A stretch of DNA of 10,031 nt from a virus (lineage: Duplodnaviria > Heunggongvirae > Uroviricota > Caudoviricetes). The translations under genes were made by a program, and so were the position numbers. Location of the stretch: positions 1 through 10,031 of the IMG/VR virus record IMGVR_UViG_2645727991_000007. One strand, 5' to 3'. Numbering within the stretch: the first letter of the stretch is position 1; each line of letters opens with the position of its first letter. Under the pieces are notes generated by a model that had not been told where the DNA came from, did no database searches, and saw only the letters and a list, made by a program, of their open reading frames with translations. Shown piece by piece: positions 1 to 10,031 of the stretch.

Positions 1-934
1 AATAAACGCCCTCACTCTCCCTGTTTTTATACCCGCCGTACACGGTGTCGTACTGGGTAGCGTATGTATTTTTCCAGTAATACGTCGTGTCACCACAAAT
101 CCACGGCACATCTGCAGCACTGCCACCATGACACTGCGCGTTAAACACAGTGAGGTCAGCACGAAACTGCTTCAGCATGGCTGTAAACAGCGCAGGTTGC
201 TGTGCGTAGGTGGCGGCGCTCATGTCAAACTCTCCCTGCATCCAGCACACCGCCAGCAACACATTTTTCGGGTTCTTCTGTAATGCAGCTTTAGTGCGCG
301 CAATCAGGTCCTGATATAACGGTTTACCCACACCCCAGCGTGCCGAATCCTGGCTGGCCCCCGCGTCCGCACTGAATGTCCCCTCCGCGCCCTGGGTGAA
401 TGCCGAACCACCACGACAGCATGGTACCAGCAGGATCCCCGCGTTATTCGGGATATACGGAAGCAGTTTTTTGGCAATATGTAAGCCCTGGCCGACACAG
501 CCGTACTGCCCTTTGCTCAGGTCTGCCTTCGGATGATTCAGCGTACTCATATCCTGCACATCATGCAGGCAGTGGTCGGCCGGAATAATATCGTTATATC
601 TGCAGGCAGCCCCACCCGGCGTCACTGTACTGCGGCGCGCCAGCTGTTTAATGCGCGGATCCGGAGCATCGTATGAATCCGGCAGCGGAAGCCCTTCACC
701 GTAAGCCATGGCATTGGATTGCCCGGCCAGTACGATGACGTAGTACCAATCCGGCTCAGTTGCACCACTGACCACCACATCACCTTCTGCTGTAATCGCC
801 TGCATCAGAGTATAAGGGGTTATGGCCACCGGACTACCAAACGGCTGCCAGCCCTCTTTCAGTTTGTGTGTCAGCTTTTCCGCAAGGTCTGACGGCGACG
901 CCGCCCTGACAACATCATAATGTTTAAATGTCAT
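1..934 (-). CDS. 5' portion (about 311 codons) of a prophage NanS-p-like sialate O-acetylesterase (SASA/SGNH esterase); 3' end lies beyond the window start
   Basis: Minus-strand frame is open from ATG 934..932 (SD GGAGGA, rev-comp of tcctcc at 939-944) to the window edge; absent from the ORF track because the stop is outside the window. Translation starts MTFKHYDVVRAASPSDLAEKL and contains VLAGQSNAMAYGEG, the GQSN serine block typical of sialate O-acetylesterases. Location after the phage tRNAs matches nanS-p placement in Stx-type prophages. Family call is from memory. Confidence 0.55.
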   Translation of the reverse strand, partial: MTFKHYDVVRAASPSDLAEKLTHKLKEGWQPFGSPVAITPYTLMQAITAEGDVVVSGATEPDWYYVIVLAGQSNAMAYGEGLPLPDSYDAPDPRIKQLARRSTVTPGGAACRYNDIIPADHCLHDVQDMSTLNHPKADLSKGQYGCVGQGLHIAKKLLPYIPNNAGILLVPCCRGGSAFTQGAEGTFSADAGASQDSARWGVGKPLYQDLIARTKAALQKNPKNVLLAVCWMQGEFDMSAATYAQQPALFTAMLKQFRADLTVFNAQCHGGSAADVPWICGDTTYYWKNTYATQYDTVYGGYKNRESEGVY

Positions 935-1118
935 TATTCCTCCCGGCCGGGATAGTGTATTAAATCAGATATGGAGTGGGCTGTAGTCCGGAAGCCTGAA
1001 TGACACACGGGGACTACAGCCCAAGAAATGAAAAAAGGCCACGCAGTTGCGCAGCCTGATAAACCCTGGTTAAAATCCACACGATAACAACACAACAATA
1101 TCAGTATCTCATGCTATT

Positions 1119-1143
1119 GCCCGAACCCATTCGGGCATTTTTT
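1119..1143 (+). terminator. Intrinsic-terminator-like hairpin, plus-strand orientation
   Basis: gcccgaa(1119-1125) / loop ccca / ttcgggc(1130-1136), perfect 7-bp stem, followed by a-tttttt (1138-1143). Confidence 0.35.
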
Positions 1144-1148
1144 ACCCA

Positions 1149-1176
1149 TAAAAAATGCCCCTCCGGAGAGGGGCAT
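1149..1176 (-). terminator. Rho-independent terminator ending the TerB-like/small-ORF unit
   Basis: Perfect 9-bp stem atgcccctc(1155-1163) / loop cgga / gaggggcat(1168-1176); on the minus strand it is followed by TTTTTTAT (plus A-run 1150-1155). Confidence 0.5.
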
Positions 1177-1355
1177 GTTTGCATACACATTCTTTTTCTT
1201 GCATGGTGCCGGGTGCCTCCCGGTGAATTCAGCCGGTGTCACTGAACCCGCGTCGGCTTGCCTATAACATAATAAATGCTACCTACACCAGTCGCCCCTC
1301 CGCACAGGGGGATTCACCATGCAGAAGTGTTTTTAATAAACAGCAAATAAAAAAA

Positions 1356-1523
1356 TCAAGCATTATGCAGGCTGTTTCTTTTTATCACCGGCCACAGCAA
1401 TACCACAATGCCGCAGACCAGCACCCCATCCGCCAGCACCGACATGATTCTGCTGGTGAAATCCACCATCACCACCAGAAACAGCAGGAGTGCAGCCACA
1501 GCCAGGCGCAGTTTTACCGTCAC
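1356..1523 (-). CDS. Small hydrophobic protein (55 aa, two predicted TM segments), GTG start overlapping the TerB-like stop
   Basis: Below the ORF-track length cutoff. Minus-strand GTG 1523..1521 overlaps the upstream TGA (GTGA); possible SD GGAG 9 nt upstream. Translation VTVKLRLAVAALLLFLVVMVDFTSRIMSVLADGVLVCGIVVLLWPVIKRNSLHNA, stop TGA 1358..1356. No homolog recalled. Confidence 0.3.
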   Translation of the reverse strand: MTVKLRLAVAALLLFLVVMVDFTSRIMSVLADGVLVCGIVVLLWPVIKRNSLHNA

Positions 1524-1949
1524 AGGTAATTCTCCAGACGAAGACCCAGAACACCGGCAATCTCTTCCAGCACCTTGCGCTCTTCCGGCTCAATTTCGCC
1601 GTCTGCCTCCGCAATGGCCACCGCCACATCCAGCACATCTTCCGCTTCACGCGTATCGTGTTTCACATCCTCAATCTCGCGTAACGCGGCACGACGACCA
1701 ATTTTAAAATTGGTATCCAGCTGACCGATAATGGTTGCGCTAATCGCATTAATTTCCGAGGTAAACGCAGACAACGCAGGCTGATTACGTAAGACCTGTT
1801 CGATCTTCGCTTTCTCGGATGCCTCGCATTCACCATCTGCATAGGCCACCAGGTATGCAGCGTTAATCACCGCCTGTGCCAGATCGCGTTTCTCAAACTT
1901 TTTAATTTCCGCTGCCGCTCTGCGGGTTTTCTTTTTGAAGATTCCAAAC
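1520..1949 (-). CDS. TerB-like (tellurite-resistance TerB domain family) protein, 142 aa
   Basis: ORF-track frame 1520..2023, trimmed to ATG 1949..1947 which has SD AAGGAA 7 nt upstream (the track start at 2023 is GTG with no SD). Translation MFGIFKKKTRRAAAEIKKFEKRDLAQAVINAAYLVAYADGECEASEKAKIEQVLRN... EADGEIEPEERKVLEEIAGVLGL, with the paired ADGE helix repeats typical of TerB. Family call from memory. Confidence 0.6.
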
Positions 1950-2083
1950 ATCGTGACGTTCCTTTGGGTGGGTGAGCCAACGCCCGGGAGCGATCTGCCC
2001 ACAGAGAAAGTCACACTGACCACTCCGTAAGCTCACCCCCGAAAGGCTCTGTGGTTGATATGCGCCGGGCGTGGCGCAGATAC

Positions 2084-2107
2084 AAAAAAGGCCCGCCGAA
2101 GCGAGCC
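2084..2107 (-). terminator. Rho-independent terminator downstream of the tRNA pair
   Basis: On the minus strand GGCUCGC-UUCG-GCGGGCC (7-bp stem with one G-U, UUCG tetraloop; plus 2090-2107) followed by UUUUUU (plus A-run 2084-2089). Confidence 0.5.
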
Positions 2108-2120
2108 TGGAAAATAAGTG

Positions 2121-2197
2121 TGGCGCGTTGTAGTGGAGTCTAACCACTGACCGATTGCTTAGAAGGCAATTGCTCTGTCCGACTGAGCTAACAACGC
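2121..2197 (-). tRNA. tRNA-Arg (anticodon UCU), 77 nt with encoded CCA; prophage argN/argO-type
   Basis: Rev-comp folds by hand as a cloverleaf: acceptor GCGTTGT/ACAACGC, D-arm GCTC-AGTCGGACA-GAGC, anticodon arm ATTGC-CTTCTAA-GCAAT (TCT anticodon), variable CGGTC, T-arm AGTGG-TTAGACT-CCACT, discriminator G, CCA. The T-loop has A where the conserved C56 is expected. Confidence 0.65.
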
Positions 2198-2278
2198 ATG
2201 ATGCTGATAATGGACCGCCACCGGGGACTCCGAATCTCGCACAGGGTGACGTTCTTTCCTGATGAGCTAGTGGCGGTT

Positions 2279-2354
2279 GGTGGCCCTTGCTGGATTTGAA
2301 CCAGCGACCTGGCGATTATGAGTCACTCGCTCTCACCACTGAGCTAAAGGGCCG
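2279..2354 (-). tRNA. tRNA-Ile2 (anticodon CAU; ileX/ileZ-like, likely scored as tRNA-Met by generic tools), 76 nt with encoded CCA
   Basis: Rev-comp GGCCCTTTAGCTCAGTGGTGAGAGCGAGTGACTCATAATCGCCAGGTCGCTGGTTCAAATCCAGCAAGGGCCACCA; cloverleaf with anticodon loop CTCATAA. Differs at only a few positions from E. coli ileX as I recall it; Stx-type prophages carry ileZ-argN-argO at this position. Confidence 0.75.
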
Positions 2355-2362
2355 ATAACATA

Positions 2363-2391
2363 ATGATAACGTTACAGAATAAATTCAGCAA
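2363..2391 (-). promoter_or_regulatory. Sigma70-like promoter positioned to start the tRNA transcript
   Basis: On the minus strand TTGCTG (plus 2391-2386), 17-bp spacer, TATCAT (plus 2368-2363); the -10 ends 8 nt before the tRNA 5' end at 2354. Lies in the last codons of the methylase ORF. Confidence 0.4.
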
Positions 2392-2393
2392 TA

Positions 2394-3092
2394 TCACTCT
2401 CTCTTTCTGATTAAATTCTGTACATCCCTTGCGGTCTGCTCAAAACGTCCGGTCTCCAGCTCAACGCCAATTGCACGACGCCCCAGTGCATTCGCTGCTT
2501 TGACTGTCGAACCGGACCCCATGAAGAAATCTGCAACCAGGTCTCCCGGACGACTGCTGGCGGTAATCATTTGCCGCAACATATCTGCCGGTTTTTCACA
2601 GGGATGTTTGCCCGGATAATACTGCACAGGCTTGTGCGTCCAGACATCCGTATAAGGAACGGCTGCCGATACGGAAAAATAACGCCGCAGTGATTTGTAC
2701 TCTTCCAGCAGGCTGGCATACTGCCGGTTCAGCTCACTGTATGTGCTGACCAGTTGGTGATGTGGCTTTTCCAGTTCACCCCGCTGATGTTTCTCTTCTG
2801 CCACCCGGGCAAACAGCACCTGAAGTTTTCTGTAATCATCCTCGTTCGGTAACTGCCACTGGCTGGCACTGAACCAGTGCGACACCATGTTTTTCTTTCC
2901 TGTGGCATCCACAATCTGTTTTGCCGTTATCCCCAGAGCAGCACGCGCATCACGAAAGTAAGAAATCAGCGGGGCCATCACATGCTGTTTCAGTGCACTG
3001 CCCTTCGCCGCATAACCACAAATAAAAAAGCCTTTACTGCGGAAGGCGTCTGTAACAACCGAACTGATAGTCTGCCAGACCCGCCATAACAA
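2394..3092 (-). CDS. DNA methyltransferase (N6/N4 amino-MTase family), C-terminal and target-recognition portion only; probably 5'-truncated or inactive
   Basis: ORF-track frame. C-terminal block HPCEKPADMLRQMITASSRPGDLVADFFMGSGSTVKAANALGRRAIGVELE matches the HP(T/C)xKP ... D(P)FxGSG(T/S)T ... GxE signature of this family. No DPPY/NPPY/SPPF motif IV anywhere in the ORF or in other frames upstream to 3354. The track start at 3092 is TTG; first in-frame ATG is 2978. Confidence 0.6.
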   Translation of the reverse strand: MLWRVWQTISSVVTDAFRSKGFFICGYAAKGSALKQHVMAPLISYFRDARAALGITAKQIVDATGKKNMVSHWFSASQWQLPNEDDYRKLQVLFARVAEEKHQRGELEKPHHQLVSTYSELNRQYASLLEEYKSLRRYFSVSAAVPYTDVWTHKPVQYYPGKHPCEKPADMLRQMITASSRPGDLVADFFMGSGSTVKAANALGRRAIGVELETGRFEQTARDVQNLIRKRE

Positions 3093-3231
3093 GCTGGGTC
3101 AGTATTAACTGGCAGCGTTCGCGTGAAAGATAAGTGTTCTGCGCAATTTCCTCGACGGTCGCCGGTTCGGTGACGCTTAATTCATTAAACACCACTCTGG
3201 CGGTTTCGGTCATATCCTGCTGTTTTAGCAT
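3034..3231 (-). CDS. Small helix-turn-helix protein (about 65 aa), PapI/FaeA-like winged-helix candidate
   Basis: ATG 3231..3229 within track frame 3034..3354. Translation MLKQQDMTETARVVFNELSVTEPATVEEIAQNTYLSRERCQLILTQLVMAGLADYQFGCYRRLPQ, with the TVEEIAQ...LSRERCQLILTQLV segment HTH-like. Start uncertain: ATG 3213 and the GTG at 3354 are alternatives; the SD is weak. Confidence 0.35.
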   Translation of the reverse strand: MLKQQDMTETARVVFNELSVTEPATVEEIAQNTYLSRERCQLILTQLVMAGLADYQFGCYRRLPQ

Positions 3232-3354
3232 GCCTTTTTCCCTTTTCCGGTTAACGTGACACACCAATAACTCTTGTCGAAAAAGCCAGCAAGCTGAAAG
3301 AACGGTATTAATAACCACCAGCGAATTTATTGCGCTGCTGTATATTACGGACAC

Positions 3355-3375
3355 AAAAAAACCACCTTCCGGTGG
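3355..3375 (-). terminator. tR'-like intrinsic terminator ending the short late leader
   Basis: Minus strand CCACC-GGAA-GGUGG (plus 3362-3375, 5-bp GC-rich stem, GNRA loop) followed by UUUUUUU (plus 3355-3360). Confidence 0.5.
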
Positions 3376-3472
3376 CTTCCTTGTGCGAAAAAACTTGCAT
3401 TTCGCCTCGCGATACAGCTTTGCGGAGCTTACAGGAATTCAAGCTGTTTCTGCGTAAAAAAGCAAGCTTTTT
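3376..3472 (-). promoter_or_regulatory. Putative Q-dependent late promoter (PR'-like) and leader immediately downstream of Q
   Basis: Minus strand after the Q stop: AAAAAGCTTGCTTTTTTACGCAGAAACAGCTTGAATTCCTGTAAGC... Candidate -35 TTGCTT, 17-bp spacer, -10-like TTGAAT; an AT palindrome AAAAAAGC-TT-GCTTTTTT; a leader hairpin GCGAAA-N9-TTTCGC; then the terminator. Element positions are tentative. Confidence 0.35.
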
Positions 3473-4015
3473 TTATCGAAATGAATCGTGCATAGGTACA
3501 TAAAGCATGTGTTCAGCCACGGCTAACCAACCTGCAATACGTTTCTCACATGTGCTGAAACACCATTCCGGGTGAGTACGATTTAAACATTCTGCCATTT
3601 TTCTCTTACTCATTCCCCGTCCTTCGTACCTTTGCCGGAGAATATTGATTAGCCCGGGATATTCCCCAAGCACCTCACTGATAACGCGATCAATAATCAA
3701 CGCCTCTGTGTCTGTACAATGTGACAACCAGCTCTTCTGCTTCCCTCTGGTCATATCCCGAAAAAATGCCTCAAGTTCCGGTTTTTCCAGCCCGGATTTC
3801 TTCATGCTGCGTAAAACCTCATTAACTGCTGTTTTCGTCAGCCTTTTCGAAACCAGTAACCGGTTAAACATATTTCCGGATTTACCCCCACCGATATACG
3901 ACCACCGCCCCCACATCCGTAATTTCCCCTGGATCCAGACTGCTTCCAGCGTGTTCAGGCGTAAATGTTCGCCGCTTTTGCCTGTAATTTCCGGATATAT
4001 CATATTTACGCTCAC
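3473..4015 (-). CDS. Antitermination protein Q (Q21/Q82-type, Phage_antitermQ-like)
   Basis: ORF-track frame; GTG start 4015 overlaps the rusA stop (GTGA), alternative ATG at 4003. Contains LRMWGRWSY (compare the ERWGAWA motif of Q82-type proteins, from memory) and C-terminal cysteines EWCFSTC. Sits between rusA and the late promoter/terminator, the canonical Q position. Confidence 0.55.
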   Translation of the reverse strand: MSVNMIYPEITGKSGEHLRLNTLEAVWIQGKLRMWGRWSYIGGGKSGNMFNRLLVSKRLTKTAVNEVLRSMKKSGLEKPELEAFFRDMTRGKQKSWLSHCTDTEALIIDRVISEVLGEYPGLINILRQRYEGRGMSKRKMAECLNRTHPEWCFSTCEKRIAGWLAVAEHMLYVPMHDSFR

Positions 4016-4371
4016 TCACTCTCAATTTTGTAAATCTTCACACCCAGCCGTCCACCAGATACTGGCTGACCACGTACAATATTGATTTCATCAAACTGCT
4101 CGTCATCAATGAGCACTCCCGCATGCGTCAGCGCATCCAGCGGTGCTTTCAGAATATTGTCCAGGTCACGACGACGCTTATCCGGTGGCTCTGCAATAAT
4201 TTTTATTGCCAGCCGTCCGGACAGGCTTAATTTCAGTCGCTGCTGGCGAACAATAAGCGCCACTGCCCGGCGATAACGCTCCCCGGCTTTTGATACAAAA
4301 TATGTGCTGCCACGGCGTCGCCAGTAAGTGTTCACCGTCGGCGGGTAAGGTAAAACCAAATCTATGAGCAT
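4012..4371 (-). CDS. rusA: Crossover junction endodeoxyribonuclease RusA (Holliday junction resolvase)
   Basis: 119-aa ORF, ATG 4371 with SD AGAGGTGA. Translation MLIDLVLPYPPTVNTYWRRRGSTYFVS...PDKRRRDLDNILKAPLDALTHAGVLIDDEQF closely parallels E. coli RusA (PDRRRRDLDN...DALTKAG), from memory. Confidence 0.85.
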   Translation of the reverse strand: MLIDLVLPYPPTVNTYWRRRGSTYFVSKAGERYRRAVALIVRQQRLKLSLSGRLAIKIIAEPPDKRRRDLDNILKAPLDALTHAGVLIDDEQFDEINIVRGQPVSGGRLGVKIYKIESE

Positions 4372-4383
4372 CAGTCACCTCTT

Positions 4384-5433
4384 TTACCCGAGCACGCCGG
4401 TTGCAAAGGCGTGATCAAGAAAACGAAAAATTAACTCAATCTGAGAGCCGTACTTTTTCTCAAACTCCAGCGGGTCTGCATGAAGTTCGTTGTGGTGCTC
4501 CCGGCACAACGGTAACGTGAAAATATCGTGGGCCTTTGTCCCCATTCCCCCCTGACCATGACCAATCAGGTGATGCGGATCGTCAGCAGGCTTACCACAA
4601 CACGCACACGGCTGTGTCTTTACCCAGCGCGTGTATTTCTCGTTAACCCAGCGGCGACGTTTAGGTCGTTTCATGAAAGATTCCGGAGACTCAGGATCAA
4701 CGGCAATGCTGACCACCGTCTTTTCCTGTGGTGGGTTCTGTTGCTGGTGGGCGTGAGGCAGCGGCGCAAGATTTTTTGTGCGCTGCTTCAGTATGCTGGT
4801 GGCGGTCTGCTCTCCCGGTACGATGTCGCTTTCACGGTACACTGAGCGGATTTTTTCCGCACGCAACCCCAGCGAACGACGTAATACCGCTTCCGGTAGC
4901 GCGTCCGCCACCTGATTGCGGACCGCCCACCAGGATAATTCAGCCAGAGATAATTCACGCTCCTGCGTACCGCATATTGCGTGACCGATGACGTCAATCA
5001 TCCATGCTGACAGGTTTTGATGAGCAAGTTGCTCGAGTGATTCGGATGTCTGGTCACGCAGCTGGTTGTCGCAGTGCCAGCACAACACCATTGCGCCGGT
5101 ACCATAACGGTGAATAACGGTTTCACTGTGATGATAATCGCCGTGTGGCCACTGGCAGGATTTAACATGGCGCAGTAACCAGTCAGACAATGCGCCAGCG
5201 CCACCAGCAGCACGAATCACCCGTGCGTTACTGAAAAACGGCAGCAATGTTTTGTCTTCCACTAGCGGCTGGCGAACGGCAGGGACGATGCCGGACGGCA
5301 GATTACGCATGCTTTTCGGTTCCGGCTCCACCAGTACCCGGGTATTGTGGAATACCGGCATGGATTCACGGCCCGGCTTAACGATCACCAGCCCGAGTTC
5401 CGGTACCAGAACAGGTCGAAGTAATACCCGCAC
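4384..5433 (-). CDS. DUF968-domain prophage protein (YdfU-like), 349 aa
   Basis: ORF-track frame; GTG start 5433 with SD GGAGG 4 nt upstream. MRVLLRPVLVPELG... N-terminus and C-terminal CACCGKPADDPHHLIGHGQGG...LPLCREHHNELH (HNH/zinc-like) match my recollection of Qin-prophage YdfU. Contains two plus-strand Chi octamers (4743-4750, 4795-4802). Confidence 0.75.
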   Translation of the reverse strand: MRVLLRPVLVPELGLVIVKPGRESMPVFHNTRVLVEPEPKSMRNLPSGIVPAVRQPLVEDKTLLPFFSNARVIRAAGGAGALSDWLLRHVKSCQWPHGDYHHSETVIHRYGTGAMVLCWHCDNQLRDQTSESLEQLAHQNLSAWMIDVIGHAICGTQERELSLAELSWWAVRNQVADALPEAVLRRSLGLRAEKIRSVYRESDIVPGEQTATSILKQRTKNLAPLPHAHQQQNPPQEKTVVSIAVDPESPESFMKRPKRRRWVNEKYTRWVKTQPCACCGKPADDPHHLIGHGQGGMGTKAHDIFTLPLCREHHNELHADPLEFEKKYGSQIELIFRFLDHAFATGVLG

Positions 5434-5434
5434 G

Positions 5435-5707
5435 TTACCTCCAGATGCGTTGCTGGAATGTGCGGGACGGACGCGGCGGGCGTTCGGAATAAAGGAGCCT
5501 GACGTAGATTATCCAGTGACGGTAGTCGAGGCTAAGGGCTTTCTTAAACTCATACCCACGTCTGCGGTAGTTATGAATCAGCCATTCGGCCTGTTCTTCA
5601 GTGCAGGGATCGTGCTGATACCAGTCATATTTGAATGTGTGAGAACACCGCCCTTGCCTGCTGGCAGGGGCGATATCAGAATTGTGATGTTTGGTATTGT
5701 GCGCCAT
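5435..5707 (-). CDS. Hypothetical protein (about 90 aa)
   Basis: Track frame 5435..5761 begins at a TTG; first ATG is 5707 (MAHNTKHHNSDIAPASRQGRCSHTFKYDWYQHDPCTEEQAEWLIHNYRRRGYEFKK...). TAA stop 5437..5435 sits 1 nt before the DUF968 GTG. No family recognised. Confidence 0.4.
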   Translation of the reverse strand: MAHNTKHHNSDIAPASRQGRCSHTFKYDWYQHDPCTEEQAEWLIHNYRRRGYEFKKALSLDYRHWIIYVRLLYSERPPRPSRTFQQRIWR

Positions 5708-5776
5708 CGGTTTTCTCTGCTGGCGCAGCAGGTGCCAGTTGTTCAAGCTGGCGTGCGGCAATATTGTCTCTGATTT

Positions 5777-5807
5777 CTGTTGTCGTCAACAGGCAACGTG
5801 CTATCAT
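5777..5807 (+). promoter_or_regulatory. Toxin-antitoxin promoter with palindromic operator
   Basis: -35 TTGTCG (5780-5785), 16-bp spacer, -10 TATCAT (5802-5807); perfect palindrome CTGTTG-tcgt-CAACAG (5777-5792) overlaps the -35; SD GTGAGG at 5831-5836. Confidence 0.45.
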
Positions 5808-5842
5808 CGAATGGTGTTCTATCCTACTCCGTGAGGTTTACC

Positions 5843-6100
5843 ATGCGTACAACCCAACAATTCAGCATTACATTAACTAACGAAATGGCTGACATGGTGC
5901 GCGCCCGTGTGGCTTCCGGTGCCTATGCTTCAGAAAGCGAGGTCATTCGTGAAGGGCTTCGCGCACTGAATGAGCGCGATAAAGCAATCGAAGCGTGGTT
6001 AACGCATTCAGCCGCCCCCTCTCTTGATTCTATCCGCGAAAACCCAAACAACGGACGCTCCATTTCACAGGTTCGCGCCGCGATTCGATCCGGGAAGTAA
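5843..6100 (+). CDS. Type II antitoxin, ParD-like (ribbon-helix-helix/CopG family)
   Basis: ATG 5843 within track frame 5780..6100. Translation MRTTQQFSITLTNEMADMVRARVASGAYASESEVIREGLRALNERDKAIEAWL... ; stop is 5 nt before the toxin start. Confidence 0.75.
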   Translation: MRTTQQFSITLTNEMADMVRARVASGAYASESEVIREGLRALNERDKAIEAWLTHSAAPSLDSIRENPNNGRSISQVRAAIRSGK

Positions 6101-6105
6101 TCTGC

Positions 6106-6405
6106 ATGACATATGAAGTCATCATTACTCCTGAGGCCGAAGAACAAATAATCAACCTGCACAGATATATAACGGAGAAAGCAGGGAACGTCATTGCTGA
6201 CAATTTTGCCAATGCGCTTCTTGATTATCTTGATGGGTTTTCTACATTCCCGCATCGGGGCAATAAACGCGATGATATTCGCCAGGGGATGCGGGTAACT
6301 CATTTCCGCCACAGAACGATTATTGCTTTTGCCGTTGATGGCAGAAAAGTCTTTATTGTCGGTATCTATCATGGTGGGCAAAGTTATGAAACCGATTTCT
6401 TATAA
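6106..6405 (+). CDS. Type II toxin, ParE/RelE superfamily
   Basis: 99-aa ORF MTYEVIITPEAEEQIINLHRYITEKAGNVIADNFANALLDYLDGFSTFPHRGNKRDDIRQGMRVTHFRHRTIIAFAVDGRKVFIVGIYHGGQSYETDFL; size, operon position after the RHH antitoxin and the C-terminal FxV...IxHG pattern fit ParE. Confidence 0.8.
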   Translation: MTYEVIITPEAEEQIINLHRYITEKAGNVIADNFANALLDYLDGFSTFPHRGNKRDDIRQGMRVTHFRHRTIIAFAVDGRKVFIVGIYHGGQSYETDFL

Positions 6406-6488
6406 ACTTTTACCCACATCATTCCGGTGTTAGAATTAACCGTCCGCCCCCCTCTCTTACTGGCGGATTCGTAGGCTATATAAATCAA

Positions 6489-6523
6489 AGATCCCGGCTC
6501 ATGTTTGTGTCGGGATCTTTTTT
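6489..6523. terminator. Bidirectional intrinsic terminator between the convergent TA operon and the minus-strand small-peptide ORF
   Basis: 8-bp stem agatcccg(6489-6496) / 14-nt loop / cgggatct(6511-6518), followed by TTTTTT (6518-6523) on plus and by CTTTGATTTATAT on minus. Confidence 0.5.
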
Positions 6524-6530
6524 CGGCGAT

Positions 6531-6614
6531 TTATCCCCAGCGGCAAATCGAATACACCACCAGCGCCACCGCCATCGCAATTCCTACCGTTGTGAATGCT
6601 TCAGGCCTGGTCAT
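6531..6614 (-). CDS. 27-aa single-TM peptide, translationally coupled to the upstream ORF
   Basis: Below the track cutoff. ATG 6614..6612 overlaps the TGA of the 114-aa ORF (ATGA). Translation [30 protein letters not shown] stop 6533..6531, terminator directly downstream. Confidence 0.25.
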
Positions 6615-6955
6615 CGTAAAACATCCTCCACGCTTGTCAGTCCGTTTCGCTCCAGGTAGTCCATCGCCTTATCCGGCAGTTTGCAGTCCGGCTTCGCTTT
6701 CCTCAGTTGCCAGGCTAACTGCTTTACCTGCATAGTTAACTCGTCGACCAGACGCTGATACCCCACTGGTTTGTATTCATGCAATTTACCGGCTGGCTCT
6801 GCTGCCAGCGATGCCAGTGCGATTTCCAGAACAGCAATATCCATCTTATATGTGCGGATGATGTCATGGTCGATTGTGCCCGGTATACACAGTCTCTGTG
6901 CTTCAATAGTCTCCTCTGCGTGAGCTATTAACTGCTCTCTGGTAATAGTGGTCAT
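6611..6955 (-). CDS. Hypothetical prophage protein (114 aa)
   Basis: ORF-track frame; ATG 6955..6953 overlaps the upstream TGA (ATGA). [31 protein letters not shown]... ; no family recognised. Confidence 0.55.
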
Positions 6956-7467
6956 GCCGCGTTTCCTTCTTTCTTATTAACAATTACACCGTCATATATT
7001 TCATTAAGGTGCCCTCTCAACTCCATGCGCCTTAATGCAGACAACATGTAATCGCATTCAACCTGCTTATTTCCAGTAAATGGCTTATCGTCAGGATTAC
7101 CCCAACAGCAATTACCCTTGGGCCACCCATGTACTTTCCGTACTCTTCCGTTAACAACGTGAAGTAATCCCCAGCCAGGTGGTAAATCCTCAATTGAAAT
7201 AATTCCCGGCTCACTAATAAAGAATCGCCAGTCGCCCATTCCAAGAGACGGATTTTTACGAAAACACTTTTTTCTATCTGCCAACAAGTCAGCACGAGAA
7301 CATTTCGCCTCTATCAGGCATGATGCTGAATTTCTGAATCCCATAGCATCTGGCTGTTCTCCGGTACTGGTTACAGCTATAAAGCGGTCATGAAAACAAA
7401 CCTTGAACCCGTTGCGCTTAAGGAACTTGTACGCAATCTGACAGAGTTCGCGGTGTGTTAACGCCAT
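6952..7467 (-). CDS. Hypothetical protein with PD-(D/E)xK-like nuclease motif (171 aa)
   Basis: Track frame 6952..7497 trimmed to ATG 7467..7465 (SD AAGGAG 7 nt upstream), 1 nt after the Ea22-like stop. [21 protein letters not shown] gives D ... E-x-K with spacing typical of the PD-(D/E)xK fold; the fold assignment is inference only. Confidence 0.55.
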
Positions 7468-7468
7468 A

Positions 7469-8416
7469 TCACTCTCCTTTGATGCGAATGCCAGCAAGCC
7501 AGTTTCTTATGCCGATATATTCAGCGTTCCTGAAACCGCTTTTTACATATATAAATGGCAAGCGAAGATTGTGACCATTGACTGCCAGGTAGTCTTTACA
7601 ACCCTGTTCGGTGAAACAGCAGGTAACGAATTCATCAATATCTTTCACAGCAACGCGCCGCCATTTTTCTGGTGGCTCTCGAAAGTTTTCATGAAGTAGC
7701 TCGAGACGACGACTATGGCGTTTATTGGCTTCATTGCCATCTTCGTCAACCCAGACAATCCGGTCATGGTCATAATCAGCATCAACAACGATTTCGCGCT
7801 TTTGATACACACAAAACATGGGATCTGACGTTATTCGATTGTCCTGTGTTCGAATATTTTCACCGATGATGCCAAACGAATCTGGTGCAGATTTTGTCTG
7901 CATCTCTTCGATACGTTCAGCCATCGCAGCACACTCTTCAAAGTTGCTTAATGCTTTTCGCTCCCATTCGGCGCATTGTTTTTCCAGTTCTGCTATGCGC
8001 TTACTTCCATCCGCGATTACTCCCTCGTAATATTCACGCTGCTCGTTGAGTTTTGATTTTGCTGCTTCAAGCTCAACGCGCAGCTTCCCTACCGTTAGCG
8101 CAATATCCTCGTTCTCCTGGTCGCGGCGTTTGATGTATTGCTGGTTTCTTTCCCGTTCATCCAGAAGCGCCAGCGCAACATTTGGATTAAAGGCAGCAAT
8201 AAATTCAGCGTTTGCGTAAGCCTGAGCATCTGTTTCAACCAGGCAGTTAACATGACATTCTGCAATCACGCCACCGGGTTCTCCTTTCCATTTTTGACAA
8301 ACAAAAACTCCTGTTATATTCCCATGCTGATTGCCCGATGTATGCCCTACGATGTAGCATCCTTTAGTTGCTTTCTCTGCTGCTTCACGCAGCGCCTGAT
8401 AGTCAATCTCGCTCAT
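7469..8416 (-). CDS. Ead/Ea22-like family protein (315 aa) with central coiled-coil
   Basis: ORF-track frame; ATG 8416..8414 overlaps the upstream TGA. N-terminus MSEIDYQALREAAEKATKG, the LLDERERNQQYIKRRDQENEDIALTVGKLRVELEAAKSKLNEQREYYEG coiled-coil and the C-terminal AGIRIKGE resemble lambda Ea22-type proteins as I recall them. Confidence 0.6.
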   Translation of the reverse strand: MSEIDYQALREAAEKATKGCYIVGHTSGNQHGNITGVFVCQKWKGEPGGVIAECHVNCLVETDAQAYANAEFIAAFNPNVALALLDERERNQQYIKRRDQENEDIALTVGKLRVELEAAKSKLNEQREYYEGVIADGSKRIAELEKQCAEWERKALSNFEECAAMAERIEEMQTKSAPDSFGIIGENIRTQDNRITSDPMFCVYQKREIVVDADYDHDRIVWVDEDGNEANKRHSRRLELLHENFREPPEKWRRVAVKDIDEFVTCCFTEQGCKDYLAVNGHNLRLPFIYVKSGFRNAEYIGIRNWLAGIRIKGE

Positions 8417-8589
8417 TCATCGCCCCACTCATCACAATATGCTTCGACCGCAGTTTTCCCTGCTTCATAATCATCACGCCATGCTTCAGCATCAGCAGCA
8501 CTGCCACCACGTAACTCTGCATAGTCCATTAACAGTTCATGCCATTCTTCAAAACTGACGCTGTATTTAGTTGAACCAAAATCAGCCAT
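8413..8589 (-). CDS. Small highly acidic protein (58 aa)
   Basis: Below the track cutoff. ATG 8589..8587 with strong SD AGGAGGA. Translation MADFGSTKYSVSFEEWHELLMDYAELRGGSAADAEAWRDDYEAGKTAVEAYCDEWGDE; 16 D/E versus 4 K/R. Confidence 0.4.
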   Translation of the reverse strand: MADFGSTKYSVSFEEWHELLMDYAELRGGSAADAEAWRDDYEAGKTAVEAYCDEWGDE

Positions 8590-8590
8590 T

Positions 8591-8764
8591 TTATTCCTCC
8601 TCTTCGTCTTTTATTTCGTGATATGAGTAATTGCAGTAGTTAAAGAAAATATCTTTTGCTTCGTCATGTATTTCATCAGGCGTCGCATCATCATCCACTT
8701 CGAATTCATCCTCGAAATCTCCACCGGCTATTCCCGTTTCAATAATTATTTTAAACTTTCGCAT
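8591..8764 (-). CDS. Small highly acidic protein (57 aa)
   Basis: Below the track cutoff. ATG 8764..8762 preceded in frame by TAA. Translation MRKFKIIIETGIAGGDFEDEFEVDDDATPDEIHDEAKDIFFNYCNYSYHEIKDEEEE; 20 D/E versus 5 K/R. TAA stop is 1 nt before the next ATG. Confidence 0.4.
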   Translation of the reverse strand: MRKFKIIIETGIAGGDFEDEFEVDDDATPDEIHDEAKDIFFNYCNYSYHEIKDEEEE

Positions 8765-8857
8765 TTAACTACCGCCCTTTCGGGCGGCCTCCTGATGTTC
8801 TTAGGGTGCAGAAATCCCTCCGGTTAAGGATTAAATTTTTAACAGAGCTAAATTTAA

Positions 8858-9214
8858 TTATTCAGTTCTGGATTTTGTCGCCCTGCGTATCCGCGCTTTC
8901 GCGTTACGCTCAATCTGAATTAGCTTTTCTATATTTTTTCGCCTTTCCCGCTCCTCCTGGCGCAAGAGCCTTACATCATCTGCCAGTCTGGTTTCTCTTT
9001 TCGCCACAGAGAGCATCCAGTCAAACGGCTCCACAACTGCACCGCAGATTTTACAGCGGACCTGACGCTCTTTTTCGTCAACCCGAACAGAGGCGTGATG
9101 ACAATATGCTCTTTCCGATGCCTCATAAAGAAAATTAACCTGATTACGTGGGTCATCCTCTTTTACCGGAAATAAAACGATATTGCTTAACTCATCTTCT
9201 GGTTTTATTTCCAT
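8858..9214 (-). CDS. Hypothetical protein (118 aa) with CHH...CxxC zinc-ribbon-like motif and basic C-terminal tail
   Basis: Track frame 8858..9271 trimmed to ATG 9214..9212 (SD AAGGAG 6 nt upstream). MEIKPEDELSNIVLFPVKEDDP...AYCHHASVRVDEKERQVRCKICGAVVEPFDW...RLLRQEERERRKNIEKLIQIERNAKARIRRATKSRTE. Confidence 0.5.
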   Translation of the reverse strand: MEIKPEDELSNIVLFPVKEDDPRNQVNFLYEASERAYCHHASVRVDEKERQVRCKICGAVVEPFDWMLSVAKRETRLADDVRLLRQEERERRKNIEKLIQIERNAKARIRRATKSRTE

Positions 9215-9271
9215 GCTCTTCTCCTTTGATGTGAATGCCAGCGGTAATTGAAGCCTGATAGCTAATTTCAT

Positions 9272-9667
9272 TCACAGTATCGCCTCCTGAAAATTACCCT
9301 GATAGAAAGCCAGTACACGCAGCATAACTTCACTCTTCCGGCACTCGCCACAGATTATGTTCTGTTGTCTGTCGTAGCGGCGTATTTCTCCGTCTGGTAA
9401 CTTTCGAATCAATGTCTGGTCGGTTGTTTTCTCCGCTGCCTTACGCCATACGCGATACACCTGTTCTGATGTAAAAACACCGTATTTACCGGGCATGTAT
9501 AAATCGCCACAAGCCAGTACATCCACAAGGCAACGTCTGACTGAATGCCAGCCTGCTCCCGTCGCTCTCTCCAGTTGTGATATCGTCATGCGTTCATTTT
9601 TGCGTACCAGCCCGATAATTCGGGCCTTCAGTTCTTCACGCTGTTCGTGTGTAAAAGGTTTCGCCAT
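9272..9667 (-). CDS. Hypothetical protein (131 aa), possible winged-helix DNA-binding protein
   Basis: Track frame 9272..9682 trimmed to ATG 9667..9665 (SD GGAGG). MAKPFTHEQREELKARIIGLVRKNERMTISQLERATGAGWHSVRRCLVDVLACGDLYMPGKYGVF... ; the TISQLERATGAGWHSVRRCL segment is HTH-like (inference). Confidence 0.5.
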   Translation of the reverse strand: MAKPFTHEQREELKARIIGLVRKNERMTISQLERATGAGWHSVRRCLVDVLACGDLYMPGKYGVFTSEQVYRVWRKAAEKTTDQTLIRKLPDGEIRRYDRQQNIICGECRKSEVMLRVLAFYQGNFQEAIL

Positions 9668-9682
9668 AAGCGCCTCCGGCAA

Positions 9683-10031
9683 TCACTTTTCCGATACAAC
9701 ACGGCGGGAAGAATCAGTAATCTGTCGAACAATATCCCGGTGCTTGTTCAGCTCCCGCAGCGCGGCGCAGACTCGCTCCCACTTCTGAACATCACTTTTC
9801 GCCCTGCGCAGCGCCAGGTTTGCCCTGCGAAGGGACGGAAAAATCAGCTCATCTGCTTGCGTTTCGGTAAACGATGGCAACGGCTGCACAATGTCCGCCA
9901 CAGTTTCTGTTTTAATTTCTTCCTGTGTTGCGGCTTCCCGGACTGGTAACGCAGCACCTGCTGGCTGAGGAAAGGCCTTACCATCATTTTCCGTTACCGG
10001 CGCGGCTTTCGGATCTGCTGGTAAATTACCC
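9683..10031 (-). CDS. 3' portion of a gene continuing upstream beyond the window end (function unknown, possibly replication-region protein)
   Basis: The track gives 9683..9901 from an internal GTG, but the same frame stays open to the window edge (...GNLPADPKAAPVTENDGKAFPQPAGAALPVREAATQEEIKTETVADIVQPLPSFTETQADELIFPSLRRANLALRRAKSDVQKWERVCAALRELNKHRDIVRQITDSSRRVVSEK). Stop at 9685..9683. Confidence 0.45.
   Translation of the reverse strand, partial: GNLPADPKAAPVTENDGKAFPQPAGAALPVREAATQEEIKTETVADIVQPLPSFTETQADELIFPSLRRANLALRRAKSDVQKWERVCAALRELNKHRDIVRQITDSSRRVVSEK

Follow-up and report, generated by a model that had tools for sequence, protein, structure and literature searches.

The window, by which we mean the whole 10,031-nt stretch of DNA analyzed here, carries two overlapping genes on its minus strand, tciA (positions 1951-1520, stop codon included) and tciB (1523-1356), that lie between a pair of tRNA genes and the 5' part of a nanS-p-type esterase gene. 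tciA has an ATG start and encodes a TerB-domain protein of 143 aa that is predicted to be cytoplasmic; an earlier reading made without database searches (the sequence-only reading) had given 142 aa, one residue short. tciB has a GTG start and encodes a 55-aa DUF3927 protein predicted to form a two-helix membrane hairpin. The minus strand directly ahead of tciA, from 2079 to 1952, specifies a 5' leader RNA of 128 nt that is predicted to be pseudoknotted.

The larger protein had been proposed to be TerB-like, and a Pfam search bore this out: PF05099 (TerB) matched residues 25 to 137 of TciA (E = 2.2e-16, 60.6 bits against a gathering score of 24.4). At full length TciA belongs to phrog_632 (PHROGs, E = 3.8e-69), and its PGAP product name is "tellurite resistance TerB family protein." A profile built from seven TciA proteins found the solved Klebsiella TerB structure 2JXU (E = 1.1e-14, positions 15 to 137) and 2OU3 (COG3793, E = 6e-4). 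NCBIfam returned only sub-threshold matches for TciA, to DjlA, YmfL, and anti-sigma-E models, which we attribute to its TerB-like fold. TerB domains contain paired acidic motifs of the form ADG-x5-E, which we take to be their putative metal site (CDD cd07176). Both motifs are present in TciA, as AYADGECEASE (residues 36-46) and AEADGEIEPEE (114-124). Across a seven-lineage alignment D39, G40, E46, and E124 are invariant, while the second DG varies; from these motifs we infer that TciA may bind metal. The pN/pS ratio of tciA is 0.045, showing that the gene is under purifying selection.

The TGA stop codon of tciA and the GTG start codon of tciB share the tetranucleotide GTGA. The sequence-only reading had pointed to a 55-aa, two-transmembrane ORF coupled in this way, and the overlap and the two hydrophobic helices were both confirmed. 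The small protein matches PF13064 (DUF3927) over its full length (E = 4.3e-17, 62.3 bits against a cutoff of 25) and phrog_1470 (E = 4e-30); NCBIfam has no model for it, and PADLOC-DB 2.0 contained nothing that matched it. Conservation of the frame had been suggested as a check; of 78 close relatives that could be assessed, 76 keep tciB intact, in frame, and with its start overlapping in the same way. Its pN/pS is 0.32 to 0.44 in frame versus 1.1 to 1.5 for the same DNA read out of frame, which shows that tciB is under purifying selection in its own frame. Among 68 distinct TciB sequences, eight residues (R6, D21, F22, T23, S28, D32, G33, and P45) are each at least 91% conserved. Hydropathy and charge in the same 68 sequences place a D-F-T-S turn between two hydrophobic helices, with both termini basic and the turn neutral. 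This indicates a predicted N-in/C-in topology with conserved intramembrane Asp residues. TciB was also considered as a "mini-TerC" hairpin, and at the level of sequence this idea was discarded because the TciB profile gives negative scores against phage TerC and CaCA proteins.

The two genes are no new cargo. The pair is already known as tciA/tciB, names given in phage P1, and it corresponds to PHROG families 632 and 1470, to Pfam families of its own, and to the PGAP label "TerB family protein + DUF3927 family protein." Among 5426 complete E. coli genomes, 1157 (about a fifth) carry the pair, mostly in several copies each; near-identical copies number in the thousands, and EHEC-type genomes hold it abundantly and in multiple copies.

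Coupling between the two genes extends well beyond E. coli. In all DUF3927-bearing lineages examined, the DUF3927-type ORF starts within -11 to +4 nt of the TerB stop codon, with the exception of phage 434, in which TciB comes after a 247-aa membrane protein without a TerB domain. The coupled bacterial lineages are Escherichia, Klebsiella, Franconibacter, Pantoea, Pseudescherichia, and Buttiauxella, and the coupled phages are P1, N4-like SP-076, Erwinia jumbo phage ChrisDB, Pseudomonas phage phiK7B1, Pantoea phage LIET2, and Salmonella phage Arash. Strictly lytic phages, N4-like and jumbo phages included, carry the pair. Coupling of TerB to a small membrane protein is kept down to about 31% TerB identity, and other membrane proteins can occupy the second position: TerC comes after TerB in Vibrio phage BUCT194 (E = 3e-41), an Na_Ca_ex protein of the Ca/cation-antiporter type in Vibrio phage D505 (E = 4e-28), and a homologous single-transmembrane protein in Pseudomonas phages AF and Zuri. 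The TerB genes of Cygsa01 and Rhizobium TM16 have no membrane partner immediately downstream. tciA and tciB form a pair, predicted to be translationally coupled through GTGA, that travels as a unit together with the 128-nt leader. Conservation of the coupling in lytic phages and with TerC or cation-antiporter partners points to a membrane-anchored TerB module that acts in lytic growth rather than in tellurite resistance.

The cassette sits in a region well known from Stx phages. Upstream on the minus strand are a Q-type late antiterminator gene (4015-3473; DUF1133/Phage_antitermQ, Pfam E = 3.9e-110), a tRNA gene with a CAT anticodon (2353-2278), and tRNA-Arg(tct) (2197-2121; identified by ARAGORN and by the Rfam tRNA model at 66.7 bits). 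The CAT-anticodon tRNA also matches the Rfam tRNA model and is called Met by ARAGORN; by homology it is an ileZ-type tRNA-Ile2, and its VT2-Sakai homologue is annotated tRNA-Ile. Downstream, an STnc100-family sRNA (minus strand, 1348-1144; RF02076 at full length, 153.6 bits against a gathering score of 47) begins 8 nt past the tciB stop codon and converges with an AgvB anti-GcvB sRNA on the plus strand (1082-1143; RF02702 at full length, 96.5 bits against 56). The nanS-p-type gene follows (minus strand, 934-2, running off the window; DUF1737 and SASA domains in Pfam) and is 91 to 97% identical to the yjhS/SASA esterase genes of JLK-2012, 434, and YYZ-2008.

The sequence-only reading had placed the cargo where Stx phages carry stx, and comparison with VT2-Sakai agreed: the pair occupies the exact place of stx2AB, and the two loci are collinear from Q to the nanS-p-type gene. 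Homology to VT2-Sakai spans positions 827-1340 and 2073-2504 of the window, with breakpoints at 1340 and 2073, so only about 1341-2072 has been swapped for stx2AB. The shared order comprises Q, tRNA-Ile/Arg, a terminator, the cargo, an STnc100/EcOnc27-type sRNA, a convergent AgvB/AsxR-type anti-sRNA, and nanS-p; in Stx2 phages, stx2B is likewise followed by the STnc100 (EcOnc27) sRNA. The loci differ in that the cargo here is tciAB and no toxin, and in that tciAB comes with its own structured leader, a model of which had no match in the VT2-Sakai stx2 locus. A PR'/Q "moron" slot for stxAB and other cargo, framed by convergent sRNAs in lambdoid phages, was described by Tree et al. in 2014 (PMC4104026), as were the function of AgvB in this same slot and its benefit to host fitness.

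Eight terminator-like hairpins were found in the scanned region versus 3.1 expected. Two of them, on the minus strand, had been proposed to bracket the cassette. Both are present, one with a U-tract and resembling an intrinsic terminator after tRNA-Arg (2108-2089) and the other at 1176-1155, but neither marks a cassette boundary. The predicted upstream hairpin lies within the tRNA frame common to Stx phages, and its VT2-Sakai counterpart carries a terminator annotation; the predicted downstream hairpin is the 3' end of the STnc100 sRNA. Linkage to tRNA genes was considered as a functional requirement of the cassette and rejected: tRNA sets differ between cassettes, and 16 to 17 of 81 loci have no tRNA at all, which argues for co-location in a permissive region.

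The one element at this locus that is apparently new, the tciAB pair being already catalogued, is the leader (model R1, 145.9 bits), which the sequence-only reading had not mentioned. On the minus strand it is modeled as helix H0 (2077-2062), helix PL (2071-2067 with 1985-1981), helix P1 (2054-2047 with 2006-1999), a CCUUUC tract (2046-2041), helix P2 (2038-2031 with 1977-1970), and helix P3 (2026-2018 with 1995-1987), with the Shine-Dalgarno (SD) sequence of tciA at 1965-1959. Compensatory changes occur in 26 of 35 leader pairs, compared with 8.5 ± 1.8 in shuffles, and 92.8% of cells are paired, versus 37 to 48% in slid controls; the z-score of the fold is -3.9. The distance from terminator to leader is 6 to 18 nt in 46 of 53 and in 52 of 68 distinct contexts. 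With filters off, the window holds no second copy. The leader body matched nothing in Rfam 15 at E ≤ 10 apart from generic terminator matches and noise, six loci with divergent leader members gave no Rfam match at gathering score, and a limited literature search found nothing on such a leader.

Several known RNA types were considered for the leader and set aside. Pas sRNAs end in terminators and lie beside esterase and holin genes, whereas the leader passes into the SD and AUG without a terminator. The STnc100 and AgvB sRNAs are separate elements at 1082-1348. A metal riboswitch specific to TerB, by analogy to the Mn riboswitch that precedes TerC genes, does not fit the divergent members, which precede unrelated genes: the genes behind leader members encode TerB, P22-type Ant, KilA-N, HNH endonucleases, a GT2 glycosyltransferase, and unknowns. 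With downstream genes so unrelated in function, the trigger is unlikely to be a metabolite related to what the gene encodes.

Leaders that mask the SD in cis include riboswitch expression platforms, RNA thermometers, and pseudoknotted autoregulatory leaders such as that of phage T4 gene 32. The tciA leader resembles these in its compact conserved fold directly 5' of the SD and AUG and in a conserved run of pyrimidines whose sequence is complementary to that of the SD; it differs in having no Rfam family and in the functional variety of its downstream genes. The leader probably masks the ribosome-binding site of tciA. Masking was not strong in 12 of 25 members in nested-only thermodynamic folding, and because the CCUUU:AAAGG pairing is invariant, covariation cannot test it. 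The leader may also be processed or cleave itself. We tentatively propose, at somewhat less than even confidence, that it represents an undescribed and widespread class of cis-acting RNA, with five helices that include two pseudoknots, that sits between a terminator and the SD/AUG of unrelated phage accessory genes and gates translation of these genes, or else processes or insulates the transcript. An infection-state switch and a self-cleaving or insulating element are examples of how such a class could act.

The tciABC operon of phage P1, from which the gene names come, is among the closest known systems. TciA of P1 is 42 to 43% identical to the protein described here and is directly followed, with a start/stop overlap, by a DUF3927 TciB that is 50% identical. 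It is likewise an accessory, non-essential operon adjoining phage tRNA genes: tciABC was non-essential in a CRISPRi screen and dispensable for lytic growth, with no plating defect on knock-down, and of the P1 subgroup-1 phage-plasmids that one study examined, about half are without the operon. The P1 gene names are themselves given by homology. There are three differences. The third P1 gene, tciC, encodes a 35-aa single-transmembrane protein that has no counterpart in the window, where the only frame at the tciB stop codon is an unrelated one of 26 aa inside the STnc100 sRNA. The P1 copy lies in the C1-controlled (C1-repressed) early ban operon rather than in a Q-dependent late slot, and it has no pseudoknotted leader. 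Repression of the P1 copy by C1 is in keeping with a role in the lytic cycle.

Another is the TerB-TerC core of the terZABCDEF tellurite-resistance clusters of IncHI2 plasmids and the O157 TAI island. These clusters too encode a TerB-fold protein beside an inner-membrane protein that is its presumed partner, ter systems have been reported to be built around a TerC-TerB complex, and an actual TerB-TerC pair occurs in Vibrio phage BUCT194. TciB differs from TerC in having two helices and no sequence similarity to it. terC, terD/E/Z, and terA/F are absent from the window, and the related cassettes likewise lack terC and terD/E/Z; a TerB gene coupled to terC was seen only in BUCT194. O157 strains hold a separate ter island, and mentions of TerB in O157 transcriptome papers refer to that island or to replication Ter sites.

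A simple consensus scan covering positions 900-3600 of the minus strand found no sigma-70-like site; weak or non-sigma-70 promoters may escape such a scan, so some expression of tciAB in lysogens is conceivable. The cassette would thus have no promoter of its own and would depend on Q-modified RNA polymerase reading through the terminator after tRNA-Arg, with the Q-type antiterminator at 3473-4015 as the presumed source of this transcription. Such read-through would make tciAB late in lytic growth. The invariant CCUUU of the leader would pair with the SD and thereby gate tciA translation. TciB would anchor TciA at the inner membrane, on its cytoplasmic side, as a 1:1 complex. Together the two would be a pared-down counterpart of the TerB-TerC unit and would keep the membrane or the balance of divalent cations in the infected cell stable up to lysis. 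tciAB would not be a tellurite resistance determinant in its own right. tciAB is a lambdoid-prophage accessory cassette in the Q-dependent late cargo slot, and we consider the chances about evenly balanced that it encodes a leader-gated, membrane-tethered TerB module for the lytic cycle.

The predicted membrane location of the module would also suit superinfection exclusion or colicin protection, in which TciAB in the inner membrane blocks DNA entry by phages or pore formation by pore-forming colicins. Large ter operons have been reported with phage inhibition and colicin resistance, and the presence of tciAB is variable, as with other exclusion genes. However, these ter phenotypes are assigned to multi-gene clusters and not to TerB alone, and expression from a late operon would protect only a cell that is already committed. 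Nor did the phage-defense context raised in the sequence-only reading gain support, since TciA matched no defense model in PADLOC-DB 2.0 (best, PDC-S48, E = 0.0028 over 35 residues). We regard exclusion as unlikely.

Somewhat less probable still is a lysogenic-conversion moron, expressed from the prophage and giving the host tolerance of tellurite, oxidative, or envelope stress. A host phenotype of this kind had been anticipated in the sequence-only reading, and the TerB domain of TciA, the increased survival that ter clusters confer under tellurite and oxidative stress, the abundance of the multi-copy cassette in EHEC-type genomes, and the host benefit of AgvB from the same slot all agree with it. 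It is unlikely to be the main role, because the gene strand has no promoter-like site and a terminator lies directly upstream, strictly lytic phages that carry the pair have no lysogens to convert, and ter resistance needs terBCDE(F), including TerC, rather than TerB alone, none of which accompanies TerB in the window. The separate ter island of O157 strains also weighs against it.

The position of the lambdoid cassette just upstream of nanS-p and the S-R-Rz lysis genes raises a further explanation, that TciB, which resembles class II holins and antiholins in size and topology, with two transmembrane helices, an N-in/C-in arrangement, and a basic C terminus, tunes holin triggering while TciA acts as its cytoplasmic regulator. 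In P1, N4-like, and jumbo phages, however, the pair is in early or tRNA regions and well away from the lysis genes; TciB has no match among the holin families of Pfam and PHROGs, and knock-down of P1 tciABC left plating unaffected. A role in lysis timing is therefore improbable. Finally, tciB is short, hydrophobic, GTG-initiated, and without an NCBIfam model, but its two family matches, its retention in close relatives, the same start-stop coupling in distant lineages, and in-frame purifying selection with eight conserved positions leave almost no likelihood that it is a fortuitous ORF in the TerB gene's 3' UTR.

As a prophage cargo, the TerB/DUF3927 pair already has a name and is very common, and earlier work had placed it in the stx slot of a convergent-sRNA frame; even so, tciAB is among the most abundant uncharacterized gene pairs in EHEC genomes. 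"Tellurite resistance," "colicin resistance," and "inhibition of cell division" are homology labels that have spread through databases. The pairing, as a rule, of phage TerB with a membrane or cation-transport protein, the presence of the pair in lytic phages, and the apparent lack of a promoter of its own redirect the hypothesis to a membrane function in the lytic cycle. The leader, if confirmed, would be a new RNA family. As a shared translational gate or processing element, it would explain how cargo is kept silent or insulated at any landing site, and it would amount to a generic "expression adaptor" that the mobile cargo genes of phages bring along.

Both open reading frames proposed in the sequence-only reading exist on the minus strand of the window. 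The larger, tciA, extends from ATG (1951-1949) to TGA (1522-1520) and encodes 143 residues, not the 142 first counted, while the smaller, tciB, begins at GTG (1523-1521), ends at 1356, and encodes 55 residues. The tciB start overlaps the tciA stop as GTGA, which supports the proposed coupling, and a GGAG can be read from the sequence 8 nt 5' of the GTG. The suspected TerB domain was confirmed by a Pfam match of 60.6 bits (cutoff, 24.4), and the TciA profile also matches the solved TerB 2JXU (E = 1e-14). TciB is a DUF3927 protein by Pfam (62.3 bits; cutoff, 25). In the place that tciC takes in P1, a 26-aa ORF (1283-1363, minus) overlaps the tciB stop. It has no similarity to TciC and lies inside an STnc100 small RNA (sRNA), and it is therefore probably not a gene.

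The small ORF tciB is real. Among 80 closely related prophage loci, 78 allow the frame to be followed as far as its stop, and 76 of these 78 keep both the overlapping GTG start and a frame of 43 to 63 codons, so that the ORF is conserved in frame in related loci. The pN/pS of tciB is 0.32 to 0.44 in frame versus 1.1 to 1.5 in the other two frames of the same DNA; that of tciA is 0.045. Among 68 distinct TciB members, residues R6, D21, F22, T23, S28, D32, G33, and P45 are each at least 91% conserved, and the net charge is +1.8 and +1.6 at the termini with a neutral turn. By the positive-inside rule, this charge pattern predicts an N-in/C-in hairpin.

The cassette lies where Stx phages carry stx, as had been claimed. 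In VT2-Sakai the order is Q, PR', tRNA-Ile, tRNA-Arg, tRNA-Arg, terminator, stx2A, stx2B, and nanS-p. In the window, all on the minus strand, a Q-type antiterminator gene (4015..3473) is followed by genes for a 106-aa unknown protein and a DNA methylase, then by tRNA(cat) (2353..2278), tRNA-Arg(tct) (2197..2121), a terminator hairpin (2108..2089), the cassette, and an esterase gene (DUF1737+SASA) whose start is at 934. Homology with VT2-Sakai extends over 827-1340 and 2073-2504, and thus only ∼1341-2072 has been exchanged for stx2AB. A full-length STnc100-family sRNA (1348..1144, minus; 153.6 bits versus a threshold of 47) starts 8 nt past the tciB stop, just as STnc100/EcOnc27 follows stx2B in Stx2 phages, and a full-length AgvB anti-GcvB sRNA (1082..1143, plus; 96.5 bits versus 56) converges on it. 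A match to AsxR at the same place (1082-1348) is below threshold. Tree et al. (PMC4104026) described convergent sRNA pairs that come after the cargo genes downstream of PR' and before a conserved phage ORF; the window has the same pair between cargo and esterase gene, so the slot position has been described before. The terminators said to bracket the cassette are present as hairpins, with terminator-like hairpins 3' of it at 1176..1155 and 1057..1036 (minus), but they are not its own: the upstream one belongs to the shared tRNA frame, and the downstream one, given the full-length STnc100, is the terminator of the sRNA. Elsewhere in the window (5780-6405, plus), two genes lie on the strand opposite to neighboring phage genes, upstream of a DUF968 gene (4384-5433) and RusA in a nin-like region; one encodes a 106-aa ParD-type antitoxin (E = 2e-7), and the other encodes a 99-aa ParE-type toxin (E = 5e-10).

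Although domain, coupling, and slot held up, the cassette is not new and already carries a name. The pair is called tciA/tciB in the phage records JLK-2012 and PPyecE; the names derive from tciABC of phage P1, where they were assigned "by homology" only. PHROGs places TciA in phrog_632, "tellurite resistance" (E = 4e-69), and TciB in phrog_1470, "TciB-like" (E = 4e-30), both of them "moron" families, and the PGAP labels are "tellurite resistance TerB family protein" and "DUF3927 family protein," respectively. The 811-bp segment occurs in 1,157 of 5,426 complete E. coli genomes, at a median of 4 and a maximum of 10 places per genome (best match, 99.8% identity). A literature search found no experimental test of tciA/tciB function. 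In P1, tciA, tciB, and tciC were each nonessential in a genome-wide CRISPRi screen, and close to half of the examined P1 subgroup-1 phage-plasmids have no tci operon.

TciA homologues were found in 132 phage records, among them both temperate phages (lambdoid, P1, P7, and D6) and strictly lytic ones (N4-like phages of Salmonella and E. coli, Erwinia and Salmonella jumbo phages, and Vibrio and Pseudomonas phages). In all enterobacterial lineages examined, the start of a DUF3927-type ORF lies -11 to +4 nt from the TerB stop. This spacing is also seen in Pseudomonas phiK7B1, Pantoea LIET2, and Salmonella Arash, whose TerB identity is down to ∼31 to 37%. Where TciB is absent, another membrane protein mostly stands beside the phage TerB, though not in Cygsa01 or Rhizobium TM16. 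The partner is a TerC-family gene in Vibrio phage BUCT194 (L103, 1-1395; Pfam E = 3e-41), which has two TerB genes, a Na/Ca-exchanger-family gene in Vibrio phage D505 (L006, 1501-3081; Pfam E = 4e-28), and an unannotated, GTGA-coupled 73-aa single-TM ORF homologous to Zuri gp47 in Pseudomonas phage AF (L005, 1929-2150). Pseudomonas phage Zuri (L099, 1498-2143) likewise has this single-TM protein as the partner of its TerB, but product names in the record look shifted: "dCTP deaminase" stands on the TerB gene and "tellurite resistance protein" on the small ORF. Phage 434 (L008, 2112-3344) has TciB at the same Q-to-esterase position, but what precedes it there, in place of TerB, is a 247-aa membrane protein that matches no Pfam family, and a further small membrane protein comes after it. 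In unrelated phages the cassette repeatedly adjoins or sits within phage tRNA clusters, as in P1 (L003, 1113-2773), JLK-2012 (L001, 4964-5197), Erwinia ChrisDB (L004, 883-3274), and the window (2121-2353). In E. coli prophages it follows differing tRNA sets, with no tRNA in 16 to 17 of 81 loci, which suggests a positional association and not an obligatory one.

In ter systems the core is held to be a TerC-TerB complex; sequence comparison of TciB with TerC detected no similarity. No promoter-like site was found on the gene strand of the cassette, which sits behind a terminator, and the P1 cassette lies in the C1-repressed ban operon. From the coupling, the membrane or cation-transport partners, the lytic carriers, the terminator without a promoter, and the ban operon location, we infer that TciB would hold TciA at the inner membrane, on its cytoplasmic side, and that the module would act in lytic development, on membrane or divalent-cation homeostasis. 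Exclusion of superinfecting phages or of colicins by the cassette seems unlikely. Stress tolerance of benefit to the host is somewhat less probable again; ter resistance requires terBCDE(F), and the host phenotype suggested in the sequence-only reading is not the best-supported one. Lysis timing through the cassette is the most doubtful of the three.

The 128 nt 5' of the tciA ATG (2079..1952, minus) are ∼74 to 84% identical across cassettes, though TerB identity is as low as 43%, and part of this leader is still recognizable in Erwinia and Salmonella jumbo phages. The window leader folds with a z-score of -3.9. Its structure can be drawn as five helices: a hairpin (H0); PL, in which the H0 loop pairs with GGGCG farther downstream; P1; and P2 and P3, which form a nested hairpin that contains the P1 3' strand in its apical loop. 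Together these make two pseudoknots. For a covariation test, 25 leaders were aligned with guidance from a model that leaves out PL and P1. Paired cells amounted to 92.8%, versus 37 to 48% with partners slid, and compensatory changes occurred in 26 of 35 pairs, versus 8.5 ± 1.8 in shuffled (0/500) and 3 to 10 in slid controls. PL was 96.8% paired (3 of 5 pairs compensatory) and P1 94.7% (4 of 8). In jumbo phages and "Ca. Pantoea communis" the H0 stem is rebuilt from unrelated sequence with the loop retained, and the sole change in the loop of these leaders (UGCCC) has its counterpart in a downstream GGGCA.

The leader is present in all 81 close E. coli copies of the cassette. A leader-derived pattern found 80 loci, all with the leader, and the TerB gene came next in every one, as did TciB wherever the sequence was complete. 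The leader model also found divergent full-length members before other genes, which keep the five helices through different sequences. Outside the window, the family is represented at L106 (23-158), L116 (1781-1925), L120 (3700-3815), L146 (157-272), and L233 to L311. The H0 hairpin of the divergent members matched at least 120 viral contigs leading into about eight unrelated protein groups (two chance pattern matches discounted), including P22-type Ant, a KilA-N protein, HNH_3 endonucleases, a GT2 glycosyltransferase, and several unknowns. No Rfam 15 family matches the leader, and the literature, searched to a limited extent, gave no account of it; identity with the Pas, STnc100, or AgvB sRNA was ruled out. 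In PPompW-type prophages (e.g., LC567818.1, 15685-15727), only the first 43 nt match before ISEc20 (IS110-family) interrupts the leader, which suggests that insertion elements may target this structured RNA.

The leader starts 6 to 18 nt past a terminator-like hairpin and U-tract in 46 of 53 and 52 of 68 distinct contexts, and its 3' end is the Shine-Dalgarno (SD) sequence and AUG. The AAAGG of the SD has its complement in an invariant CCUUU that adjoins P1. In partition-function folding limited to nested pairs, 13 of 25 members pair the SD with the CCUUU tract at P > 0.75, and the mean probability that the SD is unpaired is 0.22, versus 0.49 with shuffled upstream sequence. These models point to the leader as a putative translational gate, one that the cargo gene itself would carry; alternatively, it may have a role in RNA processing or self-cleavage. 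As first stated, the cassette finding is an ordinary one, and it is the leader RNA that raises the weight of the locus.

Follow-up and report, generated by a model that had tools for sequence, protein, structure and literature searches.

A string of probably exchangeable accessory genes in a lambdoid prophage, with a predicted stand-alone MmcB-like nuclease and a conserved 27-residue predicted membrane peptide

Results

Organization of the gene string

The window analyzed here is a 10,031-nt stretch of viral DNA (IMG/VR record IMGVR_UViG_2645727991_000007), whose minus strand carries four consecutive open reading frames of 315, 171, 114 and 27 aa, connected in that order by the joints TGAtATG, ATGA and ATGA (Table 1). 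The TGA stop codon of the Ea22-like frame (7471-7469) is separated by a single base from the ATG of the 171-aa frame at 7467, the 171-aa and 114-aa frames overlap through the ATGA at 6955-6952, and the 114-aa and 27-aa frames through that at 6614-6611. A sequence-only reading of this DNA had described four tightly joined minus-strand genes starting at 8416; the genes and junctions agree with our analysis, but the starting point does not, as the coupled run continues upstream through two further small frames as far as 8764. The DUF7167 frame thus forms the upstream start of the run, beyond the limits previously assigned to it. Its stop codon lies 1 nt from the ATG of the acidic 58-aa frame, which in turn overlaps the ea22 gene via ATGA. 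Such overlapping stop/start joints are common in phage early operons.

Table 1 Features of the gene string and its downstream flank
Feature	Position	Strand	Basis
DUF7167 ORF, 57 aa	8591..8764	-	PF23768, E 7e-15; phrog_1997
Acidic ORF, 58 aa	8413..8589	-	phrog_519; RefSeq: hypothetical protein
Ead/Ea22-like protein, 315 aa	7469..8416	-	PF13935; phrog_250, 368, 3205; RefSeq product name
Stand-alone PD-(D/E)xK nuclease, 171 aa	6952..7467	-	Fold and catalytic residues
All-helical 114-aa protein, modular Eaa/YfdT-like family	6611..6955	-	Alignment; phrog_660, 924, 8171, 60
Shine-Dalgarno sequence GGAGGA of the 27-aa ORF	6624..6629	-	Within the 3' end of the 114-aa gene
Single-pass membrane peptide (predicted), 27 aa, conserved	6531..6614	-	Coding signature, hydrophobicity
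Hairpin, 10-bp stem, 14-nt loop	6487..6520		Folding energies, both strands
parD/parE type II toxin-antitoxin cassette, convergent, abutting the string	5843..6405	+	PF03693, PF05016; RefSeq annotation

According to the RefSeq annotation, the string is flanked by replication protein P, DUF1627 and DUF977 on one side and by DUF968, RusA and DUF1133 on the other. In lambda, the nin region extends from the replication genes to the late antiterminator and contains accessory genes, including the DNA-structure nucleases NinG and RusA, together with the terminators tR2-tR4. Here, RusA and DUF968 likewise occur just downstream, and the previous assignment to a nin-like region stands, the string being located between replication genes and DUF968/RusA/antiterminator. 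Unlike the lambda nin terminators, however, the hairpin following the string is common to the string and to a convergent parDE cassette inserted there. In a sequence scan, promoter-like sites did not exceed those of shuffled controls; together with the location of the string within a lytic delayed-early operon, this gives no sign of expression in the lysogen.

An Ea22-family protein and a modular helical protein

The 315-aa product matches PF13935 (Ead_Ea22) over residues 2-145 with 154.5 bits (cut-off 27) and an E value of 3e-45, in agreement with its earlier designation as Ea22-like. A middle segment with weak coiled-coil-type matches follows, and then a separate C-terminal domain (residues 162-314, phrog_3205). 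The combination of an N-terminal Ead_Ea22 domain and a separate C-terminal domain is also that of the Ea22 proteins of lambda and Stx phages and fits the three-part layout described for the family (PMC7093339), which has been reported to favor lysogeny (PMC7093339). By analogy, the first product may share this reported role. It nevertheless differs from its lambda and Stx counterparts in two respects: the gene belongs to a nin-like region downstream of the replication genes instead of lying between exo and xis, and its C-terminal domain is unlike those of the lambda, 933W and P27 proteins.

In an alignment, the N-terminal module of the 114-aa protein is variable and is joined by an IALASL(E/A)AEP hinge to a C-terminal module that is conserved and terminates in SVEDVLR. 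The N-terminal module matches YfdT of E. coli K-12 (hhalign, 96.6%), with which it also shares the IALASLEAEP hinge, while the C-terminal module is common to proteins named Eaa or DUF551 in their sources. Compared with these types (P22 Eaa, K-12 YfdT, DUF551 proteins), the 114-aa protein is the minimal form, devoid of both the insert and the DUF551 domain. Its model consists of four helices (pLDDT 76), with a pTM of only 0.40, and a fold search with this model gave nothing significant (best E 2.0). The third product of the string is therefore described as a predicted small helical protein of a modular Eaa/YfdT family. The gene occurs in 563 of 5426 complete E. coli genomes. It is preceded by an HNH endonuclease gene in phage ArgO145, and Salmonella members of the family retain the same GAGGATGT..CGATGA joint with other genes after it.

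A predicted stand-alone PD-(D/E)xK nuclease

The catalytic core of the 171-aa protein reads G36-E37-x2-D40 ... E53-x-K55, followed by S57-R58-x-D60-x3-D64. In an alignment of 38 homologs, E37, D40 and E53 never vary, and at least 90% of the sequences retain K55. The structural model displays a restriction-endonuclease-like alpha/beta core with the catalytic residues on strands E41-45 and E48-54. The PD-(D/E)xK motif noticed in the sequence-only reading is therefore supported by both residue conservation and fold.

The closest fold is 3dnx (SPO1766), a bona fide member of the MmcB-like family (PF06319/DUF1052), which shares the motif string. The sequence relationship is distant: the 171-aa protein has no Pfam match at E values up to 0.1, PF06319 included; one member of its family (P0420) scores 17.8 bits against PF06319, below the cut-off of 22; and the family profile finds the 3dnx sequence with an E value of only 0.35. 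Beyond what it has in common with the MmcB-like family, to which Caulobacter MmcB belongs, the protein displays the additional conserved motifs GMGDWRF, WGLL and NKQxEC. The two families also differ in their carriers: phages and prophages of Enterobacterales carry the family of the 171-aa protein, whereas PF06319 occurs mostly on alphaproteobacterial chromosomes (PMC3424549). On the strength of the modeled fold, the 171-aa protein is a predicted stand-alone PD-(D/E)xK nuclease whose family is the sister of the MmcB-like one. The role of MmcB in crosslink-damage repair under SOS control is known from Caulobacter genetics only (PMC9578287).

This nuclease family comprises about 3200 clusters at 50% identity and has no Pfam model. 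Its gene is present in 910 of the 5426 complete E. coli genomes (~17%). Although the frame is intact, each of the three RefSeq records examined labels the gene a pseudogene with a frameshift; prophage gene inventories may consequently under-count it. In lambdoid prophages of Serratia, Morganella and Klebsiella, homologs are found between the replication genes and NinG/DUF1367/Q-type antiterminator genes, and a copy in a ~100-kb phage is surrounded by uncharacterized genes. The upstream neighbors of the homologs are mutually unrelated and include a methyltransferase-like protein and coiled-coil proteins, among others. The C-terminal domain of Ea22 was considered as a conserved upstream partner of the nuclease, and this did not hold.

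A conserved 27-codon gene

Copies of the 27-aa frame were collected from IMG/VR viral contigs with a degenerate DNA pattern, which gave 126 matches in 120 contigs. All 126 have exactly 27 codons and the ATGA junction, and GGAGG or GAGG is located within 20 nt of the ATG in each of the 120 contigs; in the window, GGAGGA lies 9 nt ahead of it. The junction is hence kept beyond chance. The homology block detected in 933W and ~90 phage records coincides exactly with the extent of the frame. Over codons 7-23, pN/pS is 0.45, and the replacements are conservative (mean BLOSUM62 score +0.44); this range was chosen since codons 3-6 and 24-26 are held constant by the search pattern itself, which biases the all-codon value of 0.33. 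An antisense frame sharing the wobble position has a pN/pS as low as that of the sense frame, so that pN/pS alone is not decisive. Taken together, these sequence features indicate that the tiny hydrophobic frame noted earlier is a genuine conserved gene.

The encoded peptide has the consensus M-x-W-P-E/D-A-F ... ICRWG and a Kyte-Doolittle mean of 2.1 over residues 6-24. Stx phages, 933W and VT2-Sakai among them, carry the peptide gene, which was unannotated in every RefSeq or phage record inspected; an identical peptide sequence exists in GenBank (KRR59888.1). The string of the peptide was not found in a full-text literature search, and a search of CPS-53, the E. coli K-12 prophage with the related yfdQRST genes, yielded no copy. 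Matches to KdpF and DUF883_C (E ~0.03) reflect composition and were dismissed. A cluster grouping had suggested a fusion of the peptide to DUF551 proteins of 121 and 185 aa; these proteins end in ...PPQEVNQ, lack the peptide and are the products of upstream genes, and the fusion idea was therefore rejected.

The downstream hairpin

As noted previously, a hairpin directly follows the 27-aa frame. It starts 10 nt past the stop codon, and its stem pairs AAAGATCCCG with CGGGATCTTT. On the minus strand the folding energy is -20.7 kcal/mol (z -2.4), with the tail TTTGATTTATAT / UUUGAUUUAUAU after the stem; on the plus strand it is -26.6 kcal/mol (z -3.4), and TTTTTT comes right after the stem. The 14-nt loop explains why a consensus terminator scan missed it. 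Given the T run on the plus strand, it probably serves above all as an intrinsic terminator for the convergent parDE and would stop minus-strand transcripts of the string less efficiently. Seven of the 120 viral contigs contain the hairpin, and six of these seven have a convergent parE.

Independent assortment of the genes

Only 49 of the 5426 complete E. coli genomes encode the trio of nuclease, 114-aa protein and peptide contiguously, and the full 2.2-kb arrangement is found in 11. Of the peptide-carrying IMG/VR contigs, 10 contain the nuclease, at a distance of 340-1422 nt, 46 a relative of the 114-aa protein and 28 the Ea22 N-domain; these contigs are not phylogenetically independent, and the counts are descriptive only. 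Each of the three genes thus has other partners elsewhere, contrary to the expectation that they travel together. The peptide, for instance, is preceded by L0139 in 933W and by Ea22, EaA or DUF551 genes in other phages. Some arrangements do recur, as seen from the 49 genomes and from Shigella phage POCJ13, where Ea22-like, nuclease, DUF551 and peptide genes occur in the same order, and it is conceivable that the genes cooperate in the arrangement seen here. Pfam, NCBIfam and PADLOC returned nothing for the 171-, 114- and 27-aa products, and PADLOC gave no family for any of seven proteins at E values up to 0.1.

Discussion

Based on the above data, we propose, with a probability of roughly 0.7, that the string closes, at the 3' end, the delayed-early operon of a lambdoid STEC prophage, which runs from the replication genes into a nin-like region, and that it is composed of individually exchangeable accessory genes that do not constitute a co-adapted system. 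Transcription would enter from the cro/replication side and proceed through DUF977, DUF7167 and other small frames into the string, where ribosomes could be handed from gene to gene across the overlapping stop/start junctions. As each gene is also met with other partners, the junction sequences appear to be recycled as joints between modules. The nuclease has an intact active site, and its substrate in phage replication or recombination is probably damaged or branched DNA, as for the other nin-region nucleases. The 27-residue peptide, provided with a strong ribosome-binding site of its own, would most likely be inserted into the inner membrane. Lastly, the hairpin travels with the convergent parDE and probably belongs to that insertion; it would end parDE and block or attenuate read-through from the string.

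We regard a more ambitious interpretation as rather unlikely. In this view, the peptide is a small effector by which Stx and lambdoid phages act in the inner membrane; separately, the 171-aa protein may define an extensive phage branch, new among the MmcB-like nucleases, that functions in phage DNA metabolism. The peptide would have been overlooked because gene callers skip a 27-aa frame, and it would target a host membrane process, for example by excluding superinfecting phages, by modulating a transporter or the division machinery, or by depolarizing the membrane; its location beside hok/sok or parDE, where the operon ends, would then mark a common "host-control" hotspot.

It is worth noting that the peptide adjoins a toxin-antitoxin locus in 66 of the 120 viral contigs (which are not phylogenetically independent), and this adjacency is possibly no accident. 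In most of the 58 contigs carrying hok, this gene lies 150-400 nt downstream of the peptide on the same strand, and eight contigs have a convergent parDE downstream of the peptide. The peptide could be a membrane-active toxin or modulator and form, with the adjacent locus, a unit for addiction or exclusion where the operon ends; its size and hydrophobicity do resemble those of type I toxins. Like Hok, it is small with a single hydrophobic helix and is near hok/sok in many phages (hokW adjoins the 933W copy). It does not, however, resemble Hok in sequence. It also lacks a dedicated promoter, long leader and antisense RNA, and hence an antisense-controlled transcript; it is coupled to the upstream gene in 126/126 copies, and Rfam gave no match overlapping the 27-aa frame. 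Moreover, hok/sok and parDE are mutually unrelated, neither is found in 54 of the 120 contigs, WGPS2 and PhiR12_1 have more frames after the peptide followed by xis/int, and the adjacency may merely mirror the many 933W-like Stx phages in the sample. We thus consider such a toxin-antitoxin partnership distinctly unlikely.

The sequence-only reading took the nuclease, its 114-aa partner and the membrane peptide as a small candidate module for abortive infection or superinfection exclusion, which the prophage would express. The pairing of a membrane peptide with a nuclease whose active site is intact does resemble some small defense systems; the genes are translationally coupled, the trio is retained in 49 genomes, and a parDE cassette adjoins. 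Such a module should co-occur as a unit across unrelated elements, whereas the components assort independently (910 and 563 genomes for the nuclease and the 114-aa gene), the nuclease has unrelated neighbors in other genera, the peptide closes gene strings lacking any nuclease, and no PADLOC model matches. The genes were found essentially in ordinary phage early regions, a setting that the same reading had held against a module, and the lytic operon and the promoter scan speak against it as well. We therefore abandon this interpretation as very unlikely.

That the 84-bp block is untranslated, either a conserved non-coding joint (recombination linker) or a piece of an antisense gene, is barely credible: related junction sequences are indeed reused between modules and the wobble-sharing antisense frame is open in 98% of copies (pN/pS 0.38), but its ends differ in every context, third codon positions vary most (entropy 0.96 vs 0.50 and 0.34), replacements are conservative in the sense frame only (BLOSUM62 -0.46 antisense), the Shine-Dalgarno sequence is present throughout, and all 126 matches have 27 codons and a stop while the 6/6 chance pattern matches in other genomes fail in this respect.

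For the reading of exchangeable accessory genes, the practical consequence is that the failure of the defense-module candidacy saves follow-up effort, and two parts remain worthy of study: the unclassified nuclease and the conserved, almost never annotated 27-residue predicted membrane peptide. The peptide, carried by medically important Stx phages, adds to what is encoded in Ea22-type regions, which affect lysogeny and the induction of Shiga-toxin phages and are poorly understood.

Structure of the string and its genomic setting

Re-examination of the minus-strand string showed the four ORFs and their junctions to be as described in the sequence-only reading: the Ea22-like stop codon (7471-7469) is followed by the ATG of the 171-aa ORF at 7467, and the next two junctions are ATGA overlaps (6955-6952 and 6614-6611). 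A purine-rich ribosome-binding site precedes every start, with GGAGGA at 6629-6624 serving the 27-aa ORF. The coupled run reaches further upstream than that reading stated, as listed in the table.

Over 2.2 kb around the string, the reported identity to the prophage of STEC strain 2013C-3342 (NZ_CP027766) is 100.0%, with at least one mismatch, at 7266. RefSeq lists in this prophage integrase, excisionase, exonuclease, dicB, LexA-family repressor, cro, YdaT, DnaT-like, P, DUF1627, DUF977 and so on; then DUF7167, a hypothetical protein, ead/Ea22-like, a 'frameshifted' pseudogene and another hypothetical protein; and finally convergent ParD/ParE, DUF968, RusA, DUF1133, a methyltransferase, tRNAs and lysis genes. 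This order places the string in a nin-like stretch of the delayed-early operon and bears out the location supposed earlier. Upstream of ~9242 the window diverges from this otherwise near-identical prophage (window 9192-10031 against 14793-16300 of the reference locus), showing only 86% identity or no match and an unlike set of small genes before DUF977; this is a further mosaic breakpoint. The two prophage tRNA genes are flanked by a TerB-like gene and a DNA methyltransferase, and the second, with a CAU anticodon, is assigned to Met by ARAGORN and to Ile by RefSeq.

A bidirectional terminator had been thought to close the string. The hairpin beyond the 27-aa ORF is indeed stabler than shuffled controls on either strand (z -2.4 for the minus and -3.4 for the plus strand), but a six-T run lies 3' of it on the plus strand, which makes it primarily the parDE terminator. 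Found in 7 of the 120 viral contigs with the 27-aa ORF, in 6 of them together with convergent parE, the hairpin is part of the parDE insertion and not of the string.

Features of the window and of related loci
Feature	Location	Strand	Remarks
AgvB anti-GcvB sponge sRNA	1082-1143	+	Rfam 96.5 bits; late region of prophage
STnc100	1144-1348	-	Rfam 153.6 bits; adjoins AgvB match
tRNA genes	2121-2197; 2278-2353	-	tRNA-Arg(UCU) and CAU-anticodon tRNA
parDE cassette	5843-6405	+	convergent toxin-antitoxin (TA) cassette
Hairpin	6487-6520		10-bp stem, 14-nt loop
27-aa ORF	6531-6614	-	
114-aa ORF	6611-6955	-	
171-aa ORF	6952-7467	-	nuclease
Ea22-like ORF	7469-8416	-	315 aa
Small ORF	8413-8589	-	ATGA overlap with ea22
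DUF7167 ORF	8591-8764	-	1 nt from ORF 8413-8589
Joint ...GAGGATGT(A/T)TT(A/G)CGATGAC...	6611-6632		Salmonella loci L155-L157, around 2880-2908
'Frameshifted' pseudogene features	L001 12890-13068; L002 5692-5870; L154 3338-3516		reference prophage and two further RefSeq loci; window ORF 6952-7467
TA locus beyond 27-aa ORF, phage 933W	L003 2636-2910		
yfdT, CPS-53 prophage	L140 11874-12179		N-terminal module and IAL(A/V)SLE(A/V)EP hinge common to 114-aa family

A conserved 27-aa peptide

When 6440-6780 was compared with phages by blastn, many matches of ~86% identity were confined to query positions 91-175, that is, to the 27-aa ORF and one flanking base. In 933W this block, too, overlaps the gene before it by ATGA: it comes directly 3' of L0139 and is followed by hokW/sokW. 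Full-length copies were found by tblastn in 90 phage records, and in all those inspected the copy starts 4 nt ahead of the end of the upstream gene, be it Ea22, EaA, DUF551 or L0139. None of the inspected phage records annotates the ORF itself; two carry a feature over it, an opposite-strand or alternative-frame call. A few GenBank records annotate it under 'bacteriophage protein', among them KRR59888.1 with exactly the window sequence; a literature search found no paper containing it.

In IMG/VR, a degenerate pattern with no fixed codons other than 1, 3-6 and 24-26 matched 126 times, all of the matches running exactly 27 codons to the stop, all with the ATGA junction (126/126) and together encoding 37 distinct peptides; GGAGG or GAGG lies upstream in 120 of 120 contigs. 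Scanned over 185,579 species, one genome each, the same pattern matched 13 times. Seven of these are true 27-codon copies, five coming from Escherichia or Shigella records; the other six are chance hits in GC-rich MAGs, lack a 27-codon ORF and serve as a control. The remaining two true copies, on tiny contigs labelled Xanthomonas pisi (L144, 431 bp) and Acinetobacter idrijaensis (L151, 369 bp), are of the E. coli Stx-phage type in non-enterobacterial assemblies, the former encoding a peptide identical to that of 933W, and are probably contamination. The CPS-53 prophage of E. coli K-12 has no copy.

Within the unconstrained codons 7-23, third positions are the most variable (entropy 0.96 versus 0.50 and 0.34), and pN/pS is 0.45 in the ORF frame, the remaining sense frames giving 0.77 and 1.35. 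Because the antisense frame that shares the wobble position gives 0.38, pN/pS alone cannot settle the strand; replacements are conservative in the sense frame only (mean BLOSUM62 +0.44 versus -0.46), and the ends of the antisense open frame differ in every context. Residues 6-24 form a hydrophobic core (Kyte-Doolittle 2.1); in five phage copies identified independently of the pattern, W3-P4 and C-R-W-G flank it. Since all five have Trp (TGG) where the window peptide has R3 (AGG, 6606-6608), Arg is the derived state within a conserved W-P motif. The peptide of locus L002 has CHWG in place of CRWG, and in protein P0242 read-through extends the product to 39 aa. The 27-aa ORF encodes a genuine small protein, conserved and so far uncharacterised.

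The nuclease and the 114-aa protein

The earlier nuclease call on the 171-aa protein was confirmed. Across 38 homologs E37, D40 and E53 do not vary and K55 is almost constant; S57, R58, D60, D64, K67, GMGDWRF and WGLL are likewise conserved. Homologs of ~170 aa with 59-87% identity occur in Klebsiella, Lelliottia, Cronobacter, Enterobacter, Serratia, Rahnella, Morganella, Providencia, Salmonella and phages. Searches of Pfam, NCBIfam and PADLOC with the window protein gave no match, and a family member scores only 17.8 bits against PF06319, which is included with 3dnx in a PD-(D/E)xK survey (PMC3424549). The family comprises 3221 clusters at 50% identity (E up to 1e-3) and is best regarded as a sister group, still unclassified, of the MmcB-like nucleases; MmcB itself is described as an SOS-induced endonuclease that shields Caulobacter from mitomycin C (PMC9578287).

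In all three RefSeq records inspected, including a 97-kb plasmid, PGAP annotates only the first 179 bp of this gene, as a 'frameshifted' pseudogene, and leaves the remainder unannotated. The ORF is intact in both the reference strain and the window, one residue apart. Many O157:H7 copies align over 514, not 516, bases (e.g. NZ_CP030767.1 2270642-2271155), which points to a 2-bp deletion and hence a true frameshift; truncated products of 110-150 aa are frequent in the protein database. The gene is also common on plasmids of ~60-155 kb (e.g. NZ_CP128972.1), where it again lies beside Ea22-like and DUF551 genes, and judged by gene content the large E. coli plasmids bearing it look like phage-plasmids.

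The 114-aa protein has no Pfam family and matches several PHROGs piecewise, some of them also matched by the Ea22-like protein; close homologs are restricted to Escherichia, Shigella and Salmonella. Alignment shows the family to be modular. A variable N-terminal module leads into the invariant hinge IALASL(E/A)AEP, after which some members have an insert of up to ~100 residues; the C-terminal module is conserved and its last residues are SVEDVLR. Certain relatives are named Eaa or carry DUF551, and the N-terminal module matches E. coli K-12 YfdT (hhalign 96.6%). The predicted model has four helices (pLDDT 76, pTM 0.40), and a fold search with it returned nothing significant.

Association of the genes

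The three downstream genes do not travel together. Of 5426 complete E. coli genomes, 910 carry the nuclease gene (counted at 80% coverage or more) and 563 the 114-aa gene, versus 49 with the contiguous trio and 11 with everything from Ea22 to the parE end; plasmids account for 250 of the 1300 places matched by the nuclease. The 120 peptide-bearing viral contigs include the nuclease in 10, with differing spacers, a 114-aa relative in 46 and an Ea22 N-domain in 28. Nuclease homologs lie in nin-like regions of Serratia, Morganella and Klebsiella prophages and amid uncharacterised genes in a ~100-kb phage, with mutually unrelated upstream neighbours; annotated neighbours on either side vary (methyltransferase-like, coiled-coil, dATP/dGTP pyrophosphohydrolase, NinF, DUF551, MUG113), and in ArgO145 an HNH endonuclease occupies the nuclease's place.

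In Salmonella, other genes follow 114-aa-family members through the same GAGGATGT..CGATGA joint, which combines the end of a gene (..VEDVLR stop) with a Shine-Dalgarno sequence and the start of the following gene, and is reused between differing gene pairs in Salmonella prophages. This suggests that such joints act as conserved, reusable module boundaries for recombinational shuffling. Shigella phage POCJ13 repeats the order Ea22-like, nuclease, (DUF551), peptide, so certain arrangements recur by descent. Judged from these comparisons, the string genes appear to form no unit and to reflect the familiar mosaicism of lambdoid accessory regions.

Discussion

Based on these data, we favor, with a probability of about 0.7, a reading in which the string is the relay-translated tail of a delayed-early operon built from independent accessory genes. 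Its products would be, in order, an Ea22-family protein, a family reported as favouring lysogeny (PMC7093339); an MmcB-like nuclease whose probable substrate is damaged or branched DNA; a helical protein of modular build; and a membrane peptide. The run then stops at the terminator of the inserted convergent parDE cassette.

A minor and improbable rival, supported by how often TA loci neighbour the 27-aa peptide, holds that the peptide is functionally part of a TA hotspot. It adjoins hok/sok or parDE in 66 of the 120 viral contigs, hok/sok lying just past it in 58 (mostly 150-400 nt downstream, same strand) and convergent parDE in 8; the end of the operon resembles an insertion hotspot for TA loci. 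The abortive-infection or superinfection-exclusion module, proposed from the combination of a nuclease, a partner and a membrane peptide, is very unlikely. The main value of the operon tail lies in an overlooked 27-aa peptide in Stx phages and in an unclassified, mis-annotated nuclease family.

Follow-up and report, generated by a model that had tools for sequence, protein, structure and literature searches.

Two tandem genes for very small, strongly acidic proteins in a Stx-type lambdoid prophage: families, genomic context and candidate roles

Two very short open reading frames lie end to end in a 10,031-nt stretch of Caudoviricetes DNA (IMG/VR record IMGVR_UViG_2645727991_000007, positions 1 to 10,031; the window below). 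An initial annotation, made from the letters alone, placed them in tandem at 8413–8764 and proposed that their products are DNA mimics or other anti-defence inhibitors. Are these frames genes, and if so, what might proteins of this size and charge do? Both frames, here called orfA and orfB, were found as placed, on the minus strand (Table 1). The annotated net charges of roughly -15 and -12 were reproduced on recomputation, and the acidic run DFEDEFEVDDD and the C-terminal EEEE were both present.

Table 1. Positions of the two genes and of neighbouring features in the window.
Feature	Position	Strand	Details
orfA	8591–8764	minus	57 aa; net charge -15; pI 4.07; 20 D+E, 5 K+R
orfB	8413–8589	minus	58 aa; net charge -12; pI 4.05; 16 D+E, 4 K+R
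Ead/Ea22-like neighbour gene	7469–8416	minus	315 aa; PF13935, E 3e-45
orfB Shine–Dalgarno AGGAGG	8596–8601	minus	within orfA 3' end; 6 nt ahead of orfB ATG
Conserved leader, ~100 nt, 5' of orfA	8765–8865	minus	alignment of 10 loci
GC hairpin CCGCCC-GAAA-GGGCGG	8772–8787	minus	directly 3' of AGGAGG 8788–8793 (element 8772–8793)
Gene order			cro, YdaT, O-like, DnaC-like, DUF1627, DUF977, 137-aa ORF, orfA, orfB, Ea22-like, ParDE, DUF968, RusA, DUF1133

The tight packing described for the frames was verified: orfA and orfB are separated by 1 nt (TAA-A-ATG), and the orfB stop overlaps the start of the Ead/Ea22-like gene as ATGA. A convincing start context had been claimed for each frame. This stood for orfB, with AGGAGG at a spacing of 6 nt, but not for orfA, whose single strong Shine–Dalgarno sequence (AGGAGG, 8788–8793) lies 23 nt 5' of the ATG with the GC hairpin in between. 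The hairpin is the sole element of the centroid RNA fold; its stem is mostly conserved across loci, with either GAAA or GGCA in the variable loop. Closure of the hairpin would shorten the Shine–Dalgarno-to-ATG spacing of orfA from 23 to 7 nt, and the element may have a role in orfA translation. Because the Shine–Dalgarno sequence of orfB sits in the 3' end of orfA, the arrangement suggests translational coupling of the two genes. The orfA allele in the window stops at TAA; in the majority of alleles CAA is found there, and the protein extends to ...EEEEQNG, so that these longer alleles overlap orfB by 8 nt. QNG forms the last three residues in most Escherichia coli orfA alleles and is missing from the window allele.

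The two frames are true, separate coding genes for very small acidic proteins. The initial annotation had made its proposal depend on their being conserved as coding sequences, and they are: by the Nei–Gojobori method, applied to pairs of intact copies, dN/dS was 0.02–0.10 for orfA and 0.09–0.13 for orfB. Between orfB and its Enterobacter orthologue the synonymous sites are saturated, with 27 synonymous and 16 non-synonymous changes (dN 0.12). Both genes are annotated by the NCBI pipeline PGAP. Co-occurrence in E. coli prophages, a check suggested with the proposal, was borne out: the cassette is present in 1,909 of 5,426 complete genomes, and the exact orfA and the exact orfB sequence each occur on at least 1,000 contigs. 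That the frames are spurious, arising by chance or left as remnants without a selected function, might be argued from their very short length, from the numerous truncated or frameshifted database copies and from the stop codons in cryptic-prophage copies. This reading is effectively refuted by the strong purifying selection and was given almost no weight; it is also opposed by relatives that reach down to ~30–45% identity in many genera and several types of mobile element, by confident fold predictions for both proteins and by the canonical ribosome-binding site of orfB. The stop codons are restricted to degraded prophages, and the cassette decays after the prophage turns cryptic.

The window locus is a Stx-type lambdoid prophage of E. 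coli. On its rightward (PR) side, and not in the leftward (PL) operon, the cassette follows the replication genes in the accessory, nin-like stretch that precedes the Q-like/nin-type genes. In lambda, ea22 sits in the leftward (PL) operon. A leader of ~100 nt travels with the cassette while the genes on both sides vary. Its extent was defined by aligning ten loci with unrelated upstream genes (the 137-aa ORF, a SAM methyltransferase, DUF4406), in which homology starts ~100 nt ahead of the orfA ATG. The leader had no Rfam match, the minus strand showed no sigma-70-like promoter, and promoter and terminator predictions for the cassette gave nothing convincing. On the 3' side, the gene following the cassette is unrelated to Ead/Ea22 in other loci, so the Ead/Ea22-like gene is not a fixed partner; in Enterobacter the orfB homologue comes after an Ead/Ea22 gene, the reverse of the order in the window. 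An obligate orfA–orfB pair was also rejected: a Klebsiella DUF7167 gene, the family to which orfA belongs (see below), precedes an unrelated Cys-rich ORF, and Enterobacter carries orfB without DUF7167. Outside E. coli, orfA and orfB are independent of each other.

Both genes fall into families already catalogued by sequence, orfA into DUF7167/PHROG 1997 and orfB into PHROG 519. The statement that orfA belongs to no named family was wrong. It is a full-length member of DUF7167 (PF23768), with 55.3 bits (E 7e-15) against a Pfam gathering cut-off of 24.4 bits and with residues 2–53 aligned to profile positions 1–60 of 60; it also matches phrog_1997 (E 7.5e-31), and its homologues carry PF23768 as an existing annotation. 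No difference from the family was found: orfA is a plain member with the same length of ~57 aa and the same pattern MRKF...IET...FEVxDDAT.EEI..EA...F.N.CNY..HE. The median net charge of 39 DUF7167 members is -13. The AF2 model (pLDDT 80) is a beta–beta–alpha–beta fold with strands at 2–9, 16–23 and 45–51 and a helix at 29–40. The invariant polar residues are E9, T10, D25, D26, T28, N42, C44 and E50; they fit a specific interface and are silent on defence, which we counted against an inhibitory explanation. Two weak partial matches of orfA were taken as noise, one with ribosomal protein uL23 (E 0.09), the other with the AnkX insertion domain. No paper naming DUF7167 (PF23768) or its function was found in the literature searched.

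The orfA family is essentially phage-specific, and its genes are always in the company of early genes for DNA replication and recombination. In Klebsiella Guernseyvirinae the orfA-family gene overlaps a DUF2800/PD-(D/E)XK nuclease gene at the start of the latter, in one podophage contig it overlaps a gene for an SNF2 helicase, and in P22-like left operons it is found between Dam and a DNA polymerase III theta-like gene. These neighbours, together with the position of the cassette after the replication genes in the window and with probable relatives extending to Enterococcus phages, which suggest a universal target, would suit an accessory role in the DNA replication or recombination of the element itself, chiefly for orfA, which would work together with nucleases, helicases or replisome proteins of the phage as a small subunit or a modulator and would not act against host immunity. 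We consider this unlikely. No neighbour is constant, and the partner changes with each lineage; by the same evidence a constant exonuclease partner for DUF7167 was ruled out. The 'exonuclease' beside DUF7167 in Enterococcus phages is actually a DUF3850/ASCH protein, with 19 and 22.9 bits the virulent-phage homologues stay under the gathering cut-off of 24.4, and in E. coli prophages orfA is among dispensable accessory genes that are readily lost.

For orfB, the absence of a named family held as far as Pfam is concerned, no Pfam or NCBIfam family being matched in profile searches; it did not hold for PHROGs, in which orfB is catalogued as PHROG 519 (E 1.2e-20, 75.3 bits). Residues 1–58 align to positions 76–137 of the 143-position phrog_519 profile, so that orfB spans this part of it only. 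The AF2 model (pLDDT 87) is a three-helix bundle with helices at 13–27, 34–42 and 47–55, and the conserved aromatic residues are F13, W16, W37, Y41, Y51 and W55. Relatives at E<=1e-3 formed 74 representative clusters among 1.84 billion proteins, and the median net charge of 47 family members is -10. With identities of up to 86%, family members are shared by temperate phages, by three or more groups of virulent phages and by conjugative plasmids numbering in the hundreds. Relatives were found in 192 phage records, mainly of Ackermannviridae and also of T5-like and KP34-like phages, and on 554 plasmids, 516 of them conjugative (IncI2, IncU, IncT and others, including IncI2 plasmids of the mcr-1 type). 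Relatives of orfB occur in Kuttervirus and other members of Ackermannviridae, the phage group in which phrog_519 had been found; some PHROG 519 members were scored as anti-CRISPRs by the PaCRISPR classifier, which is a machine-learning score and not an experiment (PMC9409062).

Several leads for orfB were set aside. A DUF5419 assignment, taken from the annotation of Morganella phage Mecenats66, was rejected: a single one of the 47 family members matches (E 0.02), and for the Morganella protein no Pfam family was matched. A partial match to helicase-associated (HA) repeats was taken as noise. The T5-like phage EP_H11 encodes a NADAR protein with a fused orfB-like domain, and its relative IME392 has two separate adjoining genes instead; the fusion is rare, four of 600 NADAR-matching phage records covering 80% or more of it, and possibly artefactual, and was retained as weak adjacency evidence only.

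On plasmids of the IncI2 group, orfB follows a CaiF/GrlA-type regulator in the interval from repA to the type IV secretion genes. In pABC149-MCR-1 the mobC and relaxase genes are at 13.8–18.4 kb and the orfB homologue is at 59.8 kb, beyond repA and heading the type IV secretion cluster. Plasmid anti-defence genes are usually clustered in the leading region beside oriT; the IncI2 position by repA and the secretion genes, as seen relative to mobC and the relaxase gene, is probably outside that region and was counted against an inhibitory explanation. An operon led by a transcription regulator just 5' of the transfer genes, and the repeated adjacency of orfB to Ead/Ea22-like genes in either order, could point to regulators of the element's life cycle: modulators of lysogeny or induction similar to the proteins of the lambda exo–xis/ea22 region, modulators of IncI2 transfer genes, or binders of H-NS-type nucleoid proteins. 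This too was judged unlikely, as the Ea22 adjacency is inconstant, orfB is common in strictly virulent phages, which have neither lysogeny nor conjugation, and neither protein has a DNA-binding motif.

The explanation that we prefer for orfA and orfB as a whole is stoichiometric inhibition, and it is offered tentatively. Each protein would form one compact domain of 50–60 residues, ~30% of them acidic, and neither is likely to be an enzyme or a DNA binder. Most probably, each would block a protein of the host or of a competitor by stoichiometric binding to a basic surface or one that contacts nucleic acid, soon after the DNA of the element enters the cell or the prophage is induced. As a candidate establishment or anti-defence factor orfB is the stronger of the two; its family is common to temperate phages, virulent phages and conjugative plasmids. 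For orfA a target in DNA metabolism, of the host or of the phage itself, is more likely, since orfA is essentially phage-specific and always among early replication and recombination genes. In a more specific version, the unnamed ~55-aa acidic three-helix orfB family would be a broad-spectrum inhibitor, directed at a protein of host defence or DNA surveillance, that aids the establishment of incoming DNA, and orfA would be a second, phage-specific inhibitor from the same cassette; this version is doubtful though conceivable.

About one third of complete E. coli genomes carry the cassette, Stx-type prophages included, and a close orfB homologue is found on hundreds of plasmids of the IncI2 type, through which mcr-1 colistin resistance spreads. 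Should orfB prove to act in establishment or against defence, it would represent a new family of very small inhibitors common to phages and plasmids and provide a handle on the limits to the spread of these elements. If orfA and orfB are merely dispensable accessory genes, the finding is an ordinary one.

The proposal of an anti-defence role fared unevenly. Strong acidity is conserved across both families, and this family trait, the broad spread of orfB and the accessory positions among early genes give it circumstantial support; mimicry in the manner of Ocr or ArdA gained nothing. A match to a characterised non-inhibitor family, which would have spoken against the proposal, was found for neither frame. 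Profile and structure searches gave no likeness of the Ocr/ArdA type, the folds being a generic beta–beta–alpha–beta and a generic three-helix bundle. Neither frame matched the ArdA Pfam family (scan at E<=1), the Ocr (T7 gp0.3) family, the RNA polymerase inhibitor T7 Gp2 or any catalytic or helix–turn–helix family. Solved structures gave no sequence or profile similarity, and no characterised inhibitor was matched significantly in structure or sequence. A Foldseek search of viral predicted structures yielded uncharacterised small proteins only, all with E > 0.01, and PADLOC and NCBIfam searches had no matches. No Aca-type helix–turn–helix gene adjoins the cassette, neither the zinc-ribbon-like 137-aa ORF nor the Ead/Ea22-like gene containing such a domain. 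Literature searched by family names, accession numbers and IncI2 context held nothing on the function of either family.

As classical DNA mimics, orfA and orfB would imitate the phosphate backbone with an acidic surface and titrate type I/III restriction enzymes, BREX or some other defence protein that binds DNA, RecBCD for instance. The high carboxylate density of DNA mimics is present (D+E 35% in orfA and 28% in orfB), charges of -15 and -12 are packed into fewer than 60 residues, and small mimics that act as dimers are known (T7 gp5.9, phi29 p56). High acidity alone is weak evidence, because phages have many small acidic proteins with unrelated functions, and we regard classical mimicry as decidedly improbable. 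Other small phage inhibitors that serve for comparison are T7 Gp2, which acts on host RNA polymerase, T4 Dmd and AcrIE2. Ocr (~117 aa, with an all-alpha elongated fold) and ArdA (~166 aa, with three domains) form elongated dimers and exceed in size, by two to three times, orfA and orfB, which are single-domain proteins of 57 and 58 aa; no similarity to either in sequence, profile or fold was detected. The two proteins share with Ocr and ArdA a very acidic composition, encoding by mobile elements and early expression. Some known anti-restriction genes are similarly spread over phages and conjugative plasmids, and it is in this distribution that orfB resembles ArdA.

orfA and orfB, the two genes of the cassette, are genuine genes. 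Selection was assessed by Nei–Gojobori dN/dS on the cassette from ten related loci and on three Enterobacter loci carrying orfB. Conservation as coding, which the initial annotation had left to be checked, holds for both, with dN/dS of 0.02–0.13 among intact copies (orfA, 0.02–0.10; orfB, 0.09–0.13). The window and comparison locus L006 differ in orfA by 14 synonymous and three non-synonymous changes; against Enterobacter, orfB carries 27 synonymous changes in ~34 synonymous sites, which is saturation, with a dN of 0.12. Stop codons in one or both genes were confined to the visibly degraded prophages L004, L005, L012, L013 and L014, in which transposases and other pseudogenes are present. Both genes are annotated by PGAP, the 352-nt cassette was present in 1,909 of 5,426 complete E. 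coli genomes, and the exact orfA and orfB proteins each occurred on at least 1,000 contigs. Beside these figures, the reading of the two as spurious open reading frames is hardly credible.

Coordinates of the features discussed, in the window and in comparison loci (L-numbers)
Feature	Sequence	Position	Strand	Details
orfA	window	8764 to 8591	minus	encodes MRKFKIIIETGIAGGDFEDEFEVDDDATPDEIHDEAKDIFFNYCNYSYHEIKDEEEE, 57 aa
orfB	window	8589 to 8413	minus	encodes MADFGSTKYSVSFEEWHELLMDYAELRGGSAADAEAWRDDYEAGKTAVEAYCDEWGDE, 58 aa
Ea22-like gene	window	7469-8416	minus	315 aa; N-terminus an Ead/Ea22-like domain (PF13935, E 3e-45)
Leader upstream of orfA	window	8765-8865	minus	~100 nt
Leader hairpin	window	8772-8787		CCGCCC-GAAA-GGGCGG
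Recurring 3' end of orfB	window	8413-8489	minus	final ~75 nt
Recurring 3' end of orfB	L003	3001-3074		also in search matches H66, H82, H83
AgvB (anti-GcvB sRNA)	window	1082-1143	plus	Rfam 96.5 bits, above gathering score
STnc100	window	1144-1348	minus	Rfam 153.6 bits, above gathering score
Two tRNA genes	window	2124-2197, 2281-2353	minus	tRNA-Arg and tRNA-Ile by annotation of closest relative
DNA-methyltransferase ORF	window	2394-3092	minus	longest 232 aa, TTG start
DNA-methyltransferase gene	L001	10380-11438		352 aa
ParD/ParE type II toxin–antitoxin pair	window	5843-6100, 6106-6405	plus	
IncI2 orfB homologue	L030	1298-1474		86% identity; adjoins repA
IncI2 orfB homologue	L031	9001-9177		86% identity; adjoins repA
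NADAR/orfB-like fusion	L002 (T5-like EP_H11)	3488-4144		orfB-like domain C-terminal
NADAR and orfB-like genes	L027 (IME392)	985-1644		two separate adjoining genes

The tight packing claimed initially was confirmed: the orfA stop and the orfB start are 1 nt apart, and the orfB stop shares an ATGA with the start of the Ea22-like gene. The 57-aa orfA product of the window is a CAA-to-TAA variant; the commoner allele encodes 60 aa (...EEEEQNG) and overlaps orfB by 8 nt. The cassette appears to be translationally coupled. Of the start contexts described as convincing, that of orfB stands (a canonical AGGAGG 6 nt before the ATG) and that of orfA calls for correction, its sole strong Shine–Dalgarno sequence lying 23 nt upstream. 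Between this AGGAGG and the orfA ATG lies a GC-rich hairpin with a GNRA loop, the sole element of the centroid fold of the leader. Closure of the stem would shorten the distance from Shine–Dalgarno sequence to start from 23 to 7 nt, and the hairpin may thus form a structure-assisted ribosome-binding site that helps translation of orfA. The leader is kept alongside both genes, also at loci with unrelated upstream genes. Promoter prediction returned no sigma-70-like promoter on the coding strand of the cassette, so its expression would most likely come by read-through from the early operon.

The window derives from a Stx-type lambdoid prophage. The closest relative with full annotation has the gene order cro, YdaT, an O-like HTH protein, a DnaC-like ATPase, DUF1627, DUF977, a 137-aa ORF, DUF7167 (orfA), orfB, Ea22-like, a ParDE pair in opposite orientation, DUF968, RusA, DUF1133, a methyltransferase, tRNAs and lysis genes. 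This places the pair between replication and nin/Q-type genes on the rightward (PR) side, unlike lambda ea22, which belongs to the leftward (PL) operon. The flanks differ by locus, with the 137-aa ORF, a SAM methyltransferase or DUF4406 upstream and Ea22-like, a 171-aa ORF or a 119-aa ORF downstream. The 3' end of orfB also recurs without the rest of the gene, followed by unrelated genes (in the P1-like phage JL22 an adenine methyltransferase gene, elsewhere DUF551 or Ea22-like genes), and looks like a mosaic recombination junction.

Elsewhere in the window, AgvB and STnc100 form a prophage sRNA pairing familiar in EHEC-type lambdoid prophages. The tRNA genes are flanked by a DNA methyltransferase gene and a TerB-family gene, and the ParD/ParE pair, which opposes the phage early operon, sits between the Ea22-like block and DUF968/RusA. 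The window and the annotated relative L001 align as two pieces, the length difference being ~550 nt, and the DNA-methyltransferase gene of the window may be truncated or rearranged.

The initial annotation recognized no named family. For orfA this is superseded: it belongs, as a full-length member, to Pfam DUF7167 (55.3 bits; cut-off, 24.4 bits) and to PHROG 1997. Its profile retrieved 135 clusters at E ≤ 0.01 from Escherichia, Klebsiella, Citrobacter, Serratia, Yersinia and Pseudomonas, and tblastn added relatives in Klebsiella Guernseyvirinae and Enterococcus Herelleviridae phages; the distant tblastn relatives (22.9 and 19 bits) fall just under the Pfam cut-off. For orfB the statement holds as regards Pfam and NCBIfam, neither of which contains a matching family; it does match PHROG 519. 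When 1.84 billion representatives were searched exhaustively by HMM, 74 orfB clusters emerged, nearly all stand-alone proteins of 48–75 aa sharing the motif sFeEW..L...A...GgsaaD.dAWRdDYdaGkTPeeAw.dEWG. The parent families are thus catalogued and uncharacterised. The literature search found neither discussed functionally, apart from phrog_519 members of Kuttervirus, to which a classifier gave possible anti-CRISPR scores (PMC9409062).

The cassette is not an obligate pair: in Klebsiella an unrelated Cys-rich ORF comes after DUF7167, and Enterobacter orfB (78% identity) occurs without any DUF7167, following an Ead/Ea22 gene at a site that adjoins xis/int or is a nin-type region. orfB relatives were found in 192 phage records, mainly Ackermannviridae (CBA120, Vi01, Klebsiella Menlow), with others in T5-like phages, the KP34-like phiKDA1 and Morganella Mecenats66, and on 554 plasmids, 516 of them conjugative. 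About 415 plasmid copies share 80–90% identity with orfB; the plasmids inspected from this band were ~60-kb IncI2 plasmids of mcr-1 type. Their operon (CaiF/GrlA-type regulator, DUF1187, orfB, SPFH, NfeD) lies between repA and type IV secretion genes, a setting in which regulation of the life cycle or of transfer might be sought; we consider such a role unlikely, and neither protein has an HTH signature. The distant orfB copies on IncU and IncT plasmids lie within long arrays of small, uncharacterised genes that all point the same way. The cassette in PP818812.1 ('Actinobacillus phage vB_Apl-pPE4'; matches H11 and H76) shows ~94–95% nucleotide identity to E. coli prophages, and the host given for that record seems questionable.

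DUF7167 is rare on plasmids (15 records), and in phages its surroundings are always early or DNA-metabolism genes. It overlaps a DUF2800/PD-(D/E)XK nuclease gene or an SNF2 helicase gene; in left operons of P22-like type it has Dam on one side and a pol III theta-like gene on the other, in Yersinia it lies near the integrase, and in Pseudomonas a ParA-like gene precedes the small ORFs among which it occurs. These neighbours are what an accessory of replication or recombination would have, a role that we rate as rather improbable. NADAR proteins are a family of DNA ADP-ribose glycohydrolases; the NADAR–orfB fusion was given little weight as a functional clue, being rare and represented by two adjacent genes in IME392.

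The charges estimated initially were reproduced (orfA, −15, pI 4.07; orfB, −12, pI 4.05). Median net charge was −13 (range −16 to −6) in 39 DUF7167 proteins and −10 (−15 to +1) in 47 orfB relatives; strong acidity is a trait of both families, kept under purifying selection. Particular non-acidic residues are conserved in each family as well (orfA: R2, F4, I8, T10, F21, V23, A27, T28, I32, A36, N42, C44, Y46; orfB: F13, W16, L20, W37, Y41, G44, Y51, W55), a pattern in keeping with small folded domains that present a defined interface, not with disordered acidic tails. It is established that both proteins are real, that each is a strongly acidic single domain and moves independently of the other, and that their genes form an accessory cassette. 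Because such acidity makes nucleic-acid binding unlikely and no catalytic or HTH signature is present, they would act by binding another protein. An early-acting, small stoichiometric binder or inhibitor is our tentative reading, held at somewhat less than an even chance. The spread of orfB over temperate phages, several groups of virulent phages and many conjugative plasmids suggests a function from which any DNA entering a cell would benefit; it might block a nucleoid-silencing protein, a nuclease of the host or one of its defences. For orfA, which is essentially phage-specific and sited among replication and recombination genes, a function against nucleases is about as likely as an accessory one in the DNA metabolism of the phage itself.

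The genes were already annotated (DUF7167; 'hypothetical/prophage protein') and are extremely common, so the observation itself is not new biology. New are the reach of the Pfam-less orfB family, which extends from phages to conjugative plasmids (IncI2 of mcr-1 type among them), and the extreme acidity under purifying selection in both families; for these reasons the two are reasonable, cheap candidates for inhibitor screens, and candidates they stay. In kind they belong with the small, acidic accessory proteins that mobile elements encode.

Folds were predicted with AlphaFold2 from family alignments, giving a β-β-α-β unit for orfA (pLDDT 80) and a three-helix bundle for orfB (pLDDT 87). HMM searches of all PDB sequences gave no match for either, and Foldseek against viral predicted structures returned uncharacterised small proteins only. 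The initial proposal of Ocr/ArdA-style DNA mimicry would account for the charge; Ocr, ArdA and other known DNA mimics were absent from the top structural and profile matches, and we regard it as improbable. The likeness to T7 Gp2 would be one of shape, not of membership, since profile comparison gives a probability of 0.2%, and the predicted orfB fold is similar to generic helical lids and UBA-like bundles.

Follow-up and report, generated by a model that had tools for sequence, protein, structure and literature searches.

The 23-bp sequence that occurs twice in the window, the 10,031-nt stretch of viral DNA analyzed here, is best explained as the conserved 3′ end of genes of the Ea22 family, with the second copy belonging to an Ea22-type gene that has lost its interior and with the repeat serving as a short patch of identity at which neighboring genes would be reassorted; this reading as a whole is given a probability of about three in four. 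The sequence-only reading from which the analysis started, in which the repeat was a mosaic boundary relic of Ea22, is supported and sharpened. The phenomenon is of a known kind, belonging with ea22 mosaicism and lambdoid boundary sequences, and is a clear and ordinary case of swapping and deletion at gene ends.

The 23-bp repeat and the genes around it

The two copies lie at positions 7473–7495 (TCTCCTTTGATGCGAATGCCAGC on the plus strand) and 9220–9242 (TCTCCTTTGATGTGAATGCCAGC) and have one mismatch in 23 nt, as had been noticed from the sequence alone; the repeat is exactly 23 nt long, the DNA flanking the two copies being unrelated on either side. Read on the minus strand, GCTGGCATTC(G/A)CATCAAAGGAGA encodes the tail AGI(R/H)IKGE of ead/Ea22-family proteins together with the Shine–Dalgarno sequence of the next gene. 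Copy 1 supplies AGIRIKG and the GA of the Glu codon (the last 7 2/3 codons) of an intact ead/Ea22-like gene of 315 amino acids on the minus strand (7469–8416), the product of which begins with MSEIDYQALRE and ends with ...RNWLAGIRIKGE, and AGIRIKGE is followed directly by the TGA that closes this ORF. Residues 2–145 match Pfam PF13935 (Ead_Ea22) with E = 3.3e-45 and 154.5 bits (cutoff 27). The assignment of copy 1 to an Ea22-like C-terminus joined to the Shine–Dalgarno sequence of the following gene stands. That sequence, AAAGGAGA, occupies 7473–7480, and its AAGGAG lies 6 nt ahead of the ATG (7467) of a 171-aa ORF (6952–7467, minus strand) that starts 1 nt past the Ea22 TGA. At copy 2 the same AAAGGAGA (9220–9227, minus strand) stands at equal spacing before the ATG (9214) of a 118-aa ORF (MEIKPEDELSNIVLFP...; 8858–9214, minus strand) with a weak zinc-ribbon match. 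The AAGGAG of the 23-mer and the abutting stop and start codons would set the translation start context of whichever gene follows.

The tail is common in the family. The ea22 gene of lambda ends with the 23-mer, J02459 29766–30016 being 100% identical to a prophage locus that bears it (L036), and AGIRIKGE closes lambda Ea22 as well as 66 of the 78 motif-bearing ORFs in the loci compared. Among the best 120 homologues of the N-terminal domain, 43 end in exactly this octapeptide and about 45 more in close variants (approximately three quarters in all), in agreement with the earlier identification of the 23-mer as an Ea22-type 3′ end. No paper containing AGIRIKGE was returned by a full-text literature search, the boundary list of Clark et al. 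(2001) lying outside its scope.

A chance repeat containing a Shine–Dalgarno sequence, a structured or site-specific recombination site of the attC type, or a known RNA is scarcely credible as an explanation. The presence of AAGGAG, and nothing else, speaks for such readings, whereas two matches were seen in none of 200 dinucleotide-preserving shuffles (expected matches 0.00) and hundreds of prophages carry the sequence in conserved form. They are further refuted by the folding and motif results: predicted folding at the sites is weaker than in shuffles (z of +0.5 to +1.2), no inverted repeat is present at the 23-mer sites, and Rfam covariance models at gathering score gave no match there, the four matches in the window all falling at 1082–2353. 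In addition, neither copy has a promoter-like or terminator-like site, and no recombinase gene is adjacent to the sites.

The 27-codon ORF at the second copy

Copy 2 is located between the DUF977/lygF gene and the 118-aa ORF. The claim that it lies in another frame than the 118-aa ORF and supplies its Shine–Dalgarno sequence stands; however, it shares the frame of a GTG at 9275 and, as the His variant (CAC for CGC), forms the 3′ part of a 27-codon ORF on the minus strand, VNEISYQASITAGIHIKGEEHGNKTRR and stop (9192–9275), which is unannotated in RefSeq. This ORF has the start and the end of an Ea22-type gene with the interior missing, and its translation, VNEISYQA-SIT-AGIHIKGE, can be aligned to the 5′ and 3′ ends of Ea22. 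The retained 5′ end, GTGAATGAAATTAGCTATCAGGC (9253–9275, minus strand), matches Ea22 5′ ends at 16–19 of 23 nt; past CAGGC the similarity drops to chance (3–6 of 22), and a 10-nt joint, TTCAATTACC (9243–9252, minus strand), found in remnant copies only, connects the two retained ends. Compared with the Ead/Ea22 family (PF13935), the family-like parts are the first eight codons (MNEISYQA) and the last eight (AGIHIKGE), the other parts of the domain being absent. Judged by its sequence, the 27-codon ORF is a remnant of an Ea22-type gene and not a family member. The description of copy 2 as a relic of an Ea22 3′ end at a joint was right as to the 3′ end but incomplete, since the copy is no mere orphan and the 5′ end is retained too.

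The remnant is fitted closely between its neighbors, the DUF977/LygF (Ren-like) gene upstream (9272–9682, minus strand; stop at 9272–9274, with ATG 9667 as the start in RefSeq terms) and the 118-aa ORF, which are separated by just 57 nt. Its GTG overlaps the lygF TGA as GTGA, the last codons of lygF contain AGGAGG 7 nt ahead of this GTG, and its stop lies 20 nt into the 118-aa ORF, an overlap that full-length Ea22 genes show identically at this junction. In the proposed course of events an Ea22-type gene lost its interior in frame while the coupling signal on its upstream side and the ribosome-binding site on its downstream side were spared, so that the operon would still read lygF, remnant, 118-aa ORF. 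The remnant is probably derived from a full-length gene by deletion, and it is probably translated.

The lygF–remnant junction is present in 884 of 5426 complete E. coli genomes (about 16%). Because the 10-nt joint is identical in every remnant copy, the remnant appears to have arisen once, and it would then have spread widely. Behind lygF and the remnant stands the 118-aa ORF in some loci; in seven others an unrelated 194-aa gene follows, and the break falls directly after the 23-mer. Pattern scans of IMG/VR for a full-length allele with the 10-nt joint ahead of the 23-mer returned only remnant variants or nothing, a metagenome scan for a joint-bearing parent gave 17 matches that were all unrelated chance ones, and lygF directly abuts a full-length Ea22 gene in none of approximately 350 loci, so that the ancestor of the remnant is unobserved in these collections. 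In loci of the L005 type a 99-aa gene stands between lygF and the Ea22 gene. One locus considered as the parent, L128, was rejected as it represents an IS insertion into the remnant. Since the joint is without homology, the remnant looks like the outcome of an illegitimate deletion and not of linker-mediated exchange. The product expected from recombination between the two copies of the window itself, the remnant followed by the 171-aa ORF, was found at 0 of 117 starts of that ORF.

It is also conceivable, though unlikely, that the 27-codon ORF is functional, acting behind lygF as an upstream ORF or micropeptide through which translation of the 118-aa ORF is coupled or tuned. The frame is intact in 68 of 79 remnant copies; the AGGAGG before the GTG, the overlap with the lygF stop and the position of the ORF end within the 118-aa ORF are in keeping with such a role, as is a region predicted to be unstructured, which is expected at a ribosome-loading site. 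However, the remaining 11 copies are broken (by a 1-nt deletion throughout one lineage, by one GTG-to-GTA change and by one IS insertion, among others), most of the variants inside the ORF change an amino acid (S/N, E/K, S/N/D/G, A/V/S, T/A/I/V/S and R/H), and in the short interval between the flanking genes few indels would be expected in any case.

Distribution of the repeat and proposed exchange at gene ends

The exact 23-mer was examined at 121 sites in prophage loci drawn largely from redundant E. coli isolates, where it joins at least 15 unrelated upstream clusters with 17 unrelated downstream clusters in 41 combinations. Among 181 distinct haplotypes, 10,994 of 16,290 pairs (67%) share only the 23-mer and at most 12 nt on each side. 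The claim of a conserved gene-boundary sequence is upheld by these counts: in the prophage comparison the repeat recurs at boundaries elsewhere and the flanking similarity does break there. The break positions have a bimodal distribution, no more than 12 nt from the edges of the 23-mer, and the 5′ break falls at one and the same codon of the coding sequence and not at a gene boundary. The mixed joining of upstream and downstream genes persists when sites are picked by the downstream gene alone. At 117 prophage starts of the 171-aa ORF the 23-mer precedes approximately 60% and other gene ends precede the rest; when sites were picked by the start of the 118-aa ORF alone, the 23-mer, with no more than four mismatches, stood before all 131, in about half of them via the remnant and often as the end of a full-length Ea22 gene. 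Furthermore, in ArgO145 and vB_EcoS-689R5 a full-length Ea22 gene directly adjoins the 118-aa ORF, and the similarity of both to the window begins at 9242–9243, the first base of the 23-mer. The proposal that the 118-aa ORF once stood behind an Ea22-type gene is supported in this way.

An exact scan of one genome per species gave 39 matches, most of which (in Streptomyces, Streptococcus, Shewanella and others) have the verbatim lambda ea22/ea8.5 junction; matches of this kind were rejected as true spread and attributed to contamination with lambda DNA, being on tiny or ∼48.5-kb contigs. Matches with other junction types are from E. coli, Shigella flexneri, an Escherichia sp. and one scaffold of a Collinsella MAG.

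Both the 23-mer and the conserved 5′ end of Ea22 would form short patches of identity between otherwise unrelated stretches of DNA. Phage recombination of the Red/RecET type or host recombination could cross over at such patches, and Ea22 interiors and downstream genes would consequently be reassorted as cassettes. Against this, 23 bp barely reaches the length needed for efficient homologous recombination: the minimal efficient pairing length is approximately 23–27 bp for RecBCD, and Red is most effective at 30 nt or more. A linked His/AGAGC variant of the repeat accompanies the remnant and also a full-length lambda-type Ea22 gene (L060), and the Arg/GGAGC form is likewise found in both contexts, which completes a four-gamete pattern that recurrent mutation could also yield. 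Exchange within the initial 10 nt of the 23-mer would account for the pattern, which, taken together with the distribution of flanking genes, suggests that crossovers have occurred inside the 23-mer.

An alternative, associated with the views of Hendrix and Juhala, is that illegitimate recombination places joints anywhere and that selection leaves survivors in which gene ends and ribosome-binding sites are preserved; the 23-mer would then be kept because the AGIRIKGE tail and the Shine–Dalgarno sequence are functionally needed, and not as a crossover site. This view is the less likely one, but several observations agree with it. The internal joint of the remnant has neither detectable homology nor a detectable parent, the end-retaining deletions at L123 and L016 have their joints elsewhere, and the final 8 nt of the 23-mer are a ribosome-binding site. 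In addition, the tail peptide AGIRIKGE is kept at L193 despite four synonymous changes, and part of the conservation of the 23-mer may therefore reflect selection on the protein or on the ribosome-binding site. However, the codons of all eight residues are identical across 15 or more unrelated upstream contexts, the 5′ break falls at one fixed codon within the coding region, and the tail tolerates many nonsynonymous variants (A to S/T, R to H/C and G to D/S) as well as premature stops; the four-gamete pattern inside the 23-mer also argues against selection on randomly placed joints and for the identity-patch reading.

A further extension of the identity-patch reading is improbable, namely that the conserved start and end of Ea22 are the two arms of a cassette-exchange locus and that the 27-codon ORF is a maintained 'empty slot' and not debris. 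If this were so, the remnant would keep translation flowing from lygF into the 118-aa ORF and would offer two docking arms of approximately 23 nt, at which Ea22 alleles of co-resident prophages could be re-inserted by double crossover, and in about one sixth of E. coli genomes Ea22 would be a locus of presence/absence and of allele swapping.

Relation to known systems

One close comparison is with the linkers at module boundaries of lambdoid phages (Susskind and Botstein, 1978; Clark et al., 2001, for HK620), as these are cited in PMC3029335. By that account the linkers, like the 23-mer, are short identities at gene boundaries with unrelated flanks that join many different gene pairs, and the role proposed for them, as a substrate for homologous module exchange, is the one proposed here. 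The 23-mer shows two features of such linkers, a short identity with unrelated flanks and different module combinations in different phages, but unlike the intergenic linkers described there it consists of the coding 3′ end of a single gene family and the ribosome-binding site of the next gene. It offers a countable test case for the debate on lambdoid mosaics, in which conserved linkers are set against random joints filtered by selection, as one 23-bp island can be traced in dozens of gene combinations across hundreds of prophages, and a single traceable remnant illustrates how a whole gene can be removed with both expression signals kept. Current understanding is unchanged; the main use lies in prophage annotation and in a ready substrate for recombination experiments.

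The ea22 genes of lambda and Stx phages are known to be mosaic: the variants, several of which occur per genome, share an N-terminal segment and a coiled coil but have unrelated C-terminal domains, and their C-terminal sequences are dissimilar except for a 16-aa segment common to V1 and V2 (PMC10834534; PMC8614690). These are the same gene family as the Ea22 of the window, and the terminal octapeptide, the 23-mer and the 27-codon start-plus-end remnant are not mentioned in that work. The present analysis adds a common terminal octapeptide to the description of Ea22 proteins and flags an unannotated ORF in approximately 16% of complete E. coli genomes.

Two further systems bear on the mechanism. 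Red-type recombinases produce mosaics where homology is short or diverged, and the participation of Rac-like prophages in relaxed exchanges of this Red/Rad52 type is documented (PMC2327257; PMC3945230). This is the enzymatic mechanism proposed for exchange at the 23-mer, although the experiments used hundreds of base pairs of diverged homology in contrast to an island of 23 bp. The PeSL cassettes in the hyperplastic regions of T4-type phages, which consist of a promoter and a terminator stem-loop, are likewise short repeated expression signals beside non-essential genes, where recombination between copies leads to insertions, deletions and replacements (PMC2839356). Unlike these cassettes, with their sigma-70 promoter and terminator stem-loop, the 23-mer has neither element and is a coding tail with a ribosome-binding site within an operon.

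The other end-retaining deletions nearby differ from the remnant in what they have kept: L123 carries a different relic of an Ea22 5′ end, and at L016 a 3′ stub of lygF is fused to the start of another gene.

The 23-mer as a coding tail and ribosome-binding site

The 23-nt string is present at 7473-7495 (-) and 9220-9242 (-) with a one-base difference, as the sequence-only reading had claimed, and the identity between the copies covers exactly 23 nt, the neighbouring bases on either side being unrelated. A chance repeat was ruled out by dinucleotide-preserving shuffles of the window, 0/200 of which gave two matches. A structured RNA or DNA site was also ruled out (fold z-scores of +0.5 to +1.2, no inverted repeats), as were an Rfam family at the repeat sites, by an Rfam search of the window, and a promoter or terminator, neither of which occurs at either copy.

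All relevant genes of the locus are on the minus strand and lie within the rightward early operon of a Rac-like lambdoid prophage, with cro, cII, O and ydaT/U/V directly upstream in relatives. They comprise a DUF1627 fragment (9683-9901), the DUF977/LygF (Ren-like) gene lygF (9272-9682; E=3.6e-72), the gap holding copy 2 (9215-9271), a 118-aa ORF (8858-9214), a DUF7167 ORF (8591-8764), a 58-aa ORF (8413-8589), a 315-aa Ead/Ea22-like gene (7469-8416; E=3.3e-45), a 171-aa ORF (6952-7467) and a 114-aa ORF (6611-6955). Copy 1 reads GCT GGC ATT CGC ATC AAA GGA GA(G) TGA, or ...AGIRIKGE and a stop, and the ATG of the 171-aa ORF lies 6 nt after its AAGGAG; the reading frame thus bears out the proposal that this site encodes an Ea22-like C-terminus together with the Shine-Dalgarno sequence of the next gene. 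The spacing from copy 2 to the ATG (9214) of the 118-aa ORF is equal. Copy 2 is indeed out of frame with the 118-aa ORF, but it shares its frame with a previously missed GTG at 9275.

An exact-pattern scan of IMG/VR for the 23-mer returned at least 120 loci. Lambda ea22 itself ends with it: the 182-aa protein of L036 (...HRYYGVGG...EYLHMMSDAGIRIKGE; one of the loci collected by sequence scans) is 100% identical in DNA to lambda J02459 29766-30016, and the HRYYGVGG loop has been described for lambda Ea22 (PMC10834534). AGIRIKGE closes 43 of the 120 best N-terminal-domain homologues, some of this type extending by eight residues (EHGNKTR[RG]), and approximately 45 more carry close variants such as ADIRIKGE, PGIRIKGE, TGIRIKGE and VNIGIKGE; AGIRIKGE-type tails follow at least six unrelated C-terminal contexts in this set. 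The 23-mer is thereby shown to be a coding tail plus ribosome-binding site common to a large mosaic gene family, the ea22 genes being known to combine a common N-terminal segment and coiled coil with unrelated C-terminal domains (PMC10834534).

A gutted Ea22-type gene between lygF and the 118-aa ORF

The GTG at 9275 opens a 27-codon ORF, 9275-9192 (-), encoding VNEISYQASITAGIHIKGEEHGNKTRR and a stop, with copy 2 in its frame. This start codon shares bases with the lygF stop (cTGTGAatg) and is preceded at 7 nt by AGGAGG. Over the first 23 nt of the ORF, 16-19/23 positions agree with the 5' ends of full-length Ea22-like genes (the window's own Ea22-like gene starts MSEIDYQA), and similarity drops to chance (3-6/22) right past TATCAGGC; ten bases without a source found, TTCAATTACC (9252-9243), then separate the Ea22 5' piece from the 23-mer. 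Since a conserved start is followed by lost similarity and then by the 23-mer, what separates lygF from the 118-aa ORF, a stretch without RefSeq annotation, is an Ea22-type gene cut in frame to its start and end. Copy 2 is shown to belong to a gutted member of the Ea22 family; its suggested origin as an Ea22-type relic therefore stands, but as an in-frame remnant with both ends rather than a lone 3' relic.

The remnant was found in 79 copies representing 31 haplotypes, all with a common joint (TTCAAT[TA]nnC). The frame is intact in 68/79, and variation is mostly nonsynonymous. Nine of the 11 broken copies have lost 1 nt in the 5' part, a lineage in which the remnant GTG reads through into the downstream gene. 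In one of the other two the GTG has become GTA, and the last, in locus L128 (~5960-6010), holds an IS element between the Ea22 5' piece and ATCAGGCTTCAATT. Scans of IMG/VR and JGI metagenomes found neither a parent of the remnant nor the joint outside remnant copies, so a single origin is the simplest reading. The remnant may have formed by a non-homologous in-frame deletion and probably survived because both expression signals were kept. A 121-nt query across lygF, remnant and 118-aa ORF was at least 80% covered in 884/5426 complete E. coli genomes. Two such junctions occur in each of E. coli ECMA0423 (L315/L337) and S. flexneri SFBU1023 (L320/L334), presumably in two different prophages each.

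The window carries the remnant variant GTGAATG (Asn for Ser), with an ATG at 9269-9271 (-) directly past the lygF stop and in frame with the 118-aa ORF to 8858; a 137-aa N-terminally extended product, MKLAIRLQLPLAFTSKEKS-MEIKP..., is possible from this sequence. The common variant GTGAGTG is without this ATG.

Similarity breaks and reassortment at the 23-mer

In phage ArgO145, a 335-codon Ea22-like gene abuts the 118-aa ORF via ...AGIRIKGEEHGNKTRG and a stop, and the vB_EcoS-689R5 counterpart, a 187-aa protein with the C-terminus AGIRIKGE, does so too, with a GTG start. In BLAST comparisons the window begins to resemble ArgO145-type phages at 9242-9243, where the 23-mer has its first base, and its similarity to lygF-bearing phages stops at 9279-9254. 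These arrangements and break positions show that the 118-aa ORF, or an ancestor of its locus, was correctly inferred to have once lain downstream of another Ea22-type gene.

Among the matches listed, 121 sites with adequate flanks (windows of 21-220 nt upstream and downstream) formed at least 15 upstream and at least 17 downstream clusters in at least 41 combinations. For 181 distinct 323-nt haplotypes, giving 16,290 pairs, similarity extended no more than 12 nt beyond the 23-mer in either direction in 10,994; 865 pairs shared at least 80 nt upstream with a break within 12 nt downstream, 2,399 showed the converse, and breaks at intermediate distances were few. The 23-mer marks where similarity between prophages sets in and stops. 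In a second ascertainment by the downstream gene alone, guarding against circularity, the 23-mer (at most 4 mismatches) preceded 131/131 starts of the 118-aa ORF, with about 12 different contexts upstream of it, and approximately 60% of 117 starts of the 171-aa ORF, the remainder lying behind other gene ends that share only AAAGGAGAgtgatATG. At seven loci, lygF and the remnant are followed by an unrelated 194-aa gene (MTTFTKEQLI...), the break falling directly past the 23-mer. The window's His variant is linked to a downstream GGAGC to AGAGC change. The linked pair is found beside two remnant subtypes and beside a full-length lambda-type Ea22 (L060), and the Arg form, too, is present with each of these two kinds of upstream sequence. 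Unless both changes arose repeatedly and independently, this four-gamete pattern locates an exchange within the first 10 nt of the 23-mer.

The breaks and reassorted gene pairs support the proposed conserved boundary linker in module exchange, although we infer the exchange itself. Short-homology recombination at the 23-mer and at the Ea22 5' end, which is equally conserved and often preceded by AAAGGAGGCAACCAGTG, would reassort interiors and neighbours. Likely agents would be Red/RecET-type enzymes, which are documented to form mosaics with defective prophages, Rac among them (PMC2327257, PMC3945230). In the main rival reading every joint is illegitimate, and selection on the tail and ribosome-binding site alone kept the 23-mer, as the remnant's own joint without homology, the different joint positions of other end-retaining deletions nearby (L123, L016) and the peptide kept in L193 across four synonymous changes would suggest. 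However, identity at the codon level extends across unrelated contexts, the 5' break lies at one fixed codon within the gene and the tail tolerates many amino-acid variants. Linker-mediated exchange is judged roughly twice as likely as pure selection, and the two are not exclusive.

The locus is a clean instance of a known phage genome architecture, short conserved boundary sequences having long been proposed as module-exchange substrates (Susskind and Botstein 1978 and Clark et al. 2001, as cited in PMC3029335). The PeSL cassettes of T4-type phages (PMC2839356) are a functional analogue with promoter/terminator anatomy, whereas the 23-mer sites have neither element. Neither the terminal octapeptide/23-mer nor the 27-codon remnant turned up in a literature search whose coverage did not include Clark et al. 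2001; the value of the locus lies mainly in annotation and as an experimental substrate.

Other relics and features

Phage vB_EcoS-666R9 (L123 2620-2790) has a frameshifted Ea22 5' relic of ~45 nt (GTGAGCCAAATTAACAATCAGGGAACTGCGTGA...) directly past lygF, independent of the window's remnant and joined to a non-coding stretch found downstream of the 118-aa ORF (window 8765-8860), within which lies a GC-rich hairpin, ccgccctttcgggcgg (8771-8790). In L016, L062, L105 and L122, at ~110 nt upstream of the 23-mer, lygF survives as a stub of its final ~25 nt (aattttcaggaggcggtactgtga), joined in frame to the opening 14 codons of another gene (MTTITKERIELFIK); the Ea22 remnant lies behind this stub, which is thus a second start-plus-end relic stacked on the first. 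AAAGGAGGCAACCAGTGAGC precedes many Ea22 starts (e.g. L001 6805-6830), and lygF and an unrelated 99-aa gene both end (T)TTTCAGGAGGC...GTGA (FQEA...; L002 5495-5530), which suggests that several gene ends in the region share linker-like sequences.

The lambda ea22/ea8.5 junction was found verbatim in ~30 assemblies of unrelated species in a genome-contig scan (L310-L348), including Streptomyces, Streptococcus equinus, Shewanella, Prevotella and Bradyrhizobium, on contigs either very short and of low coverage or of ~48.4-48.5 kb. These are almost certainly lambda control-DNA contamination.

Elsewhere in the window, matches at the Rfam gathering score are AgvB anti-GcvB sRNA (1082-1143, +; 96.5 bits), the sRNA STnc100 (1144-1348, -; 153.6 bits) and two tRNA genes (2124-2197 and 2281-2353, both -), a cluster of the kind usually seen on the late-region side of Stx-type prophages. 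A small two-gene pair (5780-6100 and 6106-6405, +) interrupts the minus-strand operon, and the corresponding pair in ArgO145 carries the annotation of a toxin-antitoxin system, antitoxin and toxin. A 27-nt direct repeat with 85% identity (109-135, CATCTGCAGCACTGCCACCATGACACT; 8490-8516, CATCAGCAGCACTGCCACCACGTAACT), the second copy falling within the 58-aa ORF, could be chance or another shared fragment.
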